Below are positions 1-64,000 of a stretch of DNA of 64,000 nucleotides, piece after piece (positions within the stretch are counted from its first letter, which is position 1; each line of letters starts with the position of its first letter). The notes under the pieces were generated by a model. It worked only from the letters and a program-made list of their open reading frames with translations, had not been told where the DNA came from and made no database searches. The position numbers and the translations under genes were made by a program. The stretch is taken from NCBI GenBank assembly GCA_016187335.1, contig JACPJW010000001.1, positions 352,001 to 416,000 on the forward strand. The letters run 5' to 3'. Origin of the DNA: Candidatus Aenigmatarchaeota archaeon (GTDB lineage Archaea > Aenigmatarchaeota > Aenigmatarchaeia > GW2011-AR5).

Positions 1-1273
1 CTCCTGTTTCTTTAAGCATGAGATTTAATTGCGCCGCCAGTTTTTTGCTGACCGTATTCATGCGGTGTGTTCCTGTGTTGCCGTCGCCGCTGTAATACCC
101 GAGCATGAAAGCTGCCCGAATTCTGCTATTCGAGTTGAGTATAAAGTCCGGCACCTGTTTCGTATAAGAACCTGAACCGCATACGTGCCTGAAAAACAAA
201 TAAGCCAGCCTTGTGCCGATAGTGACATCCTTGTTGAATAAGCGTGCGTCATAGCCGAAACATTTTTTAATCAGGTGTTGAATGTGTGATGTATTCTGCC
301 TGCTTTTATTGGCTATAGTCGTCCTGAACGAGTTGTTTCTCTTATATGTGCTTCCTTCTGCGACAAACCATCCAAGCAGTTCGGCGAGGTCTTCTGTCAC
401 TTGTATGTTAACAGGAATTTTTCTCCGTCCTTGGCGAGGCCCTCCTACTGCAATAAACGACTTCTCCGCTACGAATCTTGGCAGCCGGTGCACGGCTGTA
501 ATGGGGATTGTGTAGTAATTCGGCTCCTCCTGTGCGGCTATGAAATCTTCATAAAAGCCTGCGAGTATTCTCCCGTCCTCGGTTGGCTCATAAACCGGCA
601 CAAGCCCGCAGTTGCCAACTGTCGTCAGGCCTGTCCTGTTGATAAGGATGCCCTCTGAACTTCTTAGTATGCGCCTCTCGACTGTTTTCTGCAGCGTTGC
701 GGAATCAGCAGACTCGCTTAGCGCGGAAAGCATTTTCACCCTGTTTTCAATCCATTTTTTCTTGTTAAGTTGTAAATTCTTGGGAATGTACAGGTAAATA
801 TCTGCTGTCTCTTCTGCAGGCAGTGACTTCAAAAATTCCAGCCAGTTGAATGCTGCTTCTTTTTCCGGCAGCCTTATGCTCTTGACTTGGGCAATGATAT
901 CTTTTTCGGAGACGTCCTTGCCCCCTTTCTGGATAAGCCGCTTGAACATGCTTTCTCTCTGGCGGTTGGAGCTTTTCCCTTCCATGACCATGATGCTGTG
1001 ATCATCCGTTATCATTACCTCGCCCATTGGGGTCCTGATTTTTGTTAAATCTCCCTTGCTTTTGTGCCGTGATATTGCATATATCGGCTTGAAGCACGAC
1101 TTATTTCCGTCAACACTTAATGTTTTCCATCCCTCCAGCTCTATAACTTCCGTATTGCCAAGGTCTATAACAGCATGATTTTCTGAAAGCTCGTTGAAAA
1201 GTTCTTCTACTTCGCATACGCGCAGATTGCCTGATGGCTCCTTCACAACTATGTCGGTGCCTGCATGAACGCT
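1..1273 (-). mobile_element. Intein with LAGLIDADG homing endonuclease in PolB motif B (partial, >424 aa)
   Basis: After KDMSN: block A SVHAGTDIVVK, block B EVMITDDHSIMV, LAGLIDADG-like LAELLGWFVAEGS and FMLGYYSGDG; C-terminal splice junction lies outside the window. Confidence 0.92.
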
Positions 1274-2899
1274 GTTCGACATGTCCTTTATCGCGAGCTG
1301 CTTGGCGTTAAGAATTCTTTTCTCTTCCCCTTTCGCCTGTTTCATTTTCCTCTTCGTCGCCGCCCTTGTTTCCATGAGTTTCGTCAGCAGCATCGGCATT
1401 ATTCCCTCCCTTGCAGCATGATATACGAACTCCGCGCCGTTCGGGGCCCTTATCGTTTTCATTCCTTCTGTTTTTTTCATGAGCAATGTATCCGGCGATA
1501 CGTTGAACGTTCTCATTACGGAAGGATAAAGCGACTTGAAGTCCAGCACGAGCACGCATCCTTCCGAGTGCAGTCCTCTTCCCGGCTCAAGGACGGTGGC
1601 TCCTTTTATTCCTTCCTTGTCGCGGCTTTTCCCCCTCTTGTTGAGCTCTTTCTGTGACGGCTTGGGCGGCATGACGTAGTTGCGCTCCCTCATTTCATGC
1701 ATGATCATCGTCTCTACCCGCATTGACTGCCCGCCGAAGCAGTCCTGCAAAAGCAAGCCGGAAATTTTAGCCAGCTCGACAAACTTGTCGAGCATCCCTT
1801 TTTCTAGAACCAGCCGGAGCGACAGCAGCGCGTCCTTTTTGGAATATTCAATGAACCTGCTCAGCTGCTCCCTGTTTCCGTTCCAGAGTTCCGGCATTTC
1901 GCCGTATTTCACGTCAAGTTTTTCCTCGTTCAGAAGCGCCTTGGCTATCGTATCCAGGTTGTATCTGTGGAATTTCACCCACGGGTCCCTGCGGAGTATC
2001 TGGTAAGGGTCGAGGACAATCCTGCCCGGAACGTGGGTTTCCTGTGACATCCCCACTTGCCTTGAGAAGGCTTGCTTGTCTTTGACCCTGCCTATCGTCG
2101 CGCTCAGCCCGAGTTTTTTCATCCTGTCAAGAAGGTACGGTATGTCAAAGGAATTGATGTTGTATCCTGTTATCACGTCAGGGTCGAACTCGTCTATTAT
2201 TTTCATGAACCCCTCTATCATTTCATTCTCATTTACAAACCCCGCGGCGCCTTCTTCGGTGACCGGCTTCGCGACAAGGACGAGGGTTTTCCTGCCTTTG
2301 TATTCCGGTTCAAAGGCGAGCGATATCATTACTATGGGATCCTTCTTCGCGTCCAGGGGCTTTGTCGTGTCCGTAGGCACGCATTCAATGTCAAATGCCA
2401 TGAAGCGCAGTTTTGCGTTTTCGTCTTTCTGGAATTCCTTTACGCTGTCCGCGAAATATGTCAGTGTTTTTACGGTTCCTGAAGCCGTCTTTTCCCCGTC
2501 AGCCTCGACCCATGACATTCCGTGGATTTTCTTGTCAATAAGAAACCTGTATTTGAACATTATGTCTGCTTCGTAGCATTCTTCTGCTATGCCGTCCGCG
2601 ACAAGCCTTTCCCGGAGCATCGGAACGTCCTGGGGGTTGTACGCGATTATTTTCAGCAGCTTTGTCGCGGCCTCGCTGTAGCCGAGGGGGATGGATTTCT
2701 CTGTCCACTCGACCTGCTTTATCTCTTTTATGTCTTTTATTTTATGCAGCTGCTCCTCGTTTACCTTTATGTAGAAATAGGGGCTGTGCCTGTCGTAAAG
2801 GGCGCATACTGAATTGCCTTTGTCCGTCCTCCCGAACATCCTTACTATCGGCCTGTTCCCGGAGAATATGTAGTCTACGTCTAGCAGCTGGAAAAGCAT
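1..2899 (-). CDS. polB: Family B DNA polymerase (PolB3-like), intein-containing; 3' end runs off the window
   Basis: Manual translation from ATG 2899 (GGTGGGG RBS): MLFQLLDVDY..PYFY, ExoI FMAFDIEC, motif A VLDFKSLYPSVM, motif B QLAIKDMSN. The intein part (1273 to 1) was translated in full without a stop; the extein was checked only at motifs. Not in the ORF track, presumably because it has no stop in the window. Confidence 0.95.
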   Translation of the reverse strand, partial: MLFQLLDVDYIFSGNRPIVRMFGRTDKGNSVCALYDRHSPYFYIKVNEEQLHKIKDIKEIKQVEWTEKSIPLGYSEAATKLLKIIAYNPQDVPMLRERLVADGIAEECYEADIMFKYRFLIDKKIHGMSWVEADGEKTASGTVKTLTYFADSVKEFQKDENAKLRFMAFDIECVPTDTTKPLDAKKDPIVMISLAFEPEYKGRKTLVLVAKPVTEEGAAGFVNENEMIEGFMKIIDEFDPDVITGYNINSFDIPYLLDRMKKLGLSATIGRVKDKQAFSRQVGMSQETHVPGRIVLDPYQILRRDPWVKFHRYNLDTIAKALLNEEKLDVKYGEMPELWNGNREQLSRFIEYSKKDALLSLRLVLEKGMLDKFVELAKISGLLLQDCFGGQSMRVETMIMHEMRERNYVMPPKPSQKELNKRGKSRDKEGIKGATVLEPGRGLHSEGCVLVLDFKSLYPSVMRTFNVSPDTLLMKKTEGMKTIRAPNGAEFVYHAAREGIMPMLLTKLMETRAATKRKMKQAKGEEKRILNAKQLAIKDMSNSVHAGTDIVVKEPSGNLRVCEVEELFNELSENHAVIDLGNTEVIELEGWKTLSVDGNKSCFKPIYAISRHKSKGDLTKIRTPMGEVMITDDHSIMVMEGKSSNRQRESMFKRLIQKGGKDVSEKDIIAQVKSIRLPEKEAAFNWLEFLKSLPAEETADIYLYIPKNLQLNKKKWIENRVKMLSALSESADSATLQKTVERRILRSSEGILINRTGLTTVGNCGLVPVYEPTEDGRILAGFYEDFIAAQEEPNYYTIPITAVHRLPRFVAEKSFIAVGGPRQGRRKIPVNIQVTEDLAELLGWFVAEGSTYKRNNSFRTTIANKSRQNTSHIQHLIKKCFGYDARLFNKDVTIGTRLAYLFFRHVCGSGSYTKQVPDFILNSNSRIRAAFMLGYYSGDGNTGTHRMNTVSKKLAAQLNLMLKETG

Positions 2900-3013
2900 G
2901 AACCCCACCCATGAAAAATACAAAGTCTTCTTTCCTGGCCTTATTTTTTTCAGCTAAAGTATTAGTTGCAGGATATTTATTTGTTGTTGAACATAAAATA
3001 GTTGCTTCTCGCC

Positions 3014-4102
3014 TTATCCGATGGTTGCCTGCTGGAATTCCCTTGTTGAAAAGTCAACGACCACGGGCAGGAACCTCGTCAGCAGGGACCCGGAACTGAG
3101 TATTGTAACCGACTTGTAATTGCTGACGTGCGGCTCGTGTGTGTGGCCGTAATGGACTATGTCAGGGATTTCTTCAAGAACAAGGCTGTCTTCCTTCATC
3201 GATATTTTCGGCTTTCCCAGATGCCTTTTTTTCAGCATCGACAGGCTGTACTTGTGCAAAAGGAGTATTTTTATGCCGTTTATCTCTATCATCGCCGGGT
3301 TCGACAGCGATATTATGTTCCTGTTTCTGTACTTTACCGGCGCCGCAGGGTAATTCTTCGACTCCATCTCGCCGGGTATTGCGATGACCGTCTTGTTGTA
3401 GCAGTGAGTTTCCACGGCTTTCTCAAAGGCCTCTTTGTCGCCTATGTCTCCTGCAACAAACAGGTATTCTATGCCCTGCTGCCCGAACCATTTCATGAAT
3501 TTTTCAAAGTCCGACAGCGGCGCCTCTTCCAGGTGAAGGTCGCTGACGAAGCACGCCCTTCCGCTGCCTTTCGCCGGCTGCCTGAGCGGCATGTCCGGGT
3601 AGAATACCTGCTTCCCGTAAATTACCTTTCCTGCCGATATGCCCTTGATTGCCACGACATCGTCCTGCTCCAGGTCGCCGACATCCTCGAAAATAACCGG
3701 CATTGTGGACGTCATGTCCTCCAGCTCCACGAGGAATTTTTCTTCCTCCTGCCTGATTTCCTTGACTATGCCTATTACAAAAACTTCCTTCCTGCTGTTG
3801 TCCACCTTGTTCAGGGACGTGAAGTCCCTGCCTATTCTGCTCAGGATTATTTCCTGCATTTTCCTGTACTTGTCCCTGTAAAAGGCGATAAAATCCTCCG
3901 TGGTTATCTCCTTGGGCAGCGAAGTTATGTTTTTGATTACCCTGAGAGCCGGCTGGACAAACTCCTTTTCTGTTATTATGATCCCCGGATAATTTTTCTC
4001 CAGGAACTCCGCTATGTCCTTGTCTTCAAGGAACTGCAGGGCCGTCGGGCTGAGCAGCTTGCCTTTTTTAAGAAATTCGTGGATTATTTTTTCCTTCGAC
4101 AT
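3014..4102 (-). CDS. dp1: DNA polymerase D small subunit (DP1), short and with degenerate exonuclease motifs
   Basis: OB-like region (ELEDMTS, DDVVAIKG) plus calcineurin-like phosphoesterase motifs SDLH, AGD, HYGHTH; next to cdc6 and polB. Start placed at MSKEK. Confidence 0.85.
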   Translation of the reverse strand: MSKEKIIHEFLKKGKLLSPTALQFLEDKDIAEFLEKNYPGIIITEKEFVQPALRVIKNITSLPKEITTEDFIAFYRDKYRKMQEIILSRIGRDFTSLNKVDNSRKEVFVIGIVKEIRQEEEKFLVELEDMTSTMPVIFEDVGDLEQDDVVAIKGISAGKVIYGKQVFYPDMPLRQPAKGSGRACFVSDLHLEEAPLSDFEKFMKWFGQQGIEYLFVAGDIGDKEAFEKAVETHCYNKTVIAIPGEMESKNYPAAPVKYRNRNIISLSNPAMIEINGIKILLLHKYSLSMLKKRHLGKPKISMKEDSLVLEEIPDIVHYGHTHEPHVSNYKSVTILSSGSLLTRFLPVVVDFSTREFQQATIG

Positions 4103-4173
4103 ATATAGCACGCCTGCAAGCAATTGTTTGTTATGTATGCAGAACCTTTCGTTTTTCCGGGCTGTACGCTGTT

Positions 4174-5397
4174 TTAGTTTCCGAGTCTTTCAACAAGCAT
4201 ACTGTTAACCCTTTGGAGTATTGTGTCGTTTATGGCAAGGACTACTTCCCTTGTGCGGCCGTACCTGCCTTTCGAGATTACCTTCGCTGTTATCACGCCC
4301 AGCATGTCCAGTTCCCCGATGAGGTCGCTTACCCTGCGCTGCGTCAGCGTTTTCAGGTTGTTCCTGGCGCATACTTCCTTGTACATTTCGTATATGTCGC
4401 CTGTGAGCATCCTGGTGTCAGCCCACTTTTTCTGGCTGCCGTATTTCTCCTGCAGCTTTATTATTGAATACATCACCGCCTGCGACTGCTTTGGCTGTAG
4501 TTTAATTGTTTCTGTGACGCGGTCCATGTCTATTTTTTCTTCGGCGAGCTCTACGTGCTTGTAGGTTATCTGGCTGTCGCCCAGTCTTTCCGCAACCTCG
4601 CCGGCAACGCGCAGGAGGTCAATGGCCCTTCGTGCGTCTCCGTGCTCCTGGGCGGCCATGGCAGCGCACATGCTTATTATTTCCTCGCTTATTGTGTCCT
4701 CAATAACACCTTCGGAAACGCGCTGCGCCAGGATGTCCTTGAGCTGCAGGGCGTCGTATGGCTTGAATATAATCTCTTCGTCGCTCAGGGATGACTTGAT
4801 CCGTGCGTCAAGATTGTCCCTGAAAGAAAGGTCGTTAGTTATGCCCACAAGCGTTATCGTCGCGTTTTTCATCTCCCCGTTGACGCGCGTCAGGTTGTAT
4901 AGAAAATCGTCGCCTATTTTCTTGTAAAGGCTGTCTATCTCGTCAAGGACGAGGATGATTGTCTGCTTTTTTTCGTCAATTTTCTCGAAGAATCTGCGGT
5001 AAAGCAGGTGTGTCGGAAGGCCTGTTTCCGGAACGAATTCGCCTATTTCCTTGAGCAGCTGCGCCAGAAGGCGGTATTCCGTGTCGGATACTTTCTTCAT
5101 CTTGCAGTTGATATATACGGTCCTGATCCCCCTGCCTTTGCTTATTTCCTCCAGTTGCGACAGCACATACCTTATGGATATCGTCTTCCCGGTGCCGACA
5201 GTGCCGTAGATAAAAAGATTGCTGGGCTGGTATCCGCGAAGCGCCGGGGCAAGGATGTTTGATATTGACTTTATTTCCTCCTCTCTGTGGGGGATTTTGC
5301 TTGGCATAAAAGAAGACGTCAGTGCCTTTTTGTTTTTGAAAATGCTTTCCTTTTCGACAAAACGCAAGAATATGTTGTCTTTCTTAGTGACCTGCAC
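4174..5397 (-). CDS. cdc6: Orc1/Cdc6 replication initiator
   Basis: IYGTVGTGKT Walker A, VLDEID Walker B, HGDARRAIDLL, C-terminal wH with GRYGRT. Confidence 0.97.
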   Translation of the reverse strand: MQVTKKDNIFLRFVEKESIFKNKKALTSSFMPSKIPHREEEIKSISNILAPALRGYQPSNLFIYGTVGTGKTISIRYVLSQLEEISKGRGIRTVYINCKMKKVSDTEYRLLAQLLKEIGEFVPETGLPTHLLYRRFFEKIDEKKQTIILVLDEIDSLYKKIGDDFLYNLTRVNGEMKNATITLVGITNDLSFRDNLDARIKSSLSDEEIIFKPYDALQLKDILAQRVSEGVIEDTISEEIISMCAAMAAQEHGDARRAIDLLRVAGEVAERLGDSQITYKHVELAEEKIDMDRVTETIKLQPKQSQAVMYSIIKLQEKYGSQKKWADTRMLTGDIYEMYKEVCARNNLKTLTQRRVSDLIGELDMLGVITAKVISKGRYGRTREVVLAINDTILQRVNSMLVERLGN

Positions 5398-5399
5398 TT

Positions 5400-6020
5400 A
5401 CACCACACCCCTTAAACCCAAATCAGAAACAAACCACAGTAAATTCGCGGTTTGTTTCACATCCATTTCATATGGAAGTTCTTTTATTATTAACATCGTC
5501 GTTTATAAGTATTGTTGCAGAAGAAATATAGGTTTGACAAAATATATTTTCTAAAAATCTATACATACCCCTTCATTTCTCATGGAAACCCCCATATAAA
5601 ATATATTGATAACATCGTTATAAGAAAGAAAGGTATGTGTCATTTCCAATTTTTTCCTAAATTTTAGTATTTCCACACGAAACGCCTCCATGAGAAACTA
5701 TGGAGTAGGTAACCTCACCTTCTTTTGGAAGTTTCACAAACAAATTATAACACAGTTATACGAGTGGAAATGTAGTTTAACTAACACGATTTTAACAACA
5801 CAGTAAGGGACGACACCAGAAGAAATAAAGTCTTTATGCACTTCATATTTTTTGGGGTTTTAGGTATTTTTTGAACATCGTTTGAAATATAATTTTATTA
5901 CTTAAAAATAAGTAAATTTCAAAATTTCTATGCTTTAGTAGGATAATTATATTTTGCATGGTTTTTATGTCAACTGCTTCAAGTAGAGTTTCAAGCGGAA
6001 CTTCTATTATTTTGCACAAT
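5400..6020. other. Putative replication origin (oriC) with ORB/mini-ORB boxes and AT-rich tracts
   Basis: 620-bp non-coding region upstream of cdc6. ORB with G-string GTTTCCATGAGAAATGAAGGGGT (minus, about 5567-5590), opposite-strand CTCCATGAGAAAC (5686-5698), TTTCCACACGAAAC (5670), CTTCCATATGAAATG (minus, about 5464-5478), GTTCCGCTTGAAAC (minus, 5988-6001). Confidence 0.85.
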
Positions 6021-6025
6021 GTTAA

Positions 6026-6418
6026 TTATTCAGCCAGCTCAAACTTCACGCCGTAGAGAATCAGACCGCTTTCGTCTTCTTCCGTGTGCTTCCTGAAAAC
6101 CGCCCTGACGCGTTTCCCTATCTCCAGCCCTTCGTCATCAACGATTTCAGCAGCTATCATGGGGCCCTCGTCTAACCTTATCAAGGCTACATTGTAAGGC
6201 CCGTTAAAACCGGCAGGGCCGACATGAATTCTGGTATAACTCTCTATTTTACCGGAGCCGCTGAACTGCACAGGAGCAAGGCTTGCTGAGCTGCACCCAG
6301 GGCATACGCTGCGCCCCGGGAACTGGTTTTCGCCGCAGCCGTTGCACTTTGTGCCTATTAACGAGTACTTGCCTTTCCTGATTCTCCAGTGCATCGGTAC
6401 GGATGAACGGTGCGGCAT
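6026..6418 (-). CDS. DUF35 Zn-ribbon/OB-fold scaffold of the thiolase-HMG-CoA synthase complex
   Basis: GTKCNGCG..FPGRSVCPGC, GSGKIESYT, ALIRLDEG; downstream of thiolase. Confidence 0.92.
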   Translation of the reverse strand: MPHRSSVPMHWRIRKGKYSLIGTKCNGCGENQFPGRSVCPGCSSASLAPVQFSGSGKIESYTRIHVGPAGFNGPYNVALIRLDEGPMIAAEIVDDEGLEIGKRVRAVFRKHTEEDESGLILYGVKFELAE

Positions 6419-6431
6419 ATTAATTAATCAC

Positions 6432-6704
6432 CTATAACTCCATGTGGACAAGCCCGTCAGCAGAGAGGGACATAGGAATACGATAAGTAGCCGGATGTCT
6501 AATCCCCATAGTTTCACACATTCTGTATATTTTACTCAAATCTTTGCTGATTGCAACGTACATTCTACTACCATTTGCTTTGATCCCTACCCAATATCCA
6601 GGAAAAGCATCTCTAAGGAAAGCATCATGAAAACTAAGCCAAGTAAATTCTTTCCCATCTTCGCTGGCAGATACCGGCCTTTCGGGTGTTGTTATAAAAA
6701 CCAT
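6432..6704 (-). CDS. Orphan hypothetical protein (about 90 aa) inside the mevalonate operon
   Basis: ATG just after the thiolase stop with GAAAGGTG RBS; its stop overlaps the GGTGAT RBS of DUF35; AT-richer than its neighbours. Confidence 0.6.
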   Translation of the reverse strand: MVFITTPERPVSASEDGKEFTWLSFHDAFLRDAFPGYWVGIKANGSRMYVAISKDLSKIYRMCETMGIRHPATYRIPMSLSADGLVHMEL

Positions 6705-6705
6705 T

Positions 6706-7872
6706 CTATGCACCTTTCAATTCATTGCCCAAAATATTCACGACGGCCGTCGCTCCCGAGCCGCCGACGTTCAGGTTCATGCCTGTTTTTGCTCCCTTTA
6801 TCTGGTTGATGGAATCGCCGCGCAGCTGCCTTACAATATCGCATATCTGCCTCACGCCCGTGGCTCCTACCGGATGGCCTATTGACTTCAATCCGCCCGT
6901 AGTGTTTACAGGTATTTCTCCGTCCAAAGCAGCAGCGCCGCTTTCAACGAATTTTCCGCCCCTGCCAGGCTCGCAGAAGCCTAAAGCCTCCAAAGAAATT
7001 ATCTCATTTATCGAAAAGCAGTCATGTACCTCGGCGACGTCCATGTGCTTCGCCGACAGACCCGTCTTTTCATAAGCTTTCTTCGCTGCCATCTTCGCCG
7101 CCTGCATTTCCACGATGCTTTTTCGGTCATGAAGCGCAACGGCGTCGTTTGCCTGCTCGCTTGCCAGTATCCATACAGGATTTTCAAATTGCTTGGCCAG
7201 CTTATCGCTCACGAGCAGGGCAGCCGCGGCACCGTCGGTTATAGGCGAGCAGTCCAGCAGGCGAAGCGGGTCAGCCACAACCGAAGAATTCAAGACATCT
7301 TCCAGCGTCACGGCCATATTGAACTGCGCGTAAGGATTGTTTTTTCCGTTGGAGTGGTTCTGGACCGAAACCATTGCTAATTGCTCCCTTGTTGTCCCGA
7401 ATTTATGCATGTGCGCCCTTGCCATCAGCGCGTACAAGCCGGCGAAAGTCAGGCCGATTCCTGCCTCCCATTCCTGGTCGCCTGCAGCGGCCAGGGTCAT
7501 TGACACTTCATCGTTAGCGAGGTCCGTCATCTTTTCAACGCCAACAACAAGCGCGGCATCGGCATTTCCGGATTTTATATCAAGGTACGCCGAACGCAAA
7601 GCCACGCTTCCTGATGCGCACGCAGCCTCGCATCTTACGGCAGGGATATGCGGAATACCTAGGTTGTCGGCAATAAGCGCACCCAGATGCTCCTGGCCGA
7701 GAAAGCGGCCTGCGGACATGTTTCCGATGTAAAGCGACTGGACAATGCCGGCTTCGGCTTTAGCGTCGCCAAGCGCGGCAGCCGCGGCTTTAACGCCCAG
7801 GTCACGGAGCGAGTGTTCCCAGAGCTCGCCGAACTTCGTCTGCCCGACGCCCACAACAGCTACGTTGGTCAT
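6706..7872 (-). CDS. Acetoacetyl-CoA thiolase (archaeal type)
   Basis: CEAACASG, EVHDCF, GHPVGATG motifs. Confidence 0.95.
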   Translation of the reverse strand: MTNVAVVGVGQTKFGELWEHSLRDLGVKAAAAALGDAKAEAGIVQSLYIGNMSAGRFLGQEHLGALIADNLGIPHIPAVRCEAACASGSVALRSAYLDIKSGNADAALVVGVEKMTDLANDEVSMTLAAAGDQEWEAGIGLTFAGLYALMARAHMHKFGTTREQLAMVSVQNHSNGKNNPYAQFNMAVTLEDVLNSSVVADPLRLLDCSPITDGAAAALLVSDKLAKQFENPVWILASEQANDAVALHDRKSIVEMQAAKMAAKKAYEKTGLSAKHMDVAEVHDCFSINEIISLEALGFCEPGRGGKFVESGAAALDGEIPVNTTGGLKSIGHPVGATGVRQICDIVRQLRGDSINQIKGAKTGMNLNVGGSGATAVVNILGNELKGA

Positions 7873-7874
7873 GA

Positions 7875-8105
7875 TTAAGACACCATTCTTCTGAAATAAT
7901 CAAGTAAAACACGAATCCGGGTTCTCCGAGGGATTGTATATCTTACATCTATTTCATCGTTGAAAGACCCGTCAGGATTCAGATAAACGCTGTAAGTTAC
8001 GCCGAATCCACCGTAATTATAAGTCCGTTTCTCGCAGCATCTCCCAGAACTTATCACAGTTGTATCACGACTGCCTAATACACGCGCAAGTTTTTCTTTT
8101 GCCAT
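7875..8105 (-). CDS. Orphan hypothetical protein (76 aa) inside the mevalonate operon
   Basis: Fills the HMGS-thiolase gap exactly (3-nt and 2-nt spacers), GGTG RBS; AT-richer. Confidence 0.6.
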   Translation of the reverse strand: MAKEKLARVLGSRDTTVISSGRCCEKRTYNYGGFGVTYSVYLNPDGSFNDEIDVRYTIPRRTRIRVLLDYFRRMVS

Positions 8106-8108
8106 TTA

Positions 8109-9155
8109 TCACACCTTCAGCTTGCCGCGCATCTTGACGTAAGACCCGTAGTCAATGTATTTTTTCCTGTTTATGTAAAAATCGGTTTTAGGCGCGAGCT
8201 CGCGGGCTTCCAGAATTCTTTCTGTCACCAGCAGCGAAAAAGCGTCGCTTCCTGCCCCGCTGCCGAACGAAGTGAGCAGTATGCGCTGCCCCGGCTGGGC
8301 GGCGTCAAGCACGGCGCACAAGCCTAGCAGCGAAGAGCCCGAATAAGTATTGCCGATTTTTTCAACAACAAGCGATTGCAAAAGTTTTTGCTGATCAAAG
8401 CCAAGGGCTTTTGCAGCTTCCTTTGGAAATTTCCCGTTGGGCATATGAAAAACAAAATAATCAAAATCATCCTTGGTCATGTTTAGCTTTTTCAGAAGCC
8501 CCTTCGCGGCGCTTATCGTGTGATGAAAATATGCAGGCTTCCCCGTGAAGCGTGCGCCGTGCCTCGGATAATCTTCCCCTTCCCTGCGCCAGAAATCCGG
8601 AGTGTCTGTCGTGTAAGAAAACGTCCCTTCAATAACAGCCAAAGGATTTCTTCCCACAACAAAAGCTGCTCCTCCGCTTGCTGCTGTATACTCCAGGGCA
8701 TCGCCGGGTCTTCCCTGCGCCGTATCAGCGCCTATAGCAAGGCCGTATTCTATGTCACCGGCCCTGACCAGAGCTGAGCAGCATTGTACTCCGGCAGTCC
8801 CGGCCTTGCACGCGAATTCAAAATCCGCCACCATGACCTCGGGCGTGATGCCTAAAGCCTCGGAAACAACGGTTCCCGACGGCTTCACGGCGTATGGATG
8901 GCTTTCCGAGCCGATAAAAACCGCGCCTATTTTTTCCGCGGATATTCCGGCCCTCGCTATCGCATTTTTGGCGGCTTCAACGCTGATGGTGATCGTATCC
9001 TCGTCTTCGTCGGCAACAGCCTTCTCATGCACGGCAAGGCTTTTTCTTATGACATCAGGGTTCTGGTTCCACACCTTTGCAATTTCCTCCACAGTTATGC
9101 GGAAGCGCGGTATGTAAGCGCCGTAACCGACAATGCCGACGGAATTATTGTTCAT
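8109..9155 (-). CDS. mvaS: HMG-CoA synthase (archaeal)
   Basis: [44 protein letters not shown]; start placed at MNNNS. Confidence 0.96.
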
Positions 9156-9178
9156 CCAAACCACGAACCTCTTTTGAT

Positions 9179-9206
9179 TTTTGATGCAACTTTTTGTAAA
9201 AGTTGC
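9179..9206 (+). repeat. REP-like palindrome, copy 1
   Basis: TTTTGATGCAACTTTTTGTAAAAGTTGC; arms GCAACTTTT/AAAAGTTGC. Confidence 0.8.
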
Positions 9207-9350
9207 TTGGAGTAGCAAAGTTTGTTCATAGGAATGTGTTCTCCTCGTTACGTATTAAAAACTGCTGCATGACAGGCCGAATGCGCGGAATATACGCTAT
9301 AAGTCACTAAATAGAAAGCATCTTTTTATCTTGGCAGTGGAATTATAATC

Positions 9351-10154
9351 ATGGTTTTGGAGTCCATAATCAACCCGAAAAACGCAGAAGACAAGCCGCA
9401 CCACATTTTCATAATCGCGTTTCTCTATACGATTGCGTCAGCAGTTGTTTCGCAGAAAATATTTCCGAACAGCGCCTCGATTCTTACGGTATCATTCGTG
9501 ACGATACTTTTCGTTCCGTTCTTCCAGAAATTGTTTTCAATAGAAGAAGAAAAGGAAAAAGGGGCCTCGGCAAAGACAATTAACCTGTTCGTCCGGCACA
9601 AGGAAATTTTTTATGTTTTCAGCACGTTTTTCCTTGGCGTCGTCGTGGCCATGACGTTCATGTACATTTTCATGCCATCGCAGCAGCTTTTTTCCGCGCA
9701 GTCAGAAACCATCAGGAATTTCGGCACAGGAAAGCTGACAGACAGCGGCGAGTTCTCGCGGTTTTTCCTTAATAACACGCAGGTGATGATTGCGATGTTC
9801 TTCCTCTCCTTTGCCTTCGGAGCGGGCGCGGTGTTTATTTTGGCGTGGAATGCTTCCGTAATAGCCCTGTATCTCGGGCTGTTTATACAGTCGTCTGTCT
9901 CAAAGGGCGTAGGAACGACTGTTGCCTTTATTTACGGCGTTCCGGTAGGCCTGGGCACGCTGGCTCTTCACGGAATTCCAGAAGTGTCCGCGTATTTCAT
10001 CGCAGGACTCGCCGGAGGGCTCTTGTCCGTGGGCATCATCAGGGAAAAAATTCAAAGCAAAGAGTTCCGCCTCATCCTGAAGGATTCGCTGCTGCTCCTG
10101 ATACTAGCGGAATTTTTGATTTCAGTAGGTGCCTACATAGAAGCGGCGGTTTGA
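9351..10154 (+). CDS. Stage II sporulation protein M / DUF95-like membrane protein
   Basis: Multiple TM helices, FFLNN, ILAWNAS, LHGIPEV motifs. Confidence 0.85.
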   Translation: MVLESIINPKNAEDKPHHIFIIAFLYTIASAVVSQKIFPNSASILTVSFVTILFVPFFQKLFSIEEEKEKGASAKTINLFVRHKEIFYVFSTFFLGVVVAMTFMYIFMPSQQLFSAQSETIRNFGTGKLTDSGEFSRFFLNNTQVMIAMFFLSFAFGAGAVFILAWNASVIALYLGLFIQSSVSKGVGTTVAFIYGVPVGLGTLALHGIPEVSAYFIAGLAGGLLSVGIIREKIQSKEFRLILKDSLLLLILAEFLISVGAYIEAAV

Positions 10155-10155
10155 T

Positions 10156-10605
10156 TCATTCTGAAATGTCCGCAATAATTCCGTCCCATATTTCCTTCAA
10201 TTTTTCAGTTTTCAGTTCAATGCCTATTTCTGCTTTGCCGCTGCCGATATTTACGGTTTTGTTTTTGAAGACGCCTTTATCCATGATCTTTTCTGCTTTA
10301 TTTTTAATGCAAAAAGGAGTGACGCCGCCGACGCTGTAACCGGTTATTCTTAAGACCTCGTCGGGTTTAGCGATTCTCAGGTTGTTTTGTTTTGTAATTT
10401 CATTCAGTTTGCTGAGGCTTGCTTTTCTATCGCCAGGCAAAACGGCAATTACAGGATTATCCCCGACAAAAACAAGTGTTTTGAGGACTTGCTGAAGAGG
10501 GCATCCGTAAAGCCTTTCAACATCCCGAGTGGTCTTCGGAATTTCGCTTAAATGAATGATTCTGAATTCTGCATTCATGTTTTTCAGGTATTCTATACTT
10601 TCCAT
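10156..10605 (-). CDS. ybaK: YbaK/ProX aminoacyl-tRNA deacylase
   Basis: VLKTLV, TGYSVGGVTPF, NIGSGK; start placed at MESIEY. Confidence 0.9.
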   Translation of the reverse strand: MESIEYLKNMNAEFRIIHLSEIPKTTRDVERLYGCPLQQVLKTLVFVGDNPVIAVLPGDRKASLSKLNEITKQNNLRIAKPDEVLRITGYSVGGVTPFCIKNKAEKIMDKGVFKNKTVNIGSGKAEIGIELKTEKLKEIWDGIIADISE

Positions 10606-10609
10606 TTTA

Positions 10610-11875
10610 TCATCTTTTCCTTCCGGCCCTTCTGTATATTTTAACAAGTTCCATAGCACGGGAAACGGAAATATTGCTTTCCTGTATCATCCTTGAAGCT
10701 ATTTCATACACGTTGTTTCCAGCGGCTCCCGCCATTATTGCGATATTTTTTGCATGCAGTTTCATATGGCCTTTCTGTATGCCTTCCTTTATCATTGCCC
10801 GGAGAGCGGCGAAGTTGTTTGCCAGACCCGTGCATGCAGCTATTTCCGCGAGTTCCTTTGATGATTTGACGCCGAGTATTTTCAGCGATATGCGCGCTAT
10901 GGGGTTGGTTTTTGTCGCGCCGCCAACAAGCCCCACGGCCAGCGGAAGCTCTATGCTGCCGACAAGGTTTCCTTTCTTGTCCTTCTCGTATTTTGTCAGG
11001 GGTTTGTAGCCATTAAGGGCAGCGTAGGCGTGGGCACCTGCTTCAGCCGCGCGGAAATCGTTGCCTGTAGCTACAAGCACTGCGTCTATGCCGTTCATAA
11101 CCCCCTTGTTGTTCGTGGCGCACCTGAACGGGTCATTTAGTGCAAAGTGATAAGCGTCAAGAATCCCCTCGATGACATCCTCGCCCAGATCTTCCTTCCT
11201 CCATACAGCAGTTGCCCTGGCTTTTCTGTAAACAGCCAGGTTGGAAATTATCCTGAGTCTCGCTCTGGCACCCGTTATTTCTTCCAGATACGGCGACAAG
11301 GTTTCGCATATCGTATTTACGCTGTTTGCTCCCATCGCGTCCCTTACGTCAACAAGAACGTGGACTATAGCCATGACGCCCCTTTCAGTTTCAACCTTCC
11401 GTACTTCTATGTCTTTGGCGCCGCCGCCTAATGTAAGCATCACAGAGTCTTTGTTGTTGGCTGCCTTGAGTATATAATCCCGTTTGGACATTATAATGTC
11501 CTTGACCTTTTCAAAATCCCTGACGCCGACAAGCTGTATCTGGCCTATCATAACGGGGTCGTCGCTTTCAGCTTTGAAACCTGAAGGCAATGCCAGCTTT
11601 GCGGCGTGTGATGCCGCAGCGACAACAGAAGGCTCCTCTGTGCACATGGGAATTAAATAGTCCCTGCCGTTCACGCGGAAATTAACGGCTATACCCATGG
11701 GAGTGTGCATGACGCCTATGACGTTTTCAATCATTATGTCTGCTATCTCGATATCCAGCGACCCGGAATTTACCAGGTCGTTCACTTCCCTTGTACTCAG
11801 GCCCGTGGCTTTTTTCAGGATAGCCAGACGTTCATTTAAGCCCAGTTTGTGGAATCCGGAAAAATCAGTCTTCAC
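10610..11875 (-). CDS. mvaA: HMG-CoA reductase, class II
   Basis: ENVIG, TEEPSVVAA, DAMGAN, NKGVMNG, GIQKGHMKLHA. Confidence 0.96.
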   Translation of the reverse strand: MKTDFSGFHKLGLNERLAILKKATGLSTREVNDLVNSGSLDIEIADIMIENVIGVMHTPMGIAVNFRVNGRDYLIPMCTEEPSVVAAASHAAKLALPSGFKAESDDPVMIGQIQLVGVRDFEKVKDIIMSKRDYILKAANNKDSVMLTLGGGAKDIEVRKVETERGVMAIVHVLVDVRDAMGANSVNTICETLSPYLEEITGARARLRIISNLAVYRKARATAVWRKEDLGEDVIEGILDAYHFALNDPFRCATNNKGVMNGIDAVLVATGNDFRAAEAGAHAYAALNGYKPLTKYEKDKKGNLVGSIELPLAVGLVGGATKTNPIARISLKILGVKSSKELAEIAACTGLANNFAALRAMIKEGIQKGHMKLHAKNIAIMAGAAGNNVYEIASRMIQESNISVSRAMELVKIYRRAGRKR

Positions 11876-11926
11876 GAAAACACCAAAAGCAAAAACAATT
11901 TTGCAGATAACTTTTAAAAACGAATT

Positions 11927-12307
11927 CTACGTAAAAATTCTTTCTATTGCAACGCCCCTTTCTTCTACGAACTTCTTGCCGACGTTCCCATTGTTCCCCA
12001 TGACATCGGCAAGCGCAAGGAAAGACCAGCCTTTGCGGGAAATTTTGCAGCCTATGTAGGCCTTCGCAGAAGCCTTGTCCTCCCATTCCTTCAGTTCCTG
12101 CAGCTGCTCCGCAGCTATTTTGAACCCCTTGGCGCGCGACTTGCATTCTATGACGATAAGGCGGCCGTTTTTCGCAGCTATTACGTCAGGAGAAGCCAGA
12201 TTAATCCGGCCGCTTCTTGGAGTCCTCACGACCATGTAGCCCATCTTGGACAGCGTATGAACCAGGCTCCGCTCTGCGCGGTAACCTTTCTCGTAGCTTC
12301 TTATCAT
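11927..12307 (-). CDS. hjc: Holliday junction resolvase Hjc
   Basis: KGYRAERSL..VVRTPRSG..SPDVIA..IECKS; start placed at MIRSYEK. Confidence 0.92.
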   Translation of the reverse strand: MIRSYEKGYRAERSLVHTLSKMGYMVVRTPRSGRINLASPDVIAAKNGRLIVIECKSRAKGFKIAAEQLQELKEWEDKASAKAYIGCKISRKGWSFLALADVMGNNGNVGKKFVEERGVAIERIFT

Positions 12308-12383
12308 ATGCTTAATTTCGTCCAGAACTATAAATGCTTTGGCACTCAAAATAACCATAGATGCAGAGGAAGAAGGCGTTTTT

Positions 12384-12908
12384 ATGAAATACAATGTCCT
12401 TGCCGGCGAAGTGATGAAGAAGGATGTCAAGTCAGTTGACATAAACGACACGGTTGAGAAAGCGGCGCGGATGATGAAGGAAAACAGGATAGGCTCCGTC
12501 GTTGTAATGGGAGAGAAGCACGTGAAGGGCATTGTGACGGCCAGGGATATCGTTCACAAATATGTCGCCGATAAAAAGGGCGACACGGTCAAGGATATTA
12601 TGACCACGGACCTTGTGAAAATACCGCCGGGCATGACAATAGAGGAGGCGTCGCGCCTGATGGTTTCCAAGGGCATTGAAAAGCTGCTTGTTTTTGACAA
12701 GGAACGGTTCCTGGGTATCATAACGTCTTCAGACATTTTAAAAATAGAGCCTGCGCTGGTTGAAATTCTTCTTGAAAGGATGAAGGCCGGAGGCAGGCAG
12801 AGCAAAGAAGAGGAAGTCGGCCTCATCGAGTGCGAGAACTGCGGCAACTACACCGACGACGCGGAAGAGGTTGACGGCGTATACATGTGCAGCGAGTGCA
12901 GGGAATGA
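12384..12908 (+). CDS. CBS-pair protein with C-terminal Zn ribbon
   Basis: Two CBS repeats (GIVTARD, GIITSSD) then CENC..CSEC. Confidence 0.88.
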   Translation: MKYNVLAGEVMKKDVKSVDINDTVEKAARMMKENRIGSVVVMGEKHVKGIVTARDIVHKYVADKKGDTVKDIMTTDLVKIPPGMTIEEASRLMVSKGIEKLLVFDKERFLGIITSSDILKIEPALVEILLERMKAGGRQSKEEEVGLIECENCGNYTDDAEEVDGVYMCSECRE

Positions 12909-13008
12909 TTAACAGGATTACAAAAATAAAAGTTAAAATGCCAACCTATGGCTTCAAAGCCCGCTACAAGTTCATAAGATGCCCTGAATGTAACGAGGTG
13001 CAGAAGTA

Positions 13009-13677
13009 ATGATAGAGTGGATTATTTTTGGGATTATCTTACTTATACTTGGTTTCTTTATAGGAAAATATATCACAGAACAGCAGAAATGGGCAACAAA
13101 AAAAGCTCAGTTAGAACAGAAACATCAGATGGAAACATCAGAATTGCAAAAAAATATGCTGTCACAAGAAAAACGTTTTACAGAACAGATGAAAGATTTG
13201 CAATTACAACATCAAAACTATATAACTGATTTGGATAACAGATATGTTGCTTTGATAAGACAATTTAGAAAGGATGCTGTTTTGAGGTCAAGAAATACAC
13301 TAATGGGAAAACTATGGGAGCATGTGGCACCATATCTGCCAAAATTCAAATACCATCCATCTGATATGAAGTTTATTGGTTCTCCTATAGATTACATAAT
13401 TTTTGATGGCATGAATGAAAAAGACATAAAGCGAGTTATTTTTCTTGAGGTAAAATCAGCTAATAGTAAACTAAATGCACAAGAAAAGAAGCTTAGAGAT
13501 GCGATAATTAACAAAAGGGTCAAATGGGAAGAGTTTAGAATTGAAGATATAACATCTACAAGCGTTATAGAAAATAAGGACTTCGACAAACAGATGCAGA
13601 TACAACTTGATACAATTAAAAAACAGATGGAAGAAACGGATGATGAAGAAAGGTATAATGAGGTGCAGAAAACATGA
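13009..13677 (+). CDS. Membrane-anchored Holliday-junction-resolvase-like PD-(D/E)xK endonuclease
   Basis: N-terminal TM, coiled coil, APYLPKF..FIGSPIDYIIFDG..FLEVKS. Confidence 0.85.
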   Translation: MIEWIIFGIILLILGFFIGKYITEQQKWATKKAQLEQKHQMETSELQKNMLSQEKRFTEQMKDLQLQHQNYITDLDNRYVALIRQFRKDAVLRSRNTLMGKLWEHVAPYLPKFKYHPSDMKFIGSPIDYIIFDGMNEKDIKRVIFLEVKSANSKLNAQEKKLRDAIINKRVKWEEFRIEDITSTSVIENKDFDKQMQIQLDTIKKQMEETDDEERYNEVQKT

Positions 13678-13922
13678 AGGAAATGAGCATGGAAAAGGCA
13701 ATAGTTCAAGTGTTTATGGATAGCCCAACTAAGATATTTGCTGTTCAAGAAATTTATAGCGGTTTTCAAAAATATTATGAATTACGTGATTTTCAAAAAC
13801 AAAAAGACTCCTCAGGACAACTACGCTTTCATAATGCAGTAAGAAGTATTTTAGCCAGACTTGAGAAATCTGGAAAAGTAACTTATTTAGGAGACGATAT
13901 GAGGAAATTAGGTAAAAAATGA
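13674..13922 (+). CDS. Small putative winged-helix protein (Mrr N-terminal-like)
   Basis: VQEIYSGF..LRFHNAVRSILARLEKSG pattern; ATGA overlap with the upstream gene. Confidence 0.55.
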   Translation: MKEMSMEKAIVQVFMDSPTKIFAVQEIYSGFQKYYELRDFQKQKDSSGQLRFHNAVRSILARLEKSGKVTYLGDDMRKLGKK

Positions 13923-13931
13923 GGTGATTTT

Positions 13932-14120
13932 ATGGCGACCAACAAGAATAAGCGTTCAAAACCGAAGCCGAGACATATAGACCTTTTCGGGACTCAATTT
14001 CTCATGCCAAAAGGGCAACGGAAAAAGTTGAATAAACAACGCCCTGAATTGAAGAATAAGCGACTAAATGCTTCGCATTTGACGAAATTAACTGAATCCC
14101 AGAAAAACCAAGAAGAATAA
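13932..14120 (+). CDS. Small basic hypothetical protein
   Basis: GAGGTGA RBS, 62 aa K/R-rich ORF. Confidence 0.5.
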   Translation: MATNKNKRSKPKPRHIDLFGTQFLMPKGQRKKLNKQRPELKNKRLNASHLTKLTESQKNQEE

Positions 14121-14258
14121 ACTGCCTTTGCATTTTTTCAACAGAAACCCGAATATTTCAACAAAGCCTTTGGAAGATAATCTTTTTATTCCGCCCTTAC
14201 CAAAGCATTTTAGCAGTTCCTGATGCTGTGGAGGTATCGGAAGTGAGTTGTTCTGATT

Positions 14259-14693
14259 ATGGAAATCGAAGACACTGTTTTTTCAAAGGCGGCACTGATA
14301 AACACGCCTGACCCCTACACCCTTTCCCTGAGCATCCTGGAAAAGGCCATGTCGCTTGGCGATGTCGTTGAAAAGAAAAATATTTTCGAAACGGACGGGC
14401 CCATGAAAAAATTCATCACCGAATTTGACGTGATAAAGCATTATGATGATTACTCGCAGTCTAGGATAATGATAAGCATGAACGGCGAAAGCAACTCCAG
14501 GAGCTTCCTGGAAATAGGCATGAACGGCGTCACAAGGACAAAAATAGAAGAGGAAGGGTTCTTTTCATCGGTTTTCACGGAGTTTTATCTTGAGGGCATT
14601 TACCAGGATGTAACCAGGCGCGCCCGGGAAGAGGTCATAAAATCCGGCAAAGAGCTTGAAAAAAGCGTGGAACTGGCGTCCAAAGCAAAATAA
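14259..14693 (+). CDS. Hypothetical protein
   Basis: 144 aa ORF with host-like codon usage. Confidence 0.7.
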   Translation: MEIEDTVFSKAALINTPDPYTLSLSILEKAMSLGDVVEKKNIFETDGPMKKFITEFDVIKHYDDYSQSRIMISMNGESNSRSFLEIGMNGVTRTKIEEEGFFSSVFTEFYLEGIYQDVTRRAREEVIKSGKELEKSVELASKAK

Positions 14694-14869
14694 AGCGGTT
14701 TCTAAAGGCGCTTAAAGGTTTCTGGCAATACTTTTAGTCACAGGGTCAGAAAAGGTATGGTCAGGCTTTCACAAACATCAAAGATCAAATCATATTTATC
14801 TAGTAATTTATCTGTTAAATTGAGAGTCAGCCTCTTTTTCTGAGCCCTTGAAAAATCGGGGTGGTAATC

Positions 14870-16039
14870 ATGGCCAAACTGGCCCAGAACTTTGCGAAGT
14901 ACTTAATCCATGCCAGGCTTCATGCCAAGGGCATTGTGGAAAAGCCAGACATAATCGGCGCGATTTTCGGGCAGACAGAAGGCCTTTTGGGAGCGGACAT
15001 GGACCTGCGCGAGCTGCAGAGAACCGGGCGGATAGGGCGGATTGAGGTGGATGTCAATAACAGCAAAGGCAAGTCTTACGCCGACATTTACATTCCTTCT
15101 TCTTTAGATGCTTCTGAGACATCGCTCATTGCGGCGTCAATGGAAACTATTGACAAAGTGGGTCCCTGCGATGCCGAGATAGAGATAGCAAAGGTTAATG
15201 ACGTAAGAACGCAGAAAAGAAAGTACGTTATCGAGAGGGCAAAAGAAATTTTAAAGGGAATGATGGACGAAGGCATGCCCGATACGCAAAAATTGTCCGA
15301 GATGATAAAGGAGTCCGTCCGTTCCTGGGAACTCTCGTCCTATTACGGGCTTCCCAGCGGCCCTGACATTCTGGAATCGGATGAAATAATCATTGTCGAG
15401 GGACGCGCCGACGTGATAAACCTCCTGAAAAACGGAATAAGAAATGTTATGGCAATCGAGGGCTCAAAAATACCGGACCCGGTGATAGACATAACGAAGC
15501 AGAAAACAATCATAGCTTTTCTGGACGGGGACCGGGGCGGCGATCTGGATTTGAAAAAACTGCTGCTGGTCGCCGACATAGATTACGTAGCCCGCGCAGA
15601 AGAAGGCAAGGAGGTTGAGGAGCTCACGAAGAAAGAAATATTCAAGGCGCTCAGGGAAAAAACCCCGGTTTATTCAGAGGCAGTTTTAACGAAAGAAGCC
15701 GCCGCCACTGACGAAGGCGTCATTGAGGAAATCAGCAGGGACGCGAAACAGCACTTTGGCAGCCTGCTGGAAGAGCTGACAGGCTCCAGGGCGGCTTACA
15801 TAGTTGACAAAAGCATGAAGGTGCTTGCAAAAATACCCCTCAGCGAGATTTCTGCCGTCATTGACGACTACAGGAATGTTTACGCGATAGTTTTTGACGG
15901 GAAAATAAGCCAGGACATAATTGAGATGTCGCTGCAGAAAAATATACCTTATCTGGTTGCCACGGACTACAAGGAAAAAATAACAGTGCCCGAGAGCATG
16001 ACGGTCATAACGCAGAAAGATTTGGAGCAGCAGGTTTGA
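14870..16039 (+). CDS. dnaG: Archaeal DnaG-like TOPRIM protein (exosome-associated)
   Basis: GIVEKPDIIGAIFGQTEGLLG, ELQRTGRIGRI, IVEGRADV, DGDRGG. Confidence 0.96.
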   Translation: MAKLAQNFAKYLIHARLHAKGIVEKPDIIGAIFGQTEGLLGADMDLRELQRTGRIGRIEVDVNNSKGKSYADIYIPSSLDASETSLIAASMETIDKVGPCDAEIEIAKVNDVRTQKRKYVIERAKEILKGMMDEGMPDTQKLSEMIKESVRSWELSSYYGLPSGPDILESDEIIIVEGRADVINLLKNGIRNVMAIEGSKIPDPVIDITKQKTIIAFLDGDRGGDLDLKKLLLVADIDYVARAEEGKEVEELTKKEIFKALREKTPVYSEAVLTKEAAATDEGVIEEISRDAKQHFGSLLEELTGSRAAYIVDKSMKVLAKIPLSEISAVIDDYRNVYAIVFDGKISQDIIEMSLQKNIPYLVATDYKEKITVPESMTVITQKDLEQQV

Positions 16040-16042
16040 TGC

Positions 16043-17011
16043 ATGTCGGAAATCAGGAAACGCCTTAAAAAGCTTGACGAGCTTGAAGGGAAAGTGGACT
16101 CAGTGCTTGTTATAAACAGGGAAAGAGACCCTAATTTTTTCTACCTGACGGGCCTGGACATAACAGGGGCGTTTTATTACGATTTCTCAGAGACGGTCAT
16201 ATTGACAAGCGAGATGGAAGCGGGACGCGCGCGGAAGAGCGGGGCGAAAAATGTCGTTGTCGTGAAAAAATTCGGGGAATTTCTGGGCAAGGGGCGCACG
16301 AGGAAAATAGGCATAGACGCGAAGGGCATTTCATTGTCAGCGTACAGGAGGCTGAAAATCCGCGGCATTGATATATCAGCTTATTTGTCAAAAATGCGCG
16401 CCGTCAAAAGCAGAGGCGAAATAAAAAACATAAAGGAAGCGTGCAAAATTGCTGCAAGAATCATGGAAAAAGCCGTCGGTGAAATCAGCCCGAAAATCAC
16501 TGAATGGGAGCTTAAGTCAGTGATAGAATGCGGAATGCTGAAAAAAGGCGTGGAGCCTTCGTTCCCGACGATAGTGGAAACCGCTGAAAACATATCGCCG
16601 CACCATGCACCCGGAAACAGAAAGCTGAAAGAGCCCGTCCTGATAGATTTAGGCGTGCGGTACAATGGCTATTGCTCTGACATAACAAGAACGGTGGGCA
16701 GCAGTTTTGAAAATATCATAGAAAAGGTCTTTGCCGAGGTTGAAGAAGAACTGAAGCCCGGGGCAGCTGCTGCAGATATCGACAAAAAAGCGCGGCAGGT
16801 TATGGGAAAATATTCCAGGCATTTCCTGCACAGCCTGGGCCACGGCATAGGCATAGAAGTTCACGAAAATCCCTCCCTGTCAAAGGCAAGCAATGACGTA
16901 ATGAAGGCTGGCATGACGTTTACCATAGAACCGGGCATCTACATCAAAGGCGGCATGAGGCATGAAGAGGATTATATTCTCACCGAAAGAGGAGCGGTAA
17001 AGCTGACATAG
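16043..17011 (+). CDS. Xaa-Pro peptidase (M24)
   Basis: IDLG..GYCSDITRT, HSLGHGIGIEVHE, TIEPGIY, RHEED. Confidence 0.93.
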   Translation: MSEIRKRLKKLDELEGKVDSVLVINRERDPNFFYLTGLDITGAFYYDFSETVILTSEMEAGRARKSGAKNVVVVKKFGEFLGKGRTRKIGIDAKGISLSAYRRLKIRGIDISAYLSKMRAVKSRGEIKNIKEACKIAARIMEKAVGEISPKITEWELKSVIECGMLKKGVEPSFPTIVETAENISPHHAPGNRKLKEPVLIDLGVRYNGYCSDITRTVGSSFENIIEKVFAEVEEELKPGAAAADIDKKARQVMGKYSRHFLHSLGHGIGIEVHENPSLSKASNDVMKAGMTFTIEPGIYIKGGMRHEEDYILTERGAVKLT

Positions 17012-17116
17012 TCCAGATTACGGGATAAGCCACGCGGTTCCATTTTGATAAAGAAAATAGAAAGAGATGCGTAGTAGAGAAGAGAAAGTCACGGAGCAGC
17101 TTAATCATTTCCCTTC

Positions 17117-17263
17117 TCAGTCGTCAAGCAGTTCGGGCCTTATTTTTGCAGCTTTCTTGACGTACACCACATCGCCGCATTTTCCGCATTGAATTTCCAG
17201 GAATTTTATCGTTTCCATCCTGACGTTCATTTCTTTGCCGCAACATTGCGGTAAATCGTTCAT
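17117..17263 (-). CDS. Small Zn-ribbon protein (48 aa)
   Basis: GAGGTGAT RBS; MNDLPQCCGKEM..IQCGKCG..LLDD; below the ORF-track cutoff. Confidence 0.75.
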   Translation of the reverse strand: MNDLPQCCGKEMNVRMETIKFLEIQCGKCGDVVYVKKAAKIRPELLDD

Positions 17264-17522
17264 TATAATCACCTCTAAGCTTTTGCATATACCAAACAGA
17301 AGAAATAAAATTCAGGTCATCTTTCAGAAGAAGAAAAGAATCATCCCTTATCAGCGCTTCATTGTAGATGTAAAGCTAATCAAATTGGTTCTGACGTTAT
17401 ACCAGTGCTGATTAGGGCTCATAGAGCATACGACCTGTTAGACTACTTTATCCTAATTATCCTAAGGAGGGAAAGAATATAAATGCTTTTTGGTGCTGGC
17501 GGAGTGGGAAATCAGAAGAATT

Positions 17523-18041
17523 TTAGCTTATGAAAACTGTCTGCTCCCCTTTACCGTGAAGCGACCATGTTGATCCGTCTTCATCAACGGTGTAGATATG
17601 AGGCACGGATCTAGAACCATGGTAAGAAACATCTCTTATCTGATGCCTATAAGGGAATAGTGCTCTAGGAGAGACTATTGATAAATTCGCTTCCGGAAAA
17701 CGGGCTTGGCCAACCCTTCGTAAATTAAGAACACCCCAGTATAGGTCCCCTTGTTTGATAAACCAAAATTCTCCTTCTGCAGCAGCATGGCTTAGTGGGT
17801 TACTAAGCCACAAAGTTCCCCTGCCACTTTTTTCCATTTCGCGGTATTTTTCAGATGACCCAAGTCCTTCTTCCAGAACATCAACACCATAAACGTTCCA
17901 CCCCATCATTTTTTGCACTCTTTCAACTGGATAATAAGACACATTATCTAAATCTATTACAGCAAAATTTCCAGAAGTTTTTGATTTCCTAAGAATTCTA
18001 TCGGAGGTTTCAGTCACTGATTCTTGTCTGTCTATAGACAT
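17523..18041 (-). CDS. Orphan hypothetical protein
   Basis: 172 aa, AT-richer, own TATA-like box upstream. Confidence 0.6.
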   Translation of the reverse strand: MSIDRQESVTETSDRILRKSKTSGNFAVIDLDNVSYYPVERVQKMMGWNVYGVDVLEEGLGSSEKYREMEKSGRGTLWLSNPLSHAAAEGEFWFIKQGDLYWGVLNLRRVGQARFPEANLSIVSPRALFPYRHQIRDVSYHGSRSVPHIYTVDEDGSTWSLHGKGEQTVFIS

Positions 18042-18085
18042 GATTAAAGAATTGTTATAATCTTTAAATGTTTGTTTTCCGCAGG

Positions 18086-19249
18086 TTAATTCACAGCAAC
18101 CTTCCCGTTCTCCAGCAGTGCCGCGGAGCGGCCGTTAGCATAAGTCACTTCCACATTCACGCCCTTGTGCGTTATGAAGTCCCAGTGCAGCGCCGACGAG
18201 TTTGCGCCGCCGTAAGCCTTGTCCTTGTTCATGCCTATTGCAACATGGATTGTGCCGCCGATTTTCTCGTCCGTGAGCAGGTAGCCGATTATCCTGTCTA
18301 TGAGCGGGTTAAGGCCGATTCCAAGTTCAGCAAAATGCGTAGTCCTGATTTCCTTCTCGTTTTTCTTGTCAATAGCGATGAAATGCTTTATCGTGTTCTT
18401 CAGCAGCGCCTCGTTTTTTTCCGCGGTTGTTTTTTGTAAATTCAATTTTCCTTTTTCAAAAACTAAGCGGATATTCTCAATCATCTTCCCGGTAAGCACG
18501 TCCGTGCGCTTCGGAGAAACAAGGATGCCGCCGCCCTCAGTTTCCAGCGCCGTCGTGAAAACCTCGCCGTCAGGCAAATTCAGGCCTATGTCCTTCTGTC
18601 TTATGTCGTCATCATCTATCAAGCCGTCAGCAATCTTTATTTTCCTGTTCGCCATCCTCAGGGTAAGGTTCGTTCCGTATTCGTCTGTTATGTGGACAAA
18701 TTTAGCGCCTGCAAGGGTCTTTTTTATTATTTTTGCAGGCTCGTAAAGTTTTTTTGGCTCAATCAGCATCCCGTCAAAAATAAATTTTTTCAGCAAATTA
18801 AAGCTAATCCCGAGCTTTGCCGCCATCTCCTCTGTGGCGAAGCCCGCATAGCACCACTTTATTTCGTACCCGTCCATTTTTTTGCGGATAGGTCTGTTGC
18901 CCTGTATGACTGCGGCGATTTTGTGCTGCGGTATGTTTTCCATTATCCTGGGGTCCTTCGGGCTTTCGATGCGCAGGGTGTTGTCCAGTGCCTCAACCAT
19001 TTTCATGCCCAGCTTTGATGTCCTGCCGAGGTATTTTTCAGGCACGTGCTCGTATACGGCTTTTGTATAGTCATCGCTGGTTGTTGTAAATGAAGGCTGG
19101 ACCCCTGCCTTCATAGCTTCTATAGCAATGTTCTCTACAAGATCATGTGTATGCAGGCCGGCAGATATGCGCAGCGTTTCGTCTTCCTTCATGTTCATCG
19201 ATTCAACTATCCGCTTCGCCAGCCTTTTTCTCAGCGGTTTTGAAAGCAT
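18086..19249 (-). CDS. Aminopeptidase, M29 family
   Basis: NLPDGEVFT, AELGIGLN, TDEKIGGTIHVAIG, SALHWD. Confidence 0.92.
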   Translation of the reverse strand: MLSKPLRKRLAKRIVESMNMKEDETLRISAGLHTHDLVENIAIEAMKAGVQPSFTTTSDDYTKAVYEHVPEKYLGRTSKLGMKMVEALDNTLRIESPKDPRIMENIPQHKIAAVIQGNRPIRKKMDGYEIKWCYAGFATEEMAAKLGISFNLLKKFIFDGMLIEPKKLYEPAKIIKKTLAGAKFVHITDEYGTNLTLRMANRKIKIADGLIDDDDIRQKDIGLNLPDGEVFTTALETEGGGILVSPKRTDVLTGKMIENIRLVFEKGKLNLQKTTAEKNEALLKNTIKHFIAIDKKNEKEIRTTHFAELGIGLNPLIDRIIGYLLTDEKIGGTIHVAIGMNKDKAYGGANSSALHWDFITHKGVNVEVTYANGRSAALLENGKVAVN

Positions 19250-19282
19250 GCTTTTTAATTATCGTTCTAGAATATTAAGGTT

Positions 19283-20179
19283 ATGTCTCTGAGGAGCGCA
19301 TTGCTGTATTCGCTTAAAATCAAACGGAAGGATAGGATTCTGGTTCTGTATGATAAAAAACCCGGATTAGCCCGTATGTTTTCTTCTGCATTGAAAGGAT
19401 TTTCCGTTTCCATTGAAAAAATGAAACCCACGGGACAGCATGGGAAAGAGCCTGAAAAGCGCATCGCTGAGAAAATGAAAAAAAGCGATGTCGTTATAGC
19501 TTTAACAACCTTTTCACTTACGCATACAGCTGCTGTCAGGAACGCAAAAAAAACGAGGATAGCCTCGATGCCCGGCTTTGAAAGGAAAATGATGGGCGCC
19601 ATGCTGATCAATTACGAAAAGCTGAAGAAAGACACCATGAGGCTTTCAGGAATCTTGGAAAAAGGCAGCATAGTGAAGGTGATAACGCCTTCAGGGACAG
19701 AAGCTGAATTTTCCATAAAAGGATGCAAAATAAACCCCAGCTACGGCATTGTGGAAAAGGACCACGTAGTGAACCTGCCCGATGGCGAAGTGTACCTGCC
19801 GCCGAAAAGCATGAACGGCGTGCTTGTTTTTGACTCATATGGTAAGCAGATAAGAAAGCCCACAAGGCTGGTCATCAGGAATAACAGCATCGCCGATTTT
19901 GAAAAGAGCAGCTCCGGCAATTTCATGAAAAAAATCCTTCCCAAGAAAAGTGACCGTTTTGTTGCAGAGTTCGGCGTAGGCACTAACAGTGCGGCAAGAA
20001 TTATTGGCAATGTTCTGGAAGACGAAAAAGTCCTCGGCACATGCCACGTAGCCTTTGGAAACAACCTGGGATTCGGCGGCACGAACAGAAGCAGCGTGCA
20101 TATAGACGTCATTTTTCACAACCCGACGATATGGGCTGACAAAAAGCTCATAATGAAAGAGGGAAAACCGTTGTGGTAA
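19283..20179 (+). CDS. Leucyl aminopeptidase-like protein, M29 family
   Basis: NLPDGEVY, AEFGVGTN, EDEKVLGTCHVAFG, VHID. Confidence 0.9.
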   Translation: MSLRSALLYSLKIKRKDRILVLYDKKPGLARMFSSALKGFSVSIEKMKPTGQHGKEPEKRIAEKMKKSDVVIALTTFSLTHTAAVRNAKKTRIASMPGFERKMMGAMLINYEKLKKDTMRLSGILEKGSIVKVITPSGTEAEFSIKGCKINPSYGIVEKDHVVNLPDGEVYLPPKSMNGVLVFDSYGKQIRKPTRLVIRNNSIADFEKSSSGNFMKKILPKKSDRFVAEFGVGTNSAARIIGNVLEDEKVLGTCHVAFGNNLGFGGTNRSSVHIDVIFHNPTIWADKKLIMKEGKPLW

Positions 20180-20243
20180 GCAAAGTCCTGCGGCATCCGA
20201 AACGTTTATGAGAATTGGCTTTAACTATTTCTTGCGTGTTGGC

Positions 20244-21608
20244 ATGGAAGACATTTCCCACATATTCCGCTCTTATGATGTCCGCGGCATCTACGGAAAG
20301 GACATAGACGAAGAAGTGATGAAAAGAATAGGCAACGCTTTTTCAGATTTTTCTAAAAACGCCGTCATCGGAAGAGATATGCGCTTATCAAGCAGGGGCT
20401 TATCAAAAGCATTTGCAGAAGGATTGACCGACGCCGGCGCCAGCGTTACCGATGTCGGGCTTCTTCCATTGGGGGTTGCCATGTTTCATGCGTGGAGGAG
20501 CAAGAAAGATCTGGCTTACATCACTGCATCCCATCTCCCGAAGGAATGGAACGGGGTAAAGTTCTTCCACAGCAATGGCCTTGGTTTCCTTGAAAACGAA
20601 AACCGCAAGATAAGGAATATTGTCGTAAAAGAAAAGCATTTTCAAAAACCAAAAGGCAGGGCGGTCGCGGAAAACAGCAGAAAAATAATCCATGATTATG
20701 TTTCTTATCTGGCTAAAAAAATGAAGGCAGAAAGGAAGGCACGCATTGCAATGGATTTCGGCAACGGCGCCGCAGCTTTGGCGGGGCACTGGCTGTTCAG
20801 GAAGTGCGGCTTTGAGGTTGTGCCTGTTTTTGAAAAACTTGACGGCACATTCCCGAGCAGAGATCCCGAGCCGCAGGAAGATGATTTGCTGCAGCTAAAA
20901 AAAACAATAGAAAGCAATAAATGCGACTTGGGAATTGCCTACGACGGCGACGGCGACAGGATGCTTTTAGTGAGCAATGATGGCAGGAAATTAAGCGCCG
21001 AGCAGGCATCGTACCTGATATTAAGCGAACTTCTAAAAAAACAAAAAGGCCCGATAGTCGCTAACATTGAATGCACAAGGCTTGTTGACCATATAGCAGG
21101 AAAATTCTCCAGGAAGGTCAGGAGAATACCCGTCGGGCACACCTTCCTTGTCAGCGAAACAAGGAAAAGCAGGGCATGTTTCGGCTTGGAAACTTCGGGG
21201 CATTACATTATACCTTCCGTCCTTCCCTTTGACGATGCGCTGGCAGTGAGCCTTTATGCTGCTTGCGCCTTATCGAAGAAAGAAAAATCAGCCGGCGAAA
21301 TAATAGATGAGCTTCCTAAATACTATTTTGAGCGTGTCAGCATGGAATGCAGCGACAAAAAGAAGTTTTTAGTTATTGATAGATTGAGAAAAAAATTCAA
21401 GGAGCAGTATAAAAAAGTTATGGCAATAGATGGCGTAAGGATTGACTTTCCTTACGGATGGGTGCTGATAAGGGCTTCAAACACGTCGCCGATGATCAGG
21501 ATGACGGTGGAAGCCGGCAGCAGCAGCGGTTTGGAAAAACTGAAAGCGGAATTCCTTGGAATGCTGCAGAAAGAAACAGGAAAAACAGGGATGATAAAAA
21601 ATGATTGA
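20244..21608 (+). CDS. Phosphomannomutase/phosphoglucomutase
   Basis: FRSYDVRG, ITASH, YDGDGDR, GLETSGH, DGVRI..IRASNT. Confidence 0.94.
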   Translation: MEDISHIFRSYDVRGIYGKDIDEEVMKRIGNAFSDFSKNAVIGRDMRLSSRGLSKAFAEGLTDAGASVTDVGLLPLGVAMFHAWRSKKDLAYITASHLPKEWNGVKFFHSNGLGFLENENRKIRNIVVKEKHFQKPKGRAVAENSRKIIHDYVSYLAKKMKAERKARIAMDFGNGAAALAGHWLFRKCGFEVVPVFEKLDGTFPSRDPEPQEDDLLQLKKTIESNKCDLGIAYDGDGDRMLLVSNDGRKLSAEQASYLILSELLKKQKGPIVANIECTRLVDHIAGKFSRKVRRIPVGHTFLVSETRKSRACFGLETSGHYIIPSVLPFDDALAVSLYAACALSKKEKSAGEIIDELPKYYFERVSMECSDKKKFLVIDRLRKKFKEQYKKVMAIDGVRIDFPYGWVLIRASNTSPMIRMTVEAGSSSGLEKLKAEFLGMLQKETGKTGMIKND

Positions 21609-22248
21609 GGCAATAATCCTTGCAGGCGGGATGGGCAAGAGGATGAGGCCTGTTACCGAAGACATCCCGAAATGCCTGGTTCCCCTGAACGGGCGCCCCC
21701 TGCTTGATTATCAGTTGGAGCGCCTGAGAAAATACGGCGTCAGAAAAATCATCATAGCATGCGGTTACAAGTGGGAGATGATAAGGCATATCTATGGAAA
21801 TTCGGTTTTGTACTCGGTTGAGGAAGAGCCGTTAGGCACGGGCGGCGCGGTGAAAAAAGCAATGGAACTCGTGGACGGCGAAGAATTCCTGGTAATAAAC
21901 GCCGACGATTTGAGCGACGCGGACCTGGAAGAATTTGTCAAGACAGGGAGCAACGCCACAGCTGTCGCGCGCTTTCACAGCAGCTTTGGCATAGTGGAAA
22001 TTGCCGGCGGAAAGATTACAGAATTCAGGGAAAAGCCGCTTCTTCCTTACTGGGCAAACATGGGCATGCACCTGCTGAACAAAAAAGTTCCTTTCAAGGA
22101 CAAATGCAGCCTGGAATACGATATCCTACCGCTGCTCGCAAAGCAAGGCTTATTGAAAGTATACCAGCACCACGGCTTCTGGCGCACGGCGAACACTATC
22201 AAGGAGCTGGAAGAACTGGAAGCGTTCCTCAAAGAAAAGACACTATGA
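21601..22248 (+). CDS. Nucleotidyltransferase (sugar-1-phosphate type)
   Basis: ILAGGMGKRMRP..PKCLV, EEPLGTGGA, NADD. Confidence 0.92.
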   Translation: MIEAIILAGGMGKRMRPVTEDIPKCLVPLNGRPLLDYQLERLRKYGVRKIIIACGYKWEMIRHIYGNSVLYSVEEEPLGTGGAVKKAMELVDGEEFLVINADDLSDADLEEFVKTGSNATAVARFHSSFGIVEIAGGKITEFREKPLLPYWANMGMHLLNKKVPFKDKCSLEYDILPLLAKQGLLKVYQHHGFWRTANTIKELEELEAFLKEKTL

Positions 22249-22602
22249 AATTTTCCTTATTTCTTCGGCTATTATTTCCAGCGAGTTTTTGTAAGAATGG
22301 ACTTTTCCTACGACAGCAATCTTGTTGCCGCGCTTCAGATTATAATAAGTCTCGTTGGCGCTGTTCTTGAACACAACAACGCGGAAGTCCTTGTCCTCAA
22401 GGGTTATGAAAATGTTGCCGTCCTTTATCGCAAGGGATTTTATAGTGCTGTTCAATGAAACTTCCTTTCCAAGATACGTGTCATCAATGACGGCCGCCGT
22501 TGTTTCCAGAGGCTTCATGCCTTCCGTAACAAAGAATAGCGCGGCAATTCCGATGACTGTGAATGCGAGCGATATTCTGGTTATGTTCACTTCAGTTCCC
22601 AT
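22243..22602 (-). CDS. Membrane-anchored OB-fold protein
   Basis: N-terminal TM helix and OB-fold-like C-terminus (VVGKVHSYKNSLEIIA). Confidence 0.75.
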   Translation of the reverse strand: MGTEVNITRISLAFTVIGIAALFFVTEGMKPLETTAAVIDDTYLGKEVSLNSTIKSLAIKDGNIFITLEDKDFRVVVFKNSANETYYNLKRGNKIAVVGKVHSYKNSLEIIAEEIRKIS

Positions 22603-23123
22603 GCCTTGTAGTCCTCGTAAACAGGTCCATTTGAGCTGAGAATAGATTTCTTCAGCTTTACCTTGTCTACGGTCATCGCGCCGATTTCAACGTTCTGGCT
22701 GTTCTTTAAAAAATCCATCAATTGCTCCTTCCCCCTGACAGACCTTACCCTTGCCAGGGTCAGGTGCGGTGTTATGTCACGTTCTTTTTCAAAAGGCGGG
22801 CACAGGGCTTGTTCAACGGCGTGCTGCAATGCATGCAGTTCCGGCGCGCCGAGCCAGACAACCCGTATGTAGCTAAGCGAAGGGAAAGCGCCCAGCCCCT
22901 TTACGGAAATCTCAAAAGGCTGCCAGTCTTTCAGTAAATCACCGATGACGTTTTTTACGTAAGATATCTGGTCATCACTTGCTTCTCCAAGGAATTTCAT
23001 TGTGAAATGCAGGTTCTCTTCTTCCACTAACTTCACATCAGCTACCTCGTTCAGTTGTTTTTGGATTTCCAGAGCAGCTGGTTTTAGTGCTTCATCCAGG
23101 TCAACAGCCAGAAAGCAGCGCAT
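22587..23123 (-). CDS. thpR: RNA 2',3'-cyclic phosphodiesterase (2H family)
   Basis: Two HxT motifs (HFTM, HLTL), RVVW, GPVY. Confidence 0.93.
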   Translation of the reverse strand: MRCFLAVDLDEALKPAALEIQKQLNEVADVKLVEEENLHFTMKFLGEASDDQISYVKNVIGDLLKDWQPFEISVKGLGAFPSLSYIRVVWLGAPELHALQHAVEQALCPPFEKERDITPHLTLARVRSVRGKEQLMDFLKNSQNVEIGAMTVDKVKLKKSILSSNGPVYEDYKAWELK

Positions 23124-23270
23124 GTTTTAAGTATTGGGAAGCGATATTTAAAAGTAAACAAGAAAAATGAGAGACGTGAGGGTAATTCCCGCAGCCTGCA
23201 AAATTCTTCGTTTTCTGGCGGTTTTGGCAGCAAAAACCTTTTAGTATACAGTCGTACAAAGTATTTTTCA

Positions 23271-23576
23271 ATGGGAAGGAAAAAAGGCTTTGATAATCGG
23301 AAAATAGTGGCCATAGTGGGTGTGTTAGTCAGTAATCCGGACGGCTTATGGCTCAGGAACATAGCAAGAGAGACTAAACTACATCCATTGACTGTTTCTA
23401 AGTATCTGGATACGGTTCTGAGACCTCTGGTCGAAGAAACAAGCCTCAGGAGCGAGAAAAAGCCAATCTTGCGCGTGATTAAACTCAAGCCGTTTGTCCT
23501 TGAAAAGATGCAGGAAGGCCGGAACATACAGCAGATTCTTCGCATGCTCAAGCTTATGGAAAGCGTGAGAGAATAG
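23271..23576 (+). CDS. Winged-helix DNA-binding protein
   Basis: GLWLRNIARETKLHPLTVSKYL HTH followed by a beta wing. Confidence 0.8.
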   Translation: MGRKKGFDNRKIVAIVGVLVSNPDGLWLRNIARETKLHPLTVSKYLDTVLRPLVEETSLRSEKKPILRVIKLKPFVLEKMQEGRNIQQILRMLKLMESVRE

Positions 23577-23630
23577 GAAAAGCAAGAAAATCTTGTTCTA
23601 AGACAGCTATTGTCTTTTCGAGTTTTAGCC

Positions 23631-23980
23631 CTTCACGTGAACTTCACGGCAACTTCATGAACATCTCCGTGAACTTGATGAACTCTTCGTGAAGGTCTGT
23701 GAATACTAAAAATTTTCCCTCACAAAATTCACTTTCTAGAATTATCAAACTCACATTCTACGTATTTACTCTAACTAAAACCCATAATGCTCTTCATAAA
23801 CCCTTCATATGAACTTCACCAAACCTTCATAAAACCTTCACGAACTTCACGGTGAATACATATGAAGTTCACGAAAATCACGTGAATTCACGAAGAAAAA
23901 AGCCAATTTCTGTGAAGGTTTTAGCCTTTTAGCATGAACAATTTGTGAACTTCACGAGCAAAAAGCATTTAAGCCGTGAA
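23631..23980. repeat. Dense phased array of TTCAY/RTGAA pentamers around an AT-rich spacer
   Basis: 13 TTCAY and 14 RTGAA counted in 350 bp; GTGAACTTCAC at 23637 and 23945; TTCAY exactly 11 bp apart at 23793/804/815/826/837. Confidence 0.85.
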
Positions 23981-23994
23981 GTTAATAGGTTTGC

Positions 23995-25182
23995 ATGGAA
24001 GAAGAAAGCGATAAAACCGATGAAAAGAGCACTAACATAAGAAATGAGAAGTCTTTGGAAGAGATAAATGAGAGCCCCGCTGTCAGGCAGGAAGCTGAAA
24101 AGCCTAAAAAAGAGGTACCCATTGTCTTCTCATCTTCTGAGTGGTTTTCAGCAAAGAGATGGAGCAATAATCCCTTTACTTTCAGCATACTTCCGTCACT
24201 TTTTGTAGGTTACAAAGAGCAGACATCAAGGCTCATGCTTTTTCTCGAAGAAAAGCACAAATTCCTGCTTGTCGTAGGCCCTACCGGCTCGGGCAAAACC
24301 ACGTTGCTGAAGTGGATTCAAGGCAATTTACCAGGCAGCGACACTTTGTACATTGGCAAGCCGCCTGAAACGCCGGCTGATTTTGTTGACATATTCAATG
24401 ACAAGTTCAAGGCACCTTGGTTTTTACGCCCTTTTTCACCGAAAATAAAAAATATTTACCAAGTGCCTGATTTCCTGAACAAACGGCTGAAGAAAAAACA
24501 CCTTGTCGTGTTTATTGACGAAATACACGAAGCAGATTTAGAAATTTTAGAATGGCTGCGCGTGCTTGGTGACCAGGTCGACAACATATCATTTTTGCTT
24601 TCAGGCCTGCCGAGCTTTGACCATGACCTTTCGACAAAGCTGGAGACCTTCCGAAAAAGGATTACAGCCAAGATAGAGCTTCTATCTCTCACAAAAGAAG
24701 AGACGCAACAGCTCATTCAGAGAAGAATACAACATGTTGGGGGTCAGGGTAATGAATTTCCACAAGATGTTGTGGATTTTATTTACAGCCGCAGCGGCGG
24801 CTTTCCACGTGAGGTTTTGCGTTTGTGCGACGAGTTTATAAACCAGGCAATATTAAAAGGCAGCCCTGATATCTCTCTGGATCTTCTGGGAGGCGTGACG
24901 GAGGAAAAAATAGAGCAGCAGGTTTATTTGGATGTTTTAGAAAAAATGACGCCCATGCAGCGGGAAATTTTGGAAGTGCTTGCGCAAAAGCCGCTGTCGC
25001 CGGGCCAGATTGCAAACAGCCTGAACCTGGAAAAATACAAGTCACGGCAGCACGCCGTGCGCAGCGTGAACAATATTCTGAAATTCCTGCTGAAGCAGGA
25101 CTACGTTGAGCGGCAGCAGTTCGAGAAAACCTTCGTCTACTCCCTGACGCCGAAGATAAAGACGCTGATGGTGAAAGCATGA
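23995..25182 (+). CDS. ExeA/AAA_22-like AAA+ ATPase with C-terminal winged helix
   Basis: NNPF, GPTGSGKTT, VFIDEIH, LSGLP, FRKRI, SGGFPREVLRLCD; C-terminal PMQREIL..SPGQIA..YSLTP wHTH. Confidence 0.85.
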   Translation: MEEESDKTDEKSTNIRNEKSLEEINESPAVRQEAEKPKKEVPIVFSSSEWFSAKRWSNNPFTFSILPSLFVGYKEQTSRLMLFLEEKHKFLLVVGPTGSGKTTLLKWIQGNLPGSDTLYIGKPPETPADFVDIFNDKFKAPWFLRPFSPKIKNIYQVPDFLNKRLKKKHLVVFIDEIHEADLEILEWLRVLGDQVDNISFLLSGLPSFDHDLSTKLETFRKRITAKIELLSLTKEETQQLIQRRIQHVGGQGNEFPQDVVDFIYSRSGGFPREVLRLCDEFINQAILKGSPDISLDLLGGVTEEKIEQQVYLDVLEKMTPMQREILEVLAQKPLSPGQIANSLNLEKYKSRQHAVRSVNNILKFLLKQDYVERQQFEKTFVYSLTPKIKTLMVKA

Positions 25183-25252
25183 ATTACGTGCGCACTATAT
25201 TCTCATCACTGCACAAATACATCCCTAACATAAAAAAGGCTTAAATAGTTAA

Positions 25253-25269
25253 TTACTATCAGATAGTAA
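25253..25269 (+). promoter_or_regulatory. Palindromic operator downstream of a TATA box
   Basis: TTACTATCAGATAGTAA starting 12 nt after the start of TTAAATA (25241). Confidence 0.6.
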
Positions 25270-25276
25270 GAGAATT

Positions 25277-25834
25277 ATGGCCATATCAGTTGCAGAAGCG
25301 AACCATCTAAATTTTCTTGTCGAGGACTTATCTCCCTTTAGAGGAGAATATTTAACCCAAATTTACGAACGACACCCACAACTTCTGCGTGCTTTTGATA
25401 GATACGCTTTGAAAGGTGGATTGGAACAATTTGAAGCTTTGCCAGTTACATCAATATATGGAGCAGAAGATAGACCAGTATATCAAGAAGTTACTAATGC
25501 CTTAGAAGAAGCCGCTGCAAGAGGAGAACCTGAAAAAGATCAATTTTTACGTAGATTAAGACAGACATATCTGGAAGCGCATAGAGTTGTCCTAGAAGAA
25601 GGTGAAAAAACTCACCGCGCTGTTCGCGTTTTGCCTATAGAGTATCATCATATCGTTGAAAGTAGATTGGATACTTTACAAGGGGTTTCTTCATGCCTAA
25701 GAGATTTATACAAAGTAATGGTCGATATTGTAGGTCAATCTGTTGGGCTTGAAAGAACAAAAAGAACTCCTGATATTCCTCTGGAAAGTTATGACGATAT
25801 CCCGGTAGACTGGCTTAATGATTCTTCTAAGTAG
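25277..25834 (+). CDS. Orphan hypothetical protein
   Basis: 185 aa, AT-richer codon usage, own promoter. Confidence 0.7.
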   Translation: MAISVAEANHLNFLVEDLSPFRGEYLTQIYERHPQLLRAFDRYALKGGLEQFEALPVTSIYGAEDRPVYQEVTNALEEAAARGEPEKDQFLRRLRQTYLEAHRVVLEEGEKTHRAVRVLPIEYHHIVESRLDTLQGVSSCLRDLYKVMVDIVGQSVGLERTKRTPDIPLESYDDIPVDWLNDSSK

Positions 25835-25886
25835 TATAAATTAACCTGCGCATCACGTTCGCATTACATCTCTCACATAAACTTTC

Positions 25887-25914
25887 TTTTGATGCAACTT
25901 TTTTGAAAAGTTGC
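25887..25914 (+). repeat. REP-like palindrome, copy 2
   Basis: TTTTGATGCAACTTTTTTGAAAAGTTGC. Confidence 0.85.
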
Positions 25915-25990
25915 AAAGTTTCAATTATTTAAGGGTGCGGCACGAATAATCTAACATTCAAAATAAATTATTCTAACGAGGTGCGTATAT

Positions 25991-26245
25991 ATGCAGTCAC
26001 GTGGCAGAGAGCTTGTAGGAAAAGTCGTTGTTTCCGAGGAAACCGGTAGGAAGTTCGGCGTTGTCGGCGACATGAACTTCGTTTCAGAGAGCGGCGAGCT
26101 GCTTTCCCTGGTTTTGGTCGAGCCCACAAGGCACGTATCCGACCTTTCTTTGGAACGTGACGAGAACAGCCGCATGCTTGTGCCTTTCTCGTCCGTGCGC
26201 AGTGTTGGCGACTTCGTCATCATCAGCGAGAAGGACATTGTTTAG
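25991..26245 (+). CDS. PRC-barrel protein (CdpB-like, putative cell division)
   Basis: LVGKVVVSEETGRKFGVV..VPFSSVRSVGDFVII PRC-barrel pattern; GAGGTG RBS. Confidence 0.85.
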   Translation: MQSRGRELVGKVVVSEETGRKFGVVGDMNFVSESGELLSLVLVEPTRHVSDLSLERDENSRMLVPFSSVRSVGDFVIISEKDIV

Positions 26246-26275
26246 GTTTAATGCTTTATTGCTGTTAAAGCATGC

Positions 26276-26548
26276 ATGAGTCGTTTGTACATAGCTGCTG
26301 GTTTAATTATTTTAGCGCTTCTAAATGTGCATGAATACAAATTTTCACTTTCAAGGATGAGGGAAATCCCGGAAAATGTCCCTCCGACGAAAGTAATTGC
26401 TGAGGAAAATAGGGTAACAGGGAAATATTACGCAGAACTGCCCCTGCATTTGAAAGCAGTCGGCCTTCCTTACAGGATTATCACTATTCCGGGAAAATGG
26501 TATGCGGAAAGAAATTTTATGATGGAACGCGTCAGCCAAGAAGACTAG
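26276..26548 (+). CDS. Hypothetical protein with N-terminal hydrophobic segment
   Basis: 90 aa ORF, convergent with radA. Confidence 0.45.
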
Positions 26549-27585
26549 TCGCTTATCCCCTTCGGTCCCACCTTGAAAACAGCCTCGCCTTCCGGCAAAT
26601 AAGGAGAATCAATTAATCGTGCAATGCGGGTGTCGCCTTTGCTTTTTCTCAGGTAAAGGCGCATCCCGGTCGCGTGCGCAACTATATGCCCGCCTATCGC
26701 AGTCGTCGGGTCGCCGAACATCAGTCCCGGATTCGCCATGACCTGGTTTGTTACGACAACCGCAAGATTGTAAATATCGGCAAGCCTCTGCAGCGCGTGT
26801 ATGTGCCTGTTCAGTTTCTGCTGCCTTGGTGCAAGCTCGCCGCGCCCGCTGTAATCAGCGCGGAAATGAGCAGTGAGCGAGTCAACTACAATTAATTTAA
26901 TGTTTTTCTCCTTGATTATGTCTTTTGCTTTTTCCGATAAGACAACCTGGTGATCCGAGTTAAATGCCCTGGCCACGTAAATGTTCTGCAGGACTTTTTT
27001 CGGGTCCAGTCCCCTGCCTTCTGCGATTTCCCTGATTCTTTCCGGCCGGAACGTCGCTTCCGTGTCTATGAACAGGCACGCTCCGTTTATCCCGCCTTTT
27101 TCTTTAGGCAGCTGAACATTGACAGCAAGCTGGAAGGCAATCTGTGATTTTCCGCTCGCAAACGCGCCGTAAAATTCCGTTATGGTCTGCGTTTCCACCC
27201 CGCCGCCTAACAGGTTATTCAAAGATTCGCTGCCTGTGCTTATCTTGCCGATTTCCTCCCTTCTTTCCATGACTTCCGCTGCCGTCTTGAATCCCATGTC
27301 CAATTTTGCCCTGGCCGCAGCAATGATTTTCTCCGCTGTTAACTCCCCTATCTCACAGACAGCAGCCAGCTCCCCGGAAGAAGTAGCAGCTATTGACATC
27401 AGGTCCTCGTAGCCAGCTTCTTTCAGCTTCTGCGCACCCTTAGGACCGATGCCAGGAAGGTCTTCAATACTTATTTCGCCGTTTTCTTTGTCCCTTTTTG
27501 TTATTTCTTCAGCGCCTTCCATCATCTCTTCTTCTATGATTTCCTCCTTCGTTTTCTTCTCCTTCACAGCGATTTTGCGGGGCAT
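26545..27585 (-). CDS. radA: DNA repair and recombination protein RadA
   Basis: HhH N-terminal domain, [38 protein letters not shown]. Confidence 0.98.
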
Positions 27586-27588
27586 AAT

Positions 27589-27735
27589 TTATTCTTCCTT
27601 TACATTTTTTCTTTTCTCAGTCACTTTTTCTGTTTTCCAGTACCAATATAAAATACCAGGTATCAAGAAAAACAATAGCAAAATCACTAATAGTAATTTA
27701 CTACCTCTAAAAACTCTTCTTTCTACTGTTGCCAT
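27589..27735 (-). CDS. Small single-TM orphan (48 aa) between rpa and radA
   Basis: MATVERRVFRGSKLLLVILLLFFLIPGILYWYWKTEKVTEKRKNVKEE; fills the gap exactly; AT-rich. Confidence 0.7.
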   Translation of the reverse strand: MATVERRVFRGSKLLLVILLLFFLIPGILYWYWKTEKVTEKRKNVKEE

Positions 27736-27737
27736 GC

Positions 27738-28694
27738 TTATCCCATCATCTGCAGCAGCGATTCGATTTCTTTCTTCACATCAACGTTCTTAACGTTGTT
27801 CACGACAAATTCCAGCCTGTCAAAAACCTTGTTGCGCCGTACAGCGCCTTCAAATAAAAACTCCTTTCCCAGCTGAACCCTTTCAAAAACTGCTGCGCGG
27901 TCCATTTTCCTCATGAACGCCTTTCGCGCCTCGTCGGTGCGGTAATTGAGGATTTTCTCAGCATTCTCGCCGAAGAAAACAGCCCTCAGATTGCCCGTGC
28001 CGTCGTCCACGATGCCTGATACAACCAAAGCATGGTCCGGCTCAACTTCGCCATGCTCCTCGCAGCGGAAGTTGTTTTCCTCTTTCACCCTGGCGCTGCA
28101 TTTAGGGCATATTTCGTAGAAAGCGTTGCCCTCGAAGACCTGCAGCAAAGATGCGCGCAATTCCTTGTATTGGTTTTCCCTTAGCTGGGCGATAGCCGAG
28201 CGGTCGTATTTTTTCTGGGCAGTTTCAACCTTTATTTCTTCCTCGGATTTCACGATGTTTCCGTATCTGCCCAGCCTTATTTCGTTTCCGTACAAGCCTT
28301 CCCGCACGAAGCCGCGCACCCTCACGGTGTCGCCCTCCTCCGCGCTCAGCTTCTCTATCTCCTCGTTCCATAAAACAAGACGGATCGATCCAGATTCATC
28401 AGCCAGCGTCACTGCAGCCAGCTTCCCCTTCCCCTTTTCTGATTCGTAATCCTTCCTGTCTATGCGCATTATCTTCCCGACGATATCGACGTTCTGCATG
28501 CCGGGAATGATATTTTCAATGAGCAACCGCTCCGTTTTTCGCAGTTCAACTCCCAGCTCACGCGCCACCATGTATGTCGCGCCTTCGTAAGAAATTAATC
28601 CAGATAGTTCCGCCTGCTTGTCTTCTATCCTGCTGTGTACATCTTCCTCTGTAAGTCCTGACGTAGAAGCAATTTTCCTGATGATTTCGTCCAT
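27738..28694 (-). CDS. rpa: Replication protein A (OB folds plus Zn finger)
   Basis: LADESGSIRLVLWNEE, CPKC..CEEH, VDDGTGNLRAVFF. Confidence 0.92.
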   Translation of the reverse strand: MDEIIRKIASTSGLTEEDVHSRIEDKQAELSGLISYEGATYMVARELGVELRKTERLLIENIIPGMQNVDIVGKIMRIDRKDYESEKGKGKLAAVTLADESGSIRLVLWNEEIEKLSAEEGDTVRVRGFVREGLYGNEIRLGRYGNIVKSEEEIKVETAQKKYDRSAIAQLRENQYKELRASLLQVFEGNAFYEICPKCSARVKEENNFRCEEHGEVEPDHALVVSGIVDDGTGNLRAVFFGENAEKILNYRTDEARKAFMRKMDRAAVFERVQLGKEFLFEGAVRRNKVFDRLEFVVNNVKNVDVKKEIESLLQMMG

Positions 28695-28725
28695 GCGTTA
28701 CAATACTGCAATAAAATGTTTAAAG

Positions 28726-28971
28726 GTGAAAATAACAAAAAACAAAGTGAGAAGAGCTCAGGTACTTGAAATCTTTGAAAGCGAACTTACGCAGGAATTT
28801 AATAAAAGAGGCATGAAAGGCTTTCATGATTATTTCTGCGGCTTAAGAGACAGATTTTTGGAAGAACACCAGGAATACAGAAATTCTTTGAAGTTTCTGA
28901 TCGACAGCTTCTATTTCTATTACAGATGGAAGTATTCAAGCTTAGCAAGAAAAAGGAAAGACATACACTAG
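28726..28971 (+). CDS. Hypothetical protein
   Basis: About 81 aa from a GTG; no recognisable motif. Confidence 0.4.
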   Translation: MKITKNKVRRAQVLEIFESELTQEFNKRGMKGFHDYFCGLRDRFLEEHQEYRNSLKFLIDSFYFYYRWKYSSLARKRKDIH

Positions 28972-29183
28972 CTCCTTTCATTAACCCGCCGCGCCATCTT
29001 GATGTCTTTCTTCAGTATAGTCCTTCTGTTTGATATCTCGGAAAGCTTCTGTGCCTCTTTGGAAATGAGGAACGCTTTTTCTTCCAGTACCTTTGCCAGT
29101 TCCTTTGCCGCTTCGTCGCTGACGCGCTTGGCGCCGGCTTTCTTGAACAGCCTGCGGATTGGCTCTATGGTGAGCATGCTCAT
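28968..29183 (-). CDS. Archaeal histone
   Basis: IEPIRRLFKKAGAKRVSDEA..RRTILKKDI aligns with the HMf-family fold. Confidence 0.93.
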   Translation of the reverse strand: MSMLTIEPIRRLFKKAGAKRVSDEAAKELAKVLEEKAFLISKEAQKLSEISNRRTILKKDIKMARRVNERS

Positions 29184-29252
29184 ATGAAATTATTGGGAAG
29201 GCATTCTTTAATTGCTGCGACGGTTGGTGACGATAACTTTAAATATTTAATG

Positions 29253-29269
29253 TTACCATAAAGTAGTAA
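29253..29269 (+). promoter_or_regulatory. Palindromic operator downstream of a TATA box
   Basis: TTACCATAAAGTAGTAA within ATGTTAC..GTAACAT, 14 nt after the start of TTAAATA (29239). Confidence 0.65.
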
Positions 29270-29285
29270 CATAAGGTGATTAATA

Positions 29286-29834
29286 ATGAGTTATTTGGGT
29301 ATATTGGCAAGAAAGGTTTTTACACCTAGAGCTTACGGAAGGTTAATTGATCAAAGCCGAAGGGAAATAACCGGGCTTAGAACTCCGCAGCAATTTAATG
29401 ACTACAGAGGAACTCTTCTTCAAGAATTTGGCGGATGGATGAGTGAATTTAACAGATTTGATTTAGGAGAGAATGTCCCGCCTAAAGTGAGATCTCAATA
29501 TTTCTATAGTTTAGCTCAAACTTTCAGCCTTGAGGCTTTTCATGGCGGGCATCCCGAAAACCTTGCGAAAGCTGCAAAAGCTTACCAGATGGCTGGCAGA
29601 CATCACAGAGAAGATGCAAGACAAAAATGGAAAGAATTTTTTGATAAAGCAGTTCGCGGTGAAGGTCTTTTCAGCCTTGGTTTTTCGGAATATGATGTTA
29701 GAAAATATCTGGAGGGATGCAACCTCCCTAGACGCGATAAAGAAAGATATAAGGCAGAATTTGAAGGATTTTTGAAAGAACGCGAAGAAAAAAACAAAGA
29801 AAGGGAGCGACGTTTAAAATCTCGTCGCAATTAG
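29286..29834 (+). CDS. Orphan hypothetical protein
   Basis: 182 aa, AGGTGAT RBS, AT-richer. Confidence 0.7.
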   Translation: MSYLGILARKVFTPRAYGRLIDQSRREITGLRTPQQFNDYRGTLLQEFGGWMSEFNRFDLGENVPPKVRSQYFYSLAQTFSLEAFHGGHPENLAKAAKAYQMAGRHHREDARQKWKEFFDKAVRGEGLFSLGFSEYDVRKYLEGCNLPRRDKERYKAEFEGFLKEREEKNKERERRLKSRRN

Positions 29835-30158
29835 ATGCTAAAGATACGGTTTTTAAAGGAACTATAGAGGTCCTATTGTATAATTCGGTAATTTTTCCTT
29901 CTTTAACGCATTACAAAGCCATCACAGAAAATGTGAGGCTTCATGTAATTGCTGTAAAGAATATGCCAGCAGAAATTTATTGAAAAATATAAGCTGGAAA
30001 TTATATTTTTCAGCAAAATAATAATGTACGAAATATAGGTTTTTAATTAATTGTCAAGAAGAATTAATTAAAAACTATTCTTTCTATCATATATTTATGA
30101 AAGTATCTCTCACGTAAAAATTATTTATATGGGATAAAACAATAACTAAGCAGATAAA

Positions 30159-30464
30159 ATGACGATGAAAACGGATATGGAGGACTTGTTTTTAAGAAAA
30201 AAGCCCGTGCGGCTGCTGCTGAGCATAAAGGTTTCTTCCACGCCAAAATACGTTTCCATCCTTGCCAAGGAAACCGACTGCACTTACTCGCATACGGTGA
30301 AGCTGCTGGAAATGTTCAAGAACCTGGGCATCGTTGACTTTGAAAAGACGGGCCGCATAAAGTATGTCAGGCTCACGCAGGACGGCACTGAGATTGCCAC
30401 GGATTTTGAAAGCGTCCTGCGGAAGTTCACGAAATTGAAGCCGAAGAAGGCTGCGGCGAAGTAA
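30159..30464 (+). CDS. Winged-helix transcription regulator (MarR-like)
   Basis: YVSILAKETDCTYSHTVKLL..GRIKYVRLTQDG. Confidence 0.85.
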   Translation: MTMKTDMEDLFLRKKPVRLLLSIKVSSTPKYVSILAKETDCTYSHTVKLLEMFKNLGIVDFEKTGRIKYVRLTQDGTEIATDFESVLRKFTKLKPKKAAAK

Positions 30465-30495
30465 GCTTAAAAACTTTTATAACTTGTAAAATTTA

Positions 30496-30836
30496 ATGTC
30501 ATTGCTACGTTTCGTCGGTTCCACCGAAACAGAAATAGGCGAGGCCCGTCTTTTTAATTTGAGCTTTGCTGATCCTGATGGCAGGTCCGTTTACATTCCT
30601 TCTTTGCCGTACGGTTTTTTAAAAGATTGCCTGACTCACGAGAATGGGTTTATGTAAGAAGCAGAGAAGGTATGGTAACTGAAATAGCAACTCCGAAAGG
30701 AGAGGTGCTTTATCACCGAGCGAGGGAACTCACATCAGTTTAAGAATTACGACATTCTTGCTTAATTCTGAAAGATTTTGTGCCTTCTCTCACATCAGAA
30801 ATGGCAGAACGGCTTTACTACGCCCTGCTACCGTAA
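30496..30836 (+). pseudogene. Possible decayed orphan gene
   Basis: 53-codon ORF continues in another frame near 30648, with one internal TAA (30741) and a stop at 30836. Confidence 0.3.
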
Positions 30837-31085
30837 TAGCGGCTGCGATACAGAAAATCATAAATATTCCTGCACAGAAGTAGTTAGCACATGACCAAGG
30901 TTGCCTGCCATAAACTAGTAATACAGGGTACTTCACTAAGCCACTCCAGGTAAAATCTGAAGAGTTTTATGTGAGTGTCAGCATAAGAAGAAACAGCAAA
31001 TCAAGGCAAAATAGCAAAATTGTAGTTTAACGTCATGCCTTGACAGCCCTGAAAAGTGCCCCTCGGATACCATTTTTGATGGCAA

Positions 31086-31685
31086 ATGGCTTACCAAAAT
31101 GCGATGAAAAAGGTGCTTGCAATGCCTAAAAAACGGCTTTCAGATATAGTCTTCCAGCGCGTGTCGCCGCCGGACCACAAGCTTGATTTGTCGCCGGAAG
31201 ATTTGTCGTCTGTGCTTGTCCGCAGGCTGGGCCTGAAAAGAAAGGAAAGCCGTGCAAACCACGCTAAGCTGCTCCTGGAACTGCTCAAGTACAAAAAGGA
31301 AAACATTCCGCTCAGCATAGAAGAGATATCCACGATACTCAGTGTTTCGCAATCGCAGACATATGAGGAATTGCGAAAATGGCGCACTTTAGGAATTGTA
31401 GAATTCGTTAAGATACCTTCACAGACAGGATTTATCAAGGGCTATATGCTGACGTCGAACACCGTAAACAAGCTGCTGGATCGCGTGGAATCGTCAGCAA
31501 AGTCTTTCTTCCGCAAGACGCGCCGCATAGCCAAGGATTTCGACGACCTTCTTATGTTAGAGATGGCACGCAGGCAGAAAGAAACCAATGGAGATGCTGC
31601 AAAGGAAGGAATGAAGGAACAGGAAACAGAAAGTGAAGAAAGCGAAGAACCCGGCAATGATGACGAAGCGCCGGAAGAAAACTGA
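31086..31685 (+). CDS. Winged-helix protein with acidic C-terminal tail
   Basis: LSIEEISTILSVSQSQTYEELRKWRTLGIV..GYMLT; E/D-rich tail. Confidence 0.8.
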   Translation: MAYQNAMKKVLAMPKKRLSDIVFQRVSPPDHKLDLSPEDLSSVLVRRLGLKRKESRANHAKLLLELLKYKKENIPLSIEEISTILSVSQSQTYEELRKWRTLGIVEFVKIPSQTGFIKGYMLTSNTVNKLLDRVESSAKSFFRKTRRIAKDFDDLLMLEMARRQKETNGDAAKEGMKEQETESEESEEPGNDDEAPEEN

Positions 31686-31690
31686 CTCTG

Positions 31691-31718
31691 TTTTGATTAA
31701 ACTTTTTTGAAAAGTTTA
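31691..31718 (+). repeat. REP-like palindrome, copy 3 (TA variant)
   Basis: TTTTGATTAAACTTTTTTGAAAAGTTTA. Confidence 0.8.
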
Positions 31719-32014
31719 TGTGAGAGTTGGGGCGTCAGAATTTTACAATAACTGAAAAATATACTTTCTAATCTACTTTTTTAATTAAATTTTTCATAAA
31801 ATATATTATTTACAATAACTTTCTTTTGTGAGTGATGAGGCAATTATATAAAGTATAAGATATGTTTTATCATAAATAGTGTAGAATATATATTATTTTA
31901 ATTATATTTTATAGAATAGATTTAAAACCACCCGTCATTTGTGAGGGTTTAAGTAATGTACTATATTATAAAGGAGATAAGTTGAAAAATTAAATCAAAA
32001 GAAAAAACAAAGAA

Positions 32015-32281
32015 TTATCTCCTTCTTCTGCCTTTTGTCTTTGGTTTTGCGGCTTCTTCATGCATCTGCTTCGCGTGCATCCATGTCATCTTCGCCAGTC
32101 CCATCAGCCAGAACGCAACAATGTATTTCAGGAAAATTTTCAGTGTTGTGTTCCAGTCCGTGGCAAGATGCGCAGCACTTTGCTGGGACCAGAAAGCGGA
32201 AAAAAAGAGCAAAGCGGACAGTCCTGCAAAGACAGAAGCGTAAGCGCCTTTGCCAAAGCATTCTTTGCACATGCTTATCAT
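32015..32281 (-). CDS. Small two-TM membrane protein
   Basis: Two hydrophobic segments and a basic C-terminus; host-like codons. Confidence 0.65.
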   Translation of the reverse strand: MISMCKECFGKGAYASVFAGLSALLFFSAFWSQQSAAHLATDWNTTLKIFLKYIVAFWLMGLAKMTWMHAKQMHEEAAKPKTKGRRRR

Positions 32282-32309
32282 TTGCGAAAGGCAGAATTAA
32301 TACTTTTCT

Positions 32310-33293
32310 TTAAAGATGCACATAGCCGTGCGGCGGTCTCCAGTCCCTTTCAGCAAGTCGGCCTGTTAATCTTCCTTGGCGTAGTGCTTCTGTTTCGTCA
32401 AGTCTTCTTTTAACATAGTCCGTTTCTTCAAAACCACAAGCATTGTAAGCCTTCTGTGTAACTTCTAAGAATGCTCCAAGCCTGTTTTCATCAGGTCTCT
32501 TTGAAACAGTTTCGCGACCTGCCAGTTTCAGTGCAGCATCACCGGTTCCGACCAGGCTGAATCCTACGGAAGGACCGACGTAGAAAAAAGGACCAGCAAT
32601 TATCCTGTCGCGTTGTCTTTGTACTATTCCACGCACGCTGTCTTTGACGCAAGACTCATAAATCATCAATGCGCTTGCGCCATCTGGAACTCTAATTGGT
32701 CCCTGATTCACTATCCATAGTCTTCCGTCAGGTGCGATAACTTTTTCCCAATATTGATGAACATTTCCTTCACCCATAGGGTTAAGGGACATTCTCCAAG
32801 CATTAACGTAGCCGGAAGCATAAGGCATTTCATACGCATTTTCACATTTTCTCGTAGTTTCTGCAAGGTCAGTAAGCGTGGGTTTTCCGGCAAATCCCCA
32901 TTTCGGCCATACGTTATTAACGGAATAAGCAAGATTCGTCGATGGCGGGCGTAGTGGCTTTGAGCTTAAAATTTGGTAAGCCTCTTCATCTCCAGGAGGC
33001 AGGCTCATTACCATTCTGATTTCTTCAGGTTTCAGTGCGAACGCCCTTGCCACTTCTTCAGGCGCCATTCTTAATGCTCGGTCAATTACATACAAACTTG
33101 TTTCGTAAAGTCTGAAGTCACGTTTTCTCTCTTGCTCAAGCATCCTTTGGATTTTTTCTTCGGTGAGAAAACGATAGTCAGGACGTTCCTCAATTTCCGA
33201 AAGGCTTCTTCGTTCGTATTGAACCAAGGGCCTTAGATCCTGTAGAGGGGTTCTGAGCAATTCAGATAGTTTAGGATGAGTACCAACAGACAT
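32310..33293 (-). CDS. Orphan hypothetical protein (327 aa)
   Basis: Long uninterrupted ORF, AT-richer, apparently leaderless (TATA about 25-30 nt upstream of ATG). Confidence 0.75.
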   Translation of the reverse strand: MSVGTHPKLSELLRTPLQDLRPLVQYERRSLSEIEERPDYRFLTEEKIQRMLEQERKRDFRLYETSLYVIDRALRMAPEEVARAFALKPEEIRMVMSLPPGDEEAYQILSSKPLRPPSTNLAYSVNNVWPKWGFAGKPTLTDLAETTRKCENAYEMPYASGYVNAWRMSLNPMGEGNVHQYWEKVIAPDGRLWIVNQGPIRVPDGASALMIYESCVKDSVRGIVQRQRDRIIAGPFFYVGPSVGFSLVGTGDAALKLAGRETVSKRPDENRLGAFLEVTQKAYNACGFEETDYVKRRLDETEALRQGRLTGRLAERDWRPPHGYVHL

Positions 33294-33310
33294 ATACTAC
33301 TTTATAGTAA
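33294..33310 (-). promoter_or_regulatory. Palindromic operator downstream of a TATA box
   Basis: Minus strand TTACTATAAAGTAGTAT, 13 nt after the start of TTAAATA (33323), abutting the ATG. Confidence 0.65.
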
Positions 33311-33353
33311 CACTAATATTTAAAGATAACACCTTTAAAAACAAGAAACACAT

Positions 33354-33785
33354 TTACCCGACGTATTCCTGGCCTTCTTCCTTTGTCTTGACCATGGGAA
33401 ACGAAATAGGCGGCGGAAGCCTCAGCTCCATGGCGATATCAATGCCCTTTGACAGGCATTTGCGGAAAACAGCGTTAAGAACTTCCACGGCGAGATCGTC
33501 GTTTATTTTCTTTTCCTTTTTCCATTTGTTCAGGATGTTTTTCGCGTCTATGCTCTGGTACAGAACCTCGCCGGTGAATTCTATCTTTCCGATATCGGGC
33601 TCGTATTTTGTTTCAAAGGAAAACGCGAATGAGATGACATCGTCCATCCCTATCATGTTCACGTCTTTCTTTTCAATACCGGCTATTTTCGGGGTTGAAT
33701 TTATGTTTATATTGACGTTCCCCCTGGGCATTTTATCGCTTATTTCAGCGTTAACTGAATTTATGTTAAGTCCTATGATAGGCAC
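33354..33785 (-). CDS. Conserved archaeal hypothetical protein (possibly SecB-like fold)
   Basis: MPIIG..NINSTPKI..F.F.TKYEP..GKIEFTGEVLY..LPPPI pattern recalled from archaeal hypotheticals. Confidence 0.7.
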   Translation of the reverse strand: MPIIGLNINSVNAEISDKMPRGNVNININSTPKIAGIEKKDVNMIGMDDVISFAFSFETKYEPDIGKIEFTGEVLYQSIDAKNILNKWKKEKKINDDLAVEVLNAVFRKCLSKGIDIAMELRLPPPISFPMVKTKEEGQEYVG

Positions 33786-33855
33786 GAAATCACCAACAAC
33801 AAAACAATCCGCGCAAACATTTAAATACGAAATCCGTTATTACTAACGTGGTTGT

Positions 33856-34386
33856 ATGAAAGTCCTTTTACTGCTTGCTGAAGGATTCTCCGAAATTGAC
33901 GCTTTCACGGTCGTTGACGTCTTAAGGAGGTCCGGAGTTGATGTTGAGACCTGCGGCCTTGCTTCTTCATCAGTCACAGGAGCCAGAAAAACCAAAATTC
34001 TTGCCGACAAAAAACTGGAGGCCGTCAATCACGACGATTACGATATCCTTGTTATTCCGGGAGGCCCTGGGTATAAAAACCTTATTAACAGCTCAGCTGT
34101 GATAAAAATAATAAAAGCGTTTGACACCCAAAAGAAATACATCGCGGCGATGTGCGAATCGCCGGTGGTTCTTGCGAAAGCAGGAATAATAAGCGACAAG
34201 ATAGTCACGGTTTATTCAGGCCTTGAGCAGCAGGTCCCAAGGCCCAGGAACGCAAGGGTCATAGTCGCAGGAAACGTAATAACTTGCCGTTCGCCTTCGG
34301 CGGCCGCGGATTTCGCGTTAAAACTGGTTGAGATAGCTGTAGGAAAGAAAGCAGCGCTGAAAACAAAGCAGGAGTTGTTTGCATGA
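33856..34386 (+). CDS. DJ-1/PfpI family protein
   Basis: AEGFSEID, IPGGPG, AAMCESP nucleophile elbow. Confidence 0.92.
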   Translation: MKVLLLLAEGFSEIDAFTVVDVLRRSGVDVETCGLASSSVTGARKTKILADKKLEAVNHDDYDILVIPGGPGYKNLINSSAVIKIIKAFDTQKKYIAAMCESPVVLAKAGIISDKIVTVYSGLEQQVPRPRNARVIVAGNVITCRSPSAAADFALKLVEIAVGKKAALKTKQELFA

Positions 34387-34610
34387 ATCTGAGCCCGCTA
34401 GAAAGGAAATTCCTGGAAATGGTTGCAAAAAACCAGTTGATTACGAAAAACGAGCTGAAAACAAAGCTGAATATAGACGGCTCGGCGCTGGACACGGCCG
34501 CATCCGGGCTTGTCAGCAAAAGGCTTGTGGCAACCGTCAGCCCCGTGGGCTCCACTTGTTATGCGATAACGCAGCACGGGACGCGTTTGCTTGAACAACT
34601 AAACGAATAA
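34383..34610 (+). CDS. Small winged-helix protein
   Basis: LSPLERKFL..LVSKRLV..YAITQHG; ATGA overlap. Confidence 0.7.
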   Translation: MNLSPLERKFLEMVAKNQLITKNELKTKLNIDGSALDTAASGLVSKRLVATVSPVGSTCYAITQHGTRLLEQLNE

Positions 34611-34664
34611 TTCCGTTCTTTGGCAATACTTCTTTAATAGTTTTTCCCAATTAACGTAACTGAC

Positions 34665-34752
34665 AGCCCCATGGTGTAGAGATAAACCGCATTATGGTCA
34701 AGCATGATTGCCTCTGGAGCAATAGACCCAGGTTCGAATCCTGGTGGGGCTA
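34665..34752 (+). tRNA. tRNA-Gln(CUG) with a 15-nt D-loop intron at 15/16 (34680-34694)
   Basis: Acceptor AGCCCCA/TGGGGCT (A1-U72, typical of archaeal Gln), anticodon loop CT-CTG-GA, TTCGAAT T-loop; relaxed BHB with GUGU/GCAU helix. Confidence 0.9.
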
Positions 34753-34754
34753 TT

Positions 34755-35256
34755 ATGAAACTGCTGATGAAATTGCGGGATGAGGATATAGAGCTCGGTT
34801 CCAAAAAACAAAAGAAGCCGAAGCAACGCTTTGCTGCACGGGCTGTTTTGTTTAATGGAGATAAAATTGCCCTGCTTCATGTAACGAAACAGAAATATCA
34901 TAAGCTTCCCAGAGGCGGCATGAAAGGAAAAGAAAAAAATAAAAGGCGCGCTTTTCAGGGAAATCATGGAAGAAACCGGATGCAAAATAAAAGTGATTTC
35001 AGAAGTAGGGAAAATCATTGAGCACAGAACGCATATGAATTTACTCCAGACATCCTACTGCTATATTGCAAAAGTAACAGAAAAGAGGCAGGAAAAATTT
35101 GACAAAGGAGAAGTAAAGCACGGATTCAAGCTTGGATGGGTTGAAATAGATTTTGCAGCAAAAATACTCAAAAAGGAAAAGCCGCAGGATTACGAGGGCA
35201 GATTTATTGTTCTCAGGGACCTGAAATTCATTGAAACTGCCGAAGGAATGATGTGA
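34755..35256 (+). pseudogene. NUDIX hydrolase split by a 1-nt frameshift in an A7 run
   Basis: Removing one A from 34933-34939 gives GGMKGKE-KIKGALF-REIMEETG, a complete Nudix box. Could also be a sequencing error or slippage. Confidence 0.75.
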
Positions 35257-35708
35257 TTGCAATGAACATTGAAAAGAAGCGCCTGTTCGCGCTGTTTATC
35301 ATAGGGACATTCATTTTGTCTACGATAGCCTTTGTGTTTGTAGGCCTTGCAGGAAGGGCACCTGAGCAGGAACGGCAGAAAGCAAAGACACTCACGTCTT
35401 ATGTTATTGCTGAGGATGTAGACAGCGCTACAGAAGCAGAATACGTGAGCAGGGGATACACTTTCCTGAAGTTTTATTATAATGAAACGGCGCCTTTATT
35501 TCTGGACGGTCTTCCCTCAGCAATGATGGCCGGCAATGATATGCAGCTTTTTGTTTTGAAGATTCGCGACACGCAGAATTATGCCAGAATTGTGAACGTC
35601 CAGAATGATGTTGAGCTGAAGAATCTAACGGAAGAAAACATAACCAACGAGCTTTGCATCAGGCTTATCGTCACGCCATTGGAATGCAGCCTCAGGAATG
35701 TCTCTTAA
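35253..35708 (+). CDS. Hypothetical membrane-anchored protein
   Basis: N-terminal TM helix, host-like codons. Confidence 0.7.
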   Translation: MIAMNIEKKRLFALFIIGTFILSTIAFVFVGLAGRAPEQERQKAKTLTSYVIAEDVDSATEAEYVSRGYTFLKFYYNETAPLFLDGLPSAMMAGNDMQLFVLKIRDTQNYARIVNVQNDVELKNLTEENITNELCIRLIVTPLECSLRNVS

Positions 35709-35794
35709 TGTCATCTTTGAACCTTTTCAGTGTTTTCGGGATATCATTTTCATTCACCTTCAGCAGCCTGCTCAGCTCTTTCAGTATTCTTCTC

Positions 35795-38497
35795 TCATCC
35801 ATGCAGATCCCTCTTTAGTTTTTCAATGGCATCGTCCAGAATTTCTTTTTTTGCCCCGAAGCCCTGCGCAAGATAAGGCGACCCGCCGCCTTTGCCGCCG
35901 AGATTTTTGCACAATTCTGAAACAAGCTTACCTGCATTTATTTCCGTGTTTTTCCCGGCGGATGCAAAGACATCTATCCTTTCATTTACGCCGAATAAAA
36001 TTAGAACTCGGTTGTCATTTGAAAGCTTCTTTGATATGGCATGAAGATTTTTTGCATCGCCAGGAATTTTCTCTATTAACATACCTTTCACGAACTTATT
36101 TTCCAACTCCTTTATCAGCAATTCAGCGCTTTTTTCTGATGATTTGATTTCTTCCTTTCTCAGGTTCTTCCATTTTTCAAAAAGTTCTTTGGCAGATTCT
36201 ATTACTTCTGGACCCTTTACACCAAGTATATTTTCCACTTCGCTGAGCAGCCTTCTCTTTTCTTCAATATATTGCTCGGCGCGCCTTCCTGCAACAATGG
36301 TTATCCTTACAACGCCGTCCTGTATGCGCTCTGTCGACGTTACCAGTATCCTGCCCACTTCTTCAGTGCTGGAACAGTGAGTGCCGCCGCACGCCTCAGC
36401 ATCAATAGTGGTTTTTCCATCGGTAATTTCTATTATCCGCAGATATTTTTCAGGAACAACGCCGCCTTGGTAAATGCGCATCCCGTAAATTCTTTCGGCC
36501 TCGGTGCGAGGCAAGACTTTCTTGTTTACTTTCATCTTCTTCGCGGCAATTTCATTGGCAATCTTCTCTATTTTTTCAACCTGTTCATCTGTAAGGGCTT
36601 CGTAATGCGTTACGTCAAGGTGGGCTTTTTCCCTGGTTTTTGCAGAGCCTGACTGCCACACATGGCTGCCTAGAACGCTTCTTGCGGCTGCATTTATCAG
36701 ATGGATTGAAGTGTGGTGCTTCATATGCTGCTCGCGGACAGCCCAGTCGATTTCTCCTGAAACGGTGTCACCTGCCTTGAAATTTACCTTATCTAATTTG
36801 TGGACAACAACGCCGCCGATTTTCTGGACATCGTAGACTTCACAGCCGTTTATTTTACCCGTGTCTGCGGCCTGACCGCCGCCTTCAGGATAGAAAAGGG
36901 TCTTGTCAAGGATTACGTTGTTATCAATTATTTTCAGAACATTCCCGGAAAATTTAGTTTCCCTGGGATTATCATAGAAAAGCAGCTTTGTTGGTTCAAT
37001 TCCTTCGACATTTAGTCCTTCTTTTAATTCTTCTTTTGCTTCTGCTTTTTCTGTCATATGTTTCTCGGATATTTCTGAATAAAAATCAGGAGGAACAGAA
37101 ATGGCGATGCCATTTTCTTTTGCTGCTTCCTCGACCAGTTCAGGGGTCACGCCATGCGATTCATAGAGCATGATAAGGTTTTTTGTGTCCAGTTTACCTT
37201 TGGCAATATGGGTTTCTACCAGTTTTCTGCTTTTCTTCTTCGTTTCACGGAATCTTCTATTTTCTACGTCCAGTATTTTTTCCAGCTCCGGCAGAGATCC
37301 CGAGAGGCGGGGATTAAAGTCCTTCAGTTCCTTGGCATGCATTCTGCATACATCAAACAGATCTATGTCAAAAGAGAATTCGTCAATAAAGCCCAGAGAC
37401 CTGCGCAACACGACCCTGAGATTGTATCCACCGCCTACGTTGCTCGGCAGGGCGCCGTCGGTGACTGCGTACAAAAGCGTTTTGCTGTGGTCGGCTATTG
37501 CGTATACAGCTTCCACAGGCCTTGTTATGCGAAGCAGTTCTTCCACGCTCATATCAAGATGGTCTGCTATTTTTTCCTTGGCTTTCTTGATGTCTGTTAC
37601 CTCATCAAGATTTAGGCCGGCAGATATTTTTGCGTAGTCCATAAAGAACTTCTTGTCGTAATCAACCAGTTTCTTTAATTTTTTCATAACAGCGCCAAAG
37701 ACAGCGTCATAGTATGTAGGTGTTCCCTGAGAGAACCACGCAAATCTTTCAAGCCCCGCACCCATGTCTATGACTTTTTCTTTCATATGGTTATAATTTT
37801 CCGGAGTCCCCACAAATTCAGTGAAAACTGCGTTGCCCAGCTCAAGCCCGCGAACGTAGTATTCCAAAGAGTAGCCGAAGGCATTAGGGCCCAGCCAGAC
37901 GTCCTCAACGAAATTTATTTCCTCTTCCGCAATTTTGAAAACTTTTGTGAGCAGCTCGAAATCAAGTTCAATGCACCTGTCTTTCCAGTAGCCGTTCTTA
38001 CCATCGTATATGGAGTGCTGCCCTATCATGACGAAATTGGTGCCATGACGCCCGGTAACGCCGGTATTGGGAATGTCGTTGAAACGCAGGCATTGCTGCG
38101 GTATTATCAGCGGGTTCGCGGGCATCTCAAAAACAGTTCTGCCGCCTACGCTGCGCTGGAACGCGATGATGCTTGCTATAGTGAAATACAAACCCGGGAA
38201 CCAGCGGCACACAACAGGATAGGAAGGTACAGACGCATGCCCGTTCTTCACGAAGAATTTCTCGATGTCGCGCCATGTCTGGATGTACGAGCGCTTCTTC
38301 GTAAGGTTTTTTCCTATAAATCCGTAGATTTCACACGGCGGGTTTGGGCATACTTCCCTGTCCTGCAGTGTCCAGAAATTGTTGCCGCAGTTTTTGCACT
38401 GTTTTCTGACAAAGCCGCGCTCTTTGAACGTTTCAACTAAATAGTATTTCTCGTATTCCTCGGAGAATTTTTTCTTCAGTTTTTCTTTTGGCGTCAT
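35795..38497 (-). CDS. alaS: Alanyl-tRNA synthetase
   Basis: QQCLRFNDI, GLELGNAVF, DMGAGLER, editing HHTSIH and CGGTHC, GGKGGG. Confidence 0.98.
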   Translation of the reverse strand: MTPKEKLKKKFSEEYEKYYLVETFKERGFVRKQCKNCGNNFWTLQDREVCPNPPCEIYGFIGKNLTKKRSYIQTWRDIEKFFVKNGHASVPSYPVVCRWFPGLYFTIASIIAFQRSVGGRTVFEMPANPLIIPQQCLRFNDIPNTGVTGRHGTNFVMIGQHSIYDGKNGYWKDRCIELDFELLTKVFKIAEEEINFVEDVWLGPNAFGYSLEYYVRGLELGNAVFTEFVGTPENYNHMKEKVIDMGAGLERFAWFSQGTPTYYDAVFGAVMKKLKKLVDYDKKFFMDYAKISAGLNLDEVTDIKKAKEKIADHLDMSVEELLRITRPVEAVYAIADHSKTLLYAVTDGALPSNVGGGYNLRVVLRRSLGFIDEFSFDIDLFDVCRMHAKELKDFNPRLSGSLPELEKILDVENRRFRETKKKSRKLVETHIAKGKLDTKNLIMLYESHGVTPELVEEAAKENGIAISVPPDFYSEISEKHMTEKAEAKEELKEGLNVEGIEPTKLLFYDNPRETKFSGNVLKIIDNNVILDKTLFYPEGGGQAADTGKINGCEVYDVQKIGGVVVHKLDKVNFKAGDTVSGEIDWAVREQHMKHHTSIHLINAAARSVLGSHVWQSGSAKTREKAHLDVTHYEALTDEQVEKIEKIANEIAAKKMKVNKKVLPRTEAERIYGMRIYQGGVVPEKYLRIIEITDGKTTIDAEACGGTHCSSTEEVGRILVTSTERIQDGVVRITIVAGRRAEQYIEEKRRLLSEVENILGVKGPEVIESAKELFEKWKNLRKEEIKSSEKSAELLIKELENKFVKGMLIEKIPGDAKNLHAISKKLSNDNRVLILFGVNERIDVFASAGKNTEINAGKLVSELCKNLGGKGGGSPYLAQGFGAKKEILDDAIEKLKRDLHG

Positions 38498-39024
38498 TTA
38501 GGATCAACACGAATCAATTGAGGACTGAACAGTAAGTGATTTCTCAATTTTTGAATGCCTTTGGATATTATTTTTTTCTCCACACGTTTTATTTTTCCGT
38601 CCCAAGGATCGTATAGTTTATACTTACCTGCATTTTCATCTATCAGGACAATATAGTGAGGATAATGAACATTATTTTGGAAAACAAAACAATCCAAGTA
38701 TAAAATTACAGGCCCGTATTTTAGATTCTTTGACACAAAGTCAAGATTTATTTTGGCATGAACCAAGTCTATTTTTTTATTAAATTTAATTTTTGACCAC
38801 GAGCTAAAAAGCGTCTTGCTCTCTAGAAATAGTTTTAATTTTCTATTATATTTCCTGGTAAAATATTCAAGGTGACCTAATGCGAAACTATTTTTGGAAA
38901 ACCTCAGGCTGTAGTTTATGACTTTTAGTTCCCTATTTTTCGTCGGTTTTATTTTAACTGAGTAAAAAAGAGCGCATGCTAAACATGTTTCATAAGTTGT
39001 TTGCCTATAGAATCTTGAAGTCAT
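38494..39024 (-). CDS. Peptidase C39-like papain-fold protein
   Basis: QTTYETCLAC, PHYIVL, YDPWDG; AT-rich. Confidence 0.75.
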   Translation of the reverse strand: MTSRFYRQTTYETCLACALFYSVKIKPTKNRELKVINYSLRFSKNSFALGHLEYFTRKYNRKLKLFLESKTLFSSWSKIKFNKKIDLVHAKINLDFVSKNLKYGPVILYLDCFVFQNNVHYPHYIVLIDENAGKYKLYDPWDGKIKRVEKKIISKGIQKLRNHLLFSPQLIRVDPK

Positions 39025-39025
39025 A

Positions 39026-39703
39026 TTACCACTCAGCTTCAGGATTATCTTTGTTAATCAAAAATCTTTGCGTAGTCGCCCCGCAGAATTTCCGGACGAG
39101 CAAATCAAGCTCTTCCGTCGCTGTCTCTACCATATTGTCGAATCCCTCCAGAACTATGACTGTGTTTTCCGTGTTCTCGGTCAGCTTTGTCTTGTCGGAT
39201 TCTCTCCAGTTCCAGCGCCTGCAAAGAACATTGCCGGCATCGTCGCAATAAATTACCTCGCCTTTATAGGGATTCTCCCGGCTTTCAGAGTTCAGAGGCA
39301 CGAATGTTTCATCGCCTTCGGCAAATCTGAGATAAATATTTCCTTCTATCTTGTCGAGGTCTTCGCCGCCTGCAGGAATAACATATTTCAGGGAGATAAA
39401 ATTGTACAGATCAACTGTCTTGTTGATGTGAGGAATATCCCGCCCTTTCAGGACGCTCCTTATCAATGCTTCCGCAGAAGACCTGTAGTCGCTGGGTTTT
39501 GAACCAAACGACGAATAAATTTTCCTCCAGGAAGAAATTGACGGGTGCTGTAACAGGCCAGATTTTATCGAACCCCGGATTTCTTTCAAAAGCATGCTTA
39601 TTTCCTGGTTCTCGCCATTGTTGTCGATGCCCGCAGCTACGATTACTCCTATCCTGACGTTAGGATATTTTTGAAGCAGCTCCTCAGAAACAACTAATTT
39701 CAT
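39026..39703 (-). CDS. Stand-alone B3/B4 tRNA-editing domain protein
   Basis: YRSSAEAL, INKTVDLYN, GGEDLD, CRRWNWRES. Confidence 0.9.
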   Translation of the reverse strand: MKLVVSEELLQKYPNVRIGVIVAAGIDNNGENQEISMLLKEIRGSIKSGLLQHPSISSWRKIYSSFGSKPSDYRSSAEALIRSVLKGRDIPHINKTVDLYNFISLKYVIPAGGEDLDKIEGNIYLRFAEGDETFVPLNSESRENPYKGEVIYCDDAGNVLCRRWNWRESDKTKLTENTENTVIVLEGFDNMVETATEELDLLVRKFCGATTQRFLINKDNPEAEW

Positions 39704-39767
39704 CAGTATACCTACTAATAATTAGAAAAACGGCTTTAAAAAAAGCAGGAAAATTCTGCAAGAATTT

Positions 39768-40073
39768 TCAGCCGAACAATGAAGCAAGTCCGGACGCCGC
39801 TTCCTCTGCCTTCTTCTCAAGGTCTTCCTCAGGCTCCTTCTTTTCCTCAGTTGCAGCAGGAGCTCCGGCTGTAGGCGCAGCTGCGACAGCAACAGGCATC
39901 GCCGCCTTGCTTATTACCTCGTCGATATTGACGCCTTCCAGTGCAGCTACCAGTGCCTTTACCTTGGCCTCGTCCGGCTGCTCGCCTGCAGCTTGGACAA
40001 CTTTCTTCACGTTGTCCTCATTAACAGGCTTGCCAGCGGAATGAAGCAGCAGTGCGCTGTATACGTAGTTCAT
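39768..40073 (-). CDS. rpl12: 50S ribosomal protein P1 (aL12)
   Basis: [19 protein letters not shown]. Confidence 0.97.
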
Positions 40074-40076
40074 TTT

Positions 40077-40916
40077 TTAGCCTCCTATTTGTTCAAATGA
40101 TTTTGATTCTCTGACTGCTTTGAGCAGCAGTTCATTGATGAATTCTTTCTCAAGTATGTTCGCTTCTATGCAAAGTGATCTGGTTTCAATGTACGCTTTT
40201 TGCAGTATCATTTCCATTGTGAGCTTTGTCGGATATACCGTGTTCACAGATAAATTGACTGCCCTGTGAACACACTGGATCAGTTCGCCCGTATACCATG
40301 ACTGGTCTATATCAAGAACATCCTTTGTGTATACAGTCCCGCTTTCATAAGACGCAACGAGGTCAAGGCCTATTTCCATAGGCTCCATTTTGAGCATGTT
40401 GAAAACGTTGACCATGTCTTCCGTTATCCTTTCACCGGCCTTTGCCACAAGCTTATCCTGCATGACAGCTATCTTGCCGGCCTGCACCGAGGTTTTCAGG
40501 CCTATCTTCTGCAGCGATGATATGGCAGGCCCGGGCGGCAGCGGCGTCGGGCCCTTAGGTATGACAATGTCGGACGGCGCAATGTCCCCGGCTTTTGCAG
40601 GCGCCGGCGACCTTGACTCTTTGAGTATTTTGTACAGACGGAAAGGATTGTCGTTGCTGAGGATGAGCGCAGGTTCCCCTTGTATTTTTTCCTTCAGGCT
40701 GCTTAAACCGGACTTTTCAAGGGCCCTGACAATCATGCTTTTCTTGCTCATCTTTATCACTGCTGATTCGCGCAAGGAGATCCTTATTTTCTGGAGTTGC
40801 CTGGCCGGAAGCTTGTGCATGTTAAGAATGCCCATAACAGAGTATTCCTTTATCAGGCGCGCAATTTCTTCAACTTCTTCAGGTTTTTTTGCCTTCAGCA
40901 TGGAATCACCATTCAA
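40077..40916 (-). CDS. rpl10: 50S ribosomal protein uL10/P0
   Basis: LPARQLQKIR, PAKAGDIAP, GPTPLPPGP; no C-terminal acidic tail. Confidence 0.95.
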   Translation of the reverse strand: MNGDSMLKAKKPEEVEEIARLIKEYSVMGILNMHKLPARQLQKIRISLRESAVIKMSKKSMIVRALEKSGLSSLKEKIQGEPALILSNDNPFRLYKILKESRSPAPAKAGDIAPSDIVIPKGPTPLPPGPAISSLQKIGLKTSVQAGKIAVMQDKLVAKAGERITEDMVNVFNMLKMEPMEIGLDLVASYESGTVYTKDVLDIDQSWYTGELIQCVHRAVNLSVNTVYPTKLTMEMILQKAYIETRSLCIEANILEKEFINELLLKAVRESKSFEQIGG

Positions 40917-41511
40917 TTTTCACAGGACTGCTCATGGTAGTTTTCAGGTAAACGTTTCTTATCTGGTTCTTCCCCTTTGGAAGGGTCTTTGATATTTCAT
41001 CAAGTATTTTTTCGGCATTCTCCTTTATCTGCTGGTCAGACATTTTTTCATTTCCAGTGTAGACGTGCACGACAGGGTAATCCCTGACCCGCGCCCTGAC
41101 TGAATTTTTTAATTCGTTGACAGAGGCATTATGGTCCCTCCCGGGCGGAAGCAGCTTGGGCATTTTGCCGCGGGGGGCGAGATATTTGCCCAGCAGCTTG
41201 CCCACCAGGGGCATCAGGGGCGCTTCGCATACAAGAAACTCGTAATTTTTCACAAGTTCCCTCACTTTTTTCTTGTCCGCAGCAATACTCTCAATTTCAG
41301 CCTTGTTTATGCCGCCGGGAATCCTGTCAGAAATAATCCCGACACTGATTTCTTTCTCGCGGCCGTGAGGAAGCTGGATTTCTTTGGAAAACTTGTTTTC
41401 CGGTTTTTTCAGGTCAATATTTTTCAGATTGATGATTAAATCAAAGCTTTGGCTAAATTTGCACTTTTTGCCGTTTGTTCTGATATGTGATATTGCTTCC
41501 TGCAGTTTCAT
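40906..41511 (-). CDS. rpl1: 50S ribosomal protein uL1
   Basis: KFSQSFDLIINLK, LGKYLAPRGKMP, KTTMS. Confidence 0.96.
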   Translation of the reverse strand: MKLQEAISHIRTNGKKCKFSQSFDLIINLKNIDLKKPENKFSKEIQLPHGREKEISVGIISDRIPGGINKAEIESIAADKKKVRELVKNYEFLVCEAPLMPLVGKLLGKYLAPRGKMPKLLPPGRDHNASVNELKNSVRARVRDYPVVHVYTGNEKMSDQQIKENAEKILDEISKTLPKGKNQIRNVYLKTTMSSPVKIEW

Positions 41512-41524
41512 CTTAAAAACCCTC

Positions 41525-41558
41525 CTACAGGGAAAATCAGTCAGCCTGAATCCTGTAG
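41525..41558 (-). promoter_or_regulatory. Hairpin abutting the rpl1 Shine-Dalgarno sequence
   Basis: CTACAGG/CCTGTAG 7-bp stem with inner UCAG/CUGA; the last stem base is the first G of GGAGG. Confidence 0.4.
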
Positions 41559-41590
41559 TAAATTGGGTACTATTTTTAGTCAGTCAAAGC

Positions 41591-42082
41591 TTAAAAATGC
41601 ATTTTGCTGTCGTATACGCCTTCGTCTATTTCTTTCGTCACAACCTTCGGATCCTTGCCGTCAACAGTAACTCCGCATGATACGCACGTTCCTAATACCT
41701 GCTTAACTTTTTCTTTCATCGTAGTGCCACCAAGAGAGTCCTCTTTGGATTTTGATATTCTCACTATCGCGTCAAAAGGCAGGTCGCCAGCCAGCTTTCT
41801 TTGCTTGTTTTCATCCACCGTTGCTAATTTCTGCGCGTTCAGCTCTTTTCTTAGCATGCTGGAAACGGGCGGCGTGCCTACGGATATCGTATATTTCTTC
41901 GTTTCCGTATCCACAATCACTTTAACTGGAACCTGCATGCCTCCGAATGATTTTGTTTTATCATTTATCTGCGCCACAACTTCGCCCACATTTATTTTAA
42001 GCGGCGCCAGCGAAGGTCCTAAAGGCGGCGCAGGCGTTGCCTTGCCGCCTTCTACAAGCACTTCAACGGTTTCTTTGGACAT
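41591..42082 (-). CDS. rpl11: 50S ribosomal protein uL11
   Basis: GGKATPAPPLGP, GTPPVS, GTCVSCG. Confidence 0.97.
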   Translation of the reverse strand: MSKETVEVLVEGGKATPAPPLGPSLAPLKINVGEVVAQINDKTKSFGGMQVPVKVIVDTETKKYTISVGTPPVSSMLRKELNAQKLATVDENKQRKLAGDLPFDAIVRISKSKEDSLGGTTMKEKVKQVLGTCVSCGVTVDGKDPKVVTKEIDEGVYDSKMHF

Positions 42083-42084
42083 GT

Positions 42085-42528
42085 TTATTCCTTTTTCTTT
42101 TTTTCGTACATTCTTACGGAATTCACGGATATCGTGACAGGTATCGGTATTGCAGCTTCAAGAAATTCAACAGTGATTTCACTCTTCGTTTCGTCAACGC
42201 GCGTTATCTTTCCTTTCTCTCCTCTGAAAGGCCCGCCGACAATTTCTACTACATCCCCGACTTCAAATTTGATCTCGCGTTTTTCGGCAACTATGAACTT
42301 TTCCAGATGATCTATGGAAACGTCCTTGTTTATCAGGCCTCGTATGTGGGGTATCCCCTTTGTCGCGGCTTCTATATTTTCCGATTCGCCCTCAATGAAT
42401 ATGTAGCCCCGCAGTTCTTCCGGATGGAGCAAAGACTTGATGGGTATGTTCTGCTTCTTAACGCGGGCCGCTACGGATTCAAGCACGATGTTTTCTCTTC
42501 CTGTAGTCGTTCTTACAGTTGCTATCAT
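42085..42528 (-). CDS. spt5: Transcription elongation factor Spt5/NusG
   Basis: VRTTTGRE, LRGYIFIE, KOW GGPFRGEKGKI. Confidence 0.97.
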   Translation of the reverse strand: MIATVRTTTGRENIVLESVAARVKKQNIPIKSLLHPEELRGYIFIEGESENIEAATKGIPHIRGLINKDVSIDHLEKFIVAEKREIKFEVGDVVEIVGGPFRGEKGKITRVDETKSEITVEFLEAAIPIPVTISVNSVRMYEKKKKE

Positions 42529-42557
42529 AATACACCTCGTTTCATGAGTCGTACATT

Positions 42558-42734
42558 TTATAGTCCGCCAATTAGCTGCACAAGCAGAAATATTGCAAAT
42601 CCAACGACACCCAGAATGACCATGCCAACGCCTGTAATTTTTATGGATTGCCGGAATTCATGCTTGTCGGGCTTGTTACTGACAAGCAGAACCCTTCTGG
42701 CCTGCTGAATAAAGCCGGAGATTTTAGAAATCAT
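42558..42734 (-). CDS. secE: Protein translocase SecE/Sec61-gamma (58 aa)
   Basis: RRVLLVSNKPDKHEF..ITGVGMVILGVVGF; canonical ftsZ-secE-spt5 order. Confidence 0.93.
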   Translation of the reverse strand: MISKISGFIQQARRVLLVSNKPDKHEFRQSIKITGVGMVILGVVGFAIFLLVQLIGGL

Positions 42735-42779
42735 AGAAAATATTTATGCGTAAAGGTTAAAAACCAAGAAAACAGCAAA

Positions 42780-43856
42780 TCACTGGACAAAATCTATACC
42801 GAACATCTGCTCTATTTCTTTCTTCCTGTCTTTACCGATCATATGCTGGGTATACATCTTCGGCGACTTGGCACCGGTGATTATTACCATCGTTCTGACC
42901 GAGTCGCCTAATTCCTTTACAATCTGGGCGCCCCATATGATTTTTGCTTCCGGATTGAGCTTGGTCGCAACGGCTTCCACGATTTTCTGGCATTCTCTTA
43001 TTGTTATGTCAACGCCGCCGGAAACATTTATGAGGGCCCCACTCGCGCCTTCAATGTCAACATCAAGAAGCGGATTGTTCAAAGCGCGCTCTATCGCCTC
43101 CGTTGCCCTGTTCTCGGCTTCGCTGTCGCCCATGCCTATCATGGCCAGGCCGCCGCCGCTCATTACTGCCCGGACATCGGCGAAATCTAAATTCACCAAG
43201 CCAGGCCTTGTTACAAGTTCGGTGACGCCTTTTACGGCATTGACAAGAATTTCATCAGCCACTTTAAAGGCGGTTGTCAAAGAGACGTCTGGCACTATTT
43301 CAATCAGTTTATCGTTGGGTATAACAATAAGGGTATCAACTATTTTTTCCAGTTTCTCCAGACCGCCCGCGGCATTTGTCATCCTCTGCCTTCCTTCCAT
43401 CGAGAATGGCAGTGTAACCACGCCTACCGTCAGCGCACCGGCTTTTTTCGCAATGTCAGCAACAATAGGCGCCGAGCCTGTTCCTGTTCCGCCCCCAAGG
43501 CCGCATGTGACAAAAACAAGGTCTGTGCCTTCAAGAACTTTTTTTACATCGTTCTTGCTTTCCTTGGCAGCTTCCTCGCCTATGCGGGGGTCGGCGCCTG
43601 CACCAAGGCCTCCTGTGATTTCCTTTCCAATAAGTATTTTCACGTCGGCATCCGTGTAAAGAAGGTCCTGCGCATCTGTATTCACAGCGATTGTTTCCGC
43701 GCCAACGATGCCCACCTGCATAAGCCTGGAAATAGTATTGCCGCCGGCGCCGCCGCAGCCTATAACTTTTATTTCCGCCTTCTTGTTTTCCAAAAGTTTT
43801 TTCAGTTCTTCGTCTACCGGAGCAGTTCCAATATCCTTAGAAGAGAGAATGCCCAT
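42780..43856 (-). CDS. ftsZ: Cell division protein FtsZ (FtsZ1 type)
   Basis: GGAGGN, GLGGGTGTG, NLDFAD; linked to secE-spt5. Confidence 0.98.
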   Translation of the reverse strand: MGILSSKDIGTAPVDEELKKLLENKKAEIKVIGCGGAGGNTISRLMQVGIVGAETIAVNTDAQDLLYTDADVKILIGKEITGGLGAGADPRIGEEAAKESKNDVKKVLEGTDLVFVTCGLGGGTGTGSAPIVADIAKKAGALTVGVVTLPFSMEGRQRMTNAAGGLEKLEKIVDTLIVIPNDKLIEIVPDVSLTTAFKVADEILVNAVKGVTELVTRPGLVNLDFADVRAVMSGGGLAMIGMGDSEAENRATEAIERALNNPLLDVDIEGASGALINVSGGVDITIRECQKIVEAVATKLNPEAKIIWGAQIVKELGDSVRTMVIITGAKSPKMYTQHMIGKDRKKEIEQMFGIDFVQ

Positions 43857-43986
43857 TAAACCACTTTAACATATTATACGTCCCAGATATTTAAGCTTTC
43901 GGCGCGGTTTTTTTGGTTTGCGAACAAGCTTTAAATAATAGTAGTAGTAATAAGAGTAGTAGGAGAAATGTAAGGGAGACGTAATT

Positions 43987-44109
43987 GTGAAGCTAAGGTG
44001 TACGAAGTGCGATCATTCTTGGGAAACTAGGAAGGATTCCATGCCGGTTTTATGCCCAAGGTGCAAGTACAGTCTGTACTATCATAAACCTATAATCATA
44101 AAGAAGTAG
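43987..44109 (+). CDS. Small Zn-finger protein (40 aa)
   Basis: GTG start with GGGAG RBS; MKLRCTKCDHSW..LCPRCKY; TATA at 43931. Confidence 0.7.
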   Translation: MKLRCTKCDHSWETRKDSMPVLCPRCKYSLYYHKPIIIKK

Positions 44110-44755
44110 GCCTTTCGAAGACTTCCACGAATTTAACGGCTTTAGCTTTGGTATCAACAAACTTCATGACAAGGTAGATTATCCTTTCCTTTATTTCCAA
44201 AGGCAGCTTGTATTTCGTCTGCAATTCCATTTCCTCGCCGAATTTCGCCCTGAGATCGTCCACGCCGAAGAATTCTCCTATTGCCTTTACCTTTTCGTCA
44301 TCATTTTCTATTTTTCCCATTATCTCCAGATCATACCTCAGGATTTTCCCGGAAAGAGGATTGTTGAAGTCAACGCGCACGCGTCCGCCTGTAACGCTTT
44401 GCACCCTCCCTTTCATATCCCCAAAGTCAACTATCATGCCCTGCTTGGGCTCAATATTCTGCTGTTCAAAGACCTTCTCCGGAATTACCTTGATAAACTT
44501 TGGGTCTCTCTGGCCGAAACCGTCCTCAGGGTTTATCTCCACCGTGCGCTTTTCTCCGACTTTCATTTCTTCCAGCGCCTTTTCCATGCCCTTTATCACG
44601 AACCCGCCGCCGACTACAACGGGCACAGGGCCGTATTTTACCTTGGGGTTGTAGATGTTCTCCTTTTTAGCCACATCTTCGAATGTCAAGTCGAATATCT
44701 CGCCGGTTTCAAGGCGCCCTATATAGTTTATTTTTACGAAATCCCCCTTTTCCAT
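44096..44755 (-). CDS. slyD: FKBP-type peptidyl-prolyl isomerase (SlyD-like)
   Basis: GEIFD, GFVIKGME, VRVDFNNPLSGK; start placed at MEKGDF. Confidence 0.93.
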   Translation of the reverse strand: MEKGDFVKINYIGRLETGEIFDLTFEDVAKKENIYNPKVKYGPVPVVVGGGFVIKGMEKALEEMKVGEKRTVEINPEDGFGQRDPKFIKVIPEKVFEQQNIEPKQGMIVDFGDMKGRVQSVTGGRVRVDFNNPLSGKILRYDLEIMGKIENDDEKVKAIGEFFGVDDLRAKFGEEMELQTKYKLPLEIKERIIYLVMKFVDTKAKAVKFVEVFERPTSL

Positions 44756-44902
44756 AAAATCACTCTTTAAACTTGGCAAAAATGCTTAAATTCATAGTTT
44801 TGATGAACAAAAAACCAACATGCATCAATTACAGGTGAATCACGCAAAACTCCCGAGGAAATCTTTTATAGATTGTTCCTGTTAGAAATATCAAGTGATT
44901 GC

Positions 44903-45190
44903 ATGCTCATAAAATCCACGAAGGACTGGAAGCAGTTTCTTGACTCGGAAGACGAGGAAAGGCTTAACCGCCTTTTGAAGGAAGCGGCGAAATACAGGGG
45001 GGCTTACAGGAATGCGGATGACGTTAAAATAGCGCAGCTTTGGTCGGCTTTGCTGGAAATGAAAAAAGAGAATGACAGCCTGAAAAGAAGGGTTGATGAC
45101 ATGGAGAGCATTTTTGAATTCGTTTACTCCAAAATGAAAAAAAAGCATGAAGAAAGGGAAGAGCTTTTCAAAAGCCTGGAAAAATTTTAA
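44903..45190 (+). CDS. Conserved hypothetical coiled-coil protein
   Basis: KYRGAYRNADDVKIAQLWSAL pattern; host-like codons. Confidence 0.7.
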   Translation: MLIKSTKDWKQFLDSEDEERLNRLLKEAAKYRGAYRNADDVKIAQLWSALLEMKKENDSLKRRVDDMESIFEFVYSKMKKKHEEREELFKSLEKF

Positions 45191-45224
45191 TAATCAGCAA
45201 AAACATATATTTCAGGTGAATGCA

Positions 45225-45707
45225 ATGCCGATAGCAGGAAATCCTTTAGGGGATTCTAATCCCGACCCAATTAGATGGGATATTTCAACAGCAATGCTTG
45301 TTCTGGCTAAATATAAGGATACAAACGGCGCTTATGTTCCTGATGAAGAAGAAACAGCATCATTAGCAAAGGCAGTTGATTATCTAAGAACAGGACTTCG
45401 CCCGAGAGTAGATCCATTTTCCACAGTGATAGAAGCGGATGAACTAAGGGCGTATGCGGTAATAGACAGGGCTGCTTCTAGAGAAGGTTTCACAAGGGAA
45501 AAATTAGGAACATACACCTCAATGTTGGAGGACCTGTCAAAAGGAAATCCGCTTAGACACGAATTCGCAGATGGAATCATGGAATTCCTTTCAAGTGTAT
45601 TGAGAAGTTCATTGGAAATGGAAGAGGAAGAAGAACGATTTAGGAACATTATATCTGGGCGCGGCCACGAGCCGTACACCGATTATTTTATGAACCATCA
45701 ACCCTGA
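45225..45707 (+). CDS. Orphan hypothetical protein
   Basis: AGGTGA RBS, 160 aa, AT-richer. Confidence 0.65.
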   Translation: MPIAGNPLGDSNPDPIRWDISTAMLVLAKYKDTNGAYVPDEEETASLAKAVDYLRTGLRPRVDPFSTVIEADELRAYAVIDRAASREGFTREKLGTYTSMLEDLSKGNPLRHEFADGIMEFLSSVLRSSLEMEEEEERFRNIISGRGHEPYTDYFMNHQP

Positions 45708-45709
45708 AA

Positions 45710-48535
45710 TCATTCTACAAATATGCCCAGTTTCTGAGGCGTTGCCTGCTTTGCCTTAGAGTTATCGGACTTCGAAGCGTCTATCACTTCAATGGAACAG
45801 ATGAATTCTTTTTCCAGAAGCTGTTTCGCTTCGCCGAAAACCTGAAACTGCCTGCTTCTGGGAATCACAGGCTTCAGTTCGTTTATCTTGTTGTAAAGAG
45901 CCTGTATGAATGATATCGTCGCCTTGCCGTAAGCTCCGGTCTCCATTATCTCCTTTGTTATGTCGTTTATGGGCCTGTTTTTCCCTGCCAAGACTTTTTT
46001 ATAAACGCGGAATTTCCATTCGTCTGCAATGAACAGCGATATTTTTTTCGGCTTTATTCCGGCTATCTTTATTATCTGCTCAGCATCTTCCAGGGTTGAT
46101 AATATCATTTCCTCGGCTTTTTCAGATTCTTCGCTTTCCGCAGCAGCATCTGAAACAGGCCATTCGGCAGTTGCTGCAAAGCCTTTTCCACCAAGCATCT
46201 GCCACATTTCCTCGCAGATGTGGGGCGTTGCCGGGGTTATAAGCTTTATCGTAGTTTCCAGAGCGTTCCTGAGAATTTTCTTGTTGGCATTTCTGATATC
46301 TCCGCTTCTTCTGATATACCACCGCAGGGCATTTGTAGTTTCAAAAAGGGCGTAATGGACAGCGGTGCGAAATCTGGTTTCTTCGCAGTTTTCCGTGGCG
46401 TTTTTTATTATTTTCTGCATTCTGCTTTGGAGATAACTGTCGACATTTGAAATATTTTTTGACCCGGCTTTTTTGATGCCTTTGCATAAATCAAAAAGGA
46501 ATTCTATGCGCGACCTGTAGCTCTTTATGTTTTCAGAGCGCCAGTCAGCGTCGTCTATTCCTTCAGAAGAAGCCACGATGTTTATCCTTACCAAATCAGC
46601 ACCGTAATCCTTGAGCAGATTGTGCAGCGGTATTATGTTGCCCCTGCTTTTGGACATCTTTTCCCCTTCCACGTTGACGAAGCCGTTAACGCCGATGCTT
46701 CGGGGCCATTTTGCCTCAGGGAATATGGCAGCGTGATGGAACAAGAAGAAAGTCAGGTGATTCTGTATCAGGTCCTTGCCGCTGCCGCGGAAATCCACTG
46801 GGTAGAAATGATCGAATTCATGCTTCATCTCTTTGATAAGTTTTGGATTCAGCTTTGCCCTTTTGGAAATATCTTTAGGATTCCCTTTGCCCAGAAATAC
46901 GTAGTCGAACACCTCATCCGTAAGCTTTTTCGCTGGAATTTTCCTTTTGTTTATTGTTTTGGCTATTGTATAGTAAGCCATGTATATTGTCGAGTCGCTC
47001 AGGGTTTCTACAATCCATGAAGGGTCCCATGGAAGCGGAGTGCCCATCCCGCTTTTCCTCGTGCACGCCTTGTCTTTCAGCCAGTCTATTGTATTTTCGA
47101 AATTGTTTCTTGCCTCTTCCGGGTATATTGCCATTTTTTTCAAATGACTTCTTACGGCATTTTTCCACTTTTCATCGGAGAATTTCAGGAACCATTGGTT
47201 CTCCAGAATTTTCACGTGGTTCTTCGTCGTGCATCTGCAGACAACCTTGCCTGTTGTTTCCCACATTATGTCGGCAATCCCGGCCTGGACGAAGTTCTTT
47301 ATCAGGTATTCCTTGACGTCGCTCACTTTCATGCCGGCAAAAGCGCCGCATTTTTCATTAAGCAAGCCCGTATGGAACTCCTTTTTGTACACGGCGGAAG
47401 TGGCTTCTTCCAGTTTCTGGATGTCTTTCAGGGATTTTATGCCAGTTTTTTCGCTTACCTTTACAGCGGGTGCTTCGCCTAGCTCGGAATCTATAATTGA
47501 TACGGGCTCCAGTTCATCTTTCGTCGCGTTATATAATCCAAGCTCGTCTTTGTCAATAAGTTCTTTCAGAGCAACCCAGTCGTACGGAGCGTGCGCGGGG
47601 ACGCTCATCACTATGCCTGTCGCGTTATCAGGATTGACAAAAGCTGCAGGCAGAATGGGTATTTCCTTGTTGCCCAGCGGCTCAAGGCACCGCTTGCCTA
47701 AAAGTTCCTCGCCCTTTATCTTTGTTATTATTTCAACAGTTTTCAGCTGGTCTTTCAGCTTCGCGGCGGCTTCCTCGCTTATAATCCAGACTTCATTGTC
47801 CACTTTTGCTTTCACGTATTCCACAGCGGGATTGACCCAGATGTTCGTCACGCCGTAGATTGTTTCCGGCCTCAGCGTTCCGCAGGGCAGGAAAGCATCC
47901 TTGAAGCGGAACTTGAGCAATGTGAAATCAACAGGCGATTCGCCTTCCCCTTCAAGCCGGTCATGGTCGCCTGTCGGGCTCTGGTCATGAGGGCACCATA
48001 TCACCGGGTGTGTTCCCTGGACAACGTAGCCTTTCTTTCTGAGTGTATTGTATTGCCATTCAATGAACCGCGAATAAGCCGGCGTCATCTGCGTCGTCAC
48101 GAAAGTCCTGCGCCAGTCTATGGACATCCCGCCGAGCTTGAACGCTTCAATCCATTTTTTCATCCAGAACCGCACGATATATTTGACATCCTTCCTGAAC
48201 TTTGCAATATCCCGCTCGCTTGCGCCGAACTCTTTCATGGTTTCGATTTGCGTTTTATCGCCTTTTTTCAGCCGTTCCTGCAGTCCTAAAATCGGCTCGC
48301 CCGTGGCATGGAAGCCCTGCGGATAAAGTACGTTGAAGCCCTGCATTCTTTTGTAACGGGCGTAGAAATCGCAGCGGAACGAAGAATAAGAATGCCCTAT
48401 GTGAGGCGCACCGTTGACGTATGGGTAAGGAAACGTTATGAAGAACTTCTTCCGCTTCTCGGGATCCGCTTCAAATAAATGTTTCCTGTCCCATTTCTTC
48501 TGCCACTTCTTCTCGATTTTCTTGAAATTTAGCAT
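45710..48535 (-). CDS. leuS: Leucyl-tRNA synthetase
   Basis: PYVNGAPHIGH, TLRPET, KMSKSRGN. Confidence 0.98.
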   Translation of the reverse strand: MLNFKKIEKKWQKKWDRKHLFEADPEKRKKFFITFPYPYVNGAPHIGHSYSSFRCDFYARYKRMQGFNVLYPQGFHATGEPILGLQERLKKGDKTQIETMKEFGASERDIAKFRKDVKYIVRFWMKKWIEAFKLGGMSIDWRRTFVTTQMTPAYSRFIEWQYNTLRKKGYVVQGTHPVIWCPHDQSPTGDHDRLEGEGESPVDFTLLKFRFKDAFLPCGTLRPETIYGVTNIWVNPAVEYVKAKVDNEVWIISEEAAAKLKDQLKTVEIITKIKGEELLGKRCLEPLGNKEIPILPAAFVNPDNATGIVMSVPAHAPYDWVALKELIDKDELGLYNATKDELEPVSIIDSELGEAPAVKVSEKTGIKSLKDIQKLEEATSAVYKKEFHTGLLNEKCGAFAGMKVSDVKEYLIKNFVQAGIADIMWETTGKVVCRCTTKNHVKILENQWFLKFSDEKWKNAVRSHLKKMAIYPEEARNNFENTIDWLKDKACTRKSGMGTPLPWDPSWIVETLSDSTIYMAYYTIAKTINKRKIPAKKLTDEVFDYVFLGKGNPKDISKRAKLNPKLIKEMKHEFDHFYPVDFRGSGKDLIQNHLTFFLFHHAAIFPEAKWPRSIGVNGFVNVEGEKMSKSRGNIIPLHNLLKDYGADLVRINIVASSEGIDDADWRSENIKSYRSRIEFLFDLCKGIKKAGSKNISNVDSYLQSRMQKIIKNATENCEETRFRTAVHYALFETTNALRWYIRRSGDIRNANKKILRNALETTIKLITPATPHICEEMWQMLGGKGFAATAEWPVSDAAAESEESEKAEEMILSTLEDAEQIIKIAGIKPKKISLFIADEWKFRVYKKVLAGKNRPINDITKEIMETGAYGKATISFIQALYNKINELKPVIPRSRQFQVFGEAKQLLEKEFICSIEVIDASKSDNSKAKQATPQKLGIFVE

Positions 48536-48580
48536 AGCAAACACTTATGTTATTTTAACCTAGACTGATAAATTTAAGAA

Positions 48581-49066
48581 TCAGCGCAATGCGGCGGTTC
48601 TTTCTTGCATCCATTGTTCATGGTGTCTTGTTATCCATGTTAAATGTTTCCTATGTATTCTAGGATCTACATCTTCACCTTCTAAACCTTGCATCGTAGC
48701 ATTTATTGCAAGATTAAGTCCGTACACTTTCAGTAATTCTGCATTTACTGGATAAGTAGTAACTCTCCAGTCAAGCCCCTCGTTCTTTCGTATAGCATGA
48801 ACAAACAATACACGAGTACCCGTAGGTACTCTTTCAAAATCTTTCGGAGTTGATTGACCTTCTGGAACAGAATAAAAGCGTATCTTACCGCCTTTAACCT
48901 GATAAGAATTTGCATAAGGACTTTTTATTTCTACCGCTGTACTTTTAGGTCTACCACTGCCAACTCTTAAATTATAAGATTCTAAAAATTTTGGTGGTTT
49001 AATTTCATTTCCACCATTATGTCTATATCCATTTCCGTTGTTTGTAGCTCCGTGATATGTAGTCAT
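48581..49066 (-). CDS. Orphan hypothetical protein
   Basis: GGTGAG RBS, 161 aa, AT-rich. Confidence 0.65.
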   Translation of the reverse strand: MTTYHGATNNGNGYRHNGGNEIKPPKFLESYNLRVGSGRPKSTAVEIKSPYANSYQVKGGKIRFYSVPEGQSTPKDFERVPTGTRVLFVHAIRKNEGLDWRVTTYPVNAELLKVYGLNLAINATMQGLEGEDVDPRIHRKHLTWITRHHEQWMQERTAALR

Positions 49067-49095
49067 GTTCTCACCAAAAACGAAGAGAAAATAAT

Positions 49096-49176
49096 TCAGC
49101 GCAACAAAATGCGCAAGATAATCAGGTCAGCAGCAAGGCTAAGAAGATAAAGAGAAAAAGAAAATTCAAGATTCAT
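49096..49176 (-). CDS. Putative 26-aa hydrophobic micropeptide
   Basis: GGTGAT RBS; MNLEFSFSLYLLSLAADLIILRILLR; between two orphan genes. Confidence 0.5.
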   Translation of the reverse strand: MNLEFSFSLYLLSLAADLIILRILLR

Positions 49177-49191
49177 TTTATCACCGATTAT

Positions 49192-49503
49192 TTATTCATA
49201 AACTATCGTGACTTGGACTCTCCTAAAATACCCCGTTATAACGGTTCCTGACGGTATTTCTGAAATTGGTCTAGAAAGCTGTTCATTAGGAAGGGTATTT
49301 GCATGTCCCATTTTATAAGGTTCAGTAACGTCTGGACTTTTACCAGCACTTGAAGTAGGTTGTGTTGCTTCAGGAGTTTTATGGTAGTGCTCACATCCTT
49401 TCCGACCATGTCTTGGAATTCGGTCCGCAGGCTTGCCATTACAAAGGCTACTTAAGGGAGAATAGTGTTTACAACCTTCCCTCGCTTTATCACATTGACT
49501 CAT
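49192..49503 (-). CDS. Orphan Cys/His-rich protein (103 aa)
   Basis: GGTGA RBS; MSQCDKAREGCKHY..LC..GCEHYH. Confidence 0.6.
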   Translation of the reverse strand: MSQCDKAREGCKHYSPLSSLCNGKPADRIPRHGRKGCEHYHKTPEATQPTSSAGKSPDVTEPYKMGHANTLPNEQLSRPISEIPSGTVITGYFRRVQVTIVYE

Positions 49504-49780
49504 TTTTTCACCATCGTTGAACATTCTCTCCTCTCCCCGTGCAGCAAAAATGCAAATCAAAACCGCAGAAAAGAGGAGCGAAGCATTATCGGCGCCTAGC
49601 GCTTGATGATAGACGCTAGGCTGACGTATCTCTTTGTCAAGTTCAGTATCCCGGCGTTTATCAACTGCTTCATACCAAGTCAATATATGCAATCCATGTG
49701 CTTAAATATCTTGCGGTTTGTCCCTACCCTACAGGAACAACATTGTGGGACATGGTGGGAATTAACCGTAGACGCATCCG

Positions 49781-49808
49781 TTTTGATGCAACTTTTTTGA
49801 AAAGTTGC
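49781..49808 (+). repeat. REP-like palindrome, copy 4
   Basis: TTTTGATGCAACTTTTTTGAAAAGTTGC, 2 nt from the tRNA-Arg 3' end. Confidence 0.85.
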
Positions 49809-49810
49809 CA

Positions 49811-49936
49811 TGGGCGCGACGGGATTCGAATTCGCGAGTCATGGCTTCGCTCCATAACTTCCCGCGACCCCCTGCTTAGAAGGCTTGCATGTGATAAAAA
49901 TCACTAGATGCTCTATCCAAGCTGAGCTACGCGCCC
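49811..49936 (-). tRNA. tRNA-Arg(UCU) with two introns: 29/30 (21 nt, 49885-49905) and 53/54 (30 nt, 49831-49860)
   Basis: Acceptor GGGCGCG/CGCGCCC, CT-TCT-AA loop; both introns have perfect 4-bp BHB helices (GCAU/AUGC; CGCG/CGCG); mature length 75 nt. Confidence 0.92.
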
Positions 49937-50004
49937 GTTGGCAATTGAAAGTATAATTAGGGCTAATTTAAATAAAGAGTTCTATAATTTATTATCGGTG
50001 TCTT

Positions 50005-50769
50005 ATGACTCGCATCATAACTTGCACTTCCGGGAAGGGTGGCGCAGGCAAAACTACATTGGTTGCTAACTTAGGGCTTGCATTGCGCGAGCTGGGGCGA
50101 GACGTGATAGTCGTTGACGCCAACCTGACGACGCCAAATCTGGGTTTACATTTAGGAGTTCCATTGTACCCGACGACGCTTCACGACGTCCTCAAAGGCA
50201 CTGCGGACATCAAGGATGCCATTTACCGCCACGAAAGCGGCCTGAAAGTTATCCCTGCGGGTATATCCCTGCGCGACCTGCGGGGGGTTGATGCGCATGA
50301 CCTCCCTGAAGCCGTCATGGATCTGCTCGGGAGCGCGGAAATAGTGCTGATTGACAGCGCAGCAGGCCTTGGCAAGGAAGCTTTGTCGGCTATAGAAGCA
50401 TCAGATGAAATCATAATAGTCACGACGCCGGACCTTCCTTCTGTCACGGATGCCCTGAAAACAATGAAGCTTGCCGAGCAGGTGGGGACAAGAGTTACCG
50501 GCGTTGTCATAAACAGGGTCACAAAAATGAGGCACGAAATGACGACCCAGCAGGTTTCCAACATGCTTGACGGTCCTGAGATTTTGGCGGAAATACCCGA
50601 GGATATAAACGTCCATAGAGCCGTGGCAAGCAGGCAGCCTGTTGTCCATCACGTGCCGCATTCACACGCCAGCAGAAGCATAAAGGGCCTTGCCGCAACG
50701 CTTGTCGGGGAGCCTTCCTTGACAAAAGATCCATGGTACAAGCGTTTTCTCTCGTTCATGTACAGGTAA
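50005..50769 (+). CDS. minD: MinD-family ATPase
   Basis: SGKGGAGKTT, VDANLTTPNL, IDSAAGLG, GVVINRV, IPED. Confidence 0.93.
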   Translation: MTRIITCTSGKGGAGKTTLVANLGLALRELGRDVIVVDANLTTPNLGLHLGVPLYPTTLHDVLKGTADIKDAIYRHESGLKVIPAGISLRDLRGVDAHDLPEAVMDLLGSAEIVLIDSAAGLGKEALSAIEASDEIIIVTTPDLPSVTDALKTMKLAEQVGTRVTGVVINRVTKMRHEMTTQQVSNMLDGPEILAEIPEDINVHRAVASRQPVVHHVPHSHASRSIKGLAATLVGEPSLTKDPWYKRFLSFMYR

Positions 50770-50770
50770 A

Positions 50771-50874
50771 CTTCCTAAAAGAACATAAGTTCTTTTGGGT
50801 CTTGGAACGCTTTGCTTTCCAAAGATTTCCAAAAAGTTTCATCAAAGCAACTTTTCAAAAAAGTTGCATCAAAA
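50771..50874. repeat. Composite multi-hairpin element ending in REP-like copy 5 (reverse orientation, 50847-50874)
   Basis: AAAAGAAC-ATAA-GTTCTTTT, imperfect TTGGAA..TTCCAA, partial AAAAAGTTTCATCAAA, then GCAACTTTTCAAAAAAGTTGCATCAAAA. Confidence 0.8.
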
Positions 50875-50886
50875 AGGGTGGTTACG

Positions 50887-50976
50887 ATGCCGCGCAAAAA
50901 GAAGAAACGCCTGATGCAGGAAGAAGCTGAGCGGAATATCAGGCCGGTTAAGTGGAAGGCAAAGGGAAGAAGCTAG
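50887..50976 (+). CDS. Putative 29-aa basic microprotein
   Basis: GGGTGG RBS; MPRKKKKRLMQEEAERNIRPVKWKAKGRS. Confidence 0.5.
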   Translation: MPRKKKKRLMQEEAERNIRPVKWKAKGRS

Positions 50977-52607
50977 GTTAGCGTCTTAATTATTTCTTCC
51001 AGATCCATCTCTAAAGCAACCACAGGCTTTTCCAGCTTCCAGTTATTTATCACTGATGGGTGCAATTCTCCGATAACACCTAAATGCTTTTTCCCGACGA
51101 AAATGTCAGCGCACCTGCCTTCAATGAATGAAGCATGGACACTTTTCTTCAATGAATATTTTATTCCCAGATTGCTGAAGAATGCATCCAGAACAGAAGA
51201 TAATTGTTCGTAGCTTATTTTTGAATCGCTGATGCCGGCAGAAAACTTTTTCATTATTGCTACACCGGTTTCCTGGTTTTCATCAGGCAGCAGAACATCG
51301 CCTACTTCAAAAATTTTCTGCGGGTAATCGCGGTGCTTGTTCTGGCTGAATGTTTTTATCAGCGAAGGAAGAAGGCTTGGTCTGCATATAGTGCACTCAA
51401 CTGTTACCGGGTTGAGAGTTTCACAGACTTCTTCTTCTCTTTTGTTCATTTTTGCGAACTCGTCTTCTTTGTTAGTAAGAATCATGCTCATGACTTCCTG
51501 AAATCCCAAGGCAGTCAGGGAATCACGAAGATAGTAAACAAAATCTTCCTTGCTTCTTTCAGCTATAGTAGGGACTTTGGGTATCTTGGGTTCAAATGTC
51601 CAGTAGCCTTTTCCTATTGCAGCATCCTCAACAATGTCCATCTCATGCATTATGTCCACGCGGTACGGCGGTACCAGAACATAGCCGTCATATTCGAAAC
51701 CCATTTTTCCTAAAAGTTCCCGGAATTCTTGGGGATTGAGGTCTAGATCAAGCAGTTTGTTTACATAATCAATGCTTACCTTCATTCTCCACGGCTTCAG
51801 GTCAGGCGTTATATTTTTCGTTTTGCCTATGACTTCTACTGTTTCCACGTCAAAGCCACGCTCTGCCAATGATGTTACCAGAATATTCAATGCCTGGTTG
51901 ATTGCCAGTTTATTTGTTCCTGTTATGTCTATGAATAAATTTTTTGTATGCTGCGTGACTCGCGTCAGCTCGCCGTTAATTATCGGCGGGAAGCTGAGAA
52001 CATCGCCGTTGCTGTCAGTTATTACAGGGTATTCCCTGGCGCCCTTTAGTATATGCGCGTATTCCTTGCCCTTAGGATGCTCATCCAGGATTTCCCCGAG
52101 GTTCATTTTTTCCTTCATGTCGAGAGGAATGAAGGAAATTTCTTTGGGCTTTGCTGGTTTGTAAGTGAACGGCGGCTTTACTTTGTCCAGATCATGGATA
52201 CCTATGGCTATTTTCTTTCTTTTCCTGCCGAAGGTCTCGTGTATCTTTTCCTGCAGCTGTATCAGCGAGCCAATCACGTAATCGTTGAGCTTTGCATTGC
52301 GCACGACAGCGGCAACAACATAAGGCCTGGACTCAACATTTTTTGCAGCCAGCTTTATGCCGCTTGACTTTGACTTGTATTTGGAAAGTCCCTTGCTCAA
52401 CCCCAGAAACGTCCGCAAGGCACGCGCAAACCCCTCGGGGCTCAGCAAATCAGGCCTGTTAGGGAATATCTCGTAATAAATCTTGCCGTCTTCCAGCTTC
52501 TCAAAGGGGCATCCCATCATGGGTATCAGTTCCGTTAATTCCTTTTCTGATAACTTCTTGCCTACAAGATTTTCTAGGTCGCTCAGGAAAAATTCTACTA
52601 CTGCCAT
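50973..52607 (-). CDS. pheT: Phenylalanyl-tRNA synthetase beta subunit
   Basis: PNRPDLLS, SFPPIIN, DIMHEMDIVED, FIEGRCA, GELHP. Confidence 0.97.
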   Translation of the reverse strand: MAVVEFFLSDLENLVGKKLSEKELTELIPMMGCPFEKLEDGKIYYEIFPNRPDLLSPEGFARALRTFLGLSKGLSKYKSKSSGIKLAAKNVESRPYVVAAVVRNAKLNDYVIGSLIQLQEKIHETFGRKRKKIAIGIHDLDKVKPPFTYKPAKPKEISFIPLDMKEKMNLGEILDEHPKGKEYAHILKGAREYPVITDSNGDVLSFPPIINGELTRVTQHTKNLFIDITGTNKLAINQALNILVTSLAERGFDVETVEVIGKTKNITPDLKPWRMKVSIDYVNKLLDLDLNPQEFRELLGKMGFEYDGYVLVPPYRVDIMHEMDIVEDAAIGKGYWTFEPKIPKVPTIAERSKEDFVYYLRDSLTALGFQEVMSMILTNKEDEFAKMNKREEEVCETLNPVTVECTICRPSLLPSLIKTFSQNKHRDYPQKIFEVGDVLLPDENQETGVAIMKKFSAGISDSKISYEQLSSVLDAFFSNLGIKYSLKKSVHASFIEGRCADIFVGKKHLGVIGELHPSVINNWKLEKPVVALEMDLEEIIKTLT

Positions 52608-53827
52608 AACACCGCTTCCCTCAGCAATTTCAGGTCATTCTTGTAATAGAAATTCCTGATATCATTCATACCCATCTTGAGCATTATCAGCCGCTCAAGT
52701 CCAAGCCCCCACGCAAGTACAGGAACGTCAATGCCTACGGCTTTGCACATTTCCGGCCTGAATATCCCGGACCCGCCCATCTCAATCCACTCCCCCTTTT
52801 CTTCAAAATATATCTCCGGCTCCGTTGACATCTCCGTGTAAGGGAAGTAAGCCGGACGAAACCTTACTTTGAAGCCCATCCTCTGGTAGAATTCCTTCAG
52901 GTAGCCCAGCAAATCGCGGAAACCTATGTTTTCATCAAGAACTATGCCTTCTATCTGGGTGAATTCTGCCGTATGCTTGTAATCTATGCTTTCATTGCGA
53001 AATGTCTTGCCTATGCAGAAGACCTTTGCAGGCGGCGTAAGCTTGCTCATCTCGCGGATGGAAACTGCTGTCGTGTGCGTCCTTAACACAGCTTGTTTTG
53101 CAATTTCCTCGCTCCATTTGTAGCGCCATCCCAGCGAGCCTGTGCCGCCTCCGTTTTCATGAGCAGCCTTGACCTGATTAACAAGATTTTTGTCAGGTAA
53201 TTTACATTTTTTAGGGTTTTTCATGTAGAAAGTATCCTGCAATTCCCTGCCTGGATGATCCTGCGGCACGAACAGCGCGTCAAAGTTCCAGAAAGAGCTT
53301 TCTATCAACGGACCCGACGCTTCCTTAAAACCGAGGTCAAAAAATATATCTCTTATTTTCTGGATATAGAAAGAAACGATATGCTTTTTGCCGGGCTGAA
53401 TTTTCTGACCGGGAACTTCAACATTATACGGTCTGAATTTCCCTAGACGCCAGTCCCGGGTTTTTATCATTTCTTCCGTAAGAAATATAATTTCCTTTTC
53501 AATTTTTCTCGATTTTTCCGCAAGCTTCCTCTGGATCAGGACAGAAAGGATGTTTTCGTCAACTTTCTCCCCTCTGGATATTTTCTCCAGCGCCAGCTGC
53601 TCGGGGAAGCTTTTCGGTTCTTTGGCAAGATGGATTTTGCCTCCCTTCACTTCCACCCAGCCCTTTTTCTTCGCCCATTGTATGGCTATGGAAAAATTCT
53701 TCATCCTCCCTTTCAGCAGGTCAAAGGAAACTGGACCCTCTATAAGCAGCTCAACAAGGTTTTTTTCAGGCAAGCCTTCTTCTAGGTATTCTTTGCCCTC
53801 CTCTGTCAGCGCATACATGATAATCAC
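52598..53827 (-). CDS. pheS: Phenylalanyl-tRNA synthetase alpha subunit
   Basis: FWNFDALF.PQDHPGRE, LRTHTT, FRNE..HTAEFTQIEG, FPYTEMS, WGLGLER. Confidence 0.97.
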   Translation of the reverse strand: MIIMYALTEEGKEYLEEGLPEKNLVELLIEGPVSFDLLKGRMKNFSIAIQWAKKKGWVEVKGGKIHLAKEPKSFPEQLALEKISRGEKVDENILSVLIQRKLAEKSRKIEKEIIFLTEEMIKTRDWRLGKFRPYNVEVPGQKIQPGKKHIVSFYIQKIRDIFFDLGFKEASGPLIESSFWNFDALFVPQDHPGRELQDTFYMKNPKKCKLPDKNLVNQVKAAHENGGGTGSLGWRYKWSEEIAKQAVLRTHTTAVSIREMSKLTPPAKVFCIGKTFRNESIDYKHTAEFTQIEGIVLDENIGFRDLLGYLKEFYQRMGFKVRFRPAYFPYTEMSTEPEIYFEEKGEWIEMGGSGIFRPEMCKAVGIDVPVLAWGLGLERLIMLKMGMNDIRNFYYKNDLKLLREAVLWQ

Positions 53828-53871
53828 TTGCTTTTCCGAGTCTTAAATATTGGATTCTGGTAAATTTTTTA

Positions 53872-54228
53872 TCAGCGGATAAATCCCCATCCACGTCTTC
53901 GAGGCATTTGATCTGGATTTTCTGCCTTTGGATAAGCAGCATGCAGGCACCCGCCTGTGCACTCATTATCCAGTACAGGCCTTATACTTACCAGTTCATC
54001 TCCACGTACCAAACCAGCACGAATGACGGAACCATAAGGACATCCTTTATGGCATTTAATTCCTCTGACAGTAGCGCCATCATATGTGACAGCTTCGCAT
54101 TCATGCGTGCCCTCGGGTAGAGACGCTCCGGTCAATATAGTTGCCTTGTCTCTTCTACTTCCTGCTTGTTCTATTTGTTTTGCAATGTATCCGCTTATTC
54201 TTGGGATTCCGTTTCCATCTGAACTCAT
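53872..54228 (-). CDS. Orphan Cys-containing protein upstream of pheS
   Basis: GAGGTG RBS; HEC, CHKGC, ECTGGC; AT-richer. Confidence 0.65.
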   Translation of the reverse strand: MSSDGNGIPRISGYIAKQIEQAGSRRDKATILTGASLPEGTHECEAVTYDGATVRGIKCHKGCPYGSVIRAGLVRGDELVSIRPVLDNECTGGCLHAAYPKAENPDQMPRRRGWGFIR

Positions 54229-54486
54229 TTCTCAGCACCTCTTTTCTATTTTCCTGCCTAACTGCTTATCGGGCACAGCAGAACGCTGTGCCTAGATGTA
54301 AAAGAAAAACTCAAAAAATTCCGTGCAGAAGTTAGACAAGAAATCAGTATAACAACTAATCAGAACATTCCGGTTTAGCGAAGAAATTGGTACGGCATCA
54401 GTCCACCCTTGTAACATAATAATGAAGCGCTCAAATATATAAATTTATCTGAGCCGCTTTTAAAAACATCTTGGCAAAATAAGATT

Positions 54487-55947
54487 ATGTCAAATACAGC
54501 GGAGATAGAAAAGATAGCGCTGCGAAGAGGCTTTTTCTTCCCGTCATCAGAAATTTACGGGGGGCTGTCCGGCTTATATGATTACGGCCCTCTGGGAACG
54601 CTGATGAAAAGGAAATGGGAGGGACTGTGGAGAAGGTTCTTTCTCGGACTGGACGAGAATTTCTACGAGATAGAAGCAGCTGACATAATGCATGAAGGAG
54701 TTTTCATTGCTTCCGGCCATCTTCAGAGCTTTGTTGACCCTGTCGTGAAATGCAAGAAATGCGGTTATGCGGAAAGAGCTGACCACATCCTCGAAGATGT
54801 CCTGCAGGAAAAGTTTGAAGGACTTTCGCCGCAGCAGCTTGACGAGATAATAAAGAAGCACAATATAAAATGCCCGAAATGCGGCGGCGCGTTTCAGGAA
54901 GTTGGAATTCTGAATATGATGTTCCCGCTGAATGTCGGCGTGGACAAGCCAGCTCGTGCCTATCTAAGGCCCGAAACGGCGCAGGGTGCCTATGTAAACT
55001 TCCGTAGAGCCTTTGAGGTATTACGCAAAAAACTTCCGTTGGGCTTGGCAATTATAGGCAAAGCCTACCGCAACGAGATATCGCCGCGTAATCTGCTGAT
55101 AAGGATGAGGGAATTCACGCAAGCAGAATTACAGATCTTTTTCAATCCGAAGAAAATAGACGAGCATCCTGATTTCAACGAAGTGAAGGATTACCCGTTG
55201 CGTATTTATTCCGAAGAAAAAAAGCTGAAGTTCACCGAAGAGCTGTCGTCCTCACAGGTTTGCAAGGAGCAGAATTTGCCGGAATTCTACGTTTATTACA
55301 TGGCGAAAATCCAGCAGTTTTATCTTGACGTGCTCAAGATAGACCCCAAGAAATTCCGCTTTCGTGAATTAAGCAAAGAAGAAAGGGCGTTTTACAACAA
55401 GTACCACTGGGATGTAGAGTTAGAGCTGAGCGATGGTTTCAGGGAAGTCGGCGGCATCCACTACAGGACTGACCATGATTTATCAGGGCATCAGAAAGTG
55501 TCGAAGCAGGACATGTCTGTTTTTGCTGACGCCGAGAAGTTTGTTCCCCATGTCCTTGAACTGAGCTTCGGGGTGGACAGGAATATTTTTGCCCTGATGG
55601 ATTTGTCTCTGAAGAAAGGAAAAGAAGGAATGATTTTCGCTTTCCCGAAGATAGCTGCGCCTTATGACGCTGCCGTGTTTCCGCTGGTAAGCAAGAACGG
55701 CCTTCCTGAAAAGGCCCGGGAAATATTCGGAATCCTCTCAGGCTTCACCATGCTGTACGACGAGTCAGGCAGCATCGGCCGCAGATACGCTCGGCAGGAC
55801 GAGGCAGGAACGCCTTTCTGCATCACCGTGGACCATCAGACGCTTGAGGACAATACCGTCACGGTCCGCGACAGGGATACTACAAAGCAGGTAAGGGTGG
55901 GCATAAACGAGCTAGCAGAAAAAATATCAGAAATGCTTTCCGAATAG
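54487..55947 (+). CDS. glyS: Glycyl-tRNA synthetase (alpha2 type)
   Basis: YDYGPLG, LRPETAQG, RNEISPR, EFTQAE, SFGVDR, GSIGRRYARQDE. Confidence 0.97.
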   Translation: MSNTAEIEKIALRRGFFFPSSEIYGGLSGLYDYGPLGTLMKRKWEGLWRRFFLGLDENFYEIEAADIMHEGVFIASGHLQSFVDPVVKCKKCGYAERADHILEDVLQEKFEGLSPQQLDEIIKKHNIKCPKCGGAFQEVGILNMMFPLNVGVDKPARAYLRPETAQGAYVNFRRAFEVLRKKLPLGLAIIGKAYRNEISPRNLLIRMREFTQAELQIFFNPKKIDEHPDFNEVKDYPLRIYSEEKKLKFTEELSSSQVCKEQNLPEFYVYYMAKIQQFYLDVLKIDPKKFRFRELSKEERAFYNKYHWDVELELSDGFREVGGIHYRTDHDLSGHQKVSKQDMSVFADAEKFVPHVLELSFGVDRNIFALMDLSLKKGKEGMIFAFPKIAAPYDAAVFPLVSKNGLPEKAREIFGILSGFTMLYDESGSIGRRYARQDEAGTPFCITVDHQTLEDNTVTVRDRDTTKQVRVGINELAEKISEMLSE

Positions 55948-55949
55948 AT

Positions 55950-55975
55950 TTTTGATTAAACTTTTTAAAAAGTTC
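55950..55975 (+). repeat. REP-like palindrome, copy 6 (degenerate TA variant)
   Basis: TTTTGATTAAACTTTTTAAAAAGTTC between convergent genes. Confidence 0.75.
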
Positions 55976-57116
55976 ACCTGAACTTTCTCAGCTGCCCGCT
56001 TTTCTTGGCGGCTTCGTGCCTTTGTACCTTCCCGTATTTTTTCTTTATTTCCCGTTCCAGCTTGCCCAGAACATCCTGCGCAACGTCAAGAGGCTTCCAG
56101 CCCATTGAGTGAGACACGAAAAGCCCCAGCGGCGTGCCTATTCTCGCGCGCATCACATAGCGGATTTTCTTATCGCCACCGCCATGGTCGTTCTGCCTCT
56201 CTACATGAACAAAGAGATATTGTACGCTGTCCATCATCCTCCCGATTTTCTGGACAAATCTTGTTGTTGCCTCGTCCACGCCGGCAATCAGTTCGCTGCT
56301 TTCGCCGTGAAGCCCAGTGACTTGCACGTAAACCTGTTTTTTAGGGCCTGAAACGAGCAGTTCAAGGATATCCTTTGGGGTTATTATTCCCGGCTCGCCG
56401 TTCATGACGATAACTTCTTCGCTTTTCTGCAGTAAGTCCAAAGCCCTTTCCAGAGGAGAGTTTTCTTTCAGTATGGCAGCAGCATGCATGAAAGATTCCA
56501 CGCCAGCACTTTCAGTGGACATCTTTTCGCTGGCGCCCCGCTCCTTTGTTTTTCCTCTCATCTCCATTTTTTCTTTTCCTTCGAGCAGCTTTATCATGTC
56601 CAGCGTCCCTACGACCCCGAGAACCTTTTGGCCGTCGATAACAGGGACGCGCGATACGTTTTTGTTGAACATGATTTTTTTGACTTTCCCGGCATTGTCA
56701 CCTTTCGACACGCACTCACACTTGACAGCAATATCCCCGCAGGTTTTCTTCGTGTTCATCAGTTTTGATGCAACCTTGACAACATCATATTCGGAAACAA
56801 TACCCACCAGATTCCCTTTGTCCACAACAGGAACAGCCCTTAATCCCGTGTTCAGTAGGAGTTCTATGATTTTCTGCAAGTCATGCTCCGGCGAAGCAGT
56901 GGAAGTGCTCGTTACGTAGTTCTCAACCTTTGTTGACTGTATGTCTATGTCCTTTGTAACAATGTTTTTCAATTCAAGCAGCCCGAGAACATTCTTCCCT
57001 TCAACGACAGGAAGCCGGTGGATATTGTATTTTTTCATCTTGGCCAATGCCGTGTTCAATGTGTCGCCCCTTCCGCAGGTTATCACGTTTCTGGTCATGA
57101 TTTCGCTTACTTTCAT
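55974..57116 (-). CDS. CBS-domain protein with C-terminal HPF/RaiA-like domain (candidate ribosome hibernation factor)
   Basis: About four CBS repeats, then a ~110 aa alpha/beta domain (VHVE..RYVMRARI..GWKPLDVAQDVLGKLEREI) resembling HPF/S30EA. Confidence 0.75.
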   Translation of the reverse strand: MKVSEIMTRNVITCGRGDTLNTALAKMKKYNIHRLPVVEGKNVLGLLELKNIVTKDIDIQSTKVENYVTSTSTASPEHDLQKIIELLLNTGLRAVPVVDKGNLVGIVSEYDVVKVASKLMNTKKTCGDIAVKCECVSKGDNAGKVKKIMFNKNVSRVPVIDGQKVLGVVGTLDMIKLLEGKEKMEMRGKTKERGASEKMSTESAGVESFMHAAAILKENSPLERALDLLQKSEEVIVMNGEPGIITPKDILELLVSGPKKQVYVQVTGLHGESSELIAGVDEATTRFVQKIGRMMDSVQYLFVHVERQNDHGGGDKKIRYVMRARIGTPLGLFVSHSMGWKPLDVAQDVLGKLEREIKKKYGKVQRHEAAKKSGQLRKFR

Positions 57117-57138
57117 GAAAACACCTAGGGTTTATGCC

Positions 57139-57159
57139 TTACTCTATAGAATAGAGTAA
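57139..57159. promoter_or_regulatory. Perfect 9-bp-arm palindrome in a divergent promoter
   Basis: TTACTCTAT-AGA-ATAGAGTAA next to TAAATTTATA. Confidence 0.5.
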
Positions 57160-57223
57160 ATAAATTTATACAGATGAAATCTGGGAAAAATTTCTTTTTA
57201 AGGTTAATTGTTGTCGTTTATTT

Positions 57224-58504
57224 ATGGCTAAAGACGGTAAATCCAAAAAAGAACATGTAAGAGTCATGGTAAGAAATTTTGAAGTAGGTAGTGACGAATT
57301 ATTCATAATAGCAGGCCCTTGTTCTGTTGAAAGCCGAGACCATATCATAGAAATGGCTTATTTAGTTAGAGGTGCTGGTGCTGATGCCCTACGTGGCGGT
57401 GCTTTCAAACCACGCACAGAAGCTGGTAAATTTGATGGCTTGAAAGAAAATGGTTTAAGGTATCTGGTTGAAGCTAGAGAAAAGACAGGATTGCCGATAG
57501 TTACTGAGATAATGGCAATAGAAGATATCCCATTATTTCAACAATACGGTGTTGATGTATATCAAGTAGGAACAAGAAATGCCCAGAACTTCCCCCTATT
57601 ACATGCACTCGGAGATCTTGGTGTAACTGTTTTGCTGAAGAGAGGAATGGGAAACAAAGTTGAGGAATGGCTAGGTGCTGCAAGTCATGTAGTTTCAAGA
57701 AGGAATAAAAATCTGATTTTGTGTGAACGAGGAGTGTCTACATTTGATTCTAAGTTATTCAGAAACATGGCGGATATTGCAGGAATGGCTTACGCAGAAA
57801 TGGAAGATAAATATCCGGTTTTATTTGACCCAAGCCACGCAACCGGTATTAGAAAACTTGTTCGTCCAATGTCTCGCGCTGCTGTTACAGCAGGCGCTGA
57901 CGGGCTTTTAATAGAAGTTCATGATGATCCGAATTACGCAAAAACAGATGGTCAACAGAGCATATACCCACGTGAGCTTGAATTTTTAATAAAGGAAGCT
58001 AGGCGACTTAGAGCAGAATATATTGATTCGACGGCAGGACATGAAAAATGGATGGAAAAGCTGCAACCTAACATGACAATATACTTTCAGAAGGAATATC
58101 TAGATGATGTATGCGCTTTATTGGGATCTGATGCAGAGAGATTGAGGGTCAGGTCATACGGAGAAGACACAGGAATTCTTCAGGCAAGGGTAAAGACAGG
58201 TCATGTAGGAAAATTAAAACAAAAAGGCGGTTATGCTATCGGAAGACTTTCGATGTGGAGTTCAGGTCCTGGAGAACCAGCTACAATACCGATGGCGAGT
58301 GTTGAGGCAGGGGGTCAACCAAAAACAATTCTAACCCTTTACGACAAAGAATTATTAGAAGACGCAGGTAAAAAGACAATAGACCAACGATACACACATC
58401 TTAGAAGATTACAAGTGAGACAATCGCACCCGGGAGATTTAGAACTTATAGCAAAAGCCTTTACGACTTATACGGATAGACCTCTTATTCTATATCAACC
58501 ATAG
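57224..58504 (+). CDS. aroF: DAHP synthase, class I-beta, with unknown ~150 aa C-terminal extension
   Basis: IAGPCSVE, RGGAFKPRT, GTRNAQNF, LKRG, CERG, DPSH, IEVH, DGQQS. Confidence 0.88.
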   Translation: MAKDGKSKKEHVRVMVRNFEVGSDELFIIAGPCSVESRDHIIEMAYLVRGAGADALRGGAFKPRTEAGKFDGLKENGLRYLVEAREKTGLPIVTEIMAIEDIPLFQQYGVDVYQVGTRNAQNFPLLHALGDLGVTVLLKRGMGNKVEEWLGAASHVVSRRNKNLILCERGVSTFDSKLFRNMADIAGMAYAEMEDKYPVLFDPSHATGIRKLVRPMSRAAVTAGADGLLIEVHDDPNYAKTDGQQSIYPRELEFLIKEARRLRAEYIDSTAGHEKWMEKLQPNMTIYFQKEYLDDVCALLGSDAERLRVRSYGEDTGILQARVKTGHVGKLKQKGGYAIGRLSMWSSGPGEPATIPMASVEAGGQPKTILTLYDKELLEDAGKKTIDQRYTHLRRLQVRQSHPGDLELIAKAFTTYTDRPLILYQP

Positions 58505-59113
58505 TCAAGGCTTATGTCTTGTAATAGCGTAGTAGGTCACGTCTCCTTCGTTATCCACAATCGCCCATAACATCCTTGCTCGTATGTTGTGGGCAAGCCT
58601 GACAGAGCGCGAAAGTTCCTGGAACGACATGGTGAAATCCTCCGGCACCGAGAAAACTATCCATTTCGTGTGCTCTTTGGCGGATTTCGGCCCTTTCTTC
58701 AGCTGCACGCCCCTTTCATACACGCGGAAGTCGCAGCCGAACTTGAATCCTGTCCTGACAAGCAGCCCGCGCTCCCTGAGGTCTTCGTAAACGCGGTAGC
58801 GCTCCGTGAACCTTTTGTCCAGAGCAGAAGAATGCCTGAACAGCTCGTCGAATGTTATTTGTTTCTTGCTGCTGTCAAAGACCCTTATCCTGCCGCGCTT
58901 CAGCAGCAGGCACGCTTCTACCAGAGCCAGTTCAAGCCTGTCAGGAAGAATTTTGCCGTAATAGCCGGGCTCGTAAACGCTTTCAAAGTTTTTCCATGCA
59001 ACTGCTTTGTTCTCTTCCAGCGTTGTATCCACAACTTCTTTGAAAGGCTCCGGCTCCACGTATTCCGGTCTATCCTCTTCAGAATCATGCTTTTTCTTGG
59101 ACATTTTGAACAC
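58505..59113 (-). CDS. endA: tRNA splicing endonuclease (single-domain alpha type)
   Basis: LVEAC, VYEDLRERG, GFKFGCDFRVY, EH, SVRLAH, AIVDNEGDVTYY. Confidence 0.94.
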   Translation of the reverse strand: MFKMSKKKHDSEEDRPEYVEPEPFKEVVDTTLEENKAVAWKNFESVYEPGYYGKILPDRLELALVEACLLLKRGRIRVFDSSKKQITFDELFRHSSALDKRFTERYRVYEDLRERGLLVRTGFKFGCDFRVYERGVQLKKGPKSAKEHTKWIVFSVPEDFTMSFQELSRSVRLAHNIRARMLWAIVDNEGDVTYYAITRHKP

Positions 59114-59248
59114 CTGAGAGGATTATGGATTACCAAAGCCTAGAGTATTCCTTATCATCAATGAAAATTATTTCCGTTTGACAGAAGCAAGGTATGGGTC
59201 TATGCCCCCTTACTTCATGTTTTTGTTTTTATGACAAAGCTTAAAAGA

Positions 59249-59812
59249 TTAAGCGTAGTTTGTCTCGCCCGTTGCGCAATTGACGGTCAGATTTCCGCTG
59301 CATATGATTTTGTCATTCTCGATGCGCCACTGCTTCACCGTTGCGCTGTCCACATCGGATATTGTGCAGCATATGGATTTCACTGAGTTTTTCACAAGGT
59401 TCTTGTAGCCTATTGCAGATGCAGACTGGTTGGATTTTATGCTGTTTAACTCATTTCTGCATTCGTTCAGGCTGCTTTCCGACGAAGTTCTCAGGCTTGA
59501 CAAATCGCCCTCGCACTTGCCAAGGCTTGCCGAATTACTCTGCAGATTCCCGGAACACTCGTTATAAAGAGCCGTTTTGTCATTAAGGCTTTTTGCGCAA
59601 TCCACGCGCGCAGTTGAAATAATCTTCAGGTCCTCTTTGGTGTTGTTGAGCTCCGATTCAAGCTTTGTGGTGTAGGTCGTGTAGCCTGTAAAAACAGTTC
59701 CTACGGAATAAAGCACAAAAACAACAAGCACGGCAATAAGCGCGATTCCTATTTTTTTAGTATCTATATTCATCTTGCCCGGCGGCGCGTATTCGTAACC
59801 CATAATTACCAT
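59249..59812 (-). CDS. Membrane-anchored coiled-coil protein with Cys-rich C-terminus
   Basis: N-terminal TM, heptad repeats with periodic Cys, ICC..IIC..NC. Confidence 0.7.
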   Translation of the reverse strand: MVIMGYEYAPPGKMNIDTKKIGIALIAVLVVFVLYSVGTVFTGYTTYTTKLESELNNTKEDLKIISTARVDCAKSLNDKTALYNECSGNLQSNSASLGKCEGDLSSLRTSSESSLNECRNELNSIKSNQSASAIGYKNLVKNSVKSICCTISDVDSATVKQWRIENDKIICSGNLTVNCATGETNYA

Positions 59813-59912
59813 TTCGCCGGGGCGATATTAATAGGTTGCCTTTAGAAAGCAGCAAAGAAAGCGTAATGCGGGTGTGATTTAACCCTTTTAGAAAAAGCGT
59901 CACGGAAAAAGA

Positions 59913-60149
59913 TGGGAAGGGAGGGATTTCCAGAACTTTTCATCGTTTTCCTCGAAGAACATCAGTTCTTCGGTATCTCGGAGAACTATCGTTCTCCGCA
60001 GATGATCGAACTTTTCTGAAAAGTTCGTTTGGACCCTCGACATTCCCGGCGTAGCACCAATCAAGTGCTATGCTCCACGGTCTTCAGCCGTGTGCTCTCC
60101 CAGGCTTTGCCAACCGAAAAAATCATTCTCGGTTTTGAGCTACCTTCCC
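59913..60149 (-). tRNA. tRNA-Phe(GAA) with three introns: 14/15 (30 nt, 60106-60135), about 43/44-44/45 (~32 nt, ~60044-60075) and 59/60 (101 nt, 59927-60027)
   Basis: Acceptor GGGAAGG/CCTTCCC, CACGG-CT-GAA-GA-CCGTG, T-stem GAGGG/CCCTC; the third intron has a complete hBHBh' (UCCA/UGGA); mature length about 74 nt. Confidence 0.88.
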
Positions 60150-60568
60150 ATGGATGGAAAATATACTTTTTTCGTTTTCAAAGCTTCCAACGCTATTTTT
60201 ACCGGTTCGAAAAGCGGTTTAGGCAGATTTTTCAGGTCAAACCACTTAAGTTCGCTGATATTTTCTTTGTCGACAATCCTTGGCTTGCCGGATTTTATTT
60301 TCGCAGTAAATTCCACATCAACGTAGTGTTTTTTGCCGTATTTCATTATGTCGCTGATGCACAGCAGCCTTAGATTACCGACTTCAAGTCCGACCTCTTC
60401 CTTTACCTCTCTCTTGGCGCATTCTTCCAGCGTCTCGCCAAATTCAACATGGCCGCCGAACCCTGACCATTCTCCTTCGCCGTGAGAGCCCTTTCTCCTG
60501 CCCAGCAAAATCTTGTTGCCCTGTATTATCTGGCATCCTACGCCTACCAGAGGCCTTTCCTTTCTCAT
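60140..60568 (-). CDS. NUDIX hydrolase between tRNA-Asn and tRNA-Phe
   Basis: GGHVEFGETLEECAKREVKEEVG Nudix box; start MRKERP just after tRNA-Asn; stop lies inside tRNA-Phe. Confidence 0.9.
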   Translation of the reverse strand: MRKERPLVGVGCQIIQGNKILLGRRKGSHGEGEWSGFGGHVEFGETLEECAKREVKEEVGLEVGNLRLLCISDIMKYGKKHYVDVEFTAKIKSGKPRIVDKENISELKWFDLKNLPKPLFEPVKIALEALKTKKVYFPSMGR

Positions 60569-60571
60569 GAG

Positions 60572-60690
60572 CGCCCCGGGACGGACTCGAACCGTCGACC
60601 TTCTGCAATTAGTCAAGAAATCCAAAAACTTGCTTGACTGTTAACAGCCAGACGCTTTAGGCGTCTATCTACCTGCTGAGCTACCAGGGC
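60572..60690 (-). tRNA. tRNA-Asn(GUU) with two introns: 22/23 (12 nt, 60657-60668) and 39/40 (34 nt, 60606-60639)
   Basis: Acceptor GCCCTGG/CCGGGGC, G73, CT-GTT-AA; BHB helices AGGU/GCCU and GUUA/UAAU; mature length 73 nt. Confidence 0.92.
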
Positions 60691-60727
60691 ATGCGTAGAA
60701 ATAATCTGAGAATTAATATTTAAAACG

Positions 60728-61576
60728 TTAGAAGAAAGGCCTTATTACAAGCGCGGTTCCTGCGATAATGAACAATGCGCCAATGAGCCTTCTTATCAGG
60801 TCTCCTTCCTTGTGGAACAGGTATCCGCCGAGAACGCTTATGACAATGCTCATCTGAACTACTATGGCTACGTTGCTCACGTCCGTCAAATTATACGCCG
60901 TTATCTGCGAGAAATACCCGGCGGCAGCCAGCAAAGAAACGGCTATCATAGGCATTTTCATCTTATGAAATGAAGCCTTAACTCTGTCGGCCCTGCCAAG
61001 CGCGGCTGGGGTAAGTATCATTGTAGGAAAAAGAAATACGAGAAATCCGTAGAATGCCGGGGTGAAATAAGCCAGACCTGTTTTGTCGATTACCGCTACC
61101 AAGCCCATAAGAAATGCGTTAATCAAAGTCAGAATTATACCCTTCTTGGAAATCCTTTTCAGCGGGTCTTTGTGCCATGCAAGGATTACAGCGCCTATCA
61201 GCAGCAAAAAGACGCCGAGGAACTTGTTAATCGTTAGCGATTCCTTCAGAATCAGCATAGAAAATATCAGCGTGAATAAAACGCTGGTCTTGGACAGCGG
61301 ATCCCTTACAGAAATATCAGTATGCTTGTAAGCTTCGAGGCCCGTCACGTTGGCCAAAACGTACAATGAACTCGCAAGCAGGACAATCAGCCACGCAATG
61401 TAGCTGGGCGGGAAGCTGGCTTCCCTCACAAACAGGAGAAAAAAGAAAGCCGCTGAAAAGACGTTGAAGAACCATGCATACACTATGGTGTTTTCCGTCT
61501 TCATTATATGCTTCTGGACAAGATTCCCCGCGCCGTAGCAAAGAGCCGCGAAAAGCGCGAGCAGTTCCCATGACAT
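60728..61576 (-). CDS. EamA/DMT family transporter
   Basis: Two 5-TM repeats, ILKE and FHKEG motifs. Confidence 0.9.
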   Translation of the reverse strand: MSWELLALFAALCYGAGNLVQKHIMKTENTIVYAWFFNVFSAAFFFLLFVREASFPPSYIAWLIVLLASSLYVLANVTGLEAYKHTDISVRDPLSKTSVLFTLIFSMLILKESLTINKFLGVFLLLIGAVILAWHKDPLKRISKKGIILTLINAFLMGLVAVIDKTGLAYFTPAFYGFLVFLFPTMILTPAALGRADRVKASFHKMKMPMIAVSLLAAAGYFSQITAYNLTDVSNVAIVVQMSIVISVLGGYLFHKEGDLIRRLIGALFIIAGTALVIRPFF

Positions 61577-61600
61577 TAGAATACCTTGAGAAACAGGCTT

Positions 61601-64000
61601 TTAATCCAGGAAATCGCCCTTCTTCAGCTTATTAGGAAGGTAGGTCTCGGACATGAACTTAAGGCCGCGGTGCGACAAAGCTTCTATCTCGGCTTTTATT
61701 CCTTTTTCTATCATCAGGTTGATTTCCTTCTTCCATCTCGGGTTCTTGCTAAACCACTCGTAGTTGAGTAGTTCCTTCGCGCGCTTTATGTCAACTTCCT
61801 TGCATTTTATTGTCGCTTTTTTCAGGTCATACTCAAATATATCCGATATAGTAAGACCTATGTATCTGGCTTCCGGTGTCGCAATCCGATCTGAGACGTG
61901 AGCTAGGCTTATGGATCCGGATTTGATAACTGAATAAATATAGAAGCCGTACGAATCACTGTCGCAGCATACATATACAGGCAGCTTGTGATCTTGGTTC
62001 AGCCTTTGTATCAGCAGCCTTGTTCCGCGTGATGGCTGCCCGCCTGTGCCGATCAAAACGCACTTCTGTTTCTGCCAGAACTTGTCCTCATGAAGCCGCT
62101 CAAAGCCTGCGTTCTTCTCCACGACCAAGACAAAGTCCGCGTTGACTTTTTTGAAATCTATTTCATCCACGGTGCTCGGTATGGACCATCCCCCGCTTCC
62201 GAGCTTTGACCAGTCTATGCTGTCGCCGCGGTCTTCAATAATAACGTTGCCGGCGACAATGCCCTTTCTGTCGGTGGTGAGGTGCAATTGCTCGCGCAGA
62301 ACGTCTATAGCCACTTCTATGTCAACAATTATAGGGTCAGAATTATGTAGAATTATAAATCCATTACCACCAATGAAATTCTCAGTAGGTTCGACTGAAA
62401 GATCAACTGTATATTCAGGAGTTGGAGCGTCATTTATTTCAACTATCTTGTCCCACATAATGTCACTATTAGCTATGGTTTCAAGTTCGGATACCAGCTG
62501 TAAATCTGGAGAATACTTTTGTAACTGCATCAAGGCGTTATATAACACAGGTCTGCTTATCGATTCGTTTTTATTTTCTATATAACTCCATGAAAAGTGG
62601 TTCCATTCAACACGATCCTTACAGGACTTTCTGACTTTTTCTACCAATTTCCCTATGTTTGGTATCCTGTCAGAAGATACGTCGTGTTTCCGCGGCTTAC
62701 TGAATCTTTTATCATTGATTATTTCAGCCATCAATTTTACATCTTCTCTATTACCTATTCTAATTTCATATGCGTTATGGTGATTAGGATTTTGGACGCT
62801 TCTTTTATAGCGATAAATTCTTGCAAAAATTCCAAGCCTAAGCAGTAAAAATACCAATCCGTTAGCCAGCTTTTCGCTAGTTGTGTGGTACCTTAATCTA
62901 AATTTTGGAAGAAAAGTACTACCGTCTCCAAGCATAAACGAGAAAAGAAACATCTGTATACAATTTTCAGGTGAATCAAGCAAAACACGCGGTATTTCTT
63001 TATTCCATGCTCTGCAAGGCTTATACCCAATAACATAAGTCAATATGTGACTCAAAGTATCGTAACCTACATTTAGCTTATAAACTCCATCTTTACCTAA
63101 ACGTATCTTTCCGCTTACACAGCTTTTACCAAATGATTTTTCAAAGCAAATCATAAACTGCTTGAGAAGCTCTGAAGATTTGTTAGAAATAGCTACATGG
63201 TATGATTTTCGTGGTTCAAAAAGTGAATGCGAGCCTTCGCTCAAAAGAAGCCCTAGTACAAATCCTAAATTTTCATCTTTTTTTATTAAAGCGTTGTAAT
63301 AGTTCTTTGCACCCCTTCTTCCAATTTTTATTTTAGGAAGCAGATCTGAAATATCAATTCCGGTCGTTTTTACGACTTTAATTGGAATTGTTTTCCAGTT
63401 AATCCAGTTGGCTTTAACGTCAGACCATACATTCTTGTATCCGAAGTCATTTGAAATATTTTTTAGCTTATCATTACCTATAAGCCTGATTATTTCTTTT
63501 ATCGTGTCTTTATCCGATTTTATGTAAAATTCTTTTAATACACTTTCAGGGCAATTTTCAATAAGCTTTTCTAAAATATTTATATGATCAGAATTAACAC
63601 CGACTTCTATTTTTCTTGGGATGGCTATCCAGTCTCCTATCTTTAGTTCTGATGTTTTTATGGATACAGGTTTTCCTTCAGAATTTGTAAACAAGCTGTG
63701 AGATTTAGTTACTTTGACACGCCTGCCACTTGATGTGATTATTTCCTTTACAATGTTAGGCGGGTGTTTCATTACCATCAGAACTTTCTGCTCCTTAATC
63801 CTGTAATTTTCATCGAAAGCGCAAACCTTAATGTCGCCAACTAAAATCTTCTTTTTATTACCATCATCATAAATAATTCTCCCAAATTTTTCAGCATGGT
63901 CTACGACTTCGCTTGCTTGAGCTATTCTGAGTTCATCGTTTATTCTTACCAACAAAGGTTCATCGGGGCATACAGACTCGCTCTGCTCGTCAAAGGTATT
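61601..64000 (-). CDS. top6A: DNA topoisomerase VI subunit A, intein-containing; 5' end outside the window
   Basis: Exteins join as NTFDEQSE-SDPIIVDIEV; TOPRIM VVEKNAG, GGQPSRGTR, DSDSYG, KAEIEAL. Confidence 0.95.
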   Translation of the reverse strand, partial: NTFDEQSESVCPDEPLLVRINDELRIAQASEVVDHAEKFGRIIYDDGNKKKILVGDIKVCAFDENYRIKEQKVLMVMKHPPNIVKEIITSSGRRVKVTKSHSLFTNSEGKPVSIKTSELKIGDWIAIPRKIEVGVNSDHINILEKLIENCPESVLKEFYIKSDKDTIKEIIRLIGNDKLKNISNDFGYKNVWSDVKANWINWKTIPIKVVKTTGIDISDLLPKIKIGRRGAKNYYNALIKKDENLGFVLGLLLSEGSHSLFEPRKSYHVAISNKSSELLKQFMICFEKSFGKSCVSGKIRLGKDGVYKLNVGYDTLSHILTYVIGYKPCRAWNKEIPRVLLDSPENCIQMFLFSFMLGDGSTFLPKFRLRYHTTSEKLANGLVFLLLRLGIFARIYRYKRSVQNPNHHNAYEIRIGNREDVKLMAEIINDKRFSKPRKHDVSSDRIPNIGKLVEKVRKSCKDRVEWNHFSWSYIENKNESISRPVLYNALMQLQKYSPDLQLVSELETIANSDIMWDKIVEINDAPTPEYTVDLSVEPTENFIGGNGFIILHNSDPIIVDIEVAIDVLREQLHLTTDRKGIVAGNVIIEDRGDSIDWSKLGSGGWSIPSTVDEIDFKKVNADFVLVVEKNAGFERLHEDKFWQKQKCVLIGTGGQPSRGTRLLIQRLNQDHKLPVYVCCDSDSYGFYIYSVIKSGSISLAHVSDRIATPEARYIGLTISDIFEYDLKKATIKCKEVDIKRAKELLNYEWFSKNPRWKKEINLMIEKGIKAEIEALSHRGLKFMSETYLPNKLKKGDFLD
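62342..63976 (-). mobile_element. 545-aa intein with LAGLIDADG homing endonuclease in Top6A
   Basis: Block A SVCPDEPLLVR, block B VKVTKSHSLF, LGFVLGLLLSEG and FSFMLGDG, block F/G TVDLSVEPTENFIGG..ILHN followed by Ser; much lower GC than the exteins. Confidence 0.95.

Follow-up and report, generated by a model that had tools for sequence, protein, structure and literature searches.

What purpose is served by an array of short phased repeats lying between a small winged-helix gene and an AAA+ ATPase gene in the chromosome of a small Aenigmatarchaeota archaeon from groundwater? Chromosome segregation and the organisation of origin regions are poorly understood in archaea, and for the DPANN archaea the picture is almost blank. 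The window analysed here, a 64,000-nucleotide stretch of the genome, had been described from its letters alone as holding a candidate new origin or partition system. This sequence-only reading is partly supported: the pairing of a site with genes for its putative binders is real and conserved, but a role as the main origin is excluded by an ORB/cdc6 origin 18 kb away. The claim that no such archaeal system had been described holds for the searchable literature, in which neither the ATPase family nor the array was found. The array may act as a chromosome landmark, an extra origin or a regulatory switch.

Between 23631 and 23980 (350 bp) there are 27 TTCAY/RTGAA pentamers, 13 forward and 14 reverse, compared to a mean of 2.2 (sd 1.5) per 350 bp across the 1.01-Mb genome; recomputation thus reproduced the count first reported, 27 where about two were expected by chance. 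All of the box starts given previously hold (TTCAY at 23632/43/54 and 23793/804/815/826/837; RTGAA at 23657/69/78/89/99), and a further TTCAY starts at 23846. The boxes are helically phased, as had been claimed, with 39 same-orientation pairs at multiples of 10.5 bp versus 10.8 ± 3.1 in shuffled data; none of 5000 position shuffles attained 39 pairs. A genome-wide pentamer count revealed no comparable array elsewhere. The next-highest peaks contain 11 boxes each and are due to K/E-rich coding bias, and the secondary peaks at C1:17134 and C2:697104 were rejected as arrays on these grounds. Outside the array, TTCAC-N6-TTCAC shows no genome-wide excess over other spacings. Both genome occurrences of GTGAACTTCAC, and the single occurrence of TTCACGTGAA, lie within the array. 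An Rfam scan of 23000–24300 gave nothing near any gathering score. The features of the locus are collected in Table 1.

Table 1. Features of the array locus and of the canonical origin, in window coordinates
Feature	Position	Strand	Details
Canonical Orc1/Cdc6 gene (4174-5397) and ORB-type origin (5398-6025)	4174..6025	-	TIGR02928 410.7 bits
Small winged-helix protein, 101 aa	23271..23576	+	conserved N-terminal MGRKKGF arm
Left box cluster	23632..23703	.	dyad TTCACGTGAA-C-TTCAC, then RTGAA run, spacing 9-12 bp
Box-poor, A-rich, G-poor centre	23704..23792	+	CTCACA boxes at 23719 and 23750; AAAAnCCrTAAT block conserved
Right run	23793..23851	+	six TTCAY boxes, five exactly 11 bp apart
Promoter-proximal cluster	23852..23980	.	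dyads and RTGAA boxes; TATA-like ATTTAAG 23967-23973; GTGAA 23976
AAA+ ATPase, C-terminal winged helix, 395 aa	23995..25182	+	Pfam AAA_22, AF2 model
PRC-barrel protein, 84 aa	25991..26245	+	PF05239 23.6 bits, cut-off 21.2

A G-poor spacer of about 90 bp had been noticed between the facing runs, and the centre measures 89 bp, with a G content of 5–7% in the measured part and one stray TTCAC. Its proposed likeness to a plain unwinding element was not borne out, as it is not plain AT-rich DNA but bears conserved CTCACR boxes pointing in one direction; its two CTCACA copies had been missed. Across 27 arrays CTCACR occurs 91 times in forward and 11 times in reverse orientation, at 5.0 per kb versus 0.22 per kb in the genome. 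At the downstream end, the GTGAA box sits between the TATA-like element and the ATPase start codon, an order found again in relatives. The locus displays the phased direct repeats and inverted repeats at the ATPase promoter that are typical of iteron-type sites; neither an exceptional AT-rich unwinding element nor a mobile or extrachromosomal context was found there.

The array is not an assembly artefact: in contigs assembled independently by another study in 2017, 23653–23958 is identical, with zero differences. It is also kept by relatives. All 27 of the 30 same-family loci with a measurable intergenic stretch have the wHTH gene, an array of 24–47 boxes and the ATPase gene. In same-family loci the left run comprises 4–10 RTGAA boxes and the right run 4–8 boxes at 11 bp. 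The earlier concern that orthologous loci might lack repeats clearly fails, because boxes are retained at them phylum-wide. Nearly all lineages of the class have such boxes ahead of the ATPase gene, in numbers from 2–4 to 24–47. Expanded arrays (24–47 phased boxes over 0.4–0.9 kb, with CTCACR boxes and the small wHTH protein) occur in many families; minimal lineages have 2–4 direct boxes upstream of TATA and one or two inverted boxes after it. The box core is fixed among families, while number and arrangement vary. Two facing runs around a spacer are conserved only in this genome's order, and other families have the same boxes otherwise arranged or just 2–4 phased at the ATPase promoter, so the facing layout is not a defining feature. 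Three minimal-lineage genomes (G070, G091 and G162) contain another one or two triple-box sites at other loci, against an expectation of about 0.015 per genome and none in reversed-pattern controls. The labels of the tree follow a strict-core count, by which some same-family loci with mostly TTCAT boxes are mislabelled, and its root, placed on two long outgroup branches, is uncertain.

The product of the downstream gene had been described as an ExeA/TnsC-like AAA+ protein with a C-terminal wHTH, and both Pfam (AAA_22, PF13401, 53.2 bits, cut-off 27) and an AlphaFold model confirm this. Following a disordered N-terminus (residues 1–45), it contains the Walker A motif GPTGSGKT, the Walker B motif DEIHE, a GGFPR sensor 2 and a W-x2-NPF lead-in. 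Relatives show no variation in Walker A/B, sensor 2 or a candidate arginine finger, nor in the recognition helix, A-V-R-S-V-N-N. The AF2 model (pLDDT 82) has the AAA+ base, lid and C-terminal winged-helix fold of Orc1/Cdc6, and its closest fold is that of archaeal Orc/Cdc6; the best matches are A. pernix ORC2 (Z 19.7), MuB (17.3) and TnsC (16.8), and the Orc-type matches include 1w5t/1w5s (A. pernix ORC2, Z 19.6–19.7 over 316–318 residues), 2qby, 1fnn and 2v1u. Between strands 116–120 and 170–174, the region in which the initiator-specific helical insertion between strand 2 and Walker B would be sought, the model places three helices, at 129–137, 142–147 and 154–165. Membership of the Orc1/Cdc6 family was rejected, since the protein fails the family sequence models. 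A whole-genome search with TIGR02928 recovered the canonical cdc6 (4243–5343) and one P-loop match and did not match the ATPase (23995..25182), Pfam found no Cdc6_C or Cdc6_lid in it, and hhalign against the phylum's canonical Cdc6 (probability 38%, E 3.4e-4) aligned the AAA+ part only. Nor is it a TIGR03015 equivalog (ExeA-like PEP-CTERM ATPase), because its score of 81.6 bits is far under the cut-off of 324.5. A PDB sequence profile search gave P-loop-level matches only, and searches of plasmid and phage proteins returned bacterial AAA ATPases at 24–30% identity and one Mu-like phage ATPase, with no relatives among them. The gene is single-copy and present in 142 of 201 Aenigmatarchaeota genomes, where its relatives share 37–76% protein identity and a fixed syntenic position without mobile context.

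The AlphaFold model likewise confirms the small wHTH protein upstream, with a MarR-like wHTH fold (pLDDT 85.6). It had no match in Pfam and none in a PDB sequence profile search, and shows weak similarity to the IS21 transposase HTH (E 0.0019). Its gene immediately precedes the array in 27 of the 30 same-family loci and is also found in families f10, f13, f19, f27, f30 and f34; it is restricted to lineages with an expanded array and missing from many lineages. Of about 50 loci examined across the class, nearly all have the PRC-barrel gene just 3' of the ATPase gene, and a 185-aa orphan between the two (25277–25834) is found in this genome alone. The conserved neighbours of the ATPase gene are LigT, wHTH, PRC-barrel, RadA and RPA. 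No transposase, integrase, tRNA target or secretion gene occurs in this conserved neighbourhood, nor does any ParA/SegA, ParM or TubZ-type motor gene, the sole NTPase being the AAA+ protein.

The principal origin lies about 18 kb from the array. In 10 of 10 genomes inspected, inverted ORB boxes with G-strings surround an ATAACAsTGTTAT palindrome next to cdc6. ORB-type elements (dyad and G-string) are found beside the canonical cdc6 and not at the array, whose box core differs. In duplex stability the most meltable stretch of the ORB origin ranks in the top 0.01% of the contig, versus the top 1.3% for the array centre. The array is not the main origin, as the canonical origin 18 kb away has by far the better unwinding element. 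The detrended MK-disparity minimum falls at about window position 5389, at cdc6; skews in GC, AT and RY along the 918-kb contig gave no clear origin signal, at a resolution insufficient to tell apart two sites 18 kb from each other. Array and type-A cdc6 are separated by 0.35–58 kb in 58 of 58 genomes with both on one contig. This distance differs among families. In family f13 the array is directly beside cdc6, its blocks flanking a very AT-rich tract 0.3–1.5 kb from the gene; in G063, G072 and G106, all 2–4-box lineages, the ATPase gene is at least 70 kb from cdc6. The ATPase co-occurs with type-A Cdc6, and families with only the other Cdc6 type (f18, f20, f29 and f31) are without it.

We tentatively favour the view, to which we give rather less than an even chance, that an ATP-dependent oligomer on phased boxes serves as an autoregulated, origin-proximal, centromere-type chromosome landmark. 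For this we infer an assignment of boxes to proteins, ATP-dependent oligomerisation, autorepression and a biological role for the array. The array would be the one place on the chromosome where a sequence-specific AAA+ protein assembles, and the invariant winged-helix recognition helix of that protein would read the TTCAC/GTGAA core. As the boxes recur every 10.5–11 bp on one face of the DNA, ATP-bound protomers could join head to tail via their AAA+ modules, in the manner of DnaA on the phased low-affinity boxes of E. coli oriC, with the dyads TTCACGTGAA and GTGAAnTTCAC acting as strong nucleation sites. The small wHTH protein would occupy the one-directional CTCACR boxes, while the box between TATA and the start codon would allow the complex to switch off its own gene. 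In this way each chromosome would carry a single large nucleoprotein complex within a few tens of kb of the ORB/cdc6 origin, and this complex might provide a handle for organising or segregating newly replicated origin regions by a logic like that of ParB–parS beside bacterial oriC.

Several features are consistent with such a landmark. The site is unique in the genome and its boxes are phased. Where the box core is conserved, so is the recognition helix, and a distant Asgard relative (24% identity) differs in both: its helix departs from that of the Aenigmatarchaeota ATPase and, at the one Asgard locus read, the gene is preceded by about nine 11-bp repeats whose core is another one. The nearest folds are those of oligomerising, DNA-bound AAA+ proteins (Orc/Cdc6, MuB and TnsC), and the ATPase motifs are intact and invariant in a core single-copy gene without mobile context. 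Linkage to the origin in 58 of 58 genomes, and absence of the ATPase where only the other Cdc6 type occurs, point the same way, although gene order inherited in common by related genomes may account for part of this proximity. Variable box number and arrangement around a fixed core are also seen in centromere repeats. Against a landmark, the 2–4-box lineages show the protein occurring with no large array, and in three of their genomes its gene is at least 70 kb from cdc6; the extra triple-box sites of minimal lineages suit a regulator. The partition or centromere reading suggested at the outset is strengthened by the conserved place of the array close to the origin, but the conserved neighbourhood contains no ParA, ParM or TubZ-type motor; we know of no partition system that employs an AAA+ protein.

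Known centromeres suitable for comparison include R1 parC/ParR, pBtoxis tubC/TubR, pNOB8 AspA and parS/ParB near bacterial oriC. Like these, the array consists of short phased repeats directly upstream of a putative binder operon, for which they would double as operator; there is one site per replicon, repeat number varies among relatives, and a small winged-helix protein is encoded alongside, as in TubR and AspA. The origin-proximal position is shared with chromosomal parS. Unique centromere-like repeats adjoining a binder operon, by which par systems are recognised, are therefore present, the resemblance being structural only. In contrast to par systems (types I–III and SegAB/AspA), the array locus has no ParA/SegA, ParM or TubZ cytomotive NTPase but an AAA+ ATPase as its large protein, and many lineages do without the small wHTH.

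A different role, as an auxiliary or second origin of the iteron type, would have the Orc-shaped ATPase act as its dedicated initiator, with oligomers on the two opposed runs melting the centre and recruiting MCM and the promoter dyads providing autorepression; promoter autorepression is known from iteron plasmids and from Sulfolobus initiator–origin pairs. The predicted full-length fold of the ATPase is closest to archaeal Orc/Cdc6 (Z 17.6–19.7 for the best full-length structural matches), with which it shares an AAA+ base, lid and C-terminal winged helix in about 400 aa. Its gene adjoins its repeated putative sites as cdc6 adjoins ORBs, and in this order an A-rich centre lies between sites of opposite polarity. 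RadA and RPA as neighbours, co-occurrence with type-A Cdc6 and the AT-rich tract flanked by the f13 array blocks would also fit an origin. E. coli oriC reportedly contains two opposed low-affinity arrays of DnaA boxes with an 11-bp period. The locus resembles it in having an AAA+ protein of the initiator clade whose DNA-binding domain is C-terminal, and 11-bp-phased boxes in two opposite runs with stronger sites at the ends, which by analogy would imply ATP-dependent head-to-tail oligomers. Unlike DnaA, however, the ATPase is archaeal, belongs to another family and has a winged helix in place of domain IV, and the array is not at the principal origin. The ATPase differs from Orc1/Cdc6 in having a GGxPR rather than a GDAR sensor 2 and in failing the sequence tests of that family, and the array has 24–47 copies of a 5-bp core at 11 bp rather than 2–4 long G-string ORBs. 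We consider a second origin unlikely. The true ORB origin, conserved and far more meltable, is at another place in this genome, and a second one 0.35–58 kb from it would bring no replication gain to a 1-Mb genome. The centre holds conserved directional boxes, the inverted layout is not kept outside this order, and many lineages have the ATPase with just 2–4 promoter boxes.

The array could instead be purely regulatory, in its expanded form a high-capacity operator or sink that sharpens or buffers a switch, with the ATPase as an ATP-sensing transcription factor controlling its own operon and a few genes, much as Sulfolobus Orc1-2 is an Orc-like regulator. This is conceivable, if doubtful. The boxes of minimal lineages flank TATA at archaeal activator and repressor positions, this genome has one box 3' of the TATA element and ahead of the ATG, and the triple-box sites of three genomes far exceed expectation. 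On the other hand, no target exists outside the array in this genome, which would leave such a factor with only its own gene and the PRC-barrel gene to control. An array of 24–47 phased boxes over 0.4–0.9 kb, with a second box type and protein, is to our knowledge far above any known operator; regulation also has no need of conserved origin proximity. Descent from a mobile element is the remaining explanation, whereby facing transposon ends and a TnsC/MuB/IstB-like helper, or an integrated plasmid replicon, were domesticated or are decaying without a present role. The ATPase does have AAA_22 as its best Pfam family, a GGxPR sensor 2 and MuB and TnsC among its best folds, its modelled AAA+ module superposing on these with an rmsd of 4.0–4.4 Å over 226–231 residues; the small wHTH weakly matches the IS21 transposase HTH, and the two inverted runs look like abutted transposon ends. 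MuB, TnsC and ExeA-type ATPases polymerise on DNA without sequence specificity and are partnered with a transposase or secretion system. The ATPase, by contrast, has a predicted sequence-reading winged helix and a fixed chromosomal locus, and neither a transposase (TnsB, MuA, IstA) nor a type II secretion partner is among its conserved neighbours. A mobile remnant is highly improbable given that 142 of 201 genomes have the ATPase as a single-copy core gene with fixed synteny, invariant catalytic residues and 37–76% identity, that neither a transposase nor an integrase or tRNA target is in its conserved neighbourhood, and that the searches found no plasmid or virus relatives; conservation already indicates strong purifying selection on protein and boxes.

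Whichever role applies, the array and its putative binder genes form a phylum-wide, single-copy module tied to the canonical origin. A centromere or organiser would add a new protein class to partition biology, an origin would entail an Orc-shaped, non-Orc initiator acting like DnaA, and a regulator would represent a striking expansion of an operator. It is an improbable idea that Aenigmatarchaeota, and possibly other archaea with relatives of the ATPase, have a chromosome-marking system of a hitherto unknown class, in which a sequence-specific AAA+ polymer on 11-bp-phased boxes beside the origin acts as centromere or organiser; if true, it would be the first partition or organiser system built on an initiator-clade AAA+ ATPase, bridging Orc/Cdc6 origin recognition and the centromere. 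With a simple fixed code (TTCAC at 11 bp) and a pair of small soluble proteins, the module is open to direct in vitro testing without cultivation. Annotators can now name an ATPase family that is mislabelled as ‘ExeA’, ‘T2SS ATPase’ or ‘TadA’. Several arrays in the assemblies of relatives contain N gaps, and the arrays thus explain assembly breaks in these genomes.

The source genome consists of two contigs totalling 1,014,551 bp, the window corresponding to C2:352001-416000, and carries the ATPase gene in a single copy. The 418-bp gap between this gene and the small wHTH gene contains 13 TTCAY and 14 RTGAA pentamers, against a background of 2.2 per 350 bp (sd 1.5) in the whole genome. On recount these lie at exactly the coordinates listed in an earlier, sequence-only reading, which had proposed a new origin or partition system here. 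The runner-up windows genome-wide hold 11 boxes; both are coding sequence rich in lysine and glutamate and were on that ground ruled out as further arrays. The helical phasing claimed for the boxes was upheld: 39 same-orientation pairs are spaced at multiples of 10.5 bp, compared with 10.8 +/- 3.1 after shuffling, and none of 5000 position shuffles reached 39. GTGAACTTCAC occurs twice and TTCACGTGAA once in the array, both being absent elsewhere in the source genome. An independent groundwater study from 2017 yielded contigs that match 23653-23958 with zero differences, so the array is no artefact of assembly. Short-read assembly is interrupted by the array repeats: contigs of the source runs break at window 23831-23860, and N runs occur inside the arrays of several public genomes (loci L007, L067, L068).

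Positions in the window of the genes around the array and of the canonical origin
Feature	Window position	Remark
Canonical Orc1/Cdc6 gene	4174-5397	TIGR02928, 410.7 bits
cdc6-proximal origin	5398-6025	630-bp region upstream of cdc6, inverted ORB boxes
Small wHTH gene	23271-23576	upstream of array
ATPase gene	23995-25182	downstream of array

Within the order, 54 of 61 relatives have the ATPase, among them all 14 genomes of high quality. Orthologous gene pairs carry similar arrays, as the earlier reading had proposed to check: of the 30 loci in the same family, 27 have a co-oriented small wHTH gene upstream, then a gap of 420-950 bp that in every case holds 24-47 TTCAY/RTGAA boxes. Their pooled spacings peak at 11, 21-22, 31, 42 and 52 bp, and 889 pooled boxes give the consensus A-n-C-TTCAC-G-n-A-A-A. 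The family layout begins with dyads, an RTGAA run, a box-free centre of 45-125 bp and then 4-8 TTCAY at 11 bp; further dyads follow, with scattered RTGAA up to a TATA-like element and a last GTGAA just before the start codon.

The centre (A 39%, T 29%, C 22%, G 10%) is no plain AT-rich spacer. Besides a conserved AAAAnCCrTAAT block it has a pair of CTCACR boxes separated by 31-42 bp, and one to three additional CTCACR boxes lie upstream of the left run. Across the 27 arrays, 91 copies of CTCACR point the same way as the gene and 11 the opposite way, at a density of 5.0 per kb compared with 0.22 per kb genome-wide. In families f10, f19 and f30 the CTCACR boxes form a separate cluster adjoining the small wHTH gene. 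We infer that CTCACR is read by the small wHTH protein and TTCAC by the ATPase.

The small protein is indeed a winged helix, MarR-like and with a conserved basic N-terminal arm. The ATPase had been described as ExeA/TnsC-like with a C-terminal wHTH, which agrees with its match to Pfam AAA_22 (53.2 bits) and with its AlphaFold model (pLDDT 82), in which a disordered N-terminus leads into an AAA+ base and lid, with a winged helix at the C-terminus; the match to ExeA-like TIGR03015 is weak (81.6 bits, cut-off 324.5). The best structural match to the model is A. pernix ORC2 (Z 19.7), and Cdc6 and Orc1 proteins of Drosophila, Sulfolobus, Pyrobaculum and Aeropyrum score Z 17.6-18.7; MuB (Z 17.3) and TnsC (Z 16.8) are also among the top matches. 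By sequence, assignment to Orc1/Cdc6 was rejected: the TIGR02928 search does not detect the ATPase, and when it is compared, profile against profile, with the canonical Cdc6 of the phylum, the probability is 38%, for the AAA+ part alone. Walker A, Walker B, an arginine after strand 4, a GGFPR sensor 2 and, within the winged helix, the helix YKSRQHAVRSVNN are invariant, the core A-[VI]-R-[SA]-x-N-N of the last being kept in 53 sequences across the class. The named close homologues are all from Aenigmatarchaeota; the public names given to the family (AAA family ATPase, ExeA, T2SS/T4P ATPase, TadA) are either unspecific or incorrect.

The components, an initiator-clade AAA+ ATPase, a winged helix and phased repeats, are already familiar. 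A full-text literature search found no description of the ATPase family or the array, in line with the earlier statement that no archaeal system of this layout is known to have been described. A paper on PRC-barrel proteins lists gene neighbourhoods, this one not among them (bioRxiv 10.1101/2023.03.28.534520).

Of 201 genomes sampled from the phylum, 142 have the ATPase by profile search, as do 70 of the 92 that are of high quality; families f18 (1 of 42 with the gene) and f20 (0 of 9) lack it. The order LigT(-), (wHTH, array), ATPase, 84-aa PRC-barrel gene, RadA(-), RPA(-) recurs class-wide. Only in the source genome does a 185-aa orphan without family match (window 25277-25834) lie between the ATPase and PRC-barrel genes; these are adjacent in relatives, including a genome of the same genus, and the orphan is thus a recent insertion.

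The upstream wHTH gene is absent from f14, f16, f17, f22 and f11, most of which have only 2-4 direct TTCAC with 11-bp spacing, shortly before the TATA element of the ATPase gene, and 1-2 inverted boxes after it (minimal lineages); the f11 locus inspected has almost no boxes. Two f16 loci (L034, L045) also have dense TTCAC/GTGAA within the coding sequences of the divergent LigT gene and of the gene that follows it, reflecting either codon bias or a gene-overlapping array. A three-box 11-bp pattern, expected 0.015 times per genome and with none in reversed-pattern controls, is found at 1-2 further loci in some minimal-type genomes, and nowhere outside the array in the source genome. In the ATPase tree, the root of which is uncertain, lineages with wHTH and large array (f1, f5, f9, f10, f19, f24, f27, f30, f34) form one clade (SH-aLRT 87). 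Family f13 has both too, but its array is built of direct higher-order repeats. From this and the minimal lineages it follows that the general features are the box core, the 11-bp phasing and the position before the ATPase gene. The opposed runs noted earlier are conserved in the source genome's family, but are limited to its order and differ elsewhere.

The ORB boxes, meltability and the minimum of the detrended MK disparity, which falls in the cdc6 region, place the main origin at cdc6. The array as main origin is thereby contradicted: the region upstream of cdc6 contains one of the most meltable stretches (top 0.01% of the 918-kb contig by nearest-neighbour energy), versus top 1.3% only for the array centre. 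In all 10 genomes inspected, from several families, an ORB with G-string, the conserved palindrome ATAACAsTGTTAT and an inverted ORB occur in this order upstream of cdc6. The two inverted ORB boxes of this core, conserved class-wide (also at L053-L061), read TTCCAnnGGAAA plus G-string, and the intergenic regions they occupy measure just 180-630 bp.

The array is tied to this origin in position. By our own reading of the result tables, the ATPase lies 0.35-58 kb from type A cdc6 in 58 of 58 genomes with both on one contig, at a distance that varies between families; in f13, wHTH, array, ATPase and cdc6 follow one another in this order within ~1.5 kb. In three minimal-type genomes (G063, G072, G106) the two genes sit on separate contigs, with a distance of 70 kb or more between them. 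The phylum has two Cdc6 types, A (400-450 bits to TIGR02928, ~400-440 aa) and B (~260-280 bits, ~350-370 aa); f14, f22, f11, f21 and f23 usually have both. Nearly all type A families have the ATPase, three genomes in f15 and f32 being the exceptions, and f18, f20, f29 and f31 have type B only and no ATPase. Since the families are interrelated, few independent events lie behind this co-occurrence.

The best-supported mechanistic core of an interpretation is that a sequence-specific AAA+ protein of the initiator/loader clade would bind boxes on one face of the DNA and repress the promoter of its own gene. That it may assemble on them head to tail in an ATP-dependent manner is suggested by the phasing at 11 bp, by an ATPase site that is intact and by kinship with DNA-oligomerising proteins; the closest analogy is DnaA at the phased boxes of E. 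coli oriC. Ranked first, though tentatively, is a role of the array as an origin-proximal landmark of centromere or organiser type. This would best explain the uniqueness of the site, its many boxes, which vary in number while their core stays fixed, its position beside the operon, with presumed autoregulation, and its lasting nearness to the origin despite rearrangements; the weak point of this reading is that no known motor gene accompanies the array.

The minimal lineages are well accommodated by a pure regulatory switch, which is nevertheless a doubtful second, as it leaves 24-47 boxes unexplained and the source genome has no other target. The same lineages count against an auxiliary origin, as do a canonical origin that is conserved close by, a centre that melts no more easily than is ordinary and the unconserved layout, and this third reading is unlikely. 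That the array is the relic of a mobile element is highly improbable and ranks last.

Outside the phylum, 111 cluster representatives match the ATPase at E < 1e-30, and distant full-length relatives have a GW-x2-NPF lead-in, a GGxPR motif and a C-terminal winged helix. Upstream of one distant homologue (24% identity), on an Asgard MAG contig (L065:2275-2380), are some nine repeats of 11 bp whose core is TTACA/TAAACA. As a single case in AT-rich DNA, this is only suggestive of phased boxes as a family trait beyond Aenigmatarchaeota.

Elsewhere in the source genome (G000), outside the window, two promoters, at C2:653451 (+) and C2:806391 (-), have in common TGTTTCAC-N3-TGTTTCAC, after which come GAAAC in inverted orientation and a TATA box; a different regulator, with no relation to the array, probably uses this as its operator. 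Also outside the window, a repeat is shared by C2:745218 (+) and the distant C2:132643 (-); over a compared stretch of about 70 nt, which starts with GGGTTCACATATAGTTCACAAGG, the two copies are identical.

Follow-up and report, generated by a model that had tools for sequence, protein, structure and literature searches.

According to a review (PMC4090602), near-identical bulge-helix-bulge introns occur in unrelated tRNA genes of the Thermoproteales, at position 59/60 and other non-canonical sites among them, and are read as recent gains at the DNA level; the study that described this intron "transposition" (Fujishima et al. 2010, Mol Biol Evol 27:2233) left open by what route it takes place. 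We found no statement of intergenic copies of these introns in that review. The locus analysed here lies within a 64,000-nucleotide stretch (the window) of the genome of a tiny groundwater archaeon, a Candidatus Aenigmatarchaeota member, and resembles the Thermoproteales case in that similar introns occupy position 59/60 in tRNAs of unlike identity. It differs in that the intron sequence belongs to repeat families most of whose copies are found at stop codons or in spacers rather than in RNA genes, that a second repeat is nested in the first, and that a congener provides the exact empty site.

Bacterial REP units can be combined into mosaics termed BIMEs. REP and REPIN sequences are short palindromic extragenic units, often at gene ends, that are mobilised by RAYT (PMC3116915). 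The repeats described here are likewise present as many short palindromic copies that are extragenic, non-autonomous, arranged in mosaics and able to form hairpins in single-stranded DNA or RNA, but they have an archaeal host, no GTAG-type head and no RAYT or Y1 transposase, and copies are tolerated within tRNA and rRNA genes, probably because they are spliced out. Double-hairpin and other repetitive hairpin elements of organelles are found in spacers and introns and in the variable regions of rRNA. The double-hairpin elements of Allomyces mitochondria comprise two adjacent hairpins, lack flanking duplications and differ in insertion among species (PMC2800124), and the present repeats share with them (Paquin, Laforest and Lang 2000) the adjacent hairpin pair, the absence of duplication and the species-variable insertion. 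There is, however, no sequence kinship, the genetic system is a different one, and the Allomyces elements are not known to be linked to protein-spliced introns. Palindrome-associated transposable elements derived from IS200/IS605 have hairpins at both ends, make no target duplication and adjoin a short preferred sequence. Terminal hairpins and duplication-free insertion beside a short sequence are also seen here, but with no TnpA/TnpB, a weak target preference and a length of only about 53 nt.

The mobilising nuclease envisaged by an earlier, sequence-only reading of this DNA was not found in the genome (90.8% complete), where searches returned a single tyrosine recombinase but neither a Y1 transposase nor TnpB, a reverse transcriptase or another candidate. 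The RAYT/Y1 search gave only a 45-aa fragment (16.7 bits) with an internal stop codon, which sets these repeats apart from REP/REPIN-RAYT systems, and no related transposon that could be the autonomous partner of a MITE was present.

The tRNA-Phe(GAA) gene spans positions 59913–60149 on the minus strand, with the anticodon GAA at 60085–60083 and an acceptor stem of GGGAAGG/CCTTCCC. In unspliced form it was missed by both ARAGORN and Rfam because it contains three introns; with all three taken out in silico, ARAGORN calls tRNA-Phe(GAA), and the exons align with the intron-less orthologues of relatives. At gathering score, Rfam returned two tRNA matches only in the whole window, and none at the intron considered below or at the intergenic element (element A) with which it had been compared. 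Only 12 tRNAs in the genome pass the Rfam threshold; relaxed splicing motifs defeat a simple finder. The D-loop intron (60106–60135, minus strand; about 30 nt, boundaries uncertain by an A run) is missing from most relatives and from G001, a same-genus genome (74% nucleotide identity, 56% complete), and a similar intron is found at the same place in one other genome, G015. The variable-region intron (60042–60073, minus strand; about 32 nt, approximate boundaries) has a relaxed splicing motif, is identical in G001 and is missing from other relatives.

The third intron, located in the T-loop at position 59/60, is 101 nt long (59927–60027, minus strand) and is a composite of two repeat modules, M and DH. 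A strict bulge-helix-bulge search yields exactly one T-loop solution, namely this intron (60027–59927), with the layout GAGGG / TCCA / AAC / 10-bp inner helix ... / TGGA / AAT / CCCTC, and the minimum-energy RNA fold gives the same motif (z = -5.1). The 5′ half of the motif (60027–60033, minus strand) comprises the exonic TCCA (60033–60030) and the bulge AAC (60029–60027), and the 3′ half (59926–59932, minus strand) the intronic TGGA (59932–59929) and the bulge AAT (59928–59926). The two 3-nt bulges, on opposite strands, lie on either side of a 4-bp helix and have further helices beyond them, as in archaeal bulge-helix-bulge introns, among which we place this one, with cuts predicted after AA in both bulges. 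Joining the T-loop by the predicted splicing reproduces the uninterrupted gene of G001. The host EndA invoked by the sequence-only reading is encoded nearby (58505–59113, minus strand) as a tRNA splicing endonuclease of 202 aa, comprising an N-terminal and a catalytic domain; it is the sole copy detected in the genome. Reading the intron sequence for a C/D-box or H/ACA guide RNA revealed no conserved boxes.

M is a 26-nt motif in which a hairpin with a 9-bp stem and a 3-nt loop is followed by the tail ATCAAAA; it is present in many archaeal phyla and in about 80 copies in this genome (76 within 5 mismatches). DH is a 53–54-nt module of two back-to-back hairpins. For DH, the proposed covariance-model search (model R1) recovered about 49 loci across the same genome, among them the intron and element A. 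Within the intron, the M hairpin and the start of its tail (60004–60025, minus strand) run in the tRNA sense and the last four tail A bases lie at 59949–59946, beyond a nested DH (59950–60003) that in its family orientation reads on the plus strand, antisense to the tRNA. Removal of 59950–60003 brings back the full M consensus. Assignment of this segment to DH relies on covariation, the covariance model (67.3 bits) and an HMM built without the intron DH (E = 6.6e-11). In both the strict search and the fold, the M left arm GAACTTTTCA (60017–60026, minus strand) is also the 5′ strand of the inner helix and pairs with a second copy of the M right arm, TGAAAAGTTC (59933–59942, minus strand). The intron-side helix is therefore supplied by M, not DH, and the earlier proposal that a duplicated half-palindrome, here repeated at the intron 3′ end, forms it was borne out. 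The claim of a fully self-masking intron was not, since the central, exon-side 4-bp helix pairs four intron bases with the host T-loop, and these bases vary among three tRNAs.

Element A follows the MinD/ParA-type ATPase gene at 50005–50769 (plus strand), whose stop codon it abuts, and precedes a 29-codon basic ORF (50887–50976, plus strand) that is kept after minD in relatives. The first M of element A (50769–50848, plus strand) is interrupted: its left arm AACTT (50769–50773) overlaps the final base of the minD stop codon TAA and the remainder lies at 50828–50848. Between them, within the left arm, is a DH in the M-sense orientation (50774–50827, plus strand; model R1, 63.2 bits; leave-out HMM, E = 1.5e-5), and excision of 50774–50827 yields an M that matches other copies. 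The second M (50849–50874, plus strand) is intact, folds into a 9-bp hairpin and matches the consensus with zero mismatches; its outer stem pair GC is at 50847–50848. The sequences and coordinates first given for the intron and element A were correct, although the gene is on the minus strand and the plus-strand reading therefore gives the antisense of the intron RNA. The intron and element A are, however, different mosaics of M and DH and not one palindromic element of about 100 nt: DH sits in the M tail, antisense to M, in the intron and in the left arm, in sense, in element A, and cutting it out restores an intact M in both. The terminal palindrome noted as common to the two loci is present at each, but it is a separate genome-wide motif (the 76 copies of M) and lies on opposite strands. 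The hairpins that the two loci do have in common play no part in the splicing motif.

These shared hairpins belong to one family, as the sequence-only reading had held for the spacer and the tRNA intron. Compared plus to plus, the 54-nt double-hairpin parts of the two loci score z = 8.3, which 0/2000 dinucleotide shuffles reach, compared with z = 3.1 for plus to minus. The anticipated compensatory stem changes are found in hairpin-1, where two pairs are doubly changed (G-C, C-G to A-T, A-T). Direct BLAST between intron and element A is weak (E = 4.5); the link runs through the repeat family. An HMM built solely from 16 other intergenic copies detects all three copies in tRNA introns (E = 7e-12 to 7e-11) and also element A, with the value given above.

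Comparison of empty and filled tRNA-Phe alleles, as had been suggested, revealed a precise empty site in the T-loop of G001, which reads GAGGGTCCAAATCCCTC; most relatives also have an intron-less tRNA-Phe, supporting the T-loop intron as a lineage-specific gain. The G001 spacer orthologous to the element A site is 40 nt long and without repeat, and filled/empty pairs with this genome are seen at no fewer than five further M or DH sites. Orthologues of tRNA-Ala and tRNA-Asp were not found in G001 (56% complete). Among public metagenome contigs from four DNA runs of three studies, none skips the tRNA-Phe intron or element A; we note that such contigs break at the repeats. A look-up of RNA runs returned none that contains this DNA.

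The composite intron is also present at position 59/60 of tRNA-Ala(UGC) and tRNA-Asp(GUC), with BLAST identities of 95% and 82–89%, respectively, while the exons of the three tRNAs are alike in the T-loop consensus only, as in transposed introns. The Phe intron is closest to the introns of tRNA-Ala (96%) and tRNA-Asp (89%). Their DH parts are mutually nearest (89–96%), followed by an intergenic copy (82%), and the likeliest source of the Phe intron is the T-loop of another tRNA, not an intergenic copy. Exon and intron pairs co-vary, with TCCA/TGGA in Phe and, in the Ala and Asp copies, TGAA and CGAA with TTCA and TTCG. In addition, once 54 nt are taken out of the Asp intron, it corresponds to the 44-nt T-loop intron found in another tRNA; 24 nt at the 5′ end and 17 nt at the 3′ end are identical.

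We suggest, with a probability of roughly 0.67 for the account as a whole, that the loci are mosaics of M and DH, two small modules that would have colonised this genome, and that a composite intron spread among T-loops and was then re-tuned. Where M lies in a tRNA or rRNA gene, its right arm is present twice, and the extra copy would pair with the left arm as the inner helix of the bulge-helix-bulge, making the insert removable by EndA as an intron with the exons rejoined. DH would be a separate insertion unit that often lands inside M. The tRNA-Phe intron may have begun as a short M-type T-loop intron, the tail of which DH entered; we infer that the composite spread as a unit, at the DNA level, among the T-loops of tRNA-Asp, tRNA-Ala and tRNA-Phe, arriving in tRNA-Phe once the lineage had separated from its sister species. 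The four T-loop-pairing intron bases would afterwards have been re-tuned in each host by single-base changes. DH itself appears to ride along as a passenger, folding independently without disturbing the splicing motif. No target duplication accompanies DH at nested sites or in filled/empty pairs, its left flank mostly ends in TT or TTT with only weak preference, and it is often found inside M. Its ends are not inverted repeats and its two hairpins are separate, which distinguishes it from MITEs. Within M, DH sits at only two fixed positions, and so the two composites could each be an old family rather than repeated insertions. Ten intron-like or DH matches were found in nine relatives, none of them in a recognisable tRNA intron, and literature searches returned no published description of the M/DH families or of the M sequence itself.

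A broader proposal, which we regard as possible but rather doubtful, is that M and DH are the missing vehicle of archaeal protein-spliced intron gain. They would be transposase-free hairpin units, conserved across phyla, that insert almost anywhere and persist in tRNA and rRNA genes since M brings, or quickly evolves, the splicing helices, and they would be moved by a conserved host activity, for instance hairpin-prone replication or repair, or the EndA and ligase reactions run in reverse. Exchange between species that occur together would account for the 88-nt copy described below.

Alternatively, M and DH may be functional structured signals (3′-end, terminator, promoter or protein-binding hairpins) maintained by selection and a shared host factor, with no movement. 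M is near-invariant in sequence in this genome and across archaeal phyla, its outer two stem pairs co-vary in 65/65 copies with intact arms, and DH stems have compensatory changes in 12/20 pairs, with 0/500 shuffles reaching the observed covariation score. M copies lie flush on stop codons (0–4 nt after many), before starts, often 6–14 nt ahead of the start codon and in the orientation of the gene, and within stable-RNA genes. One composite located after a stop codon (C1:7908) is kept at the orthologous site of G001, with M unchanged and both hairpins changed with compensation, which fits a selected function as well as selfish persistence. We nevertheless consider pure signal function unlikely, because the sites compared at base level all differ in presence between the two congeners, DH matches range patchily from 0 to 118 across 40 relatives, and copies are nested in each other and placed in rRNA and tRNA genes, a setting in which terminator or promoter activity would do harm. 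Moreover, an 88-nt copy is 100% identical at non-syntenic sites of two genomes that are 74% identical overall. For M as a promoter of leaderless mRNAs, the 6–14-nt distance to the start fits, but the copies at convergent gene ends and in rRNA and tRNA, together with the absences in the congener, do not. A CRISPR assignment was likewise rejected for the M arrays of ANME-type genomes (60–64-nt spacing), the "spacers" of which are identical and mark plain tandem repeats.

The original idea of a single miniature palindromic element, about 100 nt long, that moved from a spacer into the T-loop with everything needed for splicing appears quite unlikely. Three-hairpin composites with the architecture of the intron (M, hairpin 2, hairpin 1) do follow stop codons at six intergenic sites, and one of them (C2:8327) has an extra half-palindrome downstream. 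However, element A has another architecture with M in the opposite orientation, most intergenic copies are without the closing arm and all are without the four T-loop-pairing bases. The nearest relatives of the intron are other introns, and the same intron also occurs in a form without DH.

Spread at the RNA level, in which excised circular introns re-enter RNAs by reversal of EndA and ligase and are copied into DNA, with the intergenic copies being retro-copies, would account for the common T-loop position in three tRNAs, where pairing between the intron 3′ end and the conserved loop is possible, and for the lack of target duplication, as argued for mitochondrial double-hairpin elements (PMC2800124); archaeal introns are also known to circularise (PMC12558985). 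Such a route is very improbable given that no reverse transcriptase was detected (genome 90.8% complete), that intergenic copies are far more numerous and diverse, some being older than the intron copies, that DH is antisense in the intron and sense in element A, and that intergenic M copies lack the closing arm. Chance likeness of AT-rich hairpins, to which the weak direct BLAST match might point, is refuted by the orientation-dependent shuffles, the leave-out HMM (down to 7e-12) and the compensatory changes among about 49 family members, and we assign it a negligible probability.

On the preferred reading of M and DH mosaics, the case ties archaeal tRNA introns to insertion-prone repeat DNA. 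It offers an intron gained since the split from a congener that has the exact empty site, built of repeat modules with other copies between genes, together with a nested insertion from which the sequence of events can be read and, in three host tRNAs, exon-pairing bases adjusted by single-base changes. Intron gain thereby becomes testable by comparative and population genomics where it is still under way.

The tRNA-Phe(GAA) gene of the window lies on the minus strand (60149–59913) and carries three interruptions; in the window scan it was detected by neither ARAGORN nor Rfam in its unspliced form, and ARAGORN calls it once all three introns are removed. Reading by eye gives GGGAAGG/CCTTCCC as acceptor stem and CTGAAGA as anticodon loop. 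Within the T-loop, a strict motif search returns a single solution for the bulge-helix-bulge, the splicing motif of the tRNA splicing endonuclease EndA, comprising an outer helix GAGGG/CCCTC, a central helix TCCA/TGGA, 3-nt bulges AAC and AAT, and an inner helix of 10 bp. The predicted cuts of this motif delimit a 101-nt intron (60027–59927, minus strand), exactly the coordinates claimed in the sequence-only reading, and the minimum-energy fold of the T-arm with the intron (z = −5.1) contains the same splicing motif, enclosing two free-standing hairpins. The boundaries of the D-loop and variable-region introns are approximate. The mature T-loop is predicted to read UCCAAAU (60033–60028 joined to 59926), which puts C at position 55 in place of the near-universal U (pseudouridine); UCCAAAU is common to the tRNA-Phe of the same-genus relative G001, and other relatives have UUCAAAU. 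The source genome spans 1.01 Mb in two contigs (47% GC), and DNA of the window is contained in groundwater metagenomes.

This intron had been read, together with an intergenic sequence that we term element A (50771–50874, plus strand), as a copy of one ~100-nt palindromic element. The likeness between the two loci is real, as judged from shuffle z-scores, a leave-out HMM, a covariance model and covariation. Their 54-nt double-hairpin parts align with z = 8.3 (+/+) versus 3.1 (+/−) against dinucleotide shuffles, and carry double compensatory changes at two stem pairs. An HMM trained on 16 other intergenic copies, with both loci and the related introns excluded, detects the three copies that lie in tRNA introns (E = 7e-12 to 7e-11) as well as element A (E = 1.5e-5). 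The covariance model places this double-hairpin module (DH, 53–54 nt) at ~49 loci in the genome. Of the 20 stem pairs in a 20-copy alignment, 12 carry changes in both partners; pairing holds in 92.5% of cells, as against ~55% after a one-column shift of the partner, and none of 500 shuffles attains the covariation score. Rfam holds no family for DH or for the second module, M.

The single ~100-nt element is not upheld, and the two loci are different mosaics of M and DH, arranged differently at each. What had appeared to be the same palindrome ending both loci is M, a separate 26-nt motif with the pattern AACTTTTC-NN-AAAAGTT-NN-ATCAAAA, present in 76 copies at up to 5 mismatches in the genome. 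M forms a 9-bp hairpin whose two outermost pairs join the dinucleotide just 5′ of M to the NN that follows the right arm; these outer pairs co-vary and form in all 65 copies whose arms are intact, spanning nine dinucleotide types (shuffle mean 16.6). Copies in the window lie at 9179–9204, 25887–25912, 31691–31716 and 49781–49806 (minus strand) and at 50849–50874 (plus strand). In the tRNA-Phe intron, DH resides in the tail of M, antisense to it, while in element A it resides in the left arm of M, between AACTT and TTCC, in sense orientation and followed by a second intact M. Excision of DH restores consensus M at both loci. DH nested in M is demonstrated most clearly by tRNA-Asp: once 54 nt are taken out of its composite intron, what is left matches a 44-nt intron in the T-loop of a different tRNA of this genome, with identity over the 5′ 24 nt and the 3′ 17 nt. 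The tail and left-arm positions within M account for at least 16 DH copies out of the 49, and the remainder include some outside M or adjoining a third repeat.

Element A starts at the stop codon of a gene for a MinD-type ATPase and ends 12 nt upstream of a conserved, basic ORF of 29 codons. This ORF (50887–50976, plus strand; MPRKKKKR...) is very basic, has no Pfam match, is retained in relatives, where the minD-type gene and pheT flank it, and may represent an unannotated small protein. A third repeat module consists of ACCCTTT, a hairpin and then AAAGCGT-NNN-CGGAAA. It is seen in antisense directly 3′ of tRNA-Phe (~59881–59912), a spot taken by M in G001, as well as at C2:236770–236845 and C2:716800–716850 of the source genome (G000); it makes up the canonical tRNA-Asp intron as well, and two copies in inverted arrangement make up the intron in the D-loop of tRNA-Ala. 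A further conserved block, AATAATAAGGGAAATGAGGGTAGAGGGAGAG followed by a short hairpin, precedes several tRNA genes (G000 C2:176340–176400, 81100, 716330, 739070) and may serve them as promoter or leader. In one copy the block is broken in two by DH, an insertion not present in G001.

M is found in three settings, with many copies 0–4 nt past a stop codon, many 6–14 nt ahead of a start codon, and at least 12 within introns of tRNA genes (T-loop, D-loop and anticodon region), 16S and 23S-like rRNA. Stop codons of upstream genes (TGA/TAA) often fall within the outer stem of M. Intronic M bears an extra copy of the right arm after the tail, which pairs with the left arm as the inner helix of the splicing motif. 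M-type introns of 50 and 46 nt with strict splicing motifs are seen in the C2:242573 and C2:209925 regions of G000, where the hosts look like 16S and 23S rRNA genes, and another Aenigmatarchaeota genome (L166) has a 16S intron at the same site as the 16S M-type intron. The exact M pattern recurs across many archaeal lineages, with at least 109 contigs carrying it, several times again inside tRNA or 16S introns. M-bearing contigs (L131–L210; for example L191:1–300 and L152:7250–7428) belong to Aenigmatarchaeota, Micrarchaeota, Woesearchaeota, Iainarchaeum, ANME-type Methanosarcinales, Methanophagales, Thermoplasmatales and others. In ANME-type genomes M lies within a larger repeat and within tandem units of 60–64 nt; these units are identical, and a CRISPR assignment of the arrays was rejected.

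The genes for tRNA-Ala(UGC), a tRNA with a G3:U70 pair, and tRNA-Asp(GUC) carry the same composite intron at the equivalent T-loop position. The Phe, Ala and Asp introns are mutually closest in their DH parts (96%, 93% and 89%), the nearest intergenic DH being 82% identical and element A ~70%. The four intron bases that pair with the exon track the T-loop of the host (TCCA/TGGA, TTCA/TGAA, TTCG/CGAA), and the inner helix is changed on both sides between the Phe and Ala copies and the Asp copy, as would be expected from selection for splicing after a move. The composite most likely came from the T-loop of another tRNA, since its 3′ end is already suited to the conserved loop.

The tRNA-Phe gene is uninterrupted in most genomes of the family and order. 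G001, the sole congener compared (74% nucleotide identity to the source genome, 56% complete), shares the variable-region intron; its T-loop is exactly empty and reads TCCAAAT, the sequence that the predicted splice would leave. The two intron sets (window 59913–60149 versus L002:1480–1620) comprise D-loop, variable-region and T-loop introns here and introns near position 26 and in the variable region in G001, a difference that amounts to three gains or losses in a single gene between congeners. An intron-less allele of the tRNA-Phe T-loop was not found in public contigs. The minD-to-ORF spacer of G001 measures 40 nt and contains neither M nor DH, and at least five more M/DH sites are filled in one congener and empty in the other, in either direction. 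A composite that follows a stop codon sits at orthologous sites in the two genomes, with M unchanged and both hairpins altered with compensation. Between G000 (C2:77608–77695) and G001 (L042:19442–19529), one composite of M and DH, 88 nt long, is 100% identical; it lies in non-syntenic positions with different gene contexts, a hint of recent interspecies exchange or of a master copy under strong constraint. DH matches range from 0 to 118 per genome across 40 relatives.

Spread of M and DH at the DNA level is favoured, because intergenic copies outnumber and out-diversify intron copies, at least one intergenic copy predates the split from G001, DH occurs both sense and antisense to transcription, and a search of the genome found no reverse transcriptase. 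The genome also yielded no TnpB and, for Y1 transposase, only a 16.7-bit fragment; it encodes one tyrosine recombinase. No target duplication was seen at M/DH insertions.

In form, M and DH resemble bacterial REP/REPIN mosaics (PMC3116915) and mitochondrial double-hairpin elements, which likewise are without flanking duplications (PMC2800124). The closest precedent is intron "transposition" in Thermoproteales (PMC4090602). None of the three is known to tie hairpin repeats spread across a genome to protein-spliced introns. According to a recent study of Asgard archaea, the route by which introns arrive is still open (10.64898/2026.10.13.758758). A single EndA gene was found (58505–59113, minus strand; 202 aa, both domains), ~0.8 kb from the tRNA-Phe gene. 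EndA lies just downstream of tRNA-Phe here and in several relatives (L004, L010, L011), with an intervening 187-codon ORF in the window (59249–59812) that has no Pfam match. The sequence-only reading had the element removed by host EndA; the T-loop intron is predicted to be excised by this single enzyme, with M as the source of the intron-side helix and DH as a passenger.
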